Source of the DNA: Gemmatales bacterium
Lineage (GTDB): Bacteria; Planctomycetota; Planctomycetia; Gemmatales; HRBIN36
DNA length: 59,484 nt
Assembly (NCBI GenBank): GCA_025056555.1
Contig: JANWVZ010000001.1
Coordinates: 1 to 59,484, forward strand
Direction: 5' to 3'
Part shown: positions 1 through 59,484 of the stretch, piece after piece
Numbering within the stretch: the stretch's first letter is position 1
Layout: each line of letters opens with the position of its first letter
The notes under the pieces: generated by a model
What the model was told of the DNA's origin: nothing
Databases searched by the model: none
What the model saw: only the letters and a program-made list of their open reading frames with translations
Made by a program: the position numbers and the translations under genes

Positions 1-101
1 GCGAACAGTGCGTTTTCCGCCTCGGTATCTCCTGCTTGCGCCTGAGCTAACATCCCCTCAACCTGACGCCAACTGGTACTCGTCTCTTGATCTTTGCTCA
101 T
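1..101 (-). CDS. ECF-type RNA polymerase sigma factor, first 33 codons only (gene continues past the left edge)
   Basis: ATG at 99-101 (minus strand) with GGGGA about 7 nt upstream. Hand translation is MSKDQETSTSWRQVEGMLAQAQAGDTEAENALF. The AQAGDxEAxxxLF stretch is the usual opening of sigma-70 region 2 in ECF sigma factors. It is absent from the ORF track because it is open-ended. Confidence 0.4.
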   Translation of the reverse strand, partial: MSKDQETSTSWRQVEGMLAQAQAGDTEAENALF

Positions 102-319
102 GGCATGTCCCCGGTAATGCGCTCGCCTGAGCCAGCTTCATTCTAGAAAGGTTTCAGACTTCGGGGAATAACGTGGTGGTTTTGCCGACCGACCGAGTTT
201 GCATCGAAAGAGGTTTTGCAGATGAGCGGGTAACCTGAAACGTCTCAATAAATCCTGTAGATGTGCTGTGGCTGAGCTATGCAGCAAGCCGCTAAAGTCA
301 TGAGAGTCAATGAGCGGAT

Positions 320-1483
320 TTATCGTCCCCAGGTCCGACGAACGCGGCGACCGGCGTGGAAACTTTCCAGCACACCGCTTGCCAGGTTGTCTGCGGAACA
401 ATAAACGGCGATCCCACGGCAGGCGGCTGCTAAGCGTTGTACAAATCGAGTCAGTCCGAAATAAAACGGATCGTCAATCAAGGCGACGGTGCTGACATGG
501 ATACCTTCGAGTTGGCAACGCACGGCTTCTTCGATCGTGCAGCGTGCGGTCTTTTCCGAGGGTGGATAAAGCAAGACGATGTCCCGCCCTTCGAGATGCG
601 CGGTTGGTTCGCCGTCGGTGATGCAGACGATTTGCCGATTGGCGTAGCCGGTGCGACGCAATCGTTCCCGTGCTACGCGCAAAGCTGCCTGAATGTTAGT
701 AAAGTGCTCGGGCGCCCGTTGTGGGGGATTGTCCATAGGAAAGCGCAAGAAGACGCGGCTGTCGAAAATGCTCACCTCCTTCGGTGCGGCCAGCAGTAAA
801 GCGCGATCGGGCAGCGGAGTTGTGAACGTATAAAATCCGATAACTTCCAGGTGGTCTTCGGGATAGCGTTGCCGCACCAGTTCACGCAAGGCCAGGGCTA
901 CACGTTTGGCCTGAAAGAACTTGCCTGCGCGTCCCATGGAGCCGCTCATGTCTAACAAAACAATGGTAGCACATTGGCTGGCGTGGTACGTTTCAGTGAC
1001 GACGAAGTCTTGCTCGGCCAAATGGAGCTGGCGGTGAGGTCCGAGCCGATGAAATTCCTGAGCCTGGCGACGCAAGGCATTCTTGAGAGTTTCGTGAGGA
1101 ACTATCAGAGACAAAGAGTCGCCAAATTGATAGGGCCGGGTTTCTTCCGGTTGCACTTCGCCAGTGCCGCGCCACGAGGTTTCGTGCCGACCCGGGGCAT
1201 CGCGCCGTTCCGTGAGGAACAACTCCTGCAATGCCTTCTGGGCGATTCGCCGCAACCCTTGAACGGTCACTATCAACCGCCCATGCTCGTCTTTGTCCAG
1301 ATAGCCTGCCCGCATCAGTTGCTCAATCAAGTACTGATCTTCCTGCGGCAATCGTTGGAGATAGCGCAACAAATGTTCACCATGTTCGAGCAAATGCTGG
1401 CTGAGTTGATCGAAAATCTTCTCAGCCCCCAAGGATTGGAAAGCGTGGTCTGGGTGGTAGCGTTGAAACTCGAATAAGGGCAC
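320..1483 (-). CDS. von Willebrand factor A (vWA) domain protein
   Basis: 387-aa ORF with a GTG start. MIDAS motif DxSxS in VLLDMSGSMGRAGK, and a later ITDGEPT. The N-terminal ~150 aa helical part is unassigned. Confidence 0.8.
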   Translation of the reverse strand: MPLFEFQRYHPDHAFQSLGAEKIFDQLSQHLLEHGEHLLRYLQRLPQEDQYLIEQLMRAGYLDKDEHGRLIVTVQGLRRIAQKALQELFLTERRDAPGRHETSWRGTGEVQPEETRPYQFGDSLSLIVPHETLKNALRRQAQEFHRLGPHRQLHLAEQDFVVTETYHASQCATIVLLDMSGSMGRAGKFFQAKRVALALRELVRQRYPEDHLEVIGFYTFTTPLPDRALLLAAPKEVSIFDSRVFLRFPMDNPPQRAPEHFTNIQAALRVARERLRRTGYANRQIVCITDGEPTAHLEGRDIVLLYPPSEKTARCTIEEAVRCQLEGIHVSTVALIDDPFYFGLTRFVQRLAAACRGIAVYCSADNLASGVLESFHAGRRVRRTWGR

Positions 1484-1537
1484 GGTTACCGGTTCCGTTT
1501 CTCAATTTCAGGATGCAGGTATTTCGCAAGACGGGAG

Positions 1538-3232
1538 TTAAGTCTGACCAACTACGCGTCGTCCTACGGCCAGTAGCGTCATATCATCGTGTTGGTGAGT
1601 CTGCCCAAGACAGAATTGTTCGACCGCTTTTATCAGGTGCTTAGCTCCCAATTGCGCGGAGGCTGGAGGAGCGGTCTGCACGGCTTGGAGAATACGTTCC
1701 TGGCCGAAACGTTCGCCCTGTGCGCTTGTCGCATCAAGAATACCGTCACTGAATACATAAACGACGTCGCCCGGTTCCAGGCTCACCTCGCAGGCGGTGT
1801 AAGTAGCGTCGGGGTCAATTCCCAAAGGCAAACCGATATGGTCACCCCCTGCTATCTCTTCGACTCGGTCAGTCTTGTTACGACGCACCAGGGCGGGCAG
1901 GTGCCCGGCGTTGACCATGACCAGGCGATGCTGAGCGGGGTCGAGCCAGGAGAGCGACATAGTAACAAAGCGGTCGGATAGCCCGGCTTGAATCAGATAA
2001 TGATTCACTTTCTGCACACTGCGGGTTGGTTCCGGCTCGCTGAGGACACAGTACCGAACATCGGAGGTCATACGCGACATGAGTAGAGCGGCGGCCACCC
2101 CTTTGCCTGCAACGTCGCCGACAGCCAGCGCCCATTTCCCATCTCGTAAAGCTATAACGACATAGAAATCGCCTCCGACAAAACGAGCCGCTTTGTAAAA
2201 GGCGAAGAATTCGTAATCCGCCAATTGAGGAAGGTCGGTAGGCAACAGAATAGCCTGTACTTGCCGGGCAAACTCCATTTCGCGTTCCATACGTTCCCGG
2301 GCGATACGGTGTTCATGCAAACTGGCATTGTCCAGGGCCAGCGCTATCTGGTTGCAGACGGCCACCAATAACTGCAAATCTTCCTTAGTGAACAATCGGC
2401 TGCGATCCTGTGTGTCCAGCTGAATCACAGCCAGAATCTTTCCGTCGGGATTGCGGGCGGGTGCACAGATCACAGAGCGGATAGTGAAATCGGCGATACT
2501 CTCACTGCCACGAAACTGATCGCAAGCGCTGGCGTCCTCACACAAGAAAGCCTCACCGGTACGCAGACATTCCTCGATAATACTGCGCGAAGGCCTGGCG
2601 GAATCCTCGTCCTTGGCCCGGCGACATTTCTTAGCCCGCACGCTCCAACGTCTCGGGCTTTCGTCCGGTATCACCAGAAAGCCTCGGTCGGCCTGACGGA
2701 ATACCTCAAAGAGGCTTTCCAGGATCTGCGGCAGGAGGCTTTCTACATCCAAAGTTCGGATGAGCCGATTGCTGATGTCCAGGAGCAGTTTCAGGTACTC
2801 CGCGGGCTGAGCTTTTAGCGCGATGTAACTGGAATCGTCTTTCACCGGCAACCGCTCGGTCACTGTGGAAGTGCTGCTGACGGAAGGTTCTTCCCGTTCC
2901 GGGCGAAACTCTTCCGGCAACGGTTTGCGGACAGCGTCTTCAAAAAACTGCAGGCGCAGGTCACAGATACGTACCTCATCCTTATCTCGTAAACGCACGG
3001 GCACCTGAGGTTCGAGGGCTCGGCCATTCACCAGAGTCTTATTGCGACTACCTAAATCCTTAATGTAATACTCCCCAGTTCCCTGGCGAAAGACTTCAGC
3101 GTGCTCGCGGCTAACCGCCGGGCTGGGCACTACCAGATTGCAACTTGGATTGCGTCCGATGACGAAAGGGGTGTCTTTCAGCTCGTAGCGCGACCCCACA
3201 TTGGGTCCGCGAACCACTACCAGTGCTGGCAT
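1538..3232 (-). CDS. FHA domain - GAF-like domain - PP2C/SpoIIE-family serine phosphatase
   Basis: 564-aa ORF; GGAGG precedes the ATG at 3232. FHA signature: VIGRNPSCNLVVPSPAVSREHAEV...IKDLGSRNKTLVNG. PP2C/SpoIIE signatures: GGDFYVV, VGDVAGKGVAAALLMS, FSDGILDA, HDDMTLLAV. Confidence 0.85.
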   Translation of the reverse strand: MPALVVVRGPNVGSRYELKDTPFVIGRNPSCNLVVPSPAVSREHAEVFRQGTGEYYIKDLGSRNKTLVNGRALEPQVPVRLRDKDEVRICDLRLQFFEDAVRKPLPEEFRPEREEPSVSSTSTVTERLPVKDDSSYIALKAQPAEYLKLLLDISNRLIRTLDVESLLPQILESLFEVFRQADRGFLVIPDESPRRWSVRAKKCRRAKDEDSARPSRSIIEECLRTGEAFLCEDASACDQFRGSESIADFTIRSVICAPARNPDGKILAVIQLDTQDRSRLFTKEDLQLLVAVCNQIALALDNASLHEHRIARERMEREMEFARQVQAILLPTDLPQLADYEFFAFYKAARFVGGDFYVVIALRDGKWALAVGDVAGKGVAAALLMSRMTSDVRYCVLSEPEPTRSVQKVNHYLIQAGLSDRFVTMSLSWLDPAQHRLVMVNAGHLPALVRRNKTDRVEEIAGGDHIGLPLGIDPDATYTACEVSLEPGDVVYVFSDGILDATSAQGERFGQERILQAVQTAPPASAQLGAKHLIKAVEQFCLGQTHQHDDMTLLAVGRRVVGQT

Positions 3233-3492
3233 AGGTTCCTCCCGGAGACAACCTCAGGAGATTGTGGCGTTCCTATTCTCGCATCTATGCGATTGTAGTT
3301 AGAAGCGTCAGGCCTCGTCAAGGATGGCTGAACTCCCTGTCCACAGCACGACGTGTTCCTCCAAGGAAATTCCCCTGCCGCTCCAGGAGGCCAAACTCCC
3401 TGCCCACAGTGTGACGTGCTCATCAAAAGGCCCCCGTTCGCTACTCCGGTAGCCCAGACCCATCACTCGAAGCAGAGCCATTCCCGTGCCGG

Positions 3493-5301
3493 TCAAAACA
3501 AGCCGTGCACGGCCAGCAGGAAGAGCCGATTCAATTCACTGAGTGTTTCACGGGGTGCCCATAATTCCAATTCCAGGCCCTCGCGCTGGAAGCGCAGACC
3601 GAGACTGAAGAAAGCCGATTTTGCTTCCGGATAGGCCTCTTTCGGAATCAGGTTGCCCAGCCCCTGAGCACTGGCGGTTTTGTCAAGAGTTTCCAACAGA
3701 TGTCGCCACAATCCATTGAACTGGAGCATGACGAGCCCGCTGAGCACTTCGCCCAGGGGTTGGCGATGACGCTGTAAGGTCGCGTTTTCAGCCGGGACAT
3801 TACCTTCGCGGTAGTTTTGCAACCAGCGTTCTGCTTCCTGCGCATCGCGGGTGCTGATCAGGAAGATGCGCTGCTCATCAGCAACAAGCCACAAGGTCCA
3901 TTGATGGCCAAACATATGCTGCAACATCATGACTTCCGCATTACCCGCCAGGCCATGCGCGCCGATAAGCGGTCCCCAATCTACTTCGAGTTCGGCACGA
4001 CTTGCGGTTCGACCCAGGAGTTTTCCCCCATCAGCATGCATGTGGAAGCGAACGCCTTCCGGCATCTCCATCTTAGCCAGTTCCTCCAGAAAACGCAGCA
4101 ACGTCTGACGGGCCAACTGGGCCTTGGCCGTCTCCAGAACGATCATGCCGCGGTAACGCATGTCGAAGGCCCAGGTAACCCGCCGACATTGGCTTTCGAG
4201 AAGCTGACTGGCAGTTTCGGCCAATAAACGCTCGATTCTCGCCGAGTCCTTTGGCAGTTCAGTTCCTGGCTGGCGAACGACCTGCTGATAGCGGTGAAGT
4301 AAAGGCTCCAGCGTACACGCCGTGGGCAGCGAACCGTAGTGAACCAGGCCTGGCGGCAACCGATCCACGTCTCTGATGTTTTCCCGTGGCATGGCACTCA
4401 AGGTTTGCGCCAGGGGGCTTTCAGGACGAATGCGCGCCGATACCTGCACCCGCACCCCTTCTTTTTCGAGACGGGCCGTTATGAGGCTATGTTCTACCTC
4501 GCGTCCTAATTCCAAGAGGTCTAGCCCCACTGTCCCCAGAGCTAACGCTGTTGGCCCGAAGGGGAGTCCTCGGGTTGCCTCCAGGAACTGGCGCGTTTCC
4601 CTGATGCCTTCCGCAGCCAGTTGGACAAGCGGAGCCAGTTTCACGTATGCGGCTAAATCGGCGTCGGCCCAGCGTTGGGTTTCCTGTGGTGTGAGTCGCT
4701 GCGCTAACGAAACCCGTGGTGGCTGATTCGGCAACCTGGCCAACTGTTGAGCAGTTTCCTGCAGTGGCGTGAGCAGGACGTAACCGCCCCGGGGAAGGAG
4801 AAAGACCTCCTGCTCGGCGATAACAGTACGTTGACAACCCTCAAAATGCTGGCGCAACTGCTTGCGCTCCTCGGGCATAAGAAAGCTCCGCAGGAAGGCA
4901 TCGGCATCGCGCACGGGCAGGCCGATGATGACGGGTGGAGGCTGATGCTCCAAGTCCTGCCAACGGACGACCGCCAGAAATAGGGGGCGTTCGCCATCGA
5001 GTTCTTTGCGCTCCCGTTTTTCCAGAAAAGCCTGCACCTGTTCATCGAGGGCCTGCTGTACTACGTCCGCAGCTGCCGGCATGGTTTCGCGCAGGAACGC
5101 ATGTAGCTTCTTCCGAAAACCGTCCAAACCGCGCACTTGAAAAACGCCTTCGACGTAATCGGGCAAGAATTCAAGCGGAGTGGCTGCCCCTGGCGCTGGG
5201 GCTTCCGCGCGGCCCAATTGCGGGTGTATCGGCCAAGCCAGCATTAGAACCACACAGCCCGCGCTGACTGACATCGCCATCAACCTTCTTACGCTGCTCA
5301 T
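3493..5301 (-). CDS. secreted hypothetical protein
   Basis: 602-aa ORF; AGGAG precedes the ATG. N-terminal signal-like segment MSSVRRLMAMSVSAGCVVLMLAWP. No motif recognised. Confidence 0.7.
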   Translation of the reverse strand: MSSVRRLMAMSVSAGCVVLMLAWPIHPQLGRAEAPAPGAATPLEFLPDYVEGVFQVRGLDGFRKKLHAFLRETMPAAADVVQQALDEQVQAFLEKRERKELDGERPLFLAVVRWQDLEHQPPPVIIGLPVRDADAFLRSFLMPEERKQLRQHFEGCQRTVIAEQEVFLLPRGGYVLLTPLQETAQQLARLPNQPPRVSLAQRLTPQETQRWADADLAAYVKLAPLVQLAAEGIRETRQFLEATRGLPFGPTALALGTVGLDLLELGREVEHSLITARLEKEGVRVQVSARIRPESPLAQTLSAMPRENIRDVDRLPPGLVHYGSLPTACTLEPLLHRYQQVVRQPGTELPKDSARIERLLAETASQLLESQCRRVTWAFDMRYRGMIVLETAKAQLARQTLLRFLEELAKMEMPEGVRFHMHADGGKLLGRTASRAELEVDWGPLIGAHGLAGNAEVMMLQHMFGHQWTLWLVADEQRIFLISTRDAQEAERWLQNYREGNVPAENATLQRHRQPLGEVLSGLVMLQFNGLWRHLLETLDKTASAQGLGNLIPKEAYPEAKSAFFSLGLRFQREGLELELWAPRETLSELNRLFLLAVHGLF

Positions 5302-5398
5302 GAGTTGCTCCTTGTGCAGGTTTCTCGTCCCGATGGGAAACTGAGGATGCTCCCGGCAGCATAGCCGATTGTATTGTAGCCGATCCTGTGCGCTTCGG

Positions 5399-5782
5399 TT
5401 ATCCTGCGGAATGCCTCAGCTTCTCCTCCAGGAGCTTTTTCAACAACGAGCGATGACAGCGTTTTTCCTCCACACAAGCCGAGGAACATAACAACGTGAT
5501 GGTTTCGCCCTGCCGAAGACGCTGCAACAAACAGGCGAGCAATTCTTTCTGCTGCCTGACCTCCGCCAGGTAACGGCGGCGGTATTCGGCCCAAGGAATG
5601 GGTGGGCCGATTTTACCCCAGTAAGCCGCATGCAATTCACGGCTGGGGCCGAGTTCAGGCCACCACTCATCCCAAGTTTCCTTCTTCCTGGCCACCCCTC
5701 GAGGCCGATAGCGCGTGATCAGCAAACGAAAACCATCGTCCGCCTCGACAGGATCATTCCAGCGTTTAGTCCGAATTGGCAT
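5399..5782 (-). CDS. DUF488 family protein
   Basis: 127-aa ORF. MPIRTKRWNDP...FRLLITRYRPRGV...WWPELGPSRELH matches the DUF488 pattern as I remember it. Confidence 0.75.
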   Translation of the reverse strand: MPIRTKRWNDPVEADDGFRLLITRYRPRGVARKKETWDEWWPELGPSRELHAAYWGKIGPPIPWAEYRRRYLAEVRQQKELLACLLQRLRQGETITLLCSSACVEEKRCHRSLLKKLLEEKLRHSAG

Positions 5783-6011
5783 ATGCAGGGTTCCTCGTAA
5801 ATGGGCCTAACATTTATTACGACACTGGAGCTACGAAAGTCGTTCGCCATTTGTCTTGGCAACAATCGGGCCGGCTACCGTAGCATACTGTAACACATCA
5901 TAATGTCGTAGGGTGGCTCGCTGTCGCGGAAAGCATGGGTGACCTTTCCCTCCTGAATACGATTAGGTATCACCGAGCAACCCGCATGAAATGCTCGACT
6001 AATGTCGCGTC

Positions 6012-7634
6012 ATGACTCTGCAAGGCCCTGACACAAGACGCACTGCTGAAGAATCCGCTGCTGCACCAGTAAGCCCAACATCGGCGGCCCCGGCCAACGT
6101 CAGTCGGGATGGCCCGTTAGCCACCTCCCAGTCCTCGACGACCAATCCTGTGCTACAGCGATGCCTATGGCGCTGGGCCTTGGCGTTGGCACTGCCGGTC
6201 ATGGTGCAGCAATTCCTGACTTTGGCAGTATCTCTCTCAGACCGACTGATTGCCGGCAGGTTTTTAGGCATGTCGGAAATGCAGCAGCAGCGTTATGTCC
6301 AGTGCTGGGCATCTGCGTTAGCTTGGCAAACGGTGCCCAACGGTTTAGGCGGCACTCTGGTCGCCGCTCATCTGGTACGCGAGGCGGAATGGGAACGGCA
6401 CCGCATAGTGGCGTATCAGTCGGCCCAGACGACGGCAGGCTATCTCAGCTGGTTCCTGAGCAGTTTTACAGTGTTAGTGGCGGTAGGGGCGACGGCAGTG
6501 GTAGCTCGGCACACTGGTGCCGGGGAAGGGGAACAGGCCAACCGCGCTACTCATCAGGCGCTGTGGCTCGCCGGCTTCTTCGGGCTGACGGGGAGTGTTG
6601 CTGGGCTGGTGGGCGTGGACACTTTAGTGTGGGCATTGCAACTGCGGGGCCTGCCTGCGGAATATACCGCAGCGTATCTTCGGCCGATTTTCCTGGCCTT
6701 GACCGGGCAAATGATTGGTTCGGTGGGTTTAGCCTGTCTGGCCGGCGCAGGCGACACCCTGACGGGCATGTGGGTCTTATCGGGGGTAGCCTTGCTCAAT
6801 TTGCCTTTGAGCTGGGCTTTTTGCTTGGGATGGGGACCATTTCCGGAACTCGGTTTTGTTGGCATTGCCGTGGGCACAGCGTGCAGTCAGGTGCTGGGCA
6901 GCCTGGCAGTGCTCGCCGTATTGTATCGCGGTCGCGCCGGGTTGCGTTTACAACGTCGCTACTGGAAAGTTGACCGCGACCTCATGGCGCGCATCTTGCG
7001 GGTCAGCATACCCGCCGGGATAGACAGTCTCTCGGTCGTGGTGTGGCAGCTCTGGTTTCTGAGTATCGTTAACCGCCTGGGGCTGGCGGCCAGTGCGGCT
7101 CATGGCATTGCCATTCAGTGGGAGGCCTTGGGATATCTTTCGGGCGGAGCATTTGCGGCGGCGGCTATGACAATGGTCGGCCAGTCGCTCGGTGCAGGCA
7201 GTGCGCGTCAGGCCCGGCGGGCAGGTTGGACGGCATTCGCCTGGGGCGGCGCAGTCATGTGTGTGATGGGGGCAATCTTCTATACCCTCGCGGAACCGAT
7301 GTTCCGTCTTTTCTGTCCCTATCCCGAACAGGAGCCTATCGTCCGCACTGGTGTGCCGGTATTACGGCTAATCGCCTACGCCATGCCAGTGCTGGCCTCC
7401 TGCATTATTTTCACTGGGGCATTGCGGGGGGCGGGGGATACGCGCGTGCCAGTGATTTTCACCTGGGTCGGTTTTCTGGGTGTGCGGATTCCCTTGGCCT
7501 ACTGGTTGACCGGTCCGAGTTGGCAGTTGGGATTACTCGGTGCCTGGTACGCGATGGTGACCGACCTGGTGGTGCGGGGGGTCGCCTTCCTGGTGCGTTT
7601 CGCGGGAGGACGCTGGCAGAGTTGTCGTGTCTGA
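6012..7634 (+). CDS. MATE family efflux transporter (start uncertain)
   Basis: 540-aa ORF, hydrophobic multi-TM profile typical of NorM/MATE, with two homologous halves. The first ~60 aa are Pro/Ser/Thr/Ala-rich and no SD is visible at 6012, so the true start may be further downstream. Confidence 0.75.
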   Translation: MTLQGPDTRRTAEESAAAPVSPTSAAPANVSRDGPLATSQSSTTNPVLQRCLWRWALALALPVMVQQFLTLAVSLSDRLIAGRFLGMSEMQQQRYVQCWASALAWQTVPNGLGGTLVAAHLVREAEWERHRIVAYQSAQTTAGYLSWFLSSFTVLVAVGATAVVARHTGAGEGEQANRATHQALWLAGFFGLTGSVAGLVGVDTLVWALQLRGLPAEYTAAYLRPIFLALTGQMIGSVGLACLAGAGDTLTGMWVLSGVALLNLPLSWAFCLGWGPFPELGFVGIAVGTACSQVLGSLAVLAVLYRGRAGLRLQRRYWKVDRDLMARILRVSIPAGIDSLSVVVWQLWFLSIVNRLGLAASAAHGIAIQWEALGYLSGGAFAAAAMTMVGQSLGAGSARQARRAGWTAFAWGGAVMCVMGAIFYTLAEPMFRLFCPYPEQEPIVRTGVPVLRLIAYAMPVLASCIIFTGALRGAGDTRVPVIFTWVGFLGVRIPLAYWLTGPSWQLGLLGAWYAMVTDLVVRGVAFLVRFAGGRWQSCRV

Positions 7635-7933
7635 CCCTAGGCTTACGCGCGCAGACGGCCGAAACAGAAGCCACGTAGCCCACCACGATTCTTGTTTTTT
7701 CCCACAGCTTATCGCTCTCAGGGCGACAGGCTTGCGTAGATGGCACCGAGCCCCATACGGACGAAGTTTCTCCAACTCGCCGATACGGAGGCCTTCTCGG
7801 CCATCGAGGTCAGTGCTCCACCGAAAGGTAACAAGCCGCGTTTGGGGCCACCGGTGCATGCGAACTGTTGACCCACCTCTGCCAGTGGGATAGCATAAGC
7901 ACTCAGGCTTGTTCGGCTCAGGAGGTCGCAACC

Positions 7934-8848
7934 ATGGGGCAGCCAATCAGCGGTGCACAATCCGATCAAGCAAGTTTAGGCATGGCTCAGGTTATTGACG
8001 TTTTGAAGAAACAAGGAACCACCACGATCGCATGCGACGCGGAACGAGTGGTCTTTGCTTATGAGGGGGGAGGGCGTTTCCGATTGGTCAAGCTCAGTGT
8101 CATTCACTCAGGTATCCTGCCTGCGAATATAATTGAGGCCAATTCTGGAATCATCGAGCTGGAAGATTGCGTCTTCCGAGGTGCGGTTTGGAGCGAAGAG
8201 AAAAAGTTGGGTGGGAATGGTGTGTGGTTACACGGCGTGGTTCGGGCCACGGTGCGGAACTGCCGGTGCATTGACAATGCGGTGCACGGTATACACGTTT
8301 CGGAACATGCCCAGACGCTACTCGACAGCAACATCTGCGAGCGAAATAAGGGCAACGGTATCAGTTATTTCGACAATGCTGGGGGCACAGCCCAAAACAA
8401 CACCTGCCGAAATAATGGCTGCCATGGGATTGAAGTGTGCGATAAGGCGCAGCCCGTGCTCGAAGGCAACAACTGTGAGGGTAATGGAAGTAACGGCATT
8501 TACTATGGGGGTAATGCTGGAGGCACAGCCCGAAACAACGTCTGTCGGAATAATAACAAAGACGGCATCAGCGTGAGCGACCAGGCGCAGCCCCTGCTCG
8601 AAGGCAACACCTGCGAGGTCAATAAGGAATGTGGCATTGCATTTCGTGGTAAAGCTGGAGGTACTGCCCGCAAGAATGTCTGTCGCAACAATGGCACTTA
8701 TGGGATTTTTTTGGATTACGATGTCAAGCCTGTGTTAGAGGATAATTTCAGTGATAAGACCAAACAAGAAAGTGCTCTTTTTGGTTGCTTAGTCCTTATC
8801 TTTTTACTGGCAATCATCGCTGCGCTCGTTTGGTACTTCTTCTTCTAA
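7934..8848 (+). CDS. right-handed parallel beta-helix (PbH1) repeat protein with C-terminal transmembrane anchor
   Basis: ATG at 7934 preceded by GGAGG at 7921-7925. Four tandem 46-aa units of the type NNxCRNNxxxGIxVxDxAQPxLEGNxCExNxxxGIxxxGxAGGTAx. The last 25 aa (LFGCLVLIFLLAIIAALVWYFFF) are a hydrophobic anchor. Confidence 0.75.
   Translation: MGQPISGAQSDQASLGMAQVIDVLKKQGTTTIACDAERVVFAYEGGGRFRLVKLSVIHSGILPANIIEANSGIIELEDCVFRGAVWSEEKKLGGNGVWLHGVVRATVRNCRCIDNAVHGIHVSEHAQTLLDSNICERNKGNGISYFDNAGGTAQNNTCRNNGCHGIEVCDKAQPVLEGNNCEGNGSNGIYYGGNAGGTARNNVCRNNNKDGISVSDQAQPLLEGNTCEVNKECGIAFRGKAGGTARKNVCRNNGTYGIFLDYDVKPVLEDNFSDKTKQESALFGCLVLIFLLAIIAALVWYFFF
8258..8760 (+). repeat. in-frame tandem 138-nt (46-codon) coding repeats inside the PbH1 gene
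   Basis: Unit boundaries read from the sequence: 8258, 8396, 8534, 8672 (last unit partial). The units are diverged at the DNA level but keep the same peptide pattern. Confidence 0.7.
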
Positions 8849-9184
8849 AGGCCTGATAACAGCTACTTAATCGCTTACTTAGCATCTCGAGTTGTCGCTA
8901 GTGGGATACCCTCTAAGGGTGTGAGACAGTTCCACTAATATAACGCAATCACTAAGCTTTAGCCGAACGCATCGCAATCTCATGTTCCTTAGTACGAGTT
9001 GAATTGGCATCGGCATGTTCATTACGAGCGCAATTGTTGCCCTCGGCTGGGCTGTTGCGGTAGCCGCTGCGATGTAAAGATGCTGATGTGCCGCAGTTAG
9101 TCGGCAGGTGCTACAATTTTCGGGGGCTTGAACGGACAGTTGCCTGATTAAGGAAATTTTCCCCTCGGAGGGTAGCTTATTCTT

Positions 9185-10483
9185 ATGGAACCGCTCGGCA
9201 TTGCGCTTTTGGGCTGTGGTACGGTCGGTAGTGGTGTGGCGCGACTGCTGCTGACAGAAAATGAGCGACTATCCAAGCGGGCAGGTCGGCCATTACGATT
9301 GCGCTGGGTTCTGGTGCGCGACCCGTCGAAACCGCGCGGCGTGGCCTTGCCCAGCGACATCATCACCACCGACTTTCGCACGGTGCTGCGGGATCCGCAG
9401 GTAATGGTGGTCATCGAACTGATTGGCGGGCTGGAACCCGCGCGGCACTTTATTTTGCAGAGCCTCGAGGCGGGCAAAGACGTGATCACCGCCAATAAGG
9501 CGGTACTGGCGCACTACGGCGACGACATCTTCGAGACTGCACGGCGCTACGGGCGGACAGTCGCTTTTGAAGCCAGCGTGGGCGGCGGTATTCCCATTAT
9601 CGCGGCACTCGCCGAGGAATTGGCCGCGAACCAAATTCTAAGCATTCAGGCCATCCTCAACGGTACCAGCAACTTTATCCTGACGCAGATGCAGGAGGAA
9701 GGTGTCAGTTACGAGGCAGCCTTAGCGGAGGCCCAGCGACGAGGTTATGCTGAAGCCGACCCTACTCTCGACGTCAGCGGGGCCGATGCCGCTCATAAGT
9801 TGGCCATATTGTCGCGGTTGGCGTTTGGCCCAGGACCGAGCGTCCAGGAGATCTTTTGCCGTGGTATTGACCAGTTGCAACTGGCCGACCTGCGTTTTGC
9901 TCAGGAATTAGGCTACACTATCAAATTGCTCGCCGAAGCCTGGTTGCAGGATGGTCAGGTGGCTTTGCACGTGGAACCGACACTGATACATCGTTTGGCA
10001 CCGTTAGCTCAGGTGCGAGGTGTGTACAATGCCATCCTGGTACGCGGCGATGTCGTCGGTCAAACGCTCTACGCTGGCCGCGGCGCCGGACAGATGCCGA
10101 CCACTAGCGCTATCCTCGCCGATCTCATTGACTTGGCTATTGGCCGCGCACAGCTTACCTTCCGCACGCTGCGGCTCTGGGAGAACCACAACCGACTACC
10201 ATTACGCCCCCCCGAACGCATTCGCAGCCGATTTTATTTGCGGATCACCGTCGAAGATCGGCCCGGCGTCATTGGTGAGGTAGCGACAATCCTCGGCAAA
10301 CATCAGGTCAGCATCTCCTCGGTAATCCAGCACGAGGCGTTGGACGAGTGTGAGGGCGAAGCTGTACCTGTCGTGATTATGACGCACACGACGAACTTGT
10401 CGGCATTTCGTCTCGCGGTGGCCCAGATCGACCGTCTCTCCTGCGTCGCCGCCCCCAGCATCTACTACCCCGTCGCAGATTGA
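9185..10483 (+). CDS. hom: homoserine dehydrogenase
   Basis: 432-aa ORF. N-terminal Rossmann motif IALLGCGTVGSGV, a central catalytic region (NGTSNFILTQM, EADPTLDVSGADAAHKL) and a C-terminal ACT-like domain. Confidence 0.93.
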   Translation: MEPLGIALLGCGTVGSGVARLLLTENERLSKRAGRPLRLRWVLVRDPSKPRGVALPSDIITTDFRTVLRDPQVMVVIELIGGLEPARHFILQSLEAGKDVITANKAVLAHYGDDIFETARRYGRTVAFEASVGGGIPIIAALAEELAANQILSIQAILNGTSNFILTQMQEEGVSYEAALAEAQRRGYAEADPTLDVSGADAAHKLAILSRLAFGPGPSVQEIFCRGIDQLQLADLRFAQELGYTIKLLAEAWLQDGQVALHVEPTLIHRLAPLAQVRGVYNAILVRGDVVGQTLYAGRGAGQMPTTSAILADLIDLAIGRAQLTFRTLRLWENHNRLPLRPPERIRSRFYLRITVEDRPGVIGEVATILGKHQVSISSVIQHEALDECEGEAVPVVIMTHTTNLSAFRLAVAQIDRLSCVAAPSIYYPVAD

Positions 10484-10597
10484 GTCTAGAACGACTTGGA
10501 AGCCAGGATGCCAGGTCATCGGAAATAGAATCGCACTCATGAACGAAGTAGGCGAGCACAGTTACCACAATCGCTGGCAAGCTGATCATTTAGTTCA

Positions 10598-13500
10598 TTA
10601 TGATTGCTGTGTATCCCTTATGAAGGATACGACATAACGTGCATCGCGTTCAACCTCCACGTAGAGCACGCCTTTGGACATGTCCCACCGTAGCCACACC
10701 CGACGGTCGTGCCAACTCACTAGATCAACGTAGGTATCACTTTCCTGCCAGCGATTGTGATGCTTAATTTCAGGGTGAATTAGGAGCTCAGGGGGCTCCT
10801 GGGCATTAGACGGCGGTAGATATCTTAACTGATGAGCCTCGTCCCTGGGAGCAAAAGTGAGGATTAGCTCCCGACCAGTACTAACCGTGCGTATTTCCAG
10901 CAAGTCTCCTATCTCTCGGCGGTCCCCCGGGTTGAGATAAATAGTTCGTACCCGTGCACGGAACCGTTGCAACCGCTGCTCTGCACTTGCCTTCCTCTTG
11001 GATAGTTCAGACAGCCACTTATCACGATCACGATCAACATGATTCATTATTTGCTCTAAACGCTCATAATACTCGACAGCGCGCTTGCGAAACGGCGCTT
11101 GCTCGACAAACCTGCCGCATAGTATAGCGCGTGACAAGAACGCACTGCTATCAATCGATTGTCCGATTTTTCCTGAAGCGCCAAGTCTATCTAAGTGCTC
11201 TAATAAAGCATAACCGATGGCGTCAACTAATCTGGCCAAGCGAGGCCATGTAGGTGATTCGGCAACATTTTCGTAGGCACAAATCCAATCCTCAATACCG
11301 TCAGCCACCAACCTTAGCGTATTCGACAAAATCATCTGGATAGGGTCATCCTCTTTACTCGGGCGCAGGCAGTACAGGACAAGCGACTGGGCATCTTCTC
11401 CAGACAAGTCACCCGCATCACTAACCCAGTTCATCAAGTAGCGCCGTAAGCTTGCTTCTAATTCGGGGATATTGCCAGGTGCTCCTAACGGCCTTCTCGA
11501 AGAATACCACACAAGTTCCAAACATAACAATGCCAAGTTGGCGGCCGCTTCCAGCCCCTTGTAATGCCTGTCGGCGAAGAATTGCTTGCTGAAATCGAGA
11601 GCGGACTGCGTGAGCAACTCGAGTATCTTCAGCCAGTGAGGATCAGAGCCTGCAGCAGCTTGTGCCTCCAAATAGCGAATTATCCTATCGCTCCTGGATG
11701 CTAAAGCGAAACCATGGATGACAGCTTCCATGATGTGTTTGCTAGCAGATTGCCCAGTTGGCAATGGGGTTGTCATGGACTGGGGCAGGAAAGATCGGCG
11801 TAAGATCTCGAGTAGAAACTCTGCACTCCAACGTTCAATCCAACGGTCAACTATGCGGCTCTTTTGGTACCTTGTGTGAAACTCTTCGATGAAACTCTTA
11901 GTATCCTTTGCATTGAGATATAACTTGCCACTTTCCAATCTCTGCCAAAAGTCCTGAAGCCAAAGACGATCTTCAGCACTCTCGATACGTCGCTGATCTT
12001 CCTCAGGCAAAATTTGTTCGCCTGTTTGGGTTTTGTGATCATACTCCTGGAGGATGCGTTGAAAGTCGCCTGCCTGCTCCCACCAGCGCAGGCATAGGGG
12101 ATAAGGTGAGGATTCGGCCTTGGCGATGAAGTAATCGCGGTGCTGAGTTTCCTCCGCTTTCTCCCAATGGTCTGCGGCTAAGCCGTAGCGCTCCAACCGG
12201 TAACTCAAACGCGCTAATTCGTTTTGCCAGGACTTATAGTTACGAGCGTAAGGCTCTTTCGGAGCTATTTCCACGGCCAGATGATAGGCAAGTTCCAGCG
12301 ATACGCTAGAGATGGGGGTCATCTGCCCCGATTTTTTGCACAAGGATAACACGAGATCATTCCAAACTTTCCAGGTGCGTTTATGGCGTTCCGACTCATG
12401 AACCTTGCGTTGAAGCACTAAGTCTTCCAGTTTCCGAAGCAGCGACCTGGCTGCGTCGTCCGTAGCTTGCTTCCGCCAGTGCGAGTAAGCCCGCGCTAAC
12501 TCGCGGCGCCAGGTGGGTTCCACTTCCCGTCCTGCTAACTCGTCCCAAGCAGATTCCGAATCCAGCGTGGCCTCCCAGAACCAATCGGAAGCCAGGGCTT
12601 TATCAAGAGACCACATCTTGTGAGCTGCGGCGAGTACCTCGCCTTGATAATACTGGCGCCATGCCAACATGCGTTCCTTATCCAGGGGTTTTTCCGCGCG
12701 ATCGTAATAATAAGCGGCACGTTCCGCATGCTCAGCGTTTTTCTGATCATGAGCCAGGCGCTCAAACTCCTTAGCGAGTTCGAGCCATCGGCCAATAAAT
12801 GCCTGGGTCATTTCGCGCAAATCAGCGGGACTCCAGTCAAAACCCACGCGCGCCTCGGTTTGTGGATTTTGTCGGAGCCAGCGTTGCAACTCTTCCCAAA
12901 ACTTCTGCCAACCTTCCTGCGTTTCTACCAGCCAGAGCGTTTCGCGCGCACGGCTGACAGCCACGTAGAGGTTATTTAGGAAAAACTCCGCCTGGAAGCG
13001 TTTCGACTCATCAATCTCGGGATTGTCCACCGCGTTGCGCCAATTCCAAAAGTCCTTCAGACCCAGCAATTGGAAAAACGCTCCAAAGCCGAGCACTACT
13101 ACATGCTCTTGTTCAAGGCCCTTGATCTGTGCCACGGTTACGTAATTGACTCGATCAGATGGGCTCTGGTCAAAACCTAACTTTCTCCAAAAGGCAGTGG
13201 TCTCCTGAAACTGCGGGTCGTCGGGAACCGGACCGATGACGAGGACGCCTTCGCGTAGGAGGTATTCGACCGACTCTCTCACCGCTCTCGGCTCACCGTC
13301 TAACAAGACTCGGCGTACGCGCAGGTTGGCCTGTATATCGTCGGGTTGCCAAATGTTTTGCAATTCTGATTTATGTCCGAGCGTGTGTTGCCGCAATAAT
13401 TGAATCGCGTTACATAATAGCGCGATACTCGGAGCGTTGCGGTAGTTATAGTGTAGTTTTAATCGGGGGACTCGGGCGGGCGGCAGACTGGCGACATGTT

Positions 13501-15388
13501 GGGTCAAAGCGTGCGCAATATCGGAACTCACGCGCTCCCAGCGAAAGCAGCTGGGATTCACTGTTTGATGAGCATCCCCCGCGAAGATAATGGGCAAAGG
13601 CAACTCCTCGTTGGATAAGCCCAGAAGGCCGGGAATGGCAGCGAGGTTATACTGCATCCAGCTGAGACTGCTCAAGAGGCTGGCTATCTCGACCCGCGAG
13701 AAATCCTGCGCTTCGTCGCAAACCAGAATGTCATATTTGGGCGCATCAGGACGTCGGTGCTGCAACACTTCCCAAGCTAAGTCGAGGTCATCCCAGTAGC
13801 TCGGAATCTCATCCTCCTTACTCGGCACGGTGAGGCGCTTGTACCAAGGCCAAACTTGCTCCCAAACTACTCGGTAGAGATCAGAGGAGACCTGCCTGTC
13901 CTTATCGGGTATAACCTCTCTATCTTGATATTCTTCGAAACTCAGCCAGCGATCCTCGCCCCGCTCGTGGACCTTATACCCCTTGATGTAACTGCGGAGA
14001 ACGAACCAGATCGCCTCGGGGCTGTAACGACGTCCCGCAGCGTTCCGTAAGCCGTCAGGACCATAACCCCGCATCAAATCCGTAAACCTGGAAAAGCTAA
14101 TGTAACCGCCTCGCTGTCCTGCAGCGACGGTCAGGAAACGCTCGCGGCGTGCCGGCGGCAATTGTTCAAGGGCCCACTCCTGGTAAGTCTTATAATCAGA
14201 CAGGATGTTCTGGAGATTCTGCGATGTGCCAAGTTGCTGCACGAGACGATAACGAATGCGCTCGATAAGGTCACTGGCTTTATTAATGAGGCTCTGGCTC
14301 TGGCTGATGTAGAGCAAACGATAAGGACGTTCGTTACTTGATGCGGCGTGGTCTGCTTCCGTCCCCGCCAAGCGCTCGGCCGTGTAGTAAATCAGCAGAG
14401 TGGATTTACCGCTGCCCGCGCGTCCCTCGAGGACACACGGCAGAGTTTTTCCTGCGAGGATGTTTTCCAGGTTGGACATCTCGTTGGTGGACAACGGTAA
14501 AAAGACTTCGCGTTGTCGCCAGACTTCTTGGAACAACCCCTCATCAACGAGCAAGTAAGCTGGAAAGGCTCGCTCGGCTAATTGGCTGAGCGCGTCGAAG
14601 AAGTCGTGGGAACGTGTACATTTCGACTCCAGAACATGGGCACGTAATCGGTTATAAAGCCTTCGAGCTTCCGTCTCGGCGCTTTGGCATTGTTCCGAGG
14701 GCCAATCGAAGCATACGATACCCAACAAGAAAACATGCTGGAGGTTTAATTCTGGCTCTCGGAGTCGGACGTAGATAACCTTTATAGAGTTTTCTGCGCG
14801 TTGCAAAAGCTGTTCGCGCTCTTCACCAGTGGTTTCCCAAATACCGCATAAGAGCTTGTAAAAAGTTGCACGCTGGGTCTCTAATCTCAGCAACTCATAC
14901 GACCGCCGGACATGTGGTGGTATGAAAAAGGCATCAGCCCGTTCCTGCGGGCGTAACCCGCGCAATAGGGAAAGTAAGTGGTAATCTGGGTCGGGCGGGG
15001 CTGGCGGTGGTGGTTTTCTTCGAAGCTCCTGCTCTACATGCTTCTGGATCTGCGGCGCGTGCGCTTCGAGAAGTGAGCCATAATATTTCTCCAACCTAGC
15101 CGGATCGCCGTTGCAATATTGACCGGAGTCACGCGGCACGAAAGCCACTAACACGACACAATGAACATGCCCGCGATCATGAGGCACCGTCTCTAACTTG
15201 GCCACCAAGCGATAGGGATCGTACCGCCTCTTAAACCAACAGTTTCCTAACGCCTCAAAATAGGGGAGGAAGCCTAACGAATTGGCTGGGCCTACTTCAT
15301 CGAGCTGTTGGATGAGTTCCATAAGCCTCCTGCGATATTGCGGCGGCGCTTCGGCGACGGACGGCATTTCATACACCACATAGCCCAT
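10598..15388 (-). CDS. 1596-aa SF1 (UvrD/Rep-like) helicase-family NTPase with large unassigned N- and C-terminal regions
   Basis: ATG at 15388 with GGAGGGG 9 nt upstream. Walker A is LEGRAGSGKST (G322-T330 at 14399-14425). Motif II is ILVCDEAQDF (D558-Q561 at 13706-13717). Also present: IFAGDAHQTV, LHYNYRNAPSI, VTVAQIKGLEQEHVVV, LYVAVSRARETLWLV. It is the only minus-strand gene between two plus-strand genes. Confidence 0.85.
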   Translation of the reverse strand: MGYVVYEMPSVAEAPPQYRRRLMELIQQLDEVGPANSLGFLPYFEALGNCWFKRRYDPYRLVAKLETVPHDRGHVHCVVLVAFVPRDSGQYCNGDPARLEKYYGSLLEAHAPQIQKHVEQELRRKPPPPAPPDPDYHLLSLLRGLRPQERADAFFIPPHVRRSYELLRLETQRATFYKLLCGIWETTGEEREQLLQRAENSIKVIYVRLREPELNLQHVFLLGIVCFDWPSEQCQSAETEARRLYNRLRAHVLESKCTRSHDFFDALSQLAERAFPAYLLVDEGLFQEVWRQREVFLPLSTNEMSNLENILAGKTLPCVLEGRAGSGKSTLLIYYTAERLAGTEADHAASSNERPYRLLYISQSQSLINKASDLIERIRYRLVQQLGTSQNLQNILSDYKTYQEWALEQLPPARRERFLTVAAGQRGGYISFSRFTDLMRGYGPDGLRNAAGRRYSPEAIWFVLRSYIKGYKVHERGEDRWLSFEEYQDREVIPDKDRQVSSDLYRVVWEQVWPWYKRLTVPSKEDEIPSYWDDLDLAWEVLQHRRPDAPKYDILVCDEAQDFSRVEIASLLSSLSWMQYNLAAIPGLLGLSNEELPLPIIFAGDAHQTVNPSCFRWERVSSDIAHALTQHVASLPPARVPRLKLHYNYRNAPSIALLCNAIQLLRQHTLGHKSELQNIWQPDDIQANLRVRRVLLDGEPRAVRESVEYLLREGVLVIGPVPDDPQFQETTAFWRKLGFDQSPSDRVNYVTVAQIKGLEQEHVVVLGFGAFFQLLGLKDFWNWRNAVDNPEIDESKRFQAEFFLNNLYVAVSRARETLWLVETQEGWQKFWEELQRWLRQNPQTEARVGFDWSPADLREMTQAFIGRWLELAKEFERLAHDQKNAEHAERAAYYYDRAEKPLDKERMLAWRQYYQGEVLAAAHKMWSLDKALASDWFWEATLDSESAWDELAGREVEPTWRRELARAYSHWRKQATDDAARSLLRKLEDLVLQRKVHESERHKRTWKVWNDLVLSLCKKSGQMTPISSVSLELAYHLAVEIAPKEPYARNYKSWQNELARLSYRLERYGLAADHWEKAEETQHRDYFIAKAESSPYPLCLRWWEQAGDFQRILQEYDHKTQTGEQILPEEDQRRIESAEDRLWLQDFWQRLESGKLYLNAKDTKSFIEEFHTRYQKSRIVDRWIERWSAEFLLEILRRSFLPQSMTTPLPTGQSASKHIMEAVIHGFALASRSDRIIRYLEAQAAAGSDPHWLKILELLTQSALDFSKQFFADRHYKGLEAAANLALLCLELVWYSSRRPLGAPGNIPELEASLRRYLMNWVSDAGDLSGEDAQSLVLYCLRPSKEDDPIQMILSNTLRLVADGIEDWICAYENVAESPTWPRLARLVDAIGYALLEHLDRLGASGKIGQSIDSSAFLSRAILCGRFVEQAPFRKRAVEYYERLEQIMNHVDRDRDKWLSELSKRKASAEQRLQRFRARVRTIYLNPGDRREIGDLLEIRTVSTGRELILTFAPRDEAHQLRYLPPSNAQEPPELLIHPEIKHHNRWQESDTYVDLVSWHDRRVWLRWDMSKGVLYVEVERDARYVVSFIRDTQQS

Positions 15389-15555
15389 AGTTGTGCCCCT
15401 CCTATGCGGGTCTTAGAATGAGCTACGGATGTCTCATAAACACCCGTGGTGAGCATCGGTCCCGTTCGCCCAGCATGGAAAAAGATCTTGCTTACTCATA
15501 AAAAACAACGTGCAGGGCCGGCGAATTGTGACAAATTTTCACCCTCAAAGGAGGG

Positions 15556-16050
15556 ATGGAGGTAGTGGCCTTGACCTTTCGCGATGGCGCGATTGAAGGG
15601 GTGATTTGGTATTCGTTACGGCGCCACGAAGATATGAGAGGCTGGTTGTGTGAACTCTTTCGTCATGATGAGATACCGCCGGTGTGTTATCCGCAGATGG
15701 CCTACGTCTCAATGACCAGGCCGGGAGTGATTCGCGGACCACATGAGCATCGCTTTCAATATGATCTGTTTTGCTTCGTCGGCCCTTCCGATTTCCGCGT
15801 ATATCTCTGGGACAATCGGCGTAGTTCCCCGACGTATGGTGTGCGCCAAATCGTAGAAGCGGGCGAAAGTCAACCGCGAGCCGTGATCATTCCGCCGGGA
15901 GTCGTGCATGCTTACCGCAATATCGGCTCGGTGCCGGGCTGGGTGTTTAACGCTCCGAACCAGCTGTACGCCGGCTGGAAACGGTCTCAAGGTGTGGATG
16001 AAATCCGCTACGAGAACGATCCGCAATCGCCATTTCGCATCGAAGACTGA
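15556..16050 (+). CDS. dTDP-4-dehydrorhamnose 3,5-epimerase-like cupin protein
   Basis: 164-aa ORF; AGGAGGG precedes the ATG. The cupin/RmlC-like pattern is RGWLCELFR...GVIRGPHEH...DLFCFV...PPGVVHAYRN. Confidence 0.7.
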   Translation: MEVVALTFRDGAIEGVIWYSLRRHEDMRGWLCELFRHDEIPPVCYPQMAYVSMTRPGVIRGPHEHRFQYDLFCFVGPSDFRVYLWDNRRSSPTYGVRQIVEAGESQPRAVIIPPGVVHAYRNIGSVPGWVFNAPNQLYAGWKRSQGVDEIRYENDPQSPFRIED

Positions 16051-16189
16051 TACGTGCCCCTTATTGGCGTTGTTCAGGACGACCGACCCACGCGGCTTCT
16101 TTATGCTGCACGCGGTTCACTCGCAGCAGTATGCAGAAATTCCTTGCAACTGAACGAAGGGGCAGCGGTATTGGCGAGATGGGAAGCGG

Positions 16190-19100
16190 TTACGGGCCGA
16201 GCTCTTCTTTCTGGCGTTTCTTGAAGAGTTCCCGGAGGAGTTGATTGATTTTTTCCTGGGCTTTGATCAGGTCGCGGAGGATTTCCAGGGCTTTAGCGTA
16301 TTCGATCAGGCCTTTGATCTCGTTGATGACTTTACTGAAGCGATCAATAAGCAGATTCATCTGGAGCACGGCAGGATCGAAAGTCGGGGGCCGGATACGT
16401 TGGCGTTCCTCGCGCAGCCGTTGTGCTAACAAAGCAAGCGTTTCCTGAGCAAGGTCAAACTGGTCACCGTCGCGAACGAGTTGTTCCAGGGGTCGGCAGA
16501 TTTTCTCGTCGAGGCGGTCGAGTTCCTTTTGTTGCACCCGGTTGAACCATAGTTCGCGGTAGATGAGCCGTAAGTCGCGAATGATTTCCCGTTGTACCAC
16601 GTCGCGGGCATCCACGACGGCCCGCTGGGCATCTTCCGTGTCGCGAGCAAACCGCAGGGCCAGGTCTTCGGTGAGCTGCTCGGCTTCGCTGCGCATCTTG
16701 ACCAGTTGGTCGCGAATACTGGTGAGCTTCACCAGGATGTTGTCGCAGCGTTCGCGGATTTCTTCTTCGCGCCGTGACTCCTCGATGAGCAGGTCGTCTT
16801 CCGTGACCACGTTGAACTCGAAGGCAGCGTGATACACGGTCCGCTGCGGTTCCGAGCGTAACCGGGCTTCCGAACCTACGGTCAAACGATTATCCTGAGC
16901 GACCAGGCGCACCACCAGGCGATAAGGCGGGGCCAGGGGTTTGGTAATCATTTTCTTCGGATTGTTGGGGTCGGGCACGGTCACATCCCGAGGCACCAGT
17001 TCGGTGAGGAGGAACTCGTCGGTACCGGTCAGGAACGGTGCTCCCAGGGGCCGCATCTCATAGCGAAATTCATGTTCGACCACCTGCTCGAAAACCGGAG
17101 GCAGAGCGAGTGCGAAGACGCCCGCATGCGGTGCTTGCAGAAGCATGCCCGCGGGTGATGCCGCCTGGCTGCCGATCGTGCGGAAAGGTACAACCCGCGC
17201 GAGGCTGCGCTGCGCTACGCCGCCTCGAAGGGTTCGCGACTGAACCCAGCGCGTCCATCCTTCGCCGGAACCAAGCTCCAGGCTGTCCAGGTTATCGAAC
17301 GTGATAACCGGACTGAAGGTGCGTAATGGTATTCGAGTGGGCGGACCGAGGGGCTTGCCGTCGTTTTGAATCACAGTGACTTCGTAGTATAGTTCGGTCA
17401 GGCCGTTGTCGTCGCGCACCAACCCGCTGAACGGAATAATCGCGCGCGGAGTGATGGCTTCTCGGCGGACGACTTCGAAGTTGGCATATTGAAATTCGGG
17501 TTCCTTATCAGGCTGCGGAACAATGGTCACGCGGCGGGAGTTACGGATGCCTTCTATATCAGTGAAGCGGAAAACCAGCCGCAGTTCTTCGCTGGACAGC
17601 GGACGCAACCAGACAGCGAACCCGTCTGTTTCGGGAGTGAATTCCAATCGCTGTAGGTACGGATTGGTCGTTTCCAGTTGATGGATCGTGTGAGCCAAGG
17701 CCGATAAAGCAAAGGGGGACGCGGGGTCGCCCAGCAGGGAATGAAACAAGGCATGGACAGCGACAGTGGCGTACAGATCAGTTTCGCGTTGTTCCTGCAA
17801 TGCGATTTCGAGCGCTTGTAGAGGCTTGGTGGTTCGCCCGATGAGTCGGATTTGGGCGCCCAGCGGTGCATCGAAGCGAATTTCCTGGTTCCCTTCCAGG
17901 GCAGCGCTGATGGGGCCGCGTTCGACCCAGTCATTGGAGGCGTGGAGGTGGCCTGGTTCGCGTTGCCAGCGAACCAGCTCGCGCAAAGTGGGCAAGGGAC
18001 GCACTTCGATGCGGTACCAGGGAGTAACGGCATCGCCAGCATAGACACGAAAACGACGGGGGCGTTCGATGCGGCGAAACTCGTAGCGGTACTGGAAACT
18101 GCCAGGCGAACGATTGACTGGCAAGCGTTCCGTTTGAGCGCGCATGCGACGCCGCTCCTCCTCGGTAAGGATTTCCTCGTATTCCAGGGTCACTTGGTCG
18201 TAAATTCGCAGCCGGCGGAAATAGATGCGCCGTCCCCAGTGGCGCTGCTCGGCACGATGGCGCAGCGCTTCGAAGAGTTGGCCCAGTTGGGTATTGACGG
18301 CTCGGCCCAGGCCGAGGATGGAAAATCGTTCGGCCAATTGTGTCAGCCGGCGCTCCAGTTCCGCAGCCGGCAGTCCCTGCCAGCTGGCCGGCAGGTCGCG
18401 GTATTCCGCCGCAGACCAGCTCAAGGGAGGTAATTGCTCAGCTAGACCGCTGCTCCAGAATATCTGCTGAAGGACGCCCGTGGAAATGAGCGGCGCCGGC
18501 ACCATCGCATGAGCCGCGACGTAGGCCCATAAGGCATCTTCGGTGGTGATGGGCGGCCTGCGCAAAGTTTCCAGCCGATGACGGATTTCTTCCTGACTGA
18601 GCCGACGAGCTAATTGCAGATGTTCGTAAATCTGGGCCAGGGAATAATCCCGCCATTCTGCGGGGAGCCAACGTAAGATTTCCTCATCGGGTTGTGCAAG
18701 GGCACGCTCTGTAGCGCTGACTTGGGCTAAACGCGCTTCAAGGCGCGGGAGTAAGTAGGCAATGACCGCACGGCCCAGTTCACCGAGATGTTCGACGGCT
18801 TCGGCCCGCAGTTGCTGCGCGGACATGGCCTGGTGGCGAGCTTCGACTTCATCCAGCGTCAACTGACGCCAGGATTCCGGTAATACTTCCATCCAGGAAC
18901 GTGGCCCGACCGGAGCCTGCAGCTCCCAAAAATGAGCACGCTCGGAGCTGAAGGGGTCTGCAGGGTCATCAGGGTTGGGGAAAACGTCTCTCCAGATGGC
19001 CGGGCGCCAGCCGCTGGGGTAATCGGGATGGTCGGTGCGCACGACGTTGACCCAGGCTTGAATGCGAATGGGCATTTCGCCGCCGCTTGGAACTCCGCGT

Positions 19101-19795
19101 ACTGGATGTTGAGCGAAGTCGGGCAACACCAGCATAGTGCGGACAGGCCAGTGCCGGTTCAACCAGGCGATGTTACGCTCCCAGCATGTTGCCGACCATT
19201 CCGTGGCAAAGTAGCCCAGAGCGGCAACAGTTGCCCACAGTCCTAGCATAAAGAATAACAGCTGTCGCAGGCGTGCCCAATTGAAAACGGCGCCGACGGG
19301 AATGTGTTGCAGGCGCTCCTCGGCAGTGCGGGCTGTGTATTCAACCAGCAAGTACGAATAGCCATAGCGTGCTGCGGTTTGAGGGTCGGCCAGTTCCACA
19401 GCCGTTACCAGGCGTTCCTCGAGCACTTGGGGGAATCGTCGTTCCAACACCAGGGCCAAGGCTTCGGGCCGAAACGTTACGAGCAGCCGATAGACCAGCC
19501 GATAGCTGACAAGGTACACTGCACCTGCCACGAATATGAGCCACCATAACGCACGGAACATCAATATCCCAGCGGGAGAACCATCGCGGATGTAATCGAG
19601 ACCCAACACCACAAACAAGCCATAGTCTACTAAGAACAGTGCCCAGAACCATACCGCTATGGCGATAAGTGCCTGCAGGAGAACCTCACTCACGACGAAA
19701 GTGCGAATGCCGCGACGAAGACGCTGCAAGGAACGACGAATGGCAGGACGTTCCGCTAATGCAACTTCGGAAGCAGAGGTCTGCATCGTGGCCAT
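16190..19795 (-). CDS. large membrane protein, last gene of the MoxR/DUF58/BatA/vWA cluster (no domain recognised)
   Basis: The ORF extends to a TTG at 19879 (1229 aa). The first in-frame ATG is at 19795. Several N-terminal TM helices (LLQALIAIAVWFWALFLVDYGLFVVLGL...) and a C-terminal charged coiled-coil-like tail. Same strand as, and directly downstream of, the vWA gene. Confidence 0.75.
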   Translation of the reverse strand: MATMQTSASEVALAERPAIRRSLQRLRRGIRTFVVSEVLLQALIAIAVWFWALFLVDYGLFVVLGLDYIRDGSPAGILMFRALWWLIFVAGAVYLVSYRLVYRLLVTFRPEALALVLERRFPQVLEERLVTAVELADPQTAARYGYSYLLVEYTARTAEERLQHIPVGAVFNWARLRQLLFFMLGLWATVAALGYFATEWSATCWERNIAWLNRHWPVRTMLVLPDFAQHPVRGVPSGGEMPIRIQAWVNVVRTDHPDYPSGWRPAIWRDVFPNPDDPADPFSSERAHFWELQAPVGPRSWMEVLPESWRQLTLDEVEARHQAMSAQQLRAEAVEHLGELGRAVIAYLLPRLEARLAQVSATERALAQPDEEILRWLPAEWRDYSLAQIYEHLQLARRLSQEEIRHRLETLRRPPITTEDALWAYVAAHAMVPAPLISTGVLQQIFWSSGLAEQLPPLSWSAAEYRDLPASWQGLPAAELERRLTQLAERFSILGLGRAVNTQLGQLFEALRHRAEQRHWGRRIYFRRLRIYDQVTLEYEEILTEEERRRMRAQTERLPVNRSPGSFQYRYEFRRIERPRRFRVYAGDAVTPWYRIEVRPLPTLRELVRWQREPGHLHASNDWVERGPISAALEGNQEIRFDAPLGAQIRLIGRTTKPLQALEIALQEQRETDLYATVAVHALFHSLLGDPASPFALSALAHTIHQLETTNPYLQRLEFTPETDGFAVWLRPLSSEELRLVFRFTDIEGIRNSRRVTIVPQPDKEPEFQYANFEVVRREAITPRAIIPFSGLVRDDNGLTELYYEVTVIQNDGKPLGPPTRIPLRTFSPVITFDNLDSLELGSGEGWTRWVQSRTLRGGVAQRSLARVVPFRTIGSQAASPAGMLLQAPHAGVFALALPPVFEQVVEHEFRYEMRPLGAPFLTGTDEFLLTELVPRDVTVPDPNNPKKMITKPLAPPYRLVVRLVAQDNRLTVGSEARLRSEPQRTVYHAAFEFNVVTEDDLLIEESRREEEIRERCDNILVKLTSIRDQLVKMRSEAEQLTEDLALRFARDTEDAQRAVVDARDVVQREIIRDLRLIYRELWFNRVQQKELDRLDEKICRPLEQLVRDGDQFDLAQETLALLAQRLREERQRIRPPTFDPAVLQMNLLIDRFSKVINEIKGLIEYAKALEILRDLIKAQEKINQLLRELFKKRQKEELGP

Positions 19796-19929
19796 GGTGT
19801 TCACCTGATGCCCGTTACCTATCGGGGGAGCGTTGGATACGGTTGGTTGATCGAGATCGGTAAGGTTCGGGTTAGTCAAGCGCGCTCTAAGAAGGCCGAA
19901 AAGCGACGCCCCAGAGAAAGGGCGTCAGG

Positions 19930-22900
19930 TCAAGCAAGGCGGAGTAATTTACGCGTGAGCCATTCCGCTGATAAAAGCGTGACCACTACCACTAAGGCCC
20001 AGGGAGGTCCTTGGGTTTCACGCGGTTGTTCGGTTGGCCTCCAAAGCGACTGGAGATAAAACCACAGGTAATCGAAGCCCTTGTCCCAAATGTCCTGGAC
20101 GCGTCCCTCGGCACGTGATTCGACAGTGACCGATTCGAGCACGTCGGGGACAGTGTGGGCATCGGGCAGGGTCAGGAAAAGTCGGCGGACTTCGTTTTCC
20201 GGTGTCCAATCGGCGGAACCTTCGCCCAGTTCGCGAACTTGGTCGCGAAGGGCATGTTCGGCTCGTTCGAGGGCGCTGAACAGAGCTGTGTTCTGCCGCG
20301 CTGATTCGCTTAATTCGGTCGCCTCACTGGCTAAGCGGTGCAGGGCCAAATAGTCCGGACGGGTGAAGTCGCGCTCGGGATCGCTGCGTGTCACCTCGAA
20401 ATCCGCCTCCAGGACGTCTATGGAGCCTGGAACCGGTACCTGAACACGATAACGCCCGGCACGGAGCACCTGAACACGACCAACGAACCAACCAGGTCGG
20501 CCTGAGTCGGCGCGCATCGGCAGGCCACGCGTCCACTCGGCCGGCACTTCGCCGGATTCGCTGGTGAGGGGCTTAATCCGCATGGGGATGGTCACATTGC
20601 CCGTCAGGGGCCGCATTTCCTGGTCGTACAATTGCGCCTCAACCTCAACGACATCACCTTCAGTGAAGCGGGTGCCTACGACGAGCAAGCCCCGTCGGCT
20701 GCCGCGACTCGGATCGCCTTTACCCATGTAACGGATGAGTTTAGTCCAAAAGCGTTCATAGTAGCGTTCCTTGTAACTGCGGAGCCGCCAGATTTCCGGC
20801 GAACCGATGAAGAAAACGGGGCCTTTGCCGACCCGGTGCGTGACAAAGAAGGGCTGGAGTTGCCCTGGCTGCGGACCATCGGGACTGGTGAGATAACGGG
20901 GGTCAGGGTCGCCGTAGCGGGCCAGCACGCTGGCTGCCCCTTTGACCTCCAGGACCGGGCTGAATGCGTAGAACCCGCGCCGCGAAGGCTCTAGAGCACG
21001 TCCTTGAGCCGAACGTCGGCGTTCGCCGGGTTTGAGGTCTTCCGTTTCCTGCCAGAAAAATTGTTCCCAGGCTTCGCGCCACGTATCCGGCAGCTGACTG
21101 GATTCCTGGTCGTCAATCAGGTTGAAGAAGGGCATGGTGGCAGCAGCGGGTTCCCAGTTGACGGCCCACGGTTCGCGTGCCGTGCGATCGAACACCTGCA
21201 CCGATAATCGCGTGTTGTCCAATACCACAGGGAGCAGGAAGCGGATGGCCTCCGCTTCTTTGTCGCGGGCCAAGTGGAACGTGTGCATGGGTCCAGCGAC
21301 ATAGATAAAACCGCCGGCAAACTCAGTAACCCAACGGCGAAGGTTTTCCTGAGACGAAACAGGAACGCGACGCCAATCGAGGTCCAGAGCGATGACCACG
21401 TCGTAATTGGCCAAGTTGTATGGATCGTCATCGCGGTCGCGCAGGCTATCTGGGAAAGCGGTGAGCAGTCGGCGCGGGTCCACATCCTGCACACTTTCCC
21501 GCGCTGCACTTTGCAGATAAATGGATACTTCAAACTTTTCCTGTTCACGTACCAGGGCGGTGCGCAAAAACTGGTATTCCCGCATGGGCGAACTGGCACA
21601 CAACAGTACGTTGAGTTTGCGGTCTTCGACCTGTACCTGGACAGGCTTCTCTGTGAGGTTGTCGCTATGAGCACGCTCTCCCGGCATGGGCTGCACGCGG
21701 GCCCAGAAGCGAAAGACCCCCTTAAGCTTTTCGGGGTTACGATACACGAACTGGTCGCTGGCCAGGGCCACACGGCCCGCTGCAGACTGAAGACGCACTT
21801 CCTTTTTTTCGATAATATCTGGACGTTCCTGGTCGGGCTTCTGGGCGAGTAGGGTCACTAATACGGTCGTGCCCGGCGGGACATTTTCTCCTTCAACCAC
21901 GAACCGTAAGGGAAACTCATCTTCAGGCTGAACGCGGGTCGGACCGATCAAGTCCACTAAGCGAAGATTACTGGTTTCCTGATACTGACCGACACCGACG
22001 GTGAAGACAGGAATCCCGAACTTTTTCGCTTCCGCGACCGCCTGGGCCATTTCCTGGGCCGAGCCTGCATTGAAACGCCCGTCGCTGAAGACAATCACCC
22101 CCTTGACGAGATTGTTCCCCTCACGACGAACAAGATCCATCAGCGCCGAACCACCGTTAGTGCGTTGCGGTACAGTAGTTTCTGTCTGGCGAAACTCGGC
22201 CAGCGTTTGCTCCAATTCGCGGAGCAGTTCGGGTCGTCGGCGTTCGCGGATTTCCGGTTCGGCATTGTCCAGGGCTACCAGTTCATTTGATTTCTTGCTG
22301 AGCGTTTGGATGACTGCTGAAGGAATAGGCGAAACCAGGCCGGGTGTACGCCCGACTGACAGGAACGGTGTCAAATCACGGCGCACGAAATTCGACAGTT
22401 GTTGGCGAATCTCCTGTTGGACTTCGGCAGGCAAGTCTTCCCAGCGTTCGACTCGGGCCTGGCTCAGGCGATCGCGTAGTGAGGGTAAGGTTAGCTGATC
22501 GTGCGTGTCAAGCCGCGTGCCGAACCTGTACACAGTCACTGGATTTTTCGCCAAGATGCGGGCTAGAAAATCGGCGGCTGCCTGGCCGGTCGCCGTTGCG
22601 TTGCTGCTGCTGGGCTCTAACCAGCGCAGCACCAAATCCTGCCGTGTCGGCCGTTCCCGTTCAGGTTCCTCACCAGGAGGCACATCGCTCATATGCATGC
22701 TTTCGGAAACATCGAATAACAACACGACTCGCGAGTGACGCTCACGGACTTCCACCTCCCGAATTGCAGGTAACAGCCAGACGAATAGCAGGACGAGGAT
22801 CGTCAGGATACGCAGTAAAGCCAGGAACAAGGCCCATTTCTGGCCGACGGTCTGACCCTCGCGGCGATACCAGCGGAGTACCAGGAAAATGGCCGCCAGC

Positions 22901-23061
22901 GCTAAGGCCACGCCGAACGTTACCAGGATTCCAGGCGTAACCCACTCGAACAGCGGCACGTCTGCCAGGCGAATTTCGCTTACAGACCGACCGAAAAGTT
23001 CGGGGGGATCGGTCCAACGTCGGAAAATGTGCTCAGTGGTAATCTTCGTTTCCTGATTCAT
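19930..23061 (-). CDS. membrane-anchored vWA domain protein (1043 aa)
   Basis: N-terminal TM helices, then MIDAS VVLLFDVSESMHMSD and later VIVFSDGRFNAG. The start is 6 nt downstream of the stop of the preceding gene. Confidence 0.85.
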   Translation of the reverse strand: MNQETKITTEHIFRRWTDPPELFGRSVSEIRLADVPLFEWVTPGILVTFGVALALAAIFLVLRWYRREGQTVGQKWALFLALLRILTILVLLFVWLLPAIREVEVRERHSRVVLLFDVSESMHMSDVPPGEEPERERPTRQDLVLRWLEPSSSNATATGQAAADFLARILAKNPVTVYRFGTRLDTHDQLTLPSLRDRLSQARVERWEDLPAEVQQEIRQQLSNFVRRDLTPFLSVGRTPGLVSPIPSAVIQTLSKKSNELVALDNAEPEIRERRRPELLRELEQTLAEFRQTETTVPQRTNGGSALMDLVRREGNNLVKGVIVFSDGRFNAGSAQEMAQAVAEAKKFGIPVFTVGVGQYQETSNLRLVDLIGPTRVQPEDEFPLRFVVEGENVPPGTTVLVTLLAQKPDQERPDIIEKKEVRLQSAAGRVALASDQFVYRNPEKLKGVFRFWARVQPMPGERAHSDNLTEKPVQVQVEDRKLNVLLCASSPMREYQFLRTALVREQEKFEVSIYLQSAARESVQDVDPRRLLTAFPDSLRDRDDDPYNLANYDVVIALDLDWRRVPVSSQENLRRWVTEFAGGFIYVAGPMHTFHLARDKEAEAIRFLLPVVLDNTRLSVQVFDRTAREPWAVNWEPAAATMPFFNLIDDQESSQLPDTWREAWEQFFWQETEDLKPGERRRSAQGRALEPSRRGFYAFSPVLEVKGAASVLARYGDPDPRYLTSPDGPQPGQLQPFFVTHRVGKGPVFFIGSPEIWRLRSYKERYYERFWTKLIRYMGKGDPSRGSRRGLLVVGTRFTEGDVVEVEAQLYDQEMRPLTGNVTIPMRIKPLTSESGEVPAEWTRGLPMRADSGRPGWFVGRVQVLRAGRYRVQVPVPGSIDVLEADFEVTRSDPERDFTRPDYLALHRLASEATELSESARQNTALFSALERAEHALRDQVRELGEGSADWTPENEVRRLFLTLPDAHTVPDVLESVTVESRAEGRVQDIWDKGFDYLWFYLQSLWRPTEQPRETQGPPWALVVVVTLLSAEWLTRKLLRLA

Positions 23062-23067
23062 AGCAGT

Positions 23068-26004
23068 TTAGCCAGCAGTTGCGGAAGAGGTCGCGGCCTC
23101 GGCAGCCGGGCTGGACATGGATACCAGGCGGGCCGCAGGCGGCGGTTGTAGTCCTTTTTCTCCCAGGGGCACATGGTGGCTGAAGAGCATGGCCAGGAAC
23201 TGTTCCAGCGCTAATAGGGCGAGCAGGGCCAGCAGCACCCACGAGTAATCCGACCAGGATTTGGTACGCAAGTATTCCTGGGGTGGGGGAGCAGCTTCGG
23301 TCAGGAGGGGAGCGCGGCTGACAATTTGCTGAGCTTCGTGGTAGGCCAATCGTTGCTCGCCTTCGGTGAGCGCCCGAAGCCATTGCTGCTGGAAGTCGGC
23401 CTCGGCGACGCGACGCAGGTCGCCTTCGTCGCGGCAATCGGGGTTGAAAACGAGTATCCGCGACTCCGGCTCCCCTTTCGGCGTGATCCCTTCGCCCGGC
23501 TCATTGAGCCGGAGCACGTAAAAACCCGCTTGCTGCGGATGCAGCCGAAAGACGACTTCCTGTTCCGACTCGGTTCCTGCAACCGCTCCCAGTGCCTGCG
23601 CCTCATCGCGCGACTTGCCCTCGGGCCAGTAATAAAGCTGCACACGCGGGGCATACTGTTCCTTATCGAAACGCACTTCGACGGCGCGGGTCAAGAGATG
23701 ACTGGTTTCGATTTCTCGCGCCTTGCGGCTCTCGCCAGCCAGGTAACTTTGCAGGAAAACAATCATGGGCACATAACTGAAGAACATCTCGTTCGCCCAG
23801 TTATTCCAGGAGTAATTACGTCCTGGAATGGGGCTGGGATTGGCCGGCGTCAGGAAAACGATCACTGTGCCGCGGCGTGTTCCTGTGCCGACCTTGCTTT
23901 CCAGCACAAGCGGATCGCCCTCCAACAAGCGCTGTTGGAAACGTTCCAAGCGTTGCCGTAGTTCTTTGCGGTCAGGGCGCTTCCAGTATTCCGTGAGCTG
24001 CTGATCCGTGAGTAACCCAGCCACGGCATCGAGCAGCGGACCTTTACGACTGCGTTTCAGTTCAGCATCAGCTACCCAGTTCAACATCCGCTGCGCATAA
24101 CTGGCCAGAATGACCCGCTGAGGCGAGGTGTCCTGGTTGAGCAGTTGGACGATTTCGACTGTTTCCAATCGGAAGTTGGTGAGCGGTTCTCGGTTGGTCA
24201 ACTGCATCAGGACCTGAACGTCCGTAGGGGGCCTCCACGCGGGATCGACTTTATAGTAGCGGTTGATCTGCAGGAACCGGGCAAATTCCTCAAGCATTTC
24301 CCGCGGGAAGTTGAAGGCGGGATGGCCCGTTTGCAGAACCCGTGCTTTCGGTGCGGTATCGTCCAGGTCGGGCGCTTCATCCACGAAGGTCAGGTTACTG
24401 TTCGGCACCGGGCGCAGCGCCAACGGCGCGGGAAAGATACCCTGGCCGTTGCGATAAAGGAACCGATTATACAGGTCCACATTGACCCGTTCACCGAGGA
24501 AAAAGACGACACTCCCACCTCGTCGCACATAGTTTTCCAGCGCCTTCAAACTATCCTCGTCCATATCGGAAGGACCCGTGCCTACTCCCGGCACATTGAG
24601 TAGATAGATCACGGGATAATCGTCGAGCTTGCGATTCTTCAGTTCGTTGGGGCGGCAACGTTCAGGACGCCAGCCAAGTCGGCGGGAGGCGCCAAGAACG
24701 CTGGCTATGTATTCGCTTGGCGGCTTCGGGCTGTCGAGGAGATGATCGGGGTCAACGAGTAAGACCGGCAGGTCGCGCCTCAGTTCCACATAAACATGCC
24801 GTACATTATCGGCAGGCAAGTGGTCGGGCTGCTGCCCGTCTTCCACGTACACGGTGATTTGCTTCGGCCCAGGACTGTCTGTGTCGTAAAAGCGCATGTC
24901 CAGGCGGATCGTTCGCTCTTCGTAGCTGCCGATGCGCTCGACGACCCGGGCAAACTCATTCTTTTCGACGCCATCTACCCGCACCCCGACGCGCAAGGCC
25001 TGACGCTCGTTGGCGCTGAAATTCCGTAACGTGACTTCAAGATCGAACGGGACTCCCGGGGCCACTACCTGAACCGGCACGGCACTGGCAGCAGTTCCCT
25101 CCTCGCGGCGTTGCTGCGCTCGAGCGGCCACGTGGGTGATCGCCAAATTACCATGGCTGACCGGACGTTCCTGGGGGTTATCCCGAGCGCGACTCGGCGC
25201 TGCGATGTCATACAAGCGGATTTGCACGTCCTGGCTGCGTGCCCAGTCGCCCAATTGGGCCAACACCGGTCGGAAACCTTCCTGATTCCAATCCCGCTCG
25301 CGAAAATCGCTGACCAGATGCAAATAACGATGGCCGCGTTTGATATTGCCCAGGTAAGCCGACAGTCCGGGGATTTCCGCCGAGCCGCGGAACAAGGACA
25401 ACCAATCGTCGGCACCCAAGCGCAGCGATGTAGCGGGAGTCGCCTCCAGACGGGCCAAAAAACGCGACACTTCGTCGTGCGTGAGCAATTGGCCGGGTGG
25501 AGCGTCGCCTAATTGGACATAGGGCGGACCGAACTCAGGCGCCCCAGGCTGGGATAAACGGAAAAAGGTCAGATAATGCGCCCCTGGCACATCGAGATAA
25601 TCCTGCACCAACTTGGCAATCAGCGCGGTGGCCCGACGGTACGCAGTAGGTCCGTTAGGCTGCTTCGCATCTTCGAGATCCTGCATGCTCAAGCTGTCAT
25701 CCAGAACGATGAAGTGGTAATGAGGCAACTCCTGCCGACGCGCTTGGGCTGCCTCCCCCATCCACCACGTCGGTCGCACGACCAGCGCCACTAATGCCAA
25801 CACTATCAGGCACCGCAACATCAGCAGGATCAACTGCTCGATCAGGATACGGCGGCGATTGCGCTGCTGCGATTTGAGGAGGAACTCCATTGCCGCCCAG
25901 GCCAATCGGCGAAATCGCATTCGGTTGATGAGGTGAATGATAATCGGTGAAGCGACTGCCGTCGCTCCCCACCAATAGGCCGGATTGATCGCCTGTTCCC
26001 ACAT
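23068..26004 (-). CDS. BatA-type protein: aerotolerance-regulator N-terminal double-TM domain plus vWA-like domain (978 aa)
   Basis: The N-terminus PAYWWGATAVASPIIIHLINRMRFRRLAWAAMEFLL matches the BatA_N pattern. MIDAS-like FIVLDDSLSMQD. C-terminal TM segment WVLLALLALLALEQFLAMLF. Confidence 0.85.
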   Translation of the reverse strand: MWEQAINPAYWWGATAVASPIIIHLINRMRFRRLAWAAMEFLLKSQQRNRRRILIEQLILLMLRCLIVLALVALVVRPTWWMGEAAQARRQELPHYHFIVLDDSLSMQDLEDAKQPNGPTAYRRATALIAKLVQDYLDVPGAHYLTFFRLSQPGAPEFGPPYVQLGDAPPGQLLTHDEVSRFLARLEATPATSLRLGADDWLSLFRGSAEIPGLSAYLGNIKRGHRYLHLVSDFRERDWNQEGFRPVLAQLGDWARSQDVQIRLYDIAAPSRARDNPQERPVSHGNLAITHVAARAQQRREEGTAASAVPVQVVAPGVPFDLEVTLRNFSANERQALRVGVRVDGVEKNEFARVVERIGSYEERTIRLDMRFYDTDSPGPKQITVYVEDGQQPDHLPADNVRHVYVELRRDLPVLLVDPDHLLDSPKPPSEYIASVLGASRRLGWRPERCRPNELKNRKLDDYPVIYLLNVPGVGTGPSDMDEDSLKALENYVRRGGSVVFFLGERVNVDLYNRFLYRNGQGIFPAPLALRPVPNSNLTFVDEAPDLDDTAPKARVLQTGHPAFNFPREMLEEFARFLQINRYYKVDPAWRPPTDVQVLMQLTNREPLTNFRLETVEIVQLLNQDTSPQRVILASYAQRMLNWVADAELKRSRKGPLLDAVAGLLTDQQLTEYWKRPDRKELRQRLERFQQRLLEGDPLVLESKVGTGTRRGTVIVFLTPANPSPIPGRNYSWNNWANEMFFSYVPMIVFLQSYLAGESRKAREIETSHLLTRAVEVRFDKEQYAPRVQLYYWPEGKSRDEAQALGAVAGTESEQEVVFRLHPQQAGFYVLRLNEPGEGITPKGEPESRILVFNPDCRDEGDLRRVAEADFQQQWLRALTEGEQRLAYHEAQQIVSRAPLLTEAAPPPQEYLRTKSWSDYSWVLLALLALLALEQFLAMLFSHHVPLGEKGLQPPPAARLVSMSSPAAEAATSSATAG

Positions 26005-26058
26005 GGTTGTTTTGTCTGGCTCCCGCTGGTGTCTGTCAGCAGTTGGTCGTTCCAGGCC

Positions 26059-26979
26059 CTAGACGCGGCGTTGCTTGACGTTCGCCTTCATCCGCATGCG
26101 CGTATGCAGGAATTTGGCCAGGACGGCGTCCACATAGTCGCTCGTCTTGACCAGCATGTAATCAATACCTCGCCGGGTGCAGCCGCGTCTGACTTCCAGC
26201 AAATACTCATTGAGCGCCTCGAGGTAGCCATCCCGCAGCGCGCGCGGGTCGCAAATCAGGTGAGGCTGTTGTTCCATGCCTTCGAAGCGCGTCGTACCTG
26301 CGAAGGGGAAAATCAGTTCGTCATCGTCGAGCACATGGAATACCAGGATGTCATGCTGGCGATGGATAAGCATTTCCAGCCCGCGGAACAGGGGCGGCCT
26401 GTCCACCAACAGGTCCGAAATCAGCACCACCAGGCCGCGCGTCGTCATGGTCTCAGCAACGCGGCGCAGGATGGCTTCGATGTCGGTCTTCTGTCGCGGT
26501 CGGCTGACGTCCATCGCCGTCAGGAGTCGGTCCAACTGACCCTGCTGACTGCGGGGTGGGAGGATCTGCCGTACTCCCTCGTCAAAAGTAACCAAACCCA
26601 CGGCATCCTGCTGCCGCAGCACCAGATAGGCCAGGCACGCCGCGATGGTGCAGGCATACTCGTACTTGTTCATCGCGCCGCGGCCATAGCGCATGGATTC
26701 GCTGACGTCGAGTACCAGGTTGCATCGCAGGTTGGTTTCTTCCTCGTACTGCTTGATGTAGAAGCGATCGGTGCGCGACCAGACTTTCCAGTCGAGTCGG
26801 CGAATGTCATCACCGGGAACATACTCCCGATGCTGCACGAATTCGACGCTCTGGCCGAAGAACGGACTGCGATGCCGACCTGATATAAAGCCCTCCACTA
26901 CCTGGCGGGCACGCAGGTCGAGCCGATTTATTCGCGCTATCGCTTTGGGGTGCAGAAATCGCCGTGGATCATCCGACAT
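26059..26979 (-). CDS. DUF58 domain protein (MoxR-associated, vWA-like)
   Basis: Start set at ATG 26979 (MSDDPRRFLHP...). RGRHRSPFFGQSVEFVQHREYVPGDDIRRLDWKVWSRTDRFYIKQYEEE is the DUF58 core. Also LVLDVSESMRYG. Confidence 0.85.
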   Translation of the reverse strand: MSDDPRRFLHPKAIARINRLDLRARQVVEGFISGRHRSPFFGQSVEFVQHREYVPGDDIRRLDWKVWSRTDRFYIKQYEEETNLRCNLVLDVSESMRYGRGAMNKYEYACTIAACLAYLVLRQQDAVGLVTFDEGVRQILPPRSQQGQLDRLLTAMDVSRPRQKTDIEAILRRVAETMTTRGLVVLISDLLVDRPPLFRGLEMLIHRQHDILVFHVLDDDELIFPFAGTTRFEGMEQQPHLICDPRALRDGYLEALNEYLLEVRRGCTRRGIDYMLVKTSDYVDAVLAKFLHTRMRMKANVKQRRV

Positions 26980-27101
26980 GGTGATACAGCTTCCTGAATA
27001 GCATTCTGGTGATGGTAGAATCTCGGAGGGTTGCAGCACATAGTTCTGATTTCGCCACAACCGCGGCCAGCTACGCGAGATCTTACGCCGTTGTCGAGAG
27101 A

Positions 27102-28178
27102 TTACGCGGCAAAGATTTTCTGGAAGCGGGGATCCTGAGTCAGCTCATTTTCCCGAGTCGGCGTGACCTTGAGCAGGCGGTCCACGACCGTATCGGGGGT
27201 AACGCCTTCCGAGGCGGCGGTAAAGTTCGTGACCATGCGGTGTCGCAGGACGGGCTTGGCTAAGGCCTGGATATCCTCCACCTGAACGTGGCCCCGCCCA
27301 TAGAGCAAGGCGCGCGCTTTGGCGCCGAGAATGAGGTACTGGACTGCACGGGGCCCAGCGCCCCAGGAGAGCCATTCCTGCACGAAATCAGGAACCCCCG
27401 GCTCGCCGACGCGCGTTTGGCGTACCAGTGCCAGTGTGTAATTAATCACATGGTCGGAGACGGGCACCCGCCTTACCAGTTGCTGCAATTCCAGAATCTG
27501 CCGACCATCCAGGACCGGCGTCAGTTCTTCTTGCATCAAAGCGGTCGTGCGTCGGGCAATCTCAAATTCCTCACGGTAGTTCGGATAACGCACGAAGACC
27601 TTGAACATAAAACGGTCTTGTTGCGCTTCGGGCAGGGGATAAGTCCCCTCCTGCTCGATGGGGTTCTGCGTCGCCAGCACGAAGAAGGGATCGGGCAGCT
27701 TATGCCGCACACGTCCCACCGTGACTTGCCGCTCCTGCATCGCTTCGAGTAAGGCGGCTTGAGTCTTGGGCGGCGTGCGGTTAATTTCGTCTGCGAGGAT
27801 GACGTTGGCGAAAAGCGGCCCAGGCAAGAAGCGGAATTCGCGTTGCCCTGTCGTACGATTCTCCTCGATAACTTCCGTCCCTGTGATGTCCGAAGGCATC
27901 AGGTCGGGCGTAAACTGAATGCGGCTGAATTCCAGGTTGAGGCACTTGGCGAGCGTGCTGATCATCAGCGTCTTGGCCAGGCCAGGCACCCCTTCCAGGA
28001 TACAATGCCCCCGACTGAACAGCGCAATAAGCAACTGCTCAATCACCTGGTCTTGGCCGACAATGACGCGCGCCATTTGCCGTTTCAGCTCGTCGTACGC
28101 GTCGCGCACCTTACGCACGACTTCGAGATCCGCCTGCTGCAATTCCACTTCGGCGTGTGATACCAGTTGCTGGCTCAT
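27102..28178 (-). CDS. moxR: MoxR-family AAA+ ATPase
   Basis: 358-aa ORF; AGGAAG precedes the ATG. Walker [11 protein letters not shown], Walker [24 protein letters not shown], then [24 protein letters not shown]. Confidence 0.93.
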
Positions 28179-28282
28179 AATTTTTCTTCCTCTGCCTGAA
28201 AATACTTGGCTGCCTTTGTGAATCTTGCCGCCGTTGCCTACCTGGGCCGGCTCTTTGCGGAAGGCTCTGAGTCCACTTTAGC

Positions 28283-29473
28283 TCATCGCTGGAAAATCGG
28301 CAGTGTAGCCTTATCCAATTGCATGATAATCAGATGCAGGGCCGTCGTGAAAACCGGACCGACGCCGCTTCCTGTCCAGCTTCCGTTAGCGGACTGTCGG
28401 CTCTTCAAGTATTCGAAGACGACCTCACGATAGCGACTCCATTTCAACAGCAAACGTTGCGACGGATCACGTCTTTCGGCTTCGGCCAGGTCGGGCCGCA
28501 GTTTGGCATGGCGATCTTCGCCCAGCACGTATAACACTTGAGCGTAGTAAAAGTGAGTATATTCCCAGTGGCCGAAACTATCCCGACCCGTGCGGTCAAT
28601 GGGAATGTTCCGCATGCAGTAATTGAGCCACTGAATCGCCAAGTCGTTTTCGTACTCTCCCGCACTGAACATGCAGGCGATGCCGGCCGCGGTCAGCGGT
28701 GGACGCACGTTCCCGCCGCCATGCCGCAGACTGTAAATCACCCCTGCCTCACGTTTTCGCGGATCCGGGTCATGGCGAACGATCTGAGTGCTCTTGCGCA
28801 GGTAATCTTTGGCCTTATCAATAGTCTCCTTGGGGACGGGGATACCAGCATCGCGAGCGGCTCGGAGCGCCTGCAACTGCGTAATCGTGACCGAGCCCTC
28901 GTCGAAGTCCTGCCCCTCGGCAGCGGAAACGTAACCCCAACCGCCCAGGCGTGTCTGAGCCCGCGCGGAGAACTCGACGGCGCGTTCCAAGGCACGGCGT
29001 AACTGCTCGCGGCGACGCGGATCGCTCTCTTCACCGAGCACCTGGGAAAGGAACGTAATCGCGTAGCCGTGGCCGTACATATACCGATGACGTTCCTCCA
29101 TACTTTGATTCACGCCGGCAATCAAACCGTTTGGCTGGGTGCGGCTGAGCAGCCATTCCACGGCATCTTCGATGTTCTTGCTGTAGCGCCCCTGCGTCGG
29201 GGTGCTTCCCTCGCACAATAAGGCCAGCCCTGCCAAGCCGGTCATCGCTACGGGATAATTACCGTTGTTGGCTTCCCAATGACCATCGCGAGCTTGCGCC
29301 TTGGACAACCATTGCAGCCCGCGGTCTATGCAGTCCTGATACCGTGCCAGAAAACGCAAGGCATCGGGGTCATCAGCAGCCTCGACCCGCTGAAGTTTTC
29401 CGGCGAAGGCACTCGCCGACAGCCCAGCCACGGTACCGGCTGCTTGCTGCAAAAACTCCCGCCGATTCCACAT
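28283..29473 (-). CDS. prenyltransferase/squalene-oxidase (terpenoid-cyclase fold) repeat protein with twin-arginine signal, paralog 1
   Basis: Start set at ATG 29473 with GGAGG upstream. MWNRREFLQQAAGTVAGLSASAFA is Tat-like. Repeated GGWGY / DGHWE type motifs. Confidence 0.85.
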   Translation of the reverse strand: MWNRREFLQQAAGTVAGLSASAFAGKLQRVEAADDPDALRFLARYQDCIDRGLQWLSKAQARDGHWEANNGNYPVAMTGLAGLALLCEGSTPTQGRYSKNIEDAVEWLLSRTQPNGLIAGVNQSMEERHRYMYGHGYAITFLSQVLGEESDPRRREQLRRALERAVEFSARAQTRLGGWGYVSAAEGQDFDEGSVTITQLQALRAARDAGIPVPKETIDKAKDYLRKSTQIVRHDPDPRKREAGVIYSLRHGGGNVRPPLTAAGIACMFSAGEYENDLAIQWLNYCMRNIPIDRTGRDSFGHWEYTHFYYAQVLYVLGEDRHAKLRPDLAEAERRDPSQRLLLKWSRYREVVFEYLKSRQSANGSWTGSGVGPVFTTALHLIIMQLDKATLPIFQR

Positions 29474-29651
29474 ATTCACCTCCTCGACAGTAGCCTTACG
29501 CGCCAGCCCTGTAGCGGGCATCTCTTGGTTCGGCTCGGAACTGCATGGTCCCGAACACCGTTTGGTGCCAGATCACGGGGGGGTGTCCAGTATCTGTCCC
29601 GGCTTACGTAATTCTAAGCCAAGCCGCAATTCTTGGGCATCCAATCGGGCC

Positions 29652-29696
29652 AAAAAAATCTTAGAAAGACCAGTCCACCTGATTCTGAGACTGGCC
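29652..29696 (-). terminator. possible Rho-independent terminator between the two paralogs
   Basis: On the minus strand: GGCCAGTC - 13-nt loop - GACTGGTC (8 bp, one G-U), followed by TTTCTAAGATTTTTTT. It lies about 270 nt downstream of the paralog-2 stop. Confidence 0.35.
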
Positions 29697-29963
29697 TCGT
29701 GCGCCATCAGCCAAGTGCCAGTTCAGGAACCCTGGAGCCTGTTGGCGTTTTTCTGGGATTCCTTGGTTGTTACTACTGATGACGAAATCGCCGCCCCTTA
29801 CCAACAGGGCTATCATCTTTAGGGAATGCCGACAACACTTAGCTTCGCTGGGATCAGCCCCGCGCTTTCTAATGCTGCGAAAACAACTTCGCCTGGATCA
29901 AGGTTCGACACCGACGTAGTCAATCGCGCCGACAAATCTGCTTGGCCCCTCCTATTCGCTTCA

Positions 29964-31163
29964 TTACCGCTGGAAAATTGGCAACACCGCTTTGTCCAGC
30001 TGAAGAATAATCGAGTAAACGGCCGTAGCAAAAACTGGCCCGACTCCCCAGTTTCCCGAACCGGATAGACTCCCGTCAGGCGACTGGCGGCTTTTAATCG
30101 CTTCAAACATCACCTCACGGTATCGGCTCCACTTGAGCAAGACCCGCTGCGACGGATCCCGCCGTTCCACTTCCGCTAAATCGGGACGCATCTTGGCATG
30201 GCGATCCTCGCCCAGAACGTAGATCACCTGGGCGTAATAGAAATGGGTGTACTCATCGTGCCTGATACGTTCGTGGGGAGCGCGGCCCACGGGGATACTC
30301 CGCATGCAAAAGTTCAGCCATTGGATCGCCAGTTCGTTCTCGTATTCGCCCGCACTGAACATACAGGCAATCCCCGCTGCTGTAAGTGCAGGCCGCACGT
30401 CTCCGCCACCACCGCCCTGCAGACTGTAGGTAACTCCCGCTTCACGCTTACGCGGATCCGGATCGTGGCGCACGACCCTGGTGCTCTTGCGGAGATAATC
30501 CTTGGCCTTGTCAATGGTCTCCTTAGGGACTGGGATGCCCGCATCACGGGCCGCTCGAAGCGCCTGCAATTGAGTGATGGTAACCGATCCTTCGTCGAAT
30601 CCACCCCCATCTGCTGACGACACATATCCCCAGCCGCCCAACCGCGTTTGTGCCCGTGCTGAGAATTCCACCGCTCGTTCTAAGGCTCGTCGCAACAACT
30701 CCCGTTTGCGCGGTTCGTTCTCTTCCCCGAATACCTGAGACAAGAAGGTCAAGGCGAAACCGTGGCCGTACATGTAGCGATGCCGCTCTTCTTCAATCCG
30801 CAGGTCGGCGATCAGACCATTCGGCTGAATACGACTGAGTAACCATTCGACCGCATTCTCGATGTTTCTGCTGAAGCGTCCCTGGGTCAGCGTACTTCCT
30901 TCGCACAAGAGGGCCAAACCCGCTAAGCCCGTCATAGGCACGGCGAACATGCCGCCGCGCTCTTCCCAATGCCCATCCCGCGCTTGCATCCGCGCCAACC
31001 ACTGTAACGCTCGGTCCGTGCACTCCTGATAGCGTGCCAGAAATCTCAGCGCATCGGGATCATCCGCCGCCCTTGCCGCGTCGCGGAAAACGCCTTGCGA
31101 ACTTAGCGCCAGACCTGCCGCACTTGCTGCCGACTTGGCCAGGAATTGCCGCCTCGTCCACAT
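29964..31163 (-). CDS. prenyltransferase/squalene-oxidase repeat protein with twin-arginine signal, paralog 2
   Basis: Start set at ATG 31163 (MWTRRQFLAKSAASAAGLALSSQG). Collinear with paralog 1 along its whole length. Confidence 0.85.
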   Translation of the reverse strand: MWTRRQFLAKSAASAAGLALSSQGVFRDAARAADDPDALRFLARYQECTDRALQWLARMQARDGHWEERGGMFAVPMTGLAGLALLCEGSTLTQGRFSRNIENAVEWLLSRIQPNGLIADLRIEEERHRYMYGHGFALTFLSQVFGEENEPRKRELLRRALERAVEFSARAQTRLGGWGYVSSADGGGFDEGSVTITQLQALRAARDAGIPVPKETIDKAKDYLRKSTRVVRHDPDPRKREAGVTYSLQGGGGGDVRPALTAAGIACMFSAGEYENELAIQWLNFCMRSIPVGRAPHERIRHDEYTHFYYAQVIYVLGEDRHAKMRPDLAEVERRDPSQRVLLKWSRYREVMFEAIKSRQSPDGSLSGSGNWGVGPVFATAVYSIILQLDKAVLPIFQR

Positions 31164-31660
31164 GATCCACACTCCCCGAAACTCTGATATTCGCCGAAGA
31201 AATCTTCCCCTTCCCCCTTGATTCAGTTTATGTCCCGATAGCAGATTTTTCCCGGCCAGATTAGTTCGCCGCGAAGGATCTAATCCGGTACGAATTGTCC
31301 ATCGGCTTGTCGCCACTCTCGCTTTCGCGAAGCGTGTTGGGATACCCTCCGACTTTCGGCCGAGTATGTAATCCCCATGTATTAGGACGAAGCGTCTCAC
31401 GACAACTCACGGTCCCCCGTGGGGAAAAAGGCATCTCCCTGTCTTAGGGCGATAAGCAAATTTGTGGTCGCGGCGTGTACCCGATTTGGCATCGAGAGAA
31501 ATTACGTTCTAAATTTGAACGCCAGCGCAGGCTGCCTGAGCAGCAAGGTAACACAGTCCTGAGCCGAAATGGGTGGATCACGCGGTTGTGATCGCCCCGA
31601 CCATTCCAAGTGAGGTGAGCCGTGAACCTGCCAGTCGACACTTTCGCACGGGCCAAGACC

Positions 31661-32350
31661 ATGCCAGCCGTCGCTCGCATCACCAGCCCAACACCGGCCA
31701 AAGCCTCCTCTGTCCCTGAAAACGCCTGGTTCTGTCCCCAGGAGGTACGCATCCTGGTCGCCGACGACGATCGGGCTATCTGCCAACTCATTCAACAAAG
31801 CCTGGCACGTCCCAGTTTTCGCATCGAGGTGGCCCATTCGGCCCCTGAGGCTCGTGAGAAGTTGACCGGGCAATCCTACCATCTGATTATCCTCGATTAC
31901 GTCTTACCCGGCTGGGAGGCCAACGAAGCTCTTGAATACCTCCGCCAACATCAACCTGATGCCTCAGTCATTGTCATCACGGGTTATCCCAGTTTGGAAG
32001 GAGTGGTTTCATGTCTGCGGGCACGGGTTTACGACTACCTCACAAAGCCCTTCGAAATACAGCAGTTGGAAAAAGTCGTGCAACGGTGTCTGCAGGCGAA
32101 AGGTTTGTTGCGCATGACCGAGGAGGCCCTGTTGGAAAGGATCGGCGCCTTTATCCGCGACCGGCGCAAAGCCCTCGGACTAACCTTGGCTCAAATGTCA
32201 GAGCGCACCGGCGTATCCCTCGGATACCTTTCGCAGATCGAATTGGGAAAAAACTCTGCTTCGATTGAAACACTGTATCGCATCTGCCTGGGATTCGGAA
32301 TCCGCATGTCCGAACTCTTCGCGGCCATTGACCGGGCTGACGGTAACTAG
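31661..32350 (+). CDS. response regulator: receiver domain fused to an XRE-family helix-turn-helix
   Basis: REC signatures: VRILVADDD, acceptor Asp in LIILDYVLPG, VIVITGY, YDYLTKPF. C-terminal HTH: LGLTLAQMSERTGVSLGYLSQIELGKNSASIETLYRI. A GTG at 31622 is an alternative start. Confidence 0.8.
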   Translation: MPAVARITSPTPAKASSVPENAWFCPQEVRILVADDDRAICQLIQQSLARPSFRIEVAHSAPEAREKLTGQSYHLIILDYVLPGWEANEALEYLRQHQPDASVIVITGYPSLEGVVSCLRARVYDYLTKPFEIQQLEKVVQRCLQAKGLLRMTEEALLERIGAFIRDRRKALGLTLAQMSERTGVSLGYLSQIELGKNSASIETLYRICLGFGIRMSELFAAIDRADGN

Positions 32351-32496
32351 ACGCTCCGGACGATCACTCCCTCACGATAACTTCCTCGCGGCCAACTGCC
32401 AGCTCTGCCCTAATCTGCTTAGTCTGCCGTTCATTGGATGGTTAAGACCTCAACCACAGATGACACAGAAGCATTCACACTGATTGATATGAGTCA

Positions 32497-32556
32497 GAAA
32501 AACAGCCGCGGAAACCGAATTGTGGACACGGCCCGCGGCTGCGTTTGTTTTCTTGT
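32497..32556. terminator. possible bidirectional hairpin terminator between convergent genes
   Basis: CAGCCGCGG (32503-32511) pairs perfectly with CCGCGGCTG (32533-32541). There is an A-run upstream (AGAAAAA) and a T-rich run downstream (GTTTGTTTTCTTG). The 21-nt loop is long. Confidence 0.45.
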
Positions 32557-32608
32557 GGAGTGGGAATACGTCTGCGGAGCGATACGCCACAAAGTCTAAA
32601 CGTCATTA

Positions 32609-33193
32609 TTATTCCTGCTGCGACTTCTTTCTGAGCGGAATGGTGTAAAGATACACAGTTCGCTCGAAGCCGTCAGCATTCACACGTTCCACCTTATCGG
32701 GTTCGTAGCCAGGAATCTCAAAGGAATGCGACACGATACGGGATCCCGGCTTCATCTTTTGCAGCTGAGGAACGAGTTTTTCGTTGAGCGAGGTGAGTAA
32801 ATAAAGCGTGATTACGGAAGCTCCGCTCAGATCGAGCGTAAAAATATCTTTTTGCTCAATCTTGACGAGGTCTTCGACCCCATTCTTGCGAACGTTCTCT
32901 AAAGACTCTTTAACCCGCACGGGATCGATGTCAAAACCGACAGCTTTGCAACCGTACTTCTTTGCTGCGGTAACGACAATGCGTCCGTCCCCGCAACCGA
33001 GATCGTAAACTACGTCCGCCTTGGTAACCTTAGCCAGTTCCAGCATCCGTTCCACAACTGGCTGGGGCGTGGGTACGAAAATGACGTCAGGCCTGCGCTC
33101 CTGTCCCGAAGCACAGCTCAATAGCAAGGCTAAACCTAAGGTCAGCCCTACCGTGGTCAAGCCTAGACTCAGTTGCACCAGCCTCTGCTTCAT
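32609..33193 (-). CDS. class I SAM-dependent methyltransferase with lipoprotein-type signal peptide
   Basis: Start set at ATG 33193 with GGAGG upstream. MKQRLVQLSLGLTTVGLTLGLALLLSC has a lipobox-like LLSC. SAM motif I is VVYDLGCGDGRIV. Confidence 0.8.
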   Translation of the reverse strand: MKQRLVQLSLGLTTVGLTLGLALLLSCASGQERRPDVIFVPTPQPVVERMLELAKVTKADVVYDLGCGDGRIVVTAAKKYGCKAVGFDIDPVRVKESLENVRKNGVEDLVKIEQKDIFTLDLSGASVITLYLLTSLNEKLVPQLQKMKPGSRIVSHSFEIPGYEPDKVERVNADGFERTVYLYTIPLRKKSQQE

Positions 33194-33571
33194 AGCGATA
33201 CCTCCGTTGGGTTGGTGAAGTCGGCTCTTGCGGCTCGTTGCCGTATTGGCAACTAGCATATACGGCCACTCCCATGGATTCAATCCCTTGGTTTGACCGA
33301 ATCTCAAAGCCAGGCTGGCTATACGCCCGGAACATTTCGCAAACCTGCCAGCCATCTTTTTTTCGATACATCCCATAAGACCTGCACGTCAGTCTGACCT
33401 CTATGTCTGGGTTGATTATGTCCGCCGCTGGCGCTGGGCGATACTAACTTGCAGAGCAAGCCGTCTGCTTCAGACTGGTGTCCCTATCGCTCTGATGGCA
33501 TCCCCTCAACCCCACACACTATTCCCACCCCTGAGGAAGCCGACGGGCTTGCAGCCACAAATGGAGGCGAT

Positions 33572-34582
33572 ATGAGTCGCGGCTTACGGGTCGTGCACAT
33601 GGCCCTGGCAGGAGTGATAATCCTGACGTGCAGTGCCAGGTCCGAAGACCTGACCAAGTTTGGCACCAGCAATAGTGCCAAGTCCGTAGCCAGTTCCACG
33701 CATAAAGACTTCGGTTCGGTGCCGCGAGGGATAGTGTGCCTGCATCAGTTCACGCTCCACAACCCGTTCGACAGGCCCATCAGAATAGCCAGCGTTCGCA
33801 CTTCTTGCGCGTGTGCCACCGCTCAGGTGGACCGTCAGGAAATCGCCCCTGGAGCAACTGCGACCTTATCGGTCAGCGTGGATACAGGCAAGTATCTGGG
33901 TCAACGGGTCTTTACCATCTTCGTGCTCCTGGAACAACCCGTAGTCCAAGAACTTCAATTCCTCGTCCAGGCTGAGAGCCGCGAGGACATTACGCTTTCC
34001 CCCAATCAGTTGGCTTTCGGTCGGATTACTCGTGGCCAAGCAGCGGAAACCAGCGTGACCATCACTCGCTACTCGGTGCCCAACTGGCAAATTGTTGCGG
34101 TGGAGAATGACAACGCTTATATCGAACCGCAACTGACAGAATTGCGCCGCGACACGGGCCAAGTCCAATATCGCCTCAACGTGCGACTGCGTCCCGATGT
34201 ACCAGTGGGTTCGTGGTATGCGGAATTAGGGCTGCGTGCTAACGATGGCAGCCGCATCCTGGTGCCCCTCACCGTCGAGGTGGAAGCAGCCCTGGTAACT
34301 ACGCCCAAAGAGGTGCACTTGGGGCGGGTTGCTGGCGGCGTTCAGATCGAACGACGGATTATTGTACGCGGCCCAAAGCCATTTCGCATCCTCAAGGTCA
34401 GCGGCGACGACCCGAACTTGGAGTTCGTTTGGCAGCCCGATGAAAGTCGCACGACGCATCTCATCACCATTCGTTATCGCACTCCCACCCTGCCGGGCGA
34501 GATCCGACATACCATCCGCATCCTTACCGATCTCCCCACCGACAACACCACCGAGGTTCGCCTGCAAGGCACCGTGCAATGA
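33572..34582 (+). CDS. DUF1573 domain protein (secreted)
   Basis: Start set at ATG 33572 with GGAGG at 33563-33567. Signal-like N-terminus. FGSVPRGIVCLHQFTLHNPFDRPIRIASVRTSCACATA fits the DUF1573 pattern (F.F.N.G..P..I..V..SC.C). Confidence 0.8.
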   Translation: MSRGLRVVHMALAGVIILTCSARSEDLTKFGTSNSAKSVASSTHKDFGSVPRGIVCLHQFTLHNPFDRPIRIASVRTSCACATAQVDRQEIAPGATATLSVSVDTGKYLGQRVFTIFVLLEQPVVQELQFLVQAESREDITLSPNQLAFGRITRGQAAETSVTITRYSVPNWQIVAVENDNAYIEPQLTELRRDTGQVQYRLNVRLRPDVPVGSWYAELGLRANDGSRILVPLTVEVEAALVTTPKEVHLGRVAGGVQIERRIIVRGPKPFRILKVSGDDPNLEFVWQPDESRTTHLITIRYRTPTLPGEIRHTIRILTDLPTDNTTEVRLQGTVQ

Positions 34583-34836
34583 CGCTCAGGGGCGTACTTA
34601 TCAGGTGTTCCCAGAGTTAGCTGTTATCTGAGTCTTAATTGGTGAACCGATCTCTTGCATTGCTCGTTGCTCATGGGACGCCTAATGAAGGTATCAGGCC
34701 GGTATCAGGGTGACTTTCTTTTTGGCCAAGCGACTAAATCATTTCCTCGAGTTCTTGACCTAGCCGAAGCAAACTCGTGTCGGACAAAACGGTGTATGGG
34801 CTATGACTCCCACTTAGTGTTCCCTAGCGATTCGGA

Positions 34837-34947
34837 ATGGCGACATTTTGCCCGAATTAGCTTATTTTTGCTACTGGAAGAGATGACGATTATCCTTGCC
34901 GCACATCTCACACATGGCGACATTTTGTCCGAATTAGCTTATTTTGC
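34837..34947 (+). repeat. two copies of a ~34-nt direct repeat, 77 nt apart, in an intergenic region
   Basis: Copy 1 at 34837-34871 is ATGGCGACATTTTGCCCGAATTAGCTTATTTTTGC. Copy 2 at 34914-34947 is ATGGCGACATTTTGTCCGAATTAGCTTATTTTGC. They differ by one substitution and a one-base difference in the T-run. Confidence 0.8.
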
Positions 34948-34954
34948 GTCGGCC

Positions 34955-34987
34955 AAAAAAGAAAAGCACGCGCCGAAAAGCGCGTGC
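34955..34987 (-). terminator. Rho-independent terminator downstream of clpS
   Basis: Perfect 8-bp stem GCACGCGC (34966-34973) / GCGCGTGC (34980-34987) with a 6-nt loop. On the minus strand it is followed by TTTTCTTTTTT (34955-34965). Confidence 0.6.
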
Positions 34988-35095
34988 TGGAAACTCTTGG
35001 TCGCCAAGATGAGTAATCTTGAGGCAGAAAGCTAAGCGTGCGGTCGAGACGTTGCTGCAGAATTGCCCAAACGGTCACTCCATGGACAATCCCGT

Positions 35096-35434
35096 TCAGG
35101 CGGGTTCGATGGTAACCGTAAGACCTTTGGAAGCAAATTGTTCCGCATACAGTTCGGCGCGTTCCTTGTGAGTGACCAGGAGCAGGGCCACGCCGTTCTT
35201 GTGCGCTTCGAGCATACGCTGGGTCGCTTCCTCGCGACTCAGGGCGGTCAACTCCTGAATAGTTTGCACTACATAAGCCATGTCATTAACGTCGTCGTTA
35301 TGCAGGAGAAGTTTATAGGGGGGCAAACGATCCACACGACCTTTTGCCTGATCTTTGGGCGAGGCATGCGAAGGATGGGCACGGGACCGTGTTCCGCCAG
35401 AATCGCCCCGTGGCTTACGCGGGATCTCGCTCAT
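35096..35434 (-). CDS. clpS: ATP-dependent Clp protease adaptor ClpS
   Basis: Start set at ATG 35434 with AAGGAG upstream. PPYKLLLHNDDVNDMAYVVQTIQELT...EATQRMLEAHKNGVALLLV is the ClpS core. Confidence 0.9.
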   Translation of the reverse strand: MSEIPRKPRGDSGGTRSRAHPSHASPKDQAKGRVDRLPPYKLLLHNDDVNDMAYVVQTIQELTALSREEATQRMLEAHKNGVALLLVTHKERAELYAEQFASKGLTVTIEPA

Positions 35435-35688
35435 GGCTAGACTCCTTGTTGCACAATGACTCTGGAAAGAGTTTCGGCATCCCGCCCCGCCGTTCATCCT
35501 GAGAAGCATGAAGCCTGCTATTCAGGATAACGACCTTCTGCCTCGTCTCCAATAGCAAATGGCGCACCAGGTACACCAAGAGATGTCGCGAGCATGGTTT
35601 TTTTGTCATTCTCGCGAGAAGCTCTCCAGGTTCCCAGAAAACCAGCCTGTTGTGCTGATTCTCGGCAGTCCGGGACGCCGGGAGGCGA

Positions 35689-36173
35689 GGGAGTCAGCCT
35701 GTAAGCCGGGTTCTGTACCCCAGGGCTCTGCTGAGTGCGATCTGCACACCCAGACGAATCTGAAGCCCGCCGGGGCGATGGTCATTCCTCTGCGAGTCGC
35801 GGTTACCCGCGCCCTGAATGCGGCCTACCCAGGAGTCACGCAGGCCTGAAGATGAGCCTGCCGGGGCCGGACCAGCCCTCCTCCTCTATTTGGCCTTGCT
35901 CCCGGTGGGGTTTGCCGAGCCAGTCGGTCGCCCGACTGCTGGTGCGCTCTTACCGCACCTTTTCACCCTTACCTGAGCCCATCCAGGGCCATCGGCGGTA
36001 TGCTTTCTGTTGCACTTTCCCTGGCCTCGCGGCCGATGGGCGTTACCCATCACCGTGTCCTGTGGAGCCCGGACTTTCCTCTCTCCAAGCAGAATCGTCC
36101 ACCCGGGCGGGGCGAACTTCACGGTGGCTCAAGCCGCCGTGCTGCTTGAAGAGCGACCATCCGGCCGACTCCC
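35689..36173 (-). ncRNA. rnpB: RNase P RNA, bacterial type A
   Basis: The minus strand reads GAGAGGAAAGTCCGGGCTCCACAGG (P4 5' strand), GGTAAGGGTGAAAAGGTGCGGTAAGAGCGCACC, GCAAACCCCACCGGGAGCAAGGCCAAATAG and ACAGAACCCGGCTTA (P4 3' strand). P1 is formed by GGGAGTCGGCCGG (5' end near 36173) and CAGGCTGACTCCC (3' end near 35689). End coordinates are +/- a few nt. Confidence 0.93.
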
Positions 36174-36261
36174 TATTCGATTATACGAGCGGAATTCCCC
36201 GCCAAGGCCACAAAAACGTCTCTCCACGCACAAGACGCCTAACCGATTATAGCGCAGTAAC

Positions 36262-37239
36262 TTACTTCGTAGCGCGCACCGCTGGCGCGGCGTGAATTCT
36301 CATCTCGCCCCCACCGTAAACCAGGTACTCCCGCCCGTCGAGATGCAACCAGCCCACTGCATAAACGGCATCTTTCGGTCCGGTCAGAAGTTTCAGCAAT
36401 GCATCATTTTGCCAGTCCCAAATGCGCACCGCGTGTTCCTCACCCGCACAAGCTAACCACTTGCCGTCGCCACTGAAAGCTACAGCGTATACAGGCTGTT
36501 TGGAAATCTGGAGAGTACGAAGCAGTTTTCCCGTTCCCGACTCCCAAATACGTACTGTGCGATCATGGCTGGCCGTTGCTAAGTGCCGAGCATCGGGAGA
36601 GAATCGGCAGCGATAGACGTAGCTGGTATGGCCCTGCAATACCTGAGCTTTTCCGTGGCGCCAATCCCACAGCCGCACGGTTTTATCGCCACTGGCGGTG
36701 GCCAGTTGCCCGTTGGCGCCGAAGGCGACACCGTAAATGGCATCCTGGTGGCCAAGCAACGTTTGGACGCTTTTTCCCGTAGATACTTCCCACACACGGC
36801 AAGCGTGGTCTTTTTCTCCGCCTCCTGTCGCTAACCAACGGCTGTCAGGAGAAAACGCCAAGGCATAGACAGGTCCCGTATGTCCCTCCAGGCAACGGAC
36901 CCGCAAAAGGCTACGCCCATCGAATAAGTGAACTTTTCCGTCCCCATCAGCGGTGGCCAACCATCGGCCATCCGGGCTGAACGAAGCTTCGTACACCGGC
37001 CCATCATGCTCCAGACGGGCCATAACTTTTCCCGTGGGCCAATCCCAAACACACACCGTCATATCTTCCGACGCTGAAACCAGCCATCGGCCGTCAGGCG
37101 ACGCAGCAATCGAGTAAATGTTGTCCCGATGATGTGTCAAAACACGGTTCGCTGCCGGCTCAGAGTGAAGCCATGACGTTGTTCCGCTCACTAACCCCTG
37201 TAACATAATGACCAGCACTATCGGCCAAGTGGTTTTCAA
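36262..37239 (-). CDS. exported WD40 (7-bladed beta-propeller) repeat protein
   Basis: Start set at TTG 37237-37239, 7 nt downstream of GGAGG, which gives the signal-like N-terminus (M)KTTWPIVLVIMLQGLVSG. Seven units of the type SPDGRWLAxxxxDxTVRxWD. Confidence 0.85.
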   Translation of the reverse strand: MKTTWPIVLVIMLQGLVSGTTSWLHSEPAANRVLTHHRDNIYSIAASPDGRWLVSASEDMTVCVWDWPTGKVMARLEHDGPVYEASFSPDGRWLATADGDGKVHLFDGRSLLRVRCLEGHTGPVYALAFSPDSRWLATGGGEKDHACRVWEVSTGKSVQTLLGHQDAIYGVAFGANGQLATASGDKTVRLWDWRHGKAQVLQGHTSYVYRCRFSPDARHLATASHDRTVRIWESGTGKLLRTLQISKQPVYAVAFSGDGKWLACAGEEHAVRIWDWQNDALLKLLTGPKDAVYAVGWLHLDGREYLVYGGGEMRIHAAPAVRATK

Positions 37240-37627
37240 AGAATTCCCTCCGCTTTTCAGCCTGGGGAGCACCTCGTGGACCTCGTTATGGAGACTCGAC
37301 AGTCTTGATATAGAATACGCCAACCGCAGGAATGAGTTTTTGCTTATGCCGTAACTCAGAACGTGAACTTCGCTGTGTGAAGCGCCTGGCACTGGTCAGA
37401 CCGCTTGAGAAGTTCCCCGTTATTGCTCAGCACTAAAGACGTTCGACATATCGTTTTCTCAGCAAACACCCGGCATGGCGTCGCGGCGTCACTTTCCCGA
37501 AAGCGAGCTCTTCGCGACCGTAAGCGATGCAGGTTCCGGCCGGATGTCGTTGCGCCCGCTAACTCTGACAACCCATGGGCCGCGCCAGCCCCACGGCGAA
37601 TCCGTAGCCGCCGACACCTTCGCGACG

Positions 37628-37633
37628 TATAAT
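37628..37633 (+). promoter_or_regulatory. possible -10 box (TATAAT) for tRNA-Val
   Basis: Perfect TATAAT 30 nt upstream of the tRNA 5' end. No good -35 box was found. Confidence 0.25.
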
Positions 37634-37662
37634 CTTTCGGCACGGAGACACAATCTCCTCAC

Positions 37663-37736
37663 GGGCGCTTAGCTCAGCTGGTGAGAGCGCTACGTTGACA
37701 TCGTAGAGGTCGGGGGTTCGAGTCCCTCAGCGCCCA
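37663..37736 (+). tRNA. tRNA-Val (anticodon GAC)
   Basis: Hand-folded cloverleaf: acceptor GGGCGCT/AGCGCCC, D stem GCTC/GAGC, anticodon stem CTACG/CGTAG with loop TTGACAT, T arm GGGGG-TTCGAGT-CCCTC, discriminator A. CCA is not encoded. Confidence 0.93.
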
Positions 37737-38027
37737 TTACGTTGCGAAAATCCGTATTGAGCTGAATTCGACTGAACGGTGTTCATGCCATTTGATGGAA
37801 TTTCGAGTCTTATCGTGGTTATTGGGTTGCCATACTCAAGCAGAGCACAGGTAAAAGTTACTCAAAACGGAAAGCACCCGGCTAAATCGCTCTTTCCTGT
37901 CGTCAACGAATCCAAGTTGGAAAAACGATGGTGCTCAAAACTCTTCACCAGGCACGCTGATAAGCGTAGCGTTGTTAGCTCTTCCCGTAGCTTCATAACC
38001 CTGCCAAAACTGGCCGGGCGGGTCGCT

Positions 38028-39422
38028 TTAGTAGGCGTTGCGATGCACCAGGCCCCGCCAGAGCGTCAGCCACAATATCCGCAGATCGAACCAGGGATTC
38101 CAATGGGTGATGTAATACAAATCGTATTGCAGGCGTTTGCGTAACGAGGTATCGCCGCGCCAACCGTTGACTTGGGCCCAACCGGTCATGCCGGCTTTGA
38201 CCATATGTCGTGCCATGTAGTGGGGCATCGTTTTTCGGAATCGTTCGACGAAACAGGGGCGTTCGGGTCGAGGCCCTACCAGACTCATGTCGCCCTTGAG
38301 AACGTTGAACAATTGCGGTAGTTCGTCCAGGCTCGTGCGCCGCAAGAGGGCACCAAACCAGGTGCAGCGGGGATCGTTGGGCTTGGTGAACACCGGGCCG
38401 GTTTCCTTCTCCGCATCCACCCGCATCGTGCGAAACTTGAGCATCTGGAAGGTCTTCCCGTCCAAGCCACATCGTTCCTGCCGATAAAAGACCGGGCCGC
38501 GACTGGTGAGTTTGATGAGTATCCCGATGAGGACCATCAAGGGTAAGAGAACGACAATAGCGGTAAGGGAAATGGCAATGTCCATAACCCGTTTGACCAG
38601 GCGATTGACGCCGACATACGGACTTTCACGCAGGTGTACCAGAGTCATGCCATCGAACTGTGTCGTCGCCAAGGAAAACGGCGTCAGGCTGGGCGTGTCT
38701 GCGACCAGGCGAACTTCGGCCAAGGAATCGGCCAGAACGGCAAAGACACGCCGAACTTCGTCAAAACGCTTCCAGGGCAGAGCGATGAAAACTTGACGCA
38801 CCCCCTTCTCCTGAACAAGCCGCGGCAAATCGTTAATGCCTCCGACGATATACAGGTCATTCGTCCACCGGCTCGGACGGTCTTCGATGTAACCGTATAA
38901 CCGCAATCCTGTCCAGCGGTGGCGCAGTAAGGAACGCGCCAAACGCCGTGCAGTACGCCCCGTACCCACGATCAGGACGGGAATGTGATTGTAACCGCGC
39001 TGACGCAGAGAGTGCAGCAACGCCCATGCTAGACGCCGACCCAACACCAGCAAGCTGGCTAACAGAATGCCAAAATAGCCCAGCGTCAGACGGGAATCGT
39101 ATTCCTGTTTGGTGAAAAACAGCAAGGCCAGCACTAACAACACCGTCAGAGCCGCCCCTTTGAGCGCGGCGGCCAGTTCTTCTCGAAACCGCCGCAAACG
39201 GTGCACTTCATACAACCCGGCCAAGCGGTAGGCCAACCACCCCAGCAGAATCACCAGCGGCATTAATTGCCAACACAGTTCCCAGGAGGGCGGTGTATGA
39301 AACAGGGGTACTGGCCAGCCGCTAGTGCGAAGATAATACGCCCCCAGCCAAGCGACAACCGTCCATATCGCATCCCAAATGACCAAAAGCCACAAGACGG
39401 GCTGCTGGACTCGGCGAATCAT
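38028..39422 (-). CDS. exopolysaccharide polyprenyl glycosylphosphotransferase (bacterial sugar transferase, WcaJ/WbaP-like)
   Basis: 464-aa ORF with N-terminal TM helices. The C-terminal catalytic core is KRVMDIAISL...LTSRGPVFYRQERCGLDGKTFQMLKFRTM...DELPQLFNVLKGDMSLVGPRPE. Confidence 0.9.
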   Translation of the reverse strand: MIRRVQQPVLWLLVIWDAIWTVVAWLGAYYLRTSGWPVPLFHTPPSWELCWQLMPLVILLGWLAYRLAGLYEVHRLRRFREELAAALKGAALTVLLVLALLFFTKQEYDSRLTLGYFGILLASLLVLGRRLAWALLHSLRQRGYNHIPVLIVGTGRTARRLARSLLRHRWTGLRLYGYIEDRPSRWTNDLYIVGGINDLPRLVQEKGVRQVFIALPWKRFDEVRRVFAVLADSLAEVRLVADTPSLTPFSLATTQFDGMTLVHLRESPYVGVNRLVKRVMDIAISLTAIVVLLPLMVLIGILIKLTSRGPVFYRQERCGLDGKTFQMLKFRTMRVDAEKETGPVFTKPNDPRCTWFGALLRRTSLDELPQLFNVLKGDMSLVGPRPERPCFVERFRKTMPHYMARHMVKAGMTGWAQVNGWRGDTSLRKRLQYDLYYITHWNPWFDLRILWLTLWRGLVHRNAY

Positions 39423-39611
39423 GCCCCTAGCTCCCTATTCAGGACGCCGACCGTTGAGGGGGTTCTCCCAACCAGCCGCCCATTTAGCGGATGTCGCCCA
39501 GTGTTGTCAATACCGCCACCGCCGAGCGGAGGGCATTGATTTTGGCAGGACGGGGTGATATACATATGTACAAGTGTCGCAAACCACTCAGCCTGCAAAC
39601 GGAGGAGCCGT

Positions 39612-40697
39612 ATGGCGACCGCCAACTCGGGTAGCGGAATGGATAGTCGAGAGCTGAAACTGGCGTTGCAGCAGATTGAAAAACAATTCGGCAAAGGGGC
39701 CATCATGCAACTCGGCGAAAGCCCCGTGGCCGACGTACCCGGCATCAGCACTGGTGCGTTGAGTCTGGACATCGCCTTGGGCGGACATGGTTTGCCGCGC
39801 GGGCGGATTATCGAGATTTTCGGCCCTGAATCGAGCGGCAAGACAACCATCGCTCTCCACGCCATTGCTAATGCCCAGAAACAAGGGGGCGTCGCGGCTT
39901 TTATAGACGCTGAGCACGCCCTGGATCCTTCCTGGGCCAAACGTCTGGGCGTTGATCTCGAGGGCCTTCTCGTCAGCCAACCCTCTTGCGGCGAGGAAGC
40001 GCTCAAGATAGCTGAGATGCTGGTCAAATCGAACGCCGTGGATATTATCGTCGTGGACTCAGTGGCTGCCCTGGTCCCCAAGGCAGAGGTGGAGGGCGAG
40101 ATTGGCGATTCGCACGTCGGTTTACAGGCACGGTTGATGAGTCAGGCGCTGCGCGTGCTCACGCCGATTATTTCCCGCACGCGGACGTGCATGGTGTTTA
40201 TTAACCAGATCCGCCAACGGATTGGCGTCATGTTTGGCAATCCCGAAACGACTTCCGGAGGCTTGGCCCTGAAGTTTTACAGTTCAGTTCGATTGGAAGT
40301 TCGTAAGGTTACCAGCATCAAGGAAGGCGAAGAGGTCGTCGGCTCGCGCATTCGCGCTAAAGTAGTCAAGAACAAAATCGCTCCGCCGTTCAAGAGTGCC
40401 GAGTTTGATCTCATGCATGATTACGGCATCAGTCGCGAAGGCGATGTGCTCGATCTTGCCCTGGAAGACAAGATTGTGGACAAGAGCGGTGCCTGGCTGA
40501 CGTATGGTAATCATCGGCTGGGGCAGGGACGCGAAAACGCCAAAGCCTATCTCCGTGAACATCCGCAAGTCCTCGACGACTTATCGCGCAAGATTCTGCA
40601 AAAGCGTGGCCTCCTGCCGCAGGCCGCTCCTGCTACTAATGGCAAATCGGAAGAGGAAACCACGACCAGGCCGCGGAAAGCTACTGAACGCCAGTGA
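39612..40697 (+). CDS. recA: recombinase RecA
   Basis: Start set at ATG 39612 with GGAGG at 39601. [17 protein letters not shown], Walker [55 protein letters not shown]. Confidence 0.97.
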
Positions 40698-41943
40698 CGG
40701 CCTCTGCTGAAACAGGGACTTCCTCGCCCAACACCGAAAACCTCGGAGCCGGTCAAACGGCCACCCCTTGCACTCCACGACATCTCGCAGTCGGTGATGG
40801 TTATCGGATCGAGAATCACTCGAATCAGCTTATGGCCGTGACCACGCTACTGTCGGTTTAGTGCCTCGCGGCAAAACACCTCTGACCGAGGGCAGAAATT
40901 CGCTCATGCAATTTATGGGCGTAATCACACGGATCCTTCGCGGGAGGCGTCAGTCCTGCCGCAAAGAATTGCGAGGGGGGAGACGAACTCCTGGCGATAC
41001 TCTGCTCACGCCGCATCTCCCAGGCGAACTGTTGCTCGCGAATCCATTGTCGTCGTCGGGTGCGTCTGGATTGTGGAGCAACCACCTCAGAGCTACAGGA
41101 ATGCTTAGGGCTGATCGCTAACCCGTTATTGCTCAGTGCCGGGGCGAAATGAACCGGATTCGTGGTTTCTGACGACCACGGGGATACTGCAACCAGCGGA
41201 TTTCAGCTAAGAGACGATCCAGCAATTGCCAACCCGGCGCTTGGGCACAAGTCCAATTGCCATACTCGTTGCCTCTCGAAACACGGTTACTGGCTCCTTC
41301 ACCTGGGCACGGGGGAGAGGTATCGTATAAAGATTCCAGCGGCGGGGTGTCGCTGTGTGTCGTTGCTGGACCACGGCCTATAGCCACCGGGCGACGCTGT
41401 CCCTCGGCGTCAATCACCGCCCAAGTTGCCTGCTCAACTGGTAAAGAAGCTGCGGCAAGTCGCATCAGTGACACCGTAGCCAATGGCACGTGGTTCGGCT
41501 CGCCAGGAATTGAGCGCGGCGGCAGATGGTTTGCCTGAAGGGAGCTTTCCGACGGGAAAGCTGCGCTCGACGGGAGGAGGGAGCGCGGCAGCCGCGCCAT
41601 TCTTATCTTCTGCCGCGCTCCGAGGTCTGGCCATGCGGCACGGGATAAATTCAACAAATCACGTGCCAACCCAGACTGTTCCAATCGATGCAAACGAAAA
41701 CTGGCTTCGATCTCACGCCAACCGAACAGTTATCACTCGCGGAACACTGCGTATCCAGGCCATTCGCAGTGCAGGCAAATTACAACACGATAACGCATCT
41801 TGGCTCTCAATTCTGAGCCACTATTGGGCGATTTGTTTTCTTCAAGCGACGTTTTTCTGCGTGGCCCGAAGTCGCTGTTAGCGCAAAGGGACACGAATGC
41901 GGAAACGCTCCACGTTTTGAGCAACACGATTCCCACGGGGCGG

Positions 41944-42957
41944 TTACTCTTCGTCTTCCTCTTCTTCCTCCTCGTCTTCAACTTCCTCGTCTTCGTCCGA
42001 TTCTTCGTCCATATCAGTGATGGGTTGGCCGGGCCGCCAGAAGAACTCGCGCTTGATATCCTGGCGGCTGGCCAGCATGAGCACCAGCAGGGACGCCAGT
42101 CCCATCAGTGGGAACGGCAAGGTAAGGAGAAGACCGAGGAACTTACCGAGATACTCGTAGACATCTCCACCGCTGTCGCTCATCACCTGATAGAACAGAT
42201 AACCCGGCATGACCGCTGCCGCCAAGCCTGTGATGGTGCCGGTCACGGTACCAATCATGACCCAGTTGTAAGAATCGAAGCGCCGAAACTTCTCCGCGGC
42301 AGTCACTACCAGGCCCAGCAGGACTAAGAGCACAGTGGTCACCGCGATGAGAATCAGCTGCACCACGACGTAATGAGTATTTTCGCCGAAGATTCTTTCG
42401 GTAATCGAGAGAGGCCAGTCGCGTTGTTTCTGAAGTGCCGGAGCACCGCCCTGTTTGAGCGCCTTAGCCTGTTCTTCAGCGGCCTGGTTCAAATACATCT
42501 GCCGCTTGAAAGCCGACAAAACCGCATTACCGCTGAGCACCAGGAAAGCAATCACGGTGATGATGGCGCAATAGGTAGCCAATGCTTTATAGTAAAATCC
42601 CGGTTTATCCACTGAAGCTAAAGCACGCTCCCGTGCTTTGAGTCGTTCTGAGCGTCGGACGAGCTCGGAAACCCGATCTTCTTCTTCCTCTTGCTTTTGT
42701 GGGACCGGATCCTGTTTGATTCCGTAAGGAGAGCGATCCTCCCACTCGTCTTGCTTGATCGGGATCGGCGCCGCCCCGGCTGGAGCGTTGGCGTTTTTTG
42801 CCGTCGCCGGCTCACTGGCCTGGACGCCGGTCGTTTTCGGCTTGAGCTGGGGCAGCCGAAACCCTTTGCCACATTCCGGGCATTGCACGGCCTTGCCCGC
42901 CTGATCGTTGCCAAATTGGATTGGGCGCTGGCAACCAGGACAACGTAAGCGGATCAT
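41944..42957 (-). CDS. zinc-ribbon membrane protein with poly-acidic C-terminal tail
   Basis: GGAGG precedes the ATG at 42957. N-terminal CPGC...CPEC ribbon (MIRLRCPGCQRPIQFGNDQAGKAVQCPECG), four or more TM helices, and a C-terminal DEESDEDEEVEDEEEEEEDEE. Confidence 0.7.
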   Translation of the reverse strand: MIRLRCPGCQRPIQFGNDQAGKAVQCPECGKGFRLPQLKPKTTGVQASEPATAKNANAPAGAAPIPIKQDEWEDRSPYGIKQDPVPQKQEEEEDRVSELVRRSERLKARERALASVDKPGFYYKALATYCAIITVIAFLVLSGNAVLSAFKRQMYLNQAAEEQAKALKQGGAPALQKQRDWPLSITERIFGENTHYVVVQLILIAVTTVLLVLLGLVVTAAEKFRRFDSYNWVMIGTVTGTITGLAAAVMPGYLFYQVMSDSGGDVYEYLGKFLGLLLTLPFPLMGLASLLVLMLASRQDIKREFFWRPGQPITDMDEESDEDEEVEDEEEEEEDEE

Positions 42958-43112
42958 GGCGGCCTCCTGTATGAAGTAAAAAAGGTCAATTCCCCAAACC
43001 CGACCACTCCCCGAGCCCTACCCATCCGATATTTTAGCTAAGGACCCAGGGATGGGCACGCGATAACCGAAGTGGACACAGCGACGGATTGGCCGTTATT
43101 TACTGACGACTT

Positions 43113-44990
43113 CTACATGCGCTCCCAGACCCATTCGATTTCCAGTTCCGCGCACAATTCGGGCGTGGGAATGCCATGGGGGTTAGCCCAGTTCATCATA
43201 CGGTAGTACCACTGCAAGGCTTGGCGAAACTGGTCGCGGTCGAGCTTTTCGCCCTTCAACGCGCCGGCTTCCAATGGCTGGAAGAATCGCTCGGGAAGTG
43301 TATCTGCTTCGGTCGCTAAGCCCTCCCGGTGATTGTACAACCGATACAGGGCGTGTGCCCGCTCCGATGCTTTGAGCAATTCCCAAAGGCTCACGTCCCA
43401 TCCGGTCATGCCATTGAAATATCGCACCAGCTGCTCGAGGTCCAGCTTGCCAATAGGCACACCGACAAAACAACACATGCCCACGATGTTGTACAACGTC
43501 CAGAGTTTCTGCAGGTAAGCAAAAGCACGCACTTTGCGAGGCCCGAAGTCCAGCATGGGCACCGGTTCGATCAGTCCTAGCGCGGCCAGCGGGTGCTTGC
43601 CCGGATAGAAACCTTCATAAATGGGGTCGTGAGGAGCCTCCATATGATCGGCACCAGTGGGGCTGGTGGAGTAGGCCAAGGCCAGACTCTTCTTACCCCG
43701 GGGTTCATGCATGGGCACTTCCTGACCGCGCACGTGCAGGGCTAACGCTTCCGCACCCTGGCCCAGCCGCTTTGCGGCACGCCATACCCCCTCGGCCAGC
43801 AAGTCGCCAATACCCTCGCGTCGGGCAATGAGCGGAATTAATCGGATCGGCACCTCCGGGTCACCATAAGCCAGCGGAAAGCCTACGTCCGCGCGCGTCA
43901 GGATACCCAGACTGTAGGCTTCAATGGCAAAGGAAATCACGACACCGGTCGAGATGGTATCCAAGACATATTGGCTGCACAATTGATTAGCCAGAGCGAT
44001 GCGCTTCAGGTCGGCGATGCCATTCATCGTGCCGATAGCTGCGATGGTCTCGTATTCAGGCCCGCCATATTTGGGAATCACCCCCAGTTCCGGCACCGCC
44101 ACTTCCCGTTTGCAGGCCACCGCACAGGCATAGCACGTGCCCCGTCGTGTCAGAATGGTCTGCGCCATCCGCTCGCCGGTAACTTCCTGAAAATGGTCAA
44201 ACGCGCCGTCGCGAAAATGGCGCGTTGGTAATATACCTGCCGCCTGGAGATTTTTCACTCCCCGCGCCGTCCCATACAGGTGCATGGTGTCTTTAGTGCG
44301 GTCGTAGGTGCGCTTGAACCAGAGCAAGACCTCCTGCGTGACCTGCGGTTCTGCTGCAAGCGGTTTGTCGTGCCCACCCACAGCAATCGCTTTCAGGTTC
44401 TTGGCCCCCATGACCGCACCAAGTCCGCATCGGCCATGAAAGTGACGGCAATTATTCACCATGGCTGCGAACCGCACTCGTCTTTCACCGGCGATGCCTG
44501 TCTGCAAAACAACTACCCGCTGGTCTTTGCACTCAGCCTTAATACCATCATCCACATCCCCGGCGAGCTGTCCCCAGAAACGGCGGGCATCGCGGAATTC
44601 ACATCGGCCATCGTAAATAAGCAGCCAGGTGGGCAGGTCTGCGCGGCCGGTGATAATCAAGCCGTCGAATCCCGCTTGTCGTAGTGCCGGTCCCCAGTAT
44701 CCACCGGCTTCAGATTCACCGTAACCCCCTGTGAGCGGACTCTTAGCCACAGCCACGTAGCGATTGGCCCCCGATAACGCCGAACCGTTCATGGCGCTGG
44801 TGAAAAACATCAGCGGCGAACGCGGATCGAAGGCATCCCAGCCGCCATGCGTTTCCTTCAGCAGAAAATAAGCCCCGAGCAGTCCTCCGCCCAGATAGCG
44901 TCGCAGCGTCAAGTCATCCAGATGCTCAACACGGCTGCTCCGCTCACTCAGGTCAATGCGCAGAATCTTACCGGCATATCCACTGGCCAT
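43113..44990 (-). CDS. aor: aldehyde:ferredoxin oxidoreductase (AOR) family protein
   Basis: Start set at ATG 44990 (MASGYAGKILRIDLS...). AOR N-domain pattern, 4Fe-4S ligand motif CYACAVAC, long C-terminal AOR domains. Confidence 0.9.
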   Translation of the reverse strand: MASGYAGKILRIDLSERSSRVEHLDDLTLRRYLGGGLLGAYFLLKETHGGWDAFDPRSPLMFFTSAMNGSALSGANRYVAVAKSPLTGGYGESEAGGYWGPALRQAGFDGLIITGRADLPTWLLIYDGRCEFRDARRFWGQLAGDVDDGIKAECKDQRVVVLQTGIAGERRVRFAAMVNNCRHFHGRCGLGAVMGAKNLKAIAVGGHDKPLAAEPQVTQEVLLWFKRTYDRTKDTMHLYGTARGVKNLQAAGILPTRHFRDGAFDHFQEVTGERMAQTILTRRGTCYACAVACKREVAVPELGVIPKYGGPEYETIAAIGTMNGIADLKRIALANQLCSQYVLDTISTGVVISFAIEAYSLGILTRADVGFPLAYGDPEVPIRLIPLIARREGIGDLLAEGVWRAAKRLGQGAEALALHVRGQEVPMHEPRGKKSLALAYSTSPTGADHMEAPHDPIYEGFYPGKHPLAALGLIEPVPMLDFGPRKVRAFAYLQKLWTLYNIVGMCCFVGVPIGKLDLEQLVRYFNGMTGWDVSLWELLKASERAHALYRLYNHREGLATEADTLPERFFQPLEAGALKGEKLDRDQFRQALQWYYRMMNWANPHGIPTPELCAELEIEWVWERM

Positions 44991-45243
44991 GGCTGTTCTC
45001 CCGCAGTCTGCTGCTGGCCAATTCCCCCCCGAAATGGACAACTACATCGGCGTCGAGGCACCAGACTGCCCCGTTGGTGCATTCTAAGAACCAGTCCAGA
45101 CGCGCAGCGCGCCCATTCGCAGCCGCGCTACGGCCGGTTAAAAGAACGAGATAGATCAGCTATCGGGAAAGCAAATTTTCTTCGCGCGACTGGCGCCGGC
45201 AATAATCGCTCTCTACAGAAAGCGGCTCGGTTGGCGTCCCGAA

Positions 45244-47853
45244 TTACTCCGCTGCTTTTTTGCGATTGGCGACCACCTGTCGGCGGAGAAATTCCACCGC
45301 CATTTGTAATTGCCGGTCCGTGAACGGCTCTGGCGGCTCCATCTTGACCGGCTCTCGCGGTTGGATGATTTCATTACGGCGCAAGTGCTCGAACAGTTGA
45401 CCGCGTTCGCCAGTTTCCAGTTTGAGCGTGTAGTCCGGATGAGGTCGCACGCCCCAGTCATCCTCTTCTTTCGACTTGCGGTCTCGGGCCAGATTCTTGC
45501 CACTGGGCCGCCAGAAACTGGCCGTCGTCAATTTGATCTCCGCCGGTCCTTCTTTGACATCGAACTGAATCTCTGTAACGGTTTGTACACTCCCCTTGCC
45601 AAAACTGCGTTCTCCCATGATCACACCCCGACCGTGATCCTGAATACACGCCGACACGATCTCACTCGCACTGGCACTGCCCCCGTTAATCAGCACCACC
45701 AACGGAAAGTTAAGATAGCTATCCTCGTGTTCTCCTGAGTATTCGATTTCCCTGCCGCGCCGTGGTCGGACTGTCACGATCAAGCCGTCGTCCACAAACA
45801 TATCCGCAATCTTCACGGCCTGGTCCAGGTAGCCACCGGGGTTGAAACGCAGGTCGAGAATCAGACCATTCAAACCGCTCTGCGAAAGCTCTTTCAGCGC
45901 CGCCTGCAAGTCTCGCGCGGTGAAGCGTGCGAATTGACTCAGCCGTATATAGGCAATCTTGTTCTGCGGATCTATGTAGTAATCCCAGGTGTCATCCGGC
46001 TTGCGTCGCACTCCGAAGACCGTCTCCACCTCAATGCGACTGCGGGTCAGACGAAACTCCAACTGTTTCTTCTTGCCATCAGCCGTTTCCCGCTCGATGT
46101 GGAGCTGAACCTCGGTGCCCTCCTTACCCAGAATCTTGTTGACAACGTCCCGAATGCTCATCCCTTTTGTGGAAATGAACTCGGGTTCTTCCAGACGCTT
46201 GCCTTCCTTGTCCACGAAATTGGTGACGCCCACAATCAAATCGCCGGTCTGAATCCCGGCTTTGTAAGCGGGACTGTTACGCAACGGCGTGATTACCCGC
46301 ACCATGTCGCTTCCCAAGTCCTTCTGAATCTGCACACCCACACCGATAAACACCTGTTGGGTCTGCCGTTCGATGTCGGCCACGATTTCCGGTTCAATGA
46401 AGGCGGAATAGTTATCGAGGCTATGGAGCATGGCATCACAGGCGCGATAGACTGCCTTGTTACCCTTGATGTCATCGCGCTGGCCGATTTTCAGACGCAC
46501 ATCCATCAACAGCTCCCGAATTTCTGCGGTGGTCATCCGACCTATGTTGTCGAGGCGCCTATTGATTTCGGGGGGTACTTTCTCCTGCATGTAGGTGTAC
46601 AAACCGCGCACCGCGGCCGGGATCAGGTCCTGATGGTCCACAGGTTTGACATAGTTGGCCCGGGCTATGTTCGCGACACGCAGCACACGATCGGCAAACA
46701 ACTCGGCTTCCTTCTGGCTCACTTGCAGGGATTTCAAATACTGGTTGCGTTCGACCCGCAATTGCTGGGCTGATAGTTTTCCCTCGGCATAAGCCAGGTA
46801 ATGCTTGCGCATCTGGCGTGGCAGTTCGAAGCGGGGTATTTGCGCCAGAAGAGTCTTCCCCTCGTTGATCATCTCCTGGGACAAGTCGTCTGCCACTGCC
46901 CGCTTCAGGAAAGCTGCTATCCGAGATTGCGTCACTCCATATTGCTCGGCGTAGCTCGCTAAGGCGAACTGGCCCTGCGTAAACGCTGCCAGCACGGACT
47001 GCGCTTTACCCGTTATCAGCTTGGTGCGTTGGGGATATTCCTTTTGCGCATACTGGAAGAGTTCACTGATGGTGATCACGCCGTCCGTCTCGCCACCGTC
47101 CGTGTCCGCGCGTCCCTTGAGACCGTCCAGTAACACTTCAAGGAACACGCCTTGCCCGCTCTGCTTATTTTCCGCAGAGGGAGTGGTTCCGTCGTTCGCT
47201 GACAACAGTGCCACGGGAGGTAACACGCGCCGCCGATCTTCCCCATCGTCGTCGCCGGCGCGGTCAAATTCCTGAAAACGCTTTTCCAATCCGAGGGTGG
47301 ATATCTTCTCCTTGTTCTCGTCGTAACCGCGGAAATTCACGTCGAGGAACGCGACTATCCGAGTACTCTTGCTTCGCTCCAGCAACTGCTCTAATTCGCC
47401 GGCGCTGATGGCTGTCTTAGCCCGCTCTTTGAAGTTAGAATCGGTGGCAAAATAACAGGTGCGGTCTCCCACCGGCGCTCCTTGACCGAACCAGGCGAGC
47501 AATACCAAGTCGTCTTCCTGCGCTTGTTCGAGTGCCCAACGCAACGCTTGCCAGATGTTTTCACGCGTAGCCTGCACCGCTCCGGCCTGTCGGGCCGGCT
47601 GCCCCAACAGCAGTCGCACGCGATTGGCCGGCACGCGCGCGCCCTGATCGCTGGTCAGCCAACGGTACAGGGCCACTGCATCTGCTTCGGCAAACGAACG
47701 CGGCAATATCGCTTCATCCTCGTACCGATCAATCCCCACGATAACCGTATAGGTCGGGCCGGGACTGTCCGCTCGTGCTACTGACGCCGCCAGCAACCAG
47801 CCCAGCCAGACCGCTACGGCCCACCGACTCCGTACCTGTTTGCCTAACTGCAT
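45244..47853 (-). CDS. secreted fusion of a caspase-like (C14) domain lacking the catalytic dyad, a PDZ-like region and an S41 (C-terminal processing) peptidase
   Basis: Start set at ATG 47853 (GAGGGA upstream), giving the signal peptide MQLGKQVRSRWAVAVWLGWLLAASVARA. The caspase-like core is at 47320-47754. The S41 motifs GGSASASEIVSACIQD and GERSFGKGSVQ are intact. ATGs at 47868 and 47934 are alternative starts. Confidence 0.85.
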   Translation of the reverse strand: MQLGKQVRSRWAVAVWLGWLLAASVARADSPGPTYTVIVGIDRYEDEAILPRSFAEADAVALYRWLTSDQGARVPANRVRLLLGQPARQAGAVQATRENIWQALRWALEQAQEDDLVLLAWFGQGAPVGDRTCYFATDSNFKERAKTAISAGELEQLLERSKSTRIVAFLDVNFRGYDENKEKISTLGLEKRFQEFDRAGDDDGEDRRRVLPPVALLSANDGTTPSAENKQSGQGVFLEVLLDGLKGRADTDGGETDGVITISELFQYAQKEYPQRTKLITGKAQSVLAAFTQGQFALASYAEQYGVTQSRIAAFLKRAVADDLSQEMINEGKTLLAQIPRFELPRQMRKHYLAYAEGKLSAQQLRVERNQYLKSLQVSQKEAELFADRVLRVANIARANYVKPVDHQDLIPAAVRGLYTYMQEKVPPEINRRLDNIGRMTTAEIRELLMDVRLKIGQRDDIKGNKAVYRACDAMLHSLDNYSAFIEPEIVADIERQTQQVFIGVGVQIQKDLGSDMVRVITPLRNSPAYKAGIQTGDLIVGVTNFVDKEGKRLEEPEFISTKGMSIRDVVNKILGKEGTEVQLHIERETADGKKKQLEFRLTRSRIEVETVFGVRRKPDDTWDYYIDPQNKIAYIRLSQFARFTARDLQAALKELSQSGLNGLILDLRFNPGGYLDQAVKIADMFVDDGLIVTVRPRRGREIEYSGEHEDSYLNFPLVVLINGGSASASEIVSACIQDHGRGVIMGERSFGKGSVQTVTEIQFDVKEGPAEIKLTTASFWRPSGKNLARDRKSKEEDDWGVRPHPDYTLKLETGERGQLFEHLRRNEIIQPREPVKMEPPEPFTDRQLQMAVEFLRRQVVANRKKAAE

Positions 47854-48637
47854 TGTCTTGTCCCTCATTGTGCTGATGGTTTCCTGGAAAAGCGGCACGC
47901 TGGTCATTGTGCCAGGTGTACTCTCGCCCGTCAATGCGCTCTCCCCTACGCATACATATTATTCACCCGCAGCACCCATAGATGTGCCAGCAATAACACT
48001 TCAGCCGGCACGCTCAGGTGCCCTTGACGCCGCTATGCCAGCTGCTTATTGTGGCCATTCATTACCCTTGACCAGGTCGCGATACCTGACCAGTGGAAGG
48101 GTCGGCTTCGGAGCCAGTGCCGGGTAAGGTCAAGTGGTCGCAGCACAGGCCAAGGAAGGCCGACTTTATGGCATGGAAGCCGAGAATCCCTGCACACACT
48201 TTCGTCTCCCGGCACTGCCTTCGTAGCCGAGGGTCATCACTTTACTTTCCTGATGCGACCCTCCGAAGATATGACGAACGAAGGTTGTCGCAGTAATGCC
48301 AGTCGTCGCACGAGGCATCTACTTCCCAATTACACCATTGAGCTCGCTCGTCCCAATACTCAATGCCCTCTGGACTTGATGCTCCACTACAGATTTGCTC
48401 CTGGGCTGCACCCAGAAGCCGGCCCGCACGTTCCCAGCCCCTGCTTAGCGACATCTCTTTAGCCAACATGACTTTGCCGATAGAGCTAAGGTTACCGCCT
48501 GTAATGTAGCAACGTGGGCTGATAGCTCATGAAAACGGCAGGATGTTTTGTCCCAGAGCGGATAGACTTGATCGGCCCTGCGTCGCTCGCCCTTTTTGCA
48601 ATCTCAGTCGCGGGTCATGGTCCTGGAGGATGTGGGT

Positions 48638-48850
48638 ATGCGAAAGGGAATGTGGCTGGTAGTTCTCCTGGCTGGTTGTCAGACCCTGGTCACTCCCCTG
48701 GAGCCTCGCCGACGAGAACGCGCTGACGATCCCCTGCTGACTACGCAGGAACAGGCGCGCCGCGCTCGTTACCTCTACGCCTTTCCCGACACAGAACTTG
48801 GCCCCCGTTCAGGTCCGGAACGTCCTGTCGCCTCGGCATTAGCACCGTGA
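48638..48850 (+). CDS. small lipoprotein (hypothetical)
   Basis: ATG 48638 is 7 nt after GGAGGA. MRKGMWLVVLLAGCQ has a lipobox (LLAGC). Confidence 0.5.
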   Translation: MRKGMWLVVLLAGCQTLVTPLEPRRRERADDPLLTTQEQARRARYLYAFPDTELGPRSGPERPVASALAP

Positions 48851-48958
48851 GAAGTTCCCGCTGTCACCGAAGCGTCCCAGTCGTGGGTTGCCAATCCCGC
48901 CTGAAGCAGATACCGTTACTGGCAAGCAGTTGCTCTGCTTCACCAAAGGAGACGTAGC

Positions 48959-49372
48959 GTGTCTCGCAGGGTGGTAGTGTGGCTGGGAGTAAGTCTCCTG
49001 GGAATGGGATGTCAATCCGTCGAGAAGCGGGGGGTCGAACCCCTGCCGACCCACGCAACGACGATCCCCTACGCGGACCTGGTGGAACATGCGCGCCGAC
49101 AGCTTTGGGCCGCTCAGGAAATTTTCTACCGCGACCACTGGGACGAACTTACCAAAGCAGGCGAAACCCTCCAAGAAACCGCACAGCACCTGCTTCGCGT
49201 TCCAGCTGAGCGGGTACCCCCTCGTTGCCGCGACCTTTGGCCCAAACCGGCCGAGGAATTCCGCACCGCGGCCGAGCAACTTCGTAATTGCGCCCGCCAG
49301 CAAGATGCCATTCAATGTGCCCAAGCCTTCCAGAAACTTCATCTTGTCCTTCGACAAATTCGGCCGGACTAA
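48959..49372 (+). CDS. small lipoprotein (hypothetical)
   Basis: GTG 48959 is 7 nt after AGGAG. MSRRVVVWLGVSLLGMGCQ has a lipobox (LGMGC). A 172-aa ORF on the opposite strand overlaps it but has no comparable start signals. Confidence 0.55.
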   Translation: MSRRVVVWLGVSLLGMGCQSVEKRGVEPLPTHATTIPYADLVEHARRQLWAAQEIFYRDHWDELTKAGETLQETAQHLLRVPAERVPPRCRDLWPKPAEEFRTAAEQLRNCARQQDAIQCAQAFQKLHLVLRQIRPD

Positions 49373-49513
49373 CCAACCCTGTGCTTACTTCCCTGAGTCT
49401 TGCTGGGGAGCTTACTTCGACTAGCATTCTCCCGCTGGTCATCGGTTTGCTGCCGATGCCCCAAATCTCAATTAGACCTTGGACCAGGAGTCATCGCTCT
49501 GGAGTGATTTGCC

Positions 49514-49786
49514 GTGCCTCTGCGACCGATTTTTCCCTTCTGGTTACGTCAGCGTCAAATTCAAGCCGAATTACTCAATGAACACACCCTGAAACTCCAA
49601 GGGCCGAATCTGCCTCCGTGTGAGCTTCGCATTGAAGCGGAGGAAGACGGCCAGCATTGGCGCGCCGTCTTGGTTCGGGTCAATGGCGAGGCCCGGATGA
49701 TCGCTGCCGCGCGAGCCGCAGAAGACCACCCTCAGTCCGCCTGGCAACTGGGATTTGAGTTGTATCGTAAGCACGTGGTCAATTAG
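49514..49786 (+). CDS. hypothetical protein
   Basis: 90-aa ORF with a GTG start and GGAG about 9 nt upstream. No motif recognised. Confidence 0.35.
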   Translation: MPLRPIFPFWLRQRQIQAELLNEHTLKLQGPNLPPCELRIEAEEDGQHWRAVLVRVNGEARMIAAARAAEDHPQSAWQLGFELYRKHVVN

Positions 49787-49900
49787 CAACGTCCTCTGTC
49801 ACGCTTATCCCCCAAATCAGTTTGAACAATCGCCATCTTGTTCCACGTTTGAGGTTCGTAGGGGAGTACGGAACCACGACGTGGCCTAGCCAGGATACAC

Positions 49901-49928
49901 TTGCCGTTGCCGCTTGAGAAGTTAGAAT
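49901..49928 (+). promoter_or_regulatory. possible sigma-70-type promoter for tRNA-Ala
   Basis: TTGCCG (49901-49906), 16-nt spacer, TAGAAT (49923-49928). It lies 42 nt upstream of the tRNA 5' end. Confidence 0.3.
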
Positions 49929-49969
49929 TAGATGCCACCCGAATGAAACTGAATGCCGCATGAACCACT

Positions 49970-50042
49970 GGGGGGTTAGCTCAGCTGGGAGAGCGCGTGA
50001 ATGGCATTCACGAGGTCAGGGGTTCGAATCCCCTACCCTCCA
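49970..50042 (+). tRNA. tRNA-Ala (anticodon GGC)
   Basis: Hand-folded cloverleaf: acceptor GGGGGGT/ACCCTCC with the G3:U70 Ala identity pair, D stem GCTC/GAGC, anticodon stem CGTGA/TCACG with loop ATGGCAT, T arm AGGGG-TTCGAAT-CCCCT, discriminator A. CCA is not encoded. Confidence 0.93.
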
Positions 50043-50601
50043 TTCGACCGTCACTTGCCTGACAATCGGCAGCCCTATGGTCGGACGGACGAGCAAACCG
50101 TCGCAATTTCCTGCGTTCTCCTAACATTTGTGCACGGGTTGAGCCAAAGCCGTGTTGACTAATCCTGATTGTGATCCTCCTGCGGATTGACTCACCGAAC
50201 GGTTTCGCCAACACGGTTTCTTCCATTCCTCCCCGGCTAATGCTGGTATCTCACGCAGCAACCATGTCCTTCCCGTTGAAAGTCCCCACACCTCTATGCT
50301 CTCATCACTAGACCACCCTTCACGTTCCCGGCTTATCACGCAACTGGACAGGAGCATGGGCTGCGCCAGATCAGCCAACGATCTATCAGGATTTTGTCAT
50401 TTTTGGGCCGAGGCACTCGCTTGATCTATTAGAGGCCAATGAGTCCGACTTCCAGAAGCAAGTGAGCTGCCCACTCTTGAGCTAGGAAACGGCGACTGAA
50501 GGTCAGCTCATTCGCCTCGCAGATGCGGTCCAGCACCGGCGCTGACCGCCAGCATCCCCTTAACCTCGGCCCAATCGGCCATAATCAACGGAGACTCCAC
50601 C

Positions 50602-51057
50602 ATGCTGCGCAGGCTGTGTTTTGCATGGATGCCGCTCGCTCTTGCCTTAGCACTGCCCATGACCAACAGTCCAGGAAACTGTGTGCACGCCGACGAGTTG
50701 CAAACCAGGAGATATATTCAACGTGCCCTGAACATACTTGCTTATTACGAAGACGTGATTGTGGTGCAAGCGACCTTCGGGAACGTTATGGGGGTCGGCC
50801 TAGCATATAGGAGCTGCGCGTGGGAGCTGGGCACCTTGCCGAGGTACGGTGTTGATCCCGATGTGGCCCGATTCATCTGGGTTTCTGCTGGCGTTTTAGA
50901 TTCCTATGGAGCTGCAGTGATGGAGTTGAATAACCCTTTGATTCCACCGCAATTCAAGGCCTTGCGCTTGATGGAACTGGCTGGTCGAATGAGAATCTTG
51001 CGTTCGGAAATTGACCGCGCACTCGAATCTGATTATCGGCGTTCTACCGATTACTGA
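50602..51057 (+). CDS. secreted hypothetical protein
   Basis: ATG preceded by GGAG. Signal peptide MLRRLCFAWMPLALALALPMTNS. Lies in a low-GC stretch. Confidence 0.6.
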   Translation: MLRRLCFAWMPLALALALPMTNSPGNCVHADELQTRRYIQRALNILAYYEDVIVVQATFGNVMGVGLAYRSCAWELGTLPRYGVDPDVARFIWVSAGVLDSYGAAVMELNNPLIPPQFKALRLMELAGRMRILRSEIDRALESDYRRSTDY

Positions 51058-51273
51058 TTTTGGAACGCGCGGCGCGGCAATGGCCATGGCAATCCTAATA
51101 AGCACGGTCAACGATGGACAACGTGCCTGATTGTCTATGCCATCTATGCCACCACGCAAATCCTTTTGCGAGCCTCGGATGAAGGTGAAAGTACTCTGAC
51201 TGGAAAACCCGCTGACACTCACGCACTTGGGGAATAATAACCGCAAGCACAAGGTGTTCAGAAGGAGACAGTC

Positions 51274-51750
51274 ATGAGCAAGTACCTGAGCTGCAAACTC
51301 ATAGTGGCCACAGTGGTCAGCATCGGTCTCCTGCCGTGCACGCTTGGCCGCGTCTCTGCGGGGGACGTTTACAGTCCGTACTCGAGAAAGCTTATCATCC
51401 CGCGTGAAGCAAATTGGAACGCATTACCCCCACCCGATAACACCCGACACTCCCACCTGGGGGGCGACAGGCCCTTCAGTAACCACCTAAGTTACGGCAC
51501 TTTCCGGACCTCCCCCATGCGAAGCCGATGCTTCCGCTGCGGCAGCGAGCATTGCCAAGGGGAGTGTTTCAAGAGAGACCACGCCCTTTTTGCCGCCTAT
51601 TACGCTTCGCGGTATCCCGTCGCTGGTTGGCACACACCTGATCACGGCAGGACTGCTTCAAGGTCAGGAGGAGCGGGAGCGGCTATAGCTGGCGCAGGAG
51701 CCCTGGGGCTTAGTGGCTTATTCGGCCGGCGACGCAACCTCGAGCCATAA
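51274..51750 (+). CDS. secreted hypothetical protein with Cys/His knuckle-like motif and Gly/Ala-hydrophobic, Arg-terminated C-terminus
   Basis: AAGGAG precedes the ATG. Signal peptide MSKYLSCKLIVATVVSIGLLPCTLG. CFRCGSEHCQGEC motif. C-terminal GAGAAIAGAGALGLSGLFGRRRN. Confidence 0.6.
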   Translation: MSKYLSCKLIVATVVSIGLLPCTLGRVSAGDVYSPYSRKLIIPREANWNALPPPDNTRHSHLGGDRPFSNHLSYGTFRTSPMRSRCFRCGSEHCQGECFKRDHALFAAYYASRYPVAGWHTPDHGRTASRSGGAGAAIAGAGALGLSGLFGRRRNLEP

Positions 51751-52046
51751 CAGATGATGCGTCCGAGAAACTGTGCGTCAAAAGTAGATTAAGTTTTCTC
51801 CACCGCACGGGCATTACAATGCCCCAGAAGGTCAACCAGTTAACGATACCCGAAGTAAACGGAGGCAGTCGGACACTGAGAGACACCTTGAGATTAAGGT
51901 TTCGGTTTTTCCGACTAGGAAGGTCTGAATGGTCAACGGCACGAATGTCGCAGGAGACGACACGATTTCGCGTCAGTTGGGATTCGGGCTGACCGGATTT
52001 TGGGGCCTGGTTCGGTGAGTACGGCAGTGAACTGCGACAGTATGCG

Positions 52047-53513
52047 TCACCTGGGCGGAGATGGAACGGTTGGACAGCGTTGACGGAAGGCTTGCAGAAC
52101 CCGTCGGGGCTGGCCCGCTTCGTCGAACAACCCACCGTTGGGCACCAGGTGAGGGACGGCATCGGTAACGTCGCACCAAGTGATGCGTTGCACATCGGGA
52201 TGGGCTAACGCCAGATCGAGCAGGGCAGATGCCCAGGCGGCTTGCCAGTCTTCTGAGGCGGGCGCAAACACTTCCTGGTCTGGTGGGTCGGCGCGGCTAT
52301 CGCTGCGGACACTGGCAGGCAGGCCTAGGTTGAGGTGTAAAGGGAGTTGATTGTCGGCAAACCAATCAAAGAGATGGCGAATGCTCCAAGGGGAACGCAA
52401 GAAACTTCCCCGCGGCTCACAGCCGAAAATCAATTCCACCTCGAGGGTGTTAATGCCCAAGTCGGCGCGGCTCAACCAATCGGCCAACAGCAGGGGGATG
52501 GGTTGCTGGGACGCGCGATGCGCCTGCTCGCCCCAGGGTTGCGCTAAGCCGACACTCACCCGCTTGCCAGTCAGGAAGCGTTTTACCGGGCGAAGTAATC
52601 GGCTAAGAAAACTCATGCCCGCCTCCAGGTTCAGTTCGGTGGGAAAGAAATTGATCGCCGCGGCAATGTACCAATCATGGACCCCCTCTGCATAGGTACA
52701 CACTCGGCTCAGAAAGAGCGTGGCCTTTTCGAGGAAGTGGTTTTCATCGTGGAAGGTCCGCCAAAGCTCATAGAAGCGTGCCGACGCAAAATCAAAGAAA
52801 GGCCCCAAAGAAACTTGCCAGCCTTGCTGCTGGATGCGCCGCAGCAGCGTATCCAGGTGCCGCCAGTAACTTTCCTGCTCACACGCCTGGGGGTCGAAGG
52901 GGAAGGCCAGCTGAATTCCGTGGAAAATCGGACGTAACTGAGCTAAATAGTCTCCAACCCAGGGCGTCTCCGCAGACCAGCCTGCGTAGAAAGGGACAGG
53001 TGAACATTGCTGTCGAGCCTGAGCCAGGAGCCGTGCCTTCTCCAGGGTAAGGGCTTGGCTTGCAGCCATGGCCCGGTGCAGAGCGTGGCGTGCGCAGGCC
53101 AACTTGGTGGAATCATCCGGGTGGGCGGAGGTGAGTAGCTGGTGAATGCCCTGGCGCAAGTTTGTGTGCAACTCTGCGGGCAGGGTCAATCCCAACTCTT
53201 GCCACTCGCTCACCAGGCTGCGGACGCGATGGAGCTGAGCACGGGCCAACTCCCGCACCAACTCATACACCCGCGGCCCGGGCAATAGCGTTGTCGTAGG
53301 CAGCATCCAGATTTCCTGGCCAACCAACCAGGGAACGCAAGCCGACACCGCGCCGCGAGTTTCCAAGGCGCTGAATACCAAGAGGTGGTCTTCGATCGTA
53401 ACGGTGGAGCTGAGCGGAACACATTCCGCTCCCCGCACCAGATAGGCGTAAGGCAACCATCGGCGGACAGTATCGGGCAGATCGGAGGGCAAGCGGAAGC
53501 GCAAGGCGCTCAT
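52047..53513 (-). CDS. hypothetical protein (488 aa)
   Basis: Start set at ATG 53513 (AAGGA upstream). Coding-like composition with no spurious low-complexity stretches. No motif that I can name. Confidence 0.65.
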   Translation of the reverse strand: MSALRFRLPSDLPDTVRRWLPYAYLVRGAECVPLSSTVTIEDHLLVFSALETRGAVSACVPWLVGQEIWMLPTTTLLPGPRVYELVRELARAQLHRVRSLVSEWQELGLTLPAELHTNLRQGIHQLLTSAHPDDSTKLACARHALHRAMAASQALTLEKARLLAQARQQCSPVPFYAGWSAETPWVGDYLAQLRPIFHGIQLAFPFDPQACEQESYWRHLDTLLRRIQQQGWQVSLGPFFDFASARFYELWRTFHDENHFLEKATLFLSRVCTYAEGVHDWYIAAAINFFPTELNLEAGMSFLSRLLRPVKRFLTGKRVSVGLAQPWGEQAHRASQQPIPLLLADWLSRADLGINTLEVELIFGCEPRGSFLRSPWSIRHLFDWFADNQLPLHLNLGLPASVRSDSRADPPDQEVFAPASEDWQAAWASALLDLALAHPDVQRITWCDVTDAVPHLVPNGGLFDEAGQPRRVLQAFRQRCPTVPSPPR

Positions 53514-53636
53514 CGAAAATCCTTTGCCCACAGCGACAGCGCACACCTTTCCGATATCGCCCTGGCGGGCACATCCATTGGTGTGGCGGCTGGGACAGGA
53601 ATCAGGGCCTGAAATGTGATCCGCGGTTGCTGACGG

Positions 53637-54968
53637 CTAGGAGCCGTGCCACGGCGGCAATTTCTTGGGCAGCGGAAATTTTTTCAGCTTGACGTAGTTC
53701 GGTAACCCAAATTCATCTTCGGGAATTTCCACCCGTCCCTGTAACAACGGGCGAACGTAATCCAAGAATTGTTGGGTCACGAAATAACCGTCGGCACTGA
53801 TGAAACGGTCTTCCAGATAGCGAGTCTGGTTGGCGACCATCTTCAGATCGATGAGACAGGGTCGAGCTTCGTAGGGGTCCTGGAAGTTTTCACGTGGCTT
53901 GAAGCCAACCGTGTAGCCGCTGGCGCCTTCCAGAACCGCAAAGCGAGCTGCCGCTTCGCCCAGGAAAACGGCTTCGTCGCGGTCGGTTTTGGACATGAAA
54001 TGCCCGGCATTACGCTGACTGGTTCCGGGGAGATTAAAGCGTGCCCGCACTGCGTCTTTCAAGCTGCCCTGCCACCATGGAGCGATAGCGGTGCCCTGAA
54101 TAGATAAATGGCGTTCGATTTCATCGCGCAAATAAGCCGCCGCTCCTCCTAACTGCTTGTGCCCAAATGCATCTTGCCGAAGTGAACCGCCCCCGCGCTG
54201 GAGTTCTGCGTAAAGCTGGTTGTTCGGATCCCGAATACCTTCACTGACGACGAGTAGAACTACTTTATGGCGGGCGAGAAGGTCTTCGAGGTGAACCAGG
54301 AACCGGTGCATCTTCAGCGGGCGTTCCGGGAGCAATATCGCATGGGGGGCATCGTTTTCAGTGCGGCGAGCCGCAGCGGCAGCAGCGGCCAGCCAACCGG
54401 CGTGGCGGCCCATCGCTTCGATCAACACGACCTGATGCTGCGTAGCCATGGCTTGAGCATCCAACCAGGCTTCACGCACGAGCGTGGCTAAGTATTTTGC
54501 AGCGCTTCCATATCCCGGACAGTGATCCGTACCCACCAAATCATTATCAATCGTCTTCATCACTCCCAGCACGCGGATCGGATAACCTTTTTGTTGCGCC
54601 AACTGGAACACCTGTAGTGCGGTATCTGCGGAATCGTTGCCCCCGATATAGAAGAAGTAGCGAATGTCATGAGCGTCGAATACGCTCAGGATGCGATCGT
54701 AATCGGCTTCTTTCACGCGGTAACGACAGGAACCGATGGCCGCAGCCGGCGTCCACTGTAAACCGCTCAACACAGCCTCGTGCTCGTTGCCGAGATCAAA
54801 TAATTCCTCGTGTAGCACGCCCAGAATGCCGTTGTCCGCGCCGTAAATGTGCTTGATACACTTGTGATTACGCAATTCCCGGATCAGGCCGTAAGCCTGG
54901 GCATTGATCACGGCAGTAGGACCGCCAGACTGCGCGATCAAAGCATTACCCGACAATGGCGCTGCCAT
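53637..54968 (-). CDS. pfp: pyrophosphate-dependent 6-phosphofructokinase (PPi-PFK)
   Basis: PFK family motifs SGGPTAVINA, YIGGNDSADTA, MKTIDNDL, IEAMGRHAGWLA. The Asp in GGND and the Lys in KTIDND are the residues that distinguish PPi- from ATP-dependent enzymes. Confidence 0.88.
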   Translation of the reverse strand: MAAPLSGNALIAQSGGPTAVINAQAYGLIRELRNHKCIKHIYGADNGILGVLHEELFDLGNEHEAVLSGLQWTPAAAIGSCRYRVKEADYDRILSVFDAHDIRYFFYIGGNDSADTALQVFQLAQQKGYPIRVLGVMKTIDNDLVGTDHCPGYGSAAKYLATLVREAWLDAQAMATQHQVVLIEAMGRHAGWLAAAAAAARRTENDAPHAILLPERPLKMHRFLVHLEDLLARHKVVLLVVSEGIRDPNNQLYAELQRGGGSLRQDAFGHKQLGGAAAYLRDEIERHLSIQGTAIAPWWQGSLKDAVRARFNLPGTSQRNAGHFMSKTDRDEAVFLGEAAARFAVLEGASGYTVGFKPRENFQDPYEARPCLIDLKMVANQTRYLEDRFISADGYFVTQQFLDYVRPLLQGRVEIPEDEFGLPNYVKLKKFPLPKKLPPWHGS

Positions 54969-55503
54969 AAAGCGTTCTCCCGGTTGTCAGACGCAGGTTA
55001 TGTAAGGAGTTCCTTTCCACCAGAAATGATACTCAACTTGACGGTTACGAAAAGCCTCGCCGTCGGTCTGTTCCCGACCACGGCTCCATGGGCCGACTTC
55101 TTTCGGGAGGTCGCTGTCGCTCGAATATCCCCACAGTCCGGACATGGTATTTCGGCCCCCACTGAGGCAGGCGTTGTATCAGCCACGCGAAGATTCGGAT
55201 AAACTGCTTGGTCTGCTAAGGACGTTATTGTCCGTCAGCATGCGCGCTGGCGAAGGTAGGGTGAGGTAATTCGCTTCACCAGAGAAGCTTTCGGCGAGCA
55301 GCGGGGCGTATTTCCATGAGCGAAGTTTTATGGGAGTTGCGCCCAGTTCGGGGCAGGCGCGCGGAAACCAGACGCCAGCCAACGCCATGAAACCGCTGCA
55401 CGCGACAGAAGCAGTTGGCAACCATCATGCCGCCAGTAGCGTCCAGCAAGACGAGCCGATCTGTTCGCGAGATTGTACGCAACCAGTTTATCTCAATCCC
55501 CTT

Positions 55504-56715
55504 TCAGCCACTATGCGCTGCATCAAACACCAGCTGTCCTGCAACATAGACATATTGAGGCAGCACCTGAGATTCGAGCAGGCTTTGGAGCGGGTTGCTG
55601 ACTCGTGAATCTGTCAAGGGCATCACGACAAAATCAGCCCACTGGCCGGGACACAACGCGCCGGTTTCTGGCCAGCCTAGAAGTTCAGCTGCTGTGTGAG
55701 TAACCCGTTGAAAAAGTTGTGCTGGCGCCAGAGGACATCCCCGGCTCCACAGGAAACGGAGTTCATTCAGGACATTCAAATCCGGATTCGAAGCAAGGCT
55801 ATCGGTACCGAAAACTACGGGCACCTCCTGTTCCAGCCAGCGTAACCAGGAGTGCGCCATATGACCAAAGTAAGCGTGGGTCCGCGGACAATACACGACG
55901 CCGGCGCGACCTTGCGAAGCCCAGACCGGCAGTACATGTTTCAGGCTCGTATCCGGATAATTGAGATGGATAAAAAGGGTCTTAGGTGCCGGCGTGATCA
56001 GGTCCAGAAGTTCATCGTAGTCGGAAATTAGTCCCCGTTCTTCCCAGACTCCCAGAGCTTCGAGCCAGTCGCGGAACGGCCCGGCGCGGCTGATCAGCAG
56101 ATCGCGTTCCTCGGCAAATTCTGCCCAGTGAATAGCTAAAGGCCAGCCACTGCGTGCTGCCAGACGGAACAAACTGCGGCGTGTGGAATACGGAGCGTGG
56201 GGACTCAAACCCAGGCGAACGAAAGTCGTTTCAGATTTGCTCGTCAGCAATTGACGGGCGGTTCGCCAGGTAGCTCGAGCGCGAGACCGCGACAAGCCCA
56301 CGACTTCTACAAACACCCGCGCCCGCAAACAGGCTCCGTTCAGGTAGAGCAACGTTTGAGGCGAACCGGCGATGTCCCCTACCAGAGTTACTCCACACCG
56401 CAGAGATTCTCGAATGCCTCGTTGAACAGCCTCAGCCACGATTTCGGGGGTCGCCTGACGACGATGGGCAATAACCTGGTTCAGCCACGCGCATGCCGCG
56501 CGAGGTAATTCTTCAGCCCGCAGAGTGGAAAGATCGAGATGTGTGTGGGCGTTCACCAAGCCCGGCAGGATTATGGCTTGTCTCAGGTAAATCTTCGCCC
56601 GCCGTGCTCGATTAGGTTCCACGGCCACAACGCGCCCATCCTCCCAGACCAGCAAGGCCTCCTCGTAAATGACGCCCTTCCCGTCGAACAACCAGCGTAC
56701 CCCGAGGTCAGGCAT
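55504..56715 (-). CDS. metal-dependent amidohydrolase (chlorohydrolase/deaminase-like)
   Basis: 403-aa ORF. LPGLVNAHTHLDLS metal-binding motif, later SPHAPYS, HWAE and GTDSLASN. Confidence 0.85.
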   Translation of the reverse strand: MPDLGVRWLFDGKGVIYEEALLVWEDGRVVAVEPNRARRAKIYLRQAIILPGLVNAHTHLDLSTLRAEELPRAACAWLNQVIAHRRQATPEIVAEAVQRGIRESLRCGVTLVGDIAGSPQTLLYLNGACLRARVFVEVVGLSRSRARATWRTARQLLTSKSETTFVRLGLSPHAPYSTRRSLFRLAARSGWPLAIHWAEFAEERDLLISRAGPFRDWLEALGVWEERGLISDYDELLDLITPAPKTLFIHLNYPDTSLKHVLPVWASQGRAGVVYCPRTHAYFGHMAHSWLRWLEQEVPVVFGTDSLASNPDLNVLNELRFLWSRGCPLAPAQLFQRVTHTAAELLGWPETGALCPGQWADFVVMPLTDSRVSNPLQSLLESQVLPQYVYVAGQLVFDAAHSG

Positions 56716-57267
56716 GATCGTGCGCCACTCCCTGATGTGGCCCCTGGCCTAATCGGGGCATTAGCCGACACAGCCGAGCCCCACGCCACCATACACTCAG
56801 CTTATTGGATCAGGTTGCCCATGCACTGATGTACGTGTTCGTCCTTGGTTTTATTCTTGCGAGCCGAGCTTGGCAGCAGGAGGTTTACACGATACTTACG
56901 CCATGAATGAAAAAGCTACCTTTCTGGAACTGGCGTAGTCTTTGTATGTCGCAGCTTCGGCCCCCAACATGAACCGTAACAGCCTGGGCAGACAATCGCC
57001 CCAACTGGCGCCGCTGCTGCCCATGTTTGGCGATCGTCGAGGTGACCGGAGGCTGGCGATTGTCTCCTAGCAACTGTGCGCGGCCTATATCTCTGCGGCT
57101 CGCAGCTGGAAAGCTGCACTCCGTTATTTGTTGCTACAGCCAGATGAACCATGTAAATTGTCTTAGTAGCCGGACTTGGTGCAGTCGCAAGAAGCCTGCG
57201 GTTGGCGAAGGAATTCCGGAGTCAGACATGACTACGGTGTACCTGAAGCAACCCTTATGATCCTCCT

Positions 57268-58188
57268 ATGAACCAGTCCACAGCACCAACGGACCGGGCG
57301 CGGATACTTCGGGTTCTGTTACACATCGAATCCTGTCTCGAAGATTCCCTGCCCCTCGACGCGTTAGCCGATCAGACCGCTCTATCACCGTTTCATTTTC
57401 ATCGGCTTTTCCGAAGCGTAGTGGGCGAACCGGTGCATCGGCATATCCGCAGGTTGCGGTTGGAGCGGGCAGCATTGTTCCTCAAGAATTCCACCGTATC
57501 CACGGTAGATTTATCCCTGACTGCGGGTTTCGATTCACGGGAGGCTTTCTCACGAGCGTTCAAAACCCACTTTGGAGCGCCGCCCCGCGTATTTCGAGAG
57601 CGGGCCACGCAGGGATTGAAACAATTGCTCCGTAAGCTTGACGGTCAGCCGCCGTTGGTCGTTCGCATTGAGGAATGGCCCAGCCAGCCCATCGTGCTGA
57701 CACGAGTGATTGGTTCGCCGTTCCGTGTTACGGAAGCATGGTGGCACTTTCTACACTGGGCCAAGCGACGCGGCCTGATTCGGCGGAACTCGCGGATCGC
57801 CCAGATTCATCACGACGACGAGATTGTCACTCCCTGGGAGAAGCATCGCACGGATTTGTGCCTGCTGGTGCCAGAACCGCTTGCGGTGCAGCCGCCCTAC
57901 GTTGCTTCCTTCTTACCTGCTGGCTGGCATGCCGTCGCTGAATTTCAAGGATCAGCTTACGGCTTATATCTGGCCTGGCTCGACCTGACCGAGCGCTGGC
58001 TGCCCGTTAGCGGCTGGCACCCAGCACACCATGGCTTCTATGACTTAGCCGATGCTGATGTAATTCCCCTTTCTCTGACGGCTGCTGCTGCTCCCTTGTC
58101 TAACGGGATTCGCTGCCAACTATGCATTCCAGTGCAACGCCGACCGTACCCCGGCTGGCCGATCCTCGTTTCCCGCGAGTTAGAGTAA
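57268..58188 (+). CDS. AraC-family transcriptional regulator with GyrI-like effector-binding domain
   Basis: N-terminal AraC HTH (LADQTALSPFHFHRLFRSVVGEPVHRHIRRLRLERAALFL...GFDSREAFSRAFKTHFGAPP). The C-terminal ~150 aa are GyrI-like. Confidence 0.85.
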   Translation: MNQSTAPTDRARILRVLLHIESCLEDSLPLDALADQTALSPFHFHRLFRSVVGEPVHRHIRRLRLERAALFLKNSTVSTVDLSLTAGFDSREAFSRAFKTHFGAPPRVFRERATQGLKQLLRKLDGQPPLVVRIEEWPSQPIVLTRVIGSPFRVTEAWWHFLHWAKRRGLIRRNSRIAQIHHDDEIVTPWEKHRTDLCLLVPEPLAVQPPYVASFLPAGWHAVAEFQGSAYGLYLAWLDLTERWLPVSGWHPAHHGFYDLADADVIPLSLTAAAAPLSNGIRCQLCIPVQRRPYPGWPILVSRELE

Positions 58189-58289
58189 TTCTCTGTGAAA
58201 CCGCAGGTGCAAATCCATATTCCGTCGATCGCGGCGCTGTACGGGCGGTGAACCGTTCCGGACGGCATATGCCCCTTGCTTTGCCTCAA

Positions 58290-58383
58290 GGCTTTCGCAG
58301 CGCGCTGGACCTGATGCCTCGGAGTCTGACAACCACGTTCTGGATGGCTTGCTTTGTTTAGAGGTTTTCGCAGCACGCTGAAC
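58290..58383 (+). repeat. two copies of a 21-nt imperfect direct repeat, 73 nt apart
   Basis: GGCTTTCGCAGCGCGCTGGAC (58290-58310) versus GGTTTTCGCAGCACGCTGAAC (58363-58383); 18 of 21 positions are identical. Confidence 0.7.
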
Positions 58384-58604
58384 TCTTTCCTTCTGCCAGC
58401 AGAAGACTGGTTGCTCCGTGATAGCAAACAATCTTGTTGCGCTGCCGAGCCATGACTCAACGAGGCCCGAAGCGATCTCCGTGGAAACACAAAACAAGTT
58501 TTCACAGCTAAGCGACGTTGGCGACAGTTCGCAAGAGCACGATCTGCACAGGGGGAGACGAGCGTAGCGGCACTGTCTTTGTTGCTTAGGCCCGGAAGGC
58601 TCGG

Positions 58605-58846
58605 AATTTTTTTCGAGAACCGCAAAAACGGTCACACGTGCACTTCAGAGCGCTGGTCTAATGGAAAAAACTGGGCAGCGTGCCCGAAACTACACCCCGA
58701 TTCGCCACCCGTCGCGGTGTCTTCTGACCAGCGACTCACCGATTCGCCTGACTACCCCTGGGGGAGCGAGAGGTGTACGGGGGAGGATCGGGCTGGAATT
58801 ATGGCGAGAAATTTTTTCGAGAGCCACAAAAGCGGTCGAATGTGCC
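58605..58846 (+). repeat. two copies of a ~38-nt imperfect direct repeat, 204 nt apart
   Basis: AATTTTTTTCGAGAACCGCAAAAACGGTCACACGTGCAC (58605-58643) versus AAATTTTTTCGAGAGCCACAAAAGCGGTCGAATGTGCC (58809-58846). Both are preceded by GGCT(C)GGAATT. Confidence 0.7.
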
Positions 58847-59005
58847 TTTTCGGTGCGAGGTGGAAAAGTCCAAAGTGGGGACGGGTTGTTTTCACCGCCA
58901 TTCCCCGAATGGCTGGATGAAGACCGCTTGGATTTCGAGCACAAGTGCGAGCACCAGAATAGCCGACGAAGCATCGCAACGTCAGCTGGGAAGGGAGGAT
59001 TCACC

Positions 59006-59484
59006 ATGACGGCTATGAAGCATGTATTGTCATGGATCCACCGCTTTGTTAAGGCCAAGAGCAAGCGCCGGCAGCGCCGAAATCGCCGACTTCACCTAAG
59101 CGTTGAACTTCTGGAATCGCGGGACCAGCCGGCGGTCGTCAGTTGGACGGGCCAGTCGCCCACCAACCCGACCTCCTGGCACGATGCCAGAAACTGGAGC
59201 CTGAACCGCGTACCGTTCGACGGTGACGACGTTTTCATCGGAGTCAGCGGGGTACGGTTTTCGTCCGGCAGGGTGACACTGAACTCGTTAGTCGTGGACG
59301 GACATTTTATCATGGAAGGTGGATCGCTGAGCATATCGGCGATGTCATCATTCGGTGGAATTACCATGAGCGGCGGGGGCTTGTCCTTCGCGAACACATT
59401 TGTCGCCAATAACAATTTCTTTTGGTCTGGAGGCAAGATCGGCGGAGCAGGAGTGCGAAATGAAGGCACTCTGTTTATAACACC
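59006..59484 (+). CDS. large secreted adhesin-like protein, N-terminal 159 codons (gene continues past the right edge)
   Basis: ATG 59006 preceded by GGGAGGA (58993-58999). The frame stays open to the end of the window (not in the ORF track). MTAMKHVLSWIHRFVKAKSKRRQRRNRRLHLSVELLESRDQPAVVSWTGQSPTNPTSWHDARNWS...: basic N-terminus, LLESR motif, then WTG...W..A.NW..., as in giant planctomycete surface proteins. Confidence 0.7.
   Translation, partial: MTAMKHVLSWIHRFVKAKSKRRQRRNRRLHLSVELLESRDQPAVVSWTGQSPTNPTSWHDARNWSLNRVPFDGDDVFIGVSGVRFSSGRVTLNSLVVDGHFIMEGGSLSISAMSSFGGITMSGGGLSFANTFVANNNFFWSGGKIGGAGVRNEGTLFIT

Follow-up and report, generated by a model that had tools for sequence, protein, structure and literature searches.

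The stretch of DNA analysed here, called the window throughout, covers 59,484 nucleotides from a Gemmatales bacterium. It contains a 1596-aa protein with a superfamily 1 (SF1) helicase core and long flanking regions, which raises the question of what such a protein does for the cell. A reading made from the sequence alone had proposed a stand-alone defence or surveillance system of a type not yet described. We followed up this proposal with profile searches, structure prediction, and a survey of homologues and their genomic neighbourhoods.

The gene in its window

The coding sequence is complete (10598..15388, minus strand), with an ATG start and 1596 codons followed by a stop, and the ORF listing bears out that no other ORF in the window is longer. 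A 100% identical protein is found at NCBI under the name 'ATP-binding domain-containing protein [Gemmatales bacterium]'. The Shine-Dalgarno sequence attributed to the gene is present as AGGAGGGG (15396..15403, minus strand), which was read from the sequence 7 nt upstream of the ATG. On either side of the gene, 114 nt (10484-10597) and 167 nt (15389-15555) are free of coding sequence, in agreement with the earlier figures, and the gene is indeed the only one on the minus strand between hom and a dTDP-sugar-epimerase-like cupin gene, both on the plus strand. From 16190 onward, a VWA/BatA/DUF58 cluster is again on the minus strand. The neighbours in the window (MatE, a beta-helix protein, hom, the cupin, and the VWA/BatA cluster) are housekeeping genes. 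A small co-directional ORF that could be a cognate antitoxin is absent beside the gene, the flanks between hom and the cupin gene being non-coding. No CRISPR-like tandem array was found in the window, an Rfam scan of the gene region gave no match, and scans for promoters and terminators returned only chance-level results.

The sequence-only reading had taken low GC as a sign of horizontal acquisition. The whole gene has a GC content of 52.6% compared to 57.2 ± 2.3% for the 26 other ORFs in the window, and a GC3 of 57.1% compared to 63.6 ± 4.0%. It therefore does lie below the window mean, by about 2 SD in GC, but the claim was overstated, since the dip is mild and two ORFs are lower still (7868-8848, 51.0%; 32609-33376, 51.4%). 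A similar dip was seen at 21 of 24 family loci, irrespective of host GC. Because the dip is small and family-wide, it provides no evidence of recent acquisition in this genome, and a recent horizontal transfer read from GC was dropped. The GC content of family genes also tracks that of the host genome over a range of 0.30-0.63, suggesting that the gene is well ameliorated.

Domain architecture of the 1596-aa protein

The first ~125 residues (aa 1-125; 15014..15388, minus strand) are predicted to be a RelE-type domain, an assignment made from profile-profile probabilities below 90% together with predicted topology and residue conservation. The AF2 model has a beta-alpha-alpha-beta-beta-beta(-beta)-alpha topology (DSSP: E4-7, H9-12, H16-31, E45-56, E59-70, E73-85, H89-94; pLDDT mostly >90), which corresponds, as a predicted structure, to the compact RelE/ParE-type fold. 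The core of this fold spans aa 1 to ~95 and is followed by helices. When the family's N-terminal profile was compared to a RelE profile, hhalign gave a Prob of 87.2% and a pairwise E of 3.9e-6 over the whole domain, and a profile of 170 sequences gave a Prob of 88.8%. Overall, these comparisons ranged over Prob 87-89% and E 2.5e-6 to 3.9e-6, with 78-79 columns aligned. The RelE profile was validated by its matches to PDB RelE entries at ~1e-30, column-shuffled controls gave a Prob of at most 1.2%, and the other domains of the protein scored below 1% against the same profile. Other comparisons were negative or marginal: in Pfam, one family member each matched YoeB_toxin (E 0.05) and ParE_toxin (E 0.14), both below gathering; a PDB hmmsearch with the family profile returned no RelE entry; and single-sequence hhalign of the N-terminus against E. 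coli RelE was not significant. An alignment that mixed five toxins (RelE/YoeB/YafQ/ParE/HigB) was discarded for its poor quality.

Residue conservation points in the same direction. The RelE-type residues of the domain are K53 (15230-15232), R54, R60 (15209-15211), R86 (15131-15133), and Y91 (15116-15118), all encoded on the minus strand. Among 170 sequences, lysine or arginine is found at position 53 in 163 and at position 54 in 165, R60 is present in all 170, position 86 is arginine or lysine in 168, and Y91 is kept in 162. K53, K/R54, R60, R86, and Y91 align with K52/K54, R61, R81, and Y87 of E. coli RelE, which we take to be its catalytic residues. No nuclease had been recognisable to the sequence-only reading, but by profiles, topology, and residues the N-terminus now reads as a predicted RelE-like RNase domain. 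By analogy with RelE, it would be an RNase that depends on the ribosome; a RelE fold can also be a non-catalytic RNA- or ribosome-binding module.

A second alpha/beta module follows (aa 133-300; 14489..14992, minus strand), with the topology beta-alpha-alpha-beta-beta-beta-alpha in the AF2 model. It ends in the conserved motifs DALSxLAERAFPxYLLAD and REVFLALS, after which the helicase begins, and its profile had no match in the PDB. A second RelE-like domain was considered here because of the similar topology, but was rejected at an hhalign Prob of 0.4-0.7%.

The SF1 core (aa 301-830; 12899..14488, minus strand) is of the UvrD/PcrA/Rep-like kind, as seen from motifs, Foldseek, and AF2. Every motif quoted in the sequence-only reading was found, including Walker A GRAGSGKST (aa 322-330; 14399-14425, minus strand), the DEAQ of motif II (aa 558-561; 13706-13717, minus strand), AGDAHQT, NYRN, KGLEQE, and YVAVSRAR. 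The SF1A set is complete, with motifs I, Ia, II (DExQD), III (GDxxQ), IV (YR), V, and VI (TRA/SRA), and the key motif residues are invariant in 21 full-length homologues. Motifs Ia and II are separated by a large W-rich insertion that is conserved. The AF2 model of the N-terminal half (pLDDT 88.5, pTM 0.90) was compared to the PDB with Foldseek, and the core matched PcrA (1pjr, E 2.7e-12) and UvrD (2is4, E 5e-11), both with prob 1.00. The top matches were PcrA, UvrD, Rep, FBH1, AddA, and AdnB; Sen1, Upf1, Aquarius, and ZNFX1, all RNA helicases, are also among the structural neighbours. Against BFVD, the same model found only generic viral SF1 helicases. Pfam scores for the protein stayed below gathering (UvrD_C_2, 23.8 bits with a cutoff of 27.4; UvrD_C, 13.6 with a cutoff of 25.6). 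Taken with the lack of a conserved partner gene described below, the motifs support an SF1 NTPase that stands alone, appears competent for catalysis, and carries large additional domains.

Downstream of the core, the model continues as a TPR-like alpha-helical solenoid (aa 831-1480; 10949..12898, minus strand; AF2 pLDDT 87.7) and ends in an all-beta domain of ~11 predicted strands (aa 1481-1596; 10601..10948, minus strand), both being confidently modelled. Foldseek with the C-terminal model gave only generic TPR/solenoid matches (CTR9, Ski3, SPINDLY) at TM <0.2, and the beta domain had nothing significant in the PDB or Pfam. The ~300 aa upstream and 770 aa downstream of the core had been called unassignable. 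This holds for single-sequence scans, which were sub-threshold, but profile and structure methods assign most of both regions, the 770 aa being a solenoid and a beta domain by AF2 and Foldseek.

Within the family, sequence varies most in the solenoid, where identity to homologues is 22-34%, compared to 38-57% for the N-terminal half. In two contigs of related hot-spring assemblies, the DNA is 99.7% identical as far as codon ~890. Past this point no DNA similarity remains, and at the protein level the C-terminal regions of their two homologues are likewise much more divergent. Such a break, if a true strain difference, is what an exchangeable sensor region would be expected to produce.

Distribution, neighbourhoods and alternative functions

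From this architecture, the explanation that we favour, and to which we give about an even chance, is a single-polypeptide conflict NTPase directed against phages or mobile elements, made up of a RelE-type effector, an SF1 motor, and a TPR/beta sensor. The spread and the neighbourhoods of the homologues bear on this reading and on its alternatives.

The so far unnamed family comprises 582 clusters at 50% identity from several phyla. Full-length members are mostly 1350-1780 aa among the 150 matches listed, and all 50 homologues examined keep ~290-360 aa ahead of Walker A. Neither Pfam, NCBIfam, nor PADLOC has a model for the family, and single-sequence scans of the 1596-aa protein against the three gave only sub-threshold Walker-A or UvrD_C matches. 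The proposed PADLOC check likewise returned no known defence model for this protein or for six diverse family members. PDB searches with profiles of the whole family, the N-terminus, the second module, and the C-terminal beta domain yielded nothing significant, the matches to CmeR, CagY, and a designed Ig being at chance level. The phyletic check pointed to a patchy distribution, a pattern-limited scan of 185,579 species genomes recovering 15 loci in Planctomycetota, Desulfobacterales, and Myxococcota. Relatives from metagenomic bins bear the names Bellilinea, Rhodocaloribacter, and Hadarchaeum. No homologues were found on viral contigs, nor the family proper on plasmids. The synteny check showed that the position of the gene varies between Gemmatales genomes, and one genome has two divergent paralogues (P0008 and P0016).

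Across ~16 independent locus types there is no conserved partner gene, in line with the earlier statement that none could be found, but a predicted RelE-like effector is built into the protein itself. By an informal count, about one-third of the independent loci (~6 of 16 locus types) adjoin defence genes. These include type I-U and type III CRISPR-Cas, PsyrTA, a PLD-SNF2 helicase (locus L029), and an R-M-like cluster. The PsyrTA assignment (locus L026) was made from Pfam domains, which identify a RecQ-PRTase gene and a DprA-like gene as probable PsyrT and PsyrA. As in the window, the gene is surrounded by ordinary metabolic genes at three other loci (L010, L012, L013). Gene order is shared inside two planctomycete sub-lineages (L012/L030/L032/L034 and L002/L004/L017), which a vertically inherited cellular function would explain just as well. 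Arrays beside the L004 and L017 homologues were ruled out as CRISPR, since whole units are conserved, and the L004 arrays had no match in Rfam. A 1645-aa neighbour at L031 was also ruled out as a paralogue and is a membrane P-loop protein.

The metabolic neighbours and the synteny within lineages are among the points that suggest another possible explanation, namely cellular RNA surveillance or ribosome quality control. Here an Upf1/Ski-like arrangement of SF1 RNA helicase and TPR scaffold would bring the RelE-like A-site nuclease to aberrant mRNAs or to ribosomes that have stalled. Ribosomes are the site of action of the RelE fold, the core resembles Sen1, Upf1, Aquarius, and ZNFX1, the solenoid resembles Ski3 and CTR9, and the well-ameliorated GC follows the host. 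We nevertheless consider surveillance unlikely: the 15 loci of the pattern-limited scan are a very patchy spread, one genome carries two divergent paralogues, closely related Gemmatales genomes have the gene at different loci, and defence genes recur as neighbours. The C-terminal region is also variable and apparently swappable, and PcrA and UvrD, both DNA helicases, are the best matches in structure.

Somewhat less probable again is an ancillary helicase serving other defence modules, such as type I-U or type III CRISPR-Cas, with the RelE-like domain as a non-catalytic part that binds nucleic acid or the ribosome. Several loci would fit this. At L018 a type III effector operon lies directly downstream of the family gene on the same strand with a 168-nt gap, at L001 the gene follows type I-U cas genes, and cas6 is near it in three Gemmatales contigs (L002, L004, L017); a known protein of similar layout, ArmD, functions only in a four-gene system (see below). 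A consistent linkage to cas genes or arrays was not found, however, being limited to L001, L018, and the L002/L004/L017 group; at most other loci, the window included, none of the flanking ORFs examined was a cas gene. The associated systems are of unrelated types, which looks like co-location in defence islands and not a fixed partnership, and the strong conservation of the RelE catalytic-type residues would be hard to explain in a purely structural module. A role in DNA repair or replication, as a UvrD/AddA/RecB/Dna2-type helicase whose accessory domains are unusual, might be suggested by the top Foldseek matches but is highly improbable and largely refuted by the domain assignments, given RelE-like and TPR-like accessory domains, no RecB, PD-(D/E)xK, or HNH nuclease domain in Pfam, PADLOC, NCBIfam, or PDB profiles, no AddB/RecC-like partner, a rare and patchy distribution, and Pfam UvrD models below gathering.

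Relation to known systems and proposed mechanism

The conflict NTPase that we favour has relatives in layout among known defence proteins. ArmD, a RelE-like and GajB-like helicase fusion, is needed for phage defence by ARMADA II, its Walker A lysine is also required, and the E. coli protein (WP_000218177.1) works only together with ArmA, ArmB, and ArmC in a four-gene system (10.1101/2025.09.15.676423). Both proteins have an N-terminal RelE-like predicted RNase, a linker of ~150-200 aa, and a UvrD/GajB-like SF1 helicase, but ArmD is 704 aa long and is without the TPR or beta C-terminal extension. Their similarity is at the generic SF1 level (BLASTP E 0.007, motif II only; hhalign Prob 19%), and their RelE-like domains have no detectable kinship (hhalign Prob 0.4%). 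The partners ArmA (BrxHII-like), ArmB (PglX-like methylase), and ArmC (YprA-like) are absent from the window and from the homologue loci examined. In these sequence comparisons, no membership of ArmD could be detected for the family.

CnuH of type II and III-A CoCoNuTs, a McrBC-type restriction subclass with predicted RNA targeting, similarly places a RelE/colicin-D-like domain, termed 'RNase toxin-like', ahead of its SF1 helicase (PMC11090510). It shares this order with the window protein but is described as having an additional SmpB-like OB-fold domain (PMC11090510). No CoCoNuT (McrBC-type) partner genes are near the window gene.

The best PADLOC match was to GajB, which is also a UvrD-like SF1 helicase, but the match was weak and partial (E 2e-5 over C-terminal motifs). 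GajB has ~500-600 aa, no RelE or TPR domains, and is complexed with the OLD-family nuclease GajA; no GajA-like OLD-family ATPase-TOPRIM gene lies beside the window gene. RelE/YoeB type II toxins share the predicted fold as well as its conserved tyrosine and basic residues, but they have a separate antitoxin, whereas the window domain forms the start of a 1596-aa NTPase and falls below Pfam thresholds. Cami1, a CARF-RelE ancillary protein of type III CRISPR described by Mogila et al. in 2023, reportedly has RelE fused to a sensor instead of an antitoxin. Finally, Avs/STAND proteins also combine an N-terminal effector, a central P-loop NTPase, and a C-terminal TPR-like sensor with variable repeats in a single polypeptide. 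Their NTPase is a STAND ATPase, in contrast to the SF1 helicase with two RecA-like domains in the window protein, which STAND models matched only at the Walker-A level. The claim of an undescribed type thus needs narrowing: fusions of RelE-like domains to UvrD/Upf1-like helicases are known from ArmD and CnuH, but a stand-alone RelE-SF1-TPR family is not among these.

In the mechanism that we propose, the N-terminal RelE-type endoribonuclease domain would be the effector, the UvrD-like SF1 ATPase/translocase the motor or switch, and the long TPR-like solenoid with the C-terminal beta domain the sensor or scaffold. In the uninfected cell, the RelE-like domain would be kept inactive inside a compact assembly with the helicase, the second alpha/beta module possibly being its inhibitor. 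The trigger might be an invader-derived ligand on the TPR/beta region or an encounter of the motor with invader nucleic acid. An ATP-dependent rearrangement or translocation would then expose or deliver the RelE domain, which would cleave mRNA, most probably in the A-site of the ribosome, like canonical RelE. This would shut down translation and abort the infection. The RNase activity and its ribosome dependence, the autoinhibition, the trigger, and the defence phenotype are all steps that we infer. The original defence proposal gains from the frequent defence-gene neighbours and the patchy spread, and is tempered by a function that is itself deduced and by the housekeeping neighbours in the window.

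A broader reading, which we hold only tentatively, is that the protein is the first of a widespread class of single-protein immune sensors in which an SF1 translocase with an exchangeable TPR/beta cassette governs an antitoxin-free RelE domain with ribosome-dependent cleavage. Such a class would be a helicase-based counterpart of STAND/Avs, sometimes located beside CRISPR-Cas. If the inferred defence function holds, several hundred clusters of ~1400-1800 aa now named 'hypothetical' or 'ATP-binding domain-containing' would become recognisable as a single-gene defence family. With no antitoxin, a RelE toxin would be kept in check by the ATP-driven motor and the variable repeat sensor to which it is fused, and this would bear on the mechanism of ArmD in ARMADA and of CnuH in CoCoNuTs. 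The family would also add to the small set of immune proteins thought to target translation and not DNA.

A predicted RelE-like domain ahead of an SF1 helicase

The gene at 10598-15388 (minus strand; 1596 codons, ATG start) is the longest ORF of the window, as a comparison of the window's ORFs confirmed. An NCBI protein from a Gemmatales MAG, labelled only "ATP-binding domain-containing protein," has exactly the sequence of its product. The surroundings described in the sequence-only reading were also confirmed: 114 nt separate the gene from the stop codon of hom (homoserine dehydrogenase; 9185-10483, plus strand), 167 nt separate it from a dTDP-sugar-epimerase-like cupin gene (15556-16050, plus strand), and it has its own Shine-Dalgarno sequence, AGGAGGGG, on the minus strand 7 nt upstream of the ATG. 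The second-largest ORF of the window (16190-19879, minus strand; 1229 aa) had no match in a Pfam scan and heads or adjoins a minus-strand VWA, BatA, DUF58 and presumably MoxR cluster.

Residues ~300-830 make up the SF1 core. All the SF1 motifs quoted earlier were found, with Walker A (GRAGSGKST) at 14399-14425 and DEAQ at 13706-13717, as claimed. Across 21 aligned full-length homologues, the key residues did not vary: G322-T330, D558/E559/Q561/D562, G604/D605/Q608/T609, N648/Y649/R650, K756/G757/E759 and Y808/V809/S812/R813. Single-sequence Pfam, NCBIfam and PADLOC scans gave only sub-threshold matches: UvrD_C_2 (23.8 bits; cutoff, 27.4), AAA_22 and Schlafen-helicase at Walker A, and PADLOC's GajB at the C-terminal helicase motifs. 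Therefore, homologues were collected and the structure was predicted in two halves (aa 1-860 and aa 826-1596), each supplied with a family alignment.

The model of aa 1-860 was confident (pLDDT 88.5, pTM 0.90), and residues 1-~125 are predicted to be a RelE/ParE-fold domain. The modeled order of beta(4-7), alpha(9-12), alpha(16-31), beta(45-56), beta(59-70), beta(73-85) and alpha(89-) is the RelE topology. A RelE reference profile was built from five RelE sequences and then validated against the PDB, where it finds the RelE entries 9g12, 1wmi, 3g5o, 3bpq and 4v7k (E 1e-29 to 1e-34). With hhalign, this profile matched the family N-terminal profile over the whole domain (Prob 87.2%, E 3.9e-6) and the 170-sequence family profile (Prob 88.8%), while 60 column-shuffled controls reached a Prob of at most 1.2%. 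Below-threshold Pfam matches to YoeB_toxin (E 0.05) and ParE_toxin (E 0.14) in two family members are likewise suggestive of a RelE-like domain. Of the 170 family sequences, all have R60, 163 and 165 carry K or R at positions 53 (K53) and 54, respectively, 168 carry R or K at position 86 (R86), and 162 keep Y91. hhalign pairs these five positions with K52/K54, R61, R81 and Y87 of Escherichia coli RelE, which are its catalytic residues. The fold match and the conserved RelE-type residues together provide a recognizable nuclease-type candidate effector, predicted to be an RNase and not a DNase, and the earlier claim that no nuclease could be recognized does not hold.

The flanks of the core had been called unassignable, which is no longer true of the RelE-like and TPR-like regions, given their profiles and structure, and stands for two others. 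One is a second alpha/beta module (aa ~133-300), whose predicted beta-alpha-alpha-beta-beta-beta-alpha order resembles that of the RelE-like domain. Two strongly conserved motifs at its end, DALSxLAERAFPxYLLAD and REVFLALS, form the transition to the helicase, and a profile search detected no relation to any PDB entry. The other is a predicted 11-strand beta domain (aa ~1481-1590) with no significant PDB or Pfam match. Each gave an hhalign Prob of <1% against the RelE profile. Between the core and the beta domain, the also confident model of aa 826-1596 (pLDDT 87.7, pTM 0.70) places an all-helical TPR-like solenoid (aa ~831-1480), for which Foldseek found only generic repeat proteins (CTR9, Ski3, SPINDLY/OGT and proteasome Rpn subunits; TM <0.2).

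Distribution, genomic context and base composition

A word-indexed search returned 50 relatives, and the N-terminal profile, used in an exhaustive HMM search, returned 582 clusters (50% identity) at E <= 1e-3; 332 of these had E <= 1e-10. Most full-length entries among the 150 matches listed are 1350-1780 aa long. The 50 homologues examined share the N-terminal KK...RL...R...Y pattern and, N-terminally truncated entries excepted, have ~290-360 aa before Walker A. Named sources include Gemmatales, Pirellulaceae, Thermoguttaceae and other Planctomycetota, together with Bellilinea (Chloroflexota), Rhodocaloribacter, one MAG each of Desulfobacterales and Myxococcota, and a Hadarchaeum bin; T9SS-type (Por_Secre_tail) neighbors at one further locus suggest a Bacteroidota-like host. 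One Pirellulaceae MAG carries two divergent paralogues (P0008 and P0016). The phyletic check proposed earlier showed the family to be rare, as a pattern-limited scan of 185,579 species genomes gave only 15 loci.

When the ORFs surrounding the homologues were compared all against all, no partner gene proved to be conserved across the ~16 independent locus types, in agreement with the sequence-only reading. Neighbors were shared within groups. In five Gemmatales contigs (L002, L004, L005, L017 and L035), the gene always lies between a DinB/PBP pair and cas6, and four Thermoguttaceae contigs (L012, L030, L032 and L034) have a 300-aa neighbor in common. Since the window gene sits between hom and the cupin gene, the gene has moved within the order Gemmatales. 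The DinB/PBP-cas6 interval also holds a pair of genes (~665 aa and ~640-720 aa) in some contigs, divergently upstream of the homologue in several (L004:3562-7586, L005:1740-5762, L014:1-2658, L017:4707-8730). This pair is missing from the otherwise syntenic L002 and resembles the variable cargo of a hotspot; PADLOC matched neither gene, and the second has a faint AAA_16 match. Two conserved tandem arrays with periods of 73 nt (~3 copies) and 75 nt (~7-12 copies) lie between the homologue and cas6 (L004:12844-14303, L017:15111-16130). They were rejected as CRISPRs since whole units are 80-96% alike and not repeat-spacer, and Rfam gave no match on the L004 arrays. Read on the minus strand, each 75-nt unit gives a very short ORF, MV(I/T)LGGLLFANPA and a stop, after a purine-rich stretch.

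Defence or mobile-element genes adjoin the homologue in at least six of the ~16 locus types; this count is informal, made without a background model, and is suggestive of an enrichment of defence genes. Type I-U cas3/cas7/cas5-6 genes lie directly upstream on the same strand in L001, a type III effector operon (Cas10 palm domain and five RAMP proteins) lies 168 nt downstream on the same strand in L018, and cas6 is nearby in L002, L004 and L017. RecQ-PRTase and DprA-like genes, to which PsyrT/PsyrA census matches were attributed, are found in L026, and a PLD-SNF2 helicase of PbeA/DrmD type in L029. Transposases adjoin homologues in L001 and L003, and tail-fibre-like collagen proteins do so in L020. 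A DUF4276 gene (L021:5808-6473), on the same strand as the Myxococcota homologue and overlapping its stop codon, may be a local partner, a pairing seen in L021 only. The remaining loci, the window included, have metabolic neighbors. Three tandem 102-aa ORFs precede the Desulfobacterales homologue (L019:4872-5866). A 1645-aa ORF immediately downstream of another homologue (L031:15020-19957), with predicted membrane segments and a P-loop (GVQRVGKT), was rejected as a paralogue for want of homology to the helicase, and PADLOC gave no match for it.

The window gene is low in GC, as had been claimed, at 52.6% compared to 57.2 +/- 2.3% for the 26 other window ORFs (GC3, 57.1% and 63.6 +/- 4.0%). The size of the effect had been overstated. 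ORFs 7868-8848 (plus strand; 51.0%) and 32609-33376 (minus strand; 51.4%) are lower, which shows that other genes of the window deviate more in composition. The former encodes a right-handed beta-helix/NosD-like protein. Gene GC was below that of the flanks in 21 of 24 family loci, by a mean of 2.7 points, and tracked host GC across 0.30-0.63. Therefore, the 4.4-point dip of the window gene is a family trait and no evidence of recent transfer into this Gemmatales genome. Accessory and defence genes often show such a trait.

Possible function and precedents

The defence or surveillance role proposed earlier is partly supported and considerably sharpened; the lack of a conserved partner stood, and the GC-based transfer and absent nuclease did not. 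From the observed architecture, residue conservation and context, we infer a stand-alone conflict system, to which we give an even chance. An invader-derived cue would be detected by the TPR/beta region or by the motor. SF1 ATP binding, hydrolysis or translocation would then cause a conformational change in the compact, putatively autoinhibited N-terminal assembly, and the RelE-like domain, if active, would cut mRNA, probably on the ribosome, with translation arrest as the expected phenotype.

In Foldseek searches, the SF1 core best matched PcrA, UvrD, Rep and FBH1 (E down to 2.7e-12), followed by Sen1, HelD, Aquarius, AddA, AdnB, Upf1 and ZNFX1. A cellular RNA-surveillance or ribosome-rescue helicase, with Sen1 and Upf1 among these matches and defence genes beside part of the homologues, is an unlikely alternative. 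Slightly less probable again is an ancillary factor for neighboring systems such as CRISPR-Cas, in which the RelE fold would be non-catalytic; cas genes adjoin some homologues, metabolic genes adjoin others, and the RelE-type residues are conserved. A repair helicase, with PcrA and UvrD heading the matches and a predicted RNase domain ahead of the motor, is very improbable.

The stand-alone defence or surveillance protein had been called a type not yet described. The family indeed lacks a name and is covered by no model in Pfam, NCBIfam or PADLOC. Its design principle, however, is already known from two published fusions of RelE-like domains to SF1 helicases that a literature search turned up, ArmD of ARMADA type II (10.1101/2025.09.15.676423) and CnuH of CoCoNuT systems (PMC11090510). 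ArmD (E. coli WP_000218177.1) is 704 aa long, with no TPR and beta extension. Its similarity to the window protein does not go beyond the generic SF1 level (BLASTP E 0.007; hhalign Prob 19%), its N-domain has no detectable relationship to that of the family, and its partner genes are missing near the window gene. CnuH (CoCoNuT type II/III-A) is alike by its published description, with a RelE/colicin-D-like "RTL" domain beside the helicase (PMC11090510). Avs/STAND sensors share the order of effector, P-loop NTPase and TPR repeats but differ from the window protein in NTPase class. A 1095-aa "UvrD-helicase domain-containing protein" on Crinalium epipsammum plasmid pCRI9333.06 (L040:5398-8685), with 24% identity over the helicase, may be a shorter, distant relative of the same architecture. 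By eye, its N-terminus is RelE/ParE-like, though profile tests on this single sequence were not significant, and its C-terminus has W-rich TPR-like repeats; DUF262 and DUF3696 genes and two integrases adjoin it.

Identity to the closer homologues is 38-57% in the N-terminal half and 22-34% in the C-terminal half. P0016 (binned as Pirellulaceae) and P0024 (binned as Bellilinea), on contigs from one hot-spring assembly series, have 99.74% DNA identity over 4212 nt (L003:6462-10670 and L039:1-4212), running from the upstream flank to codon ~890. Past this point, DNA similarity between the contigs is lost altogether, and at the protein level the TPR regions diverge far more. This break reflects either alternative C-terminal cassettes in co-occurring strains or a short-contig assembly or binning artefact. 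A real variant would be what one expects where diversifying selection acts on a sensor region.
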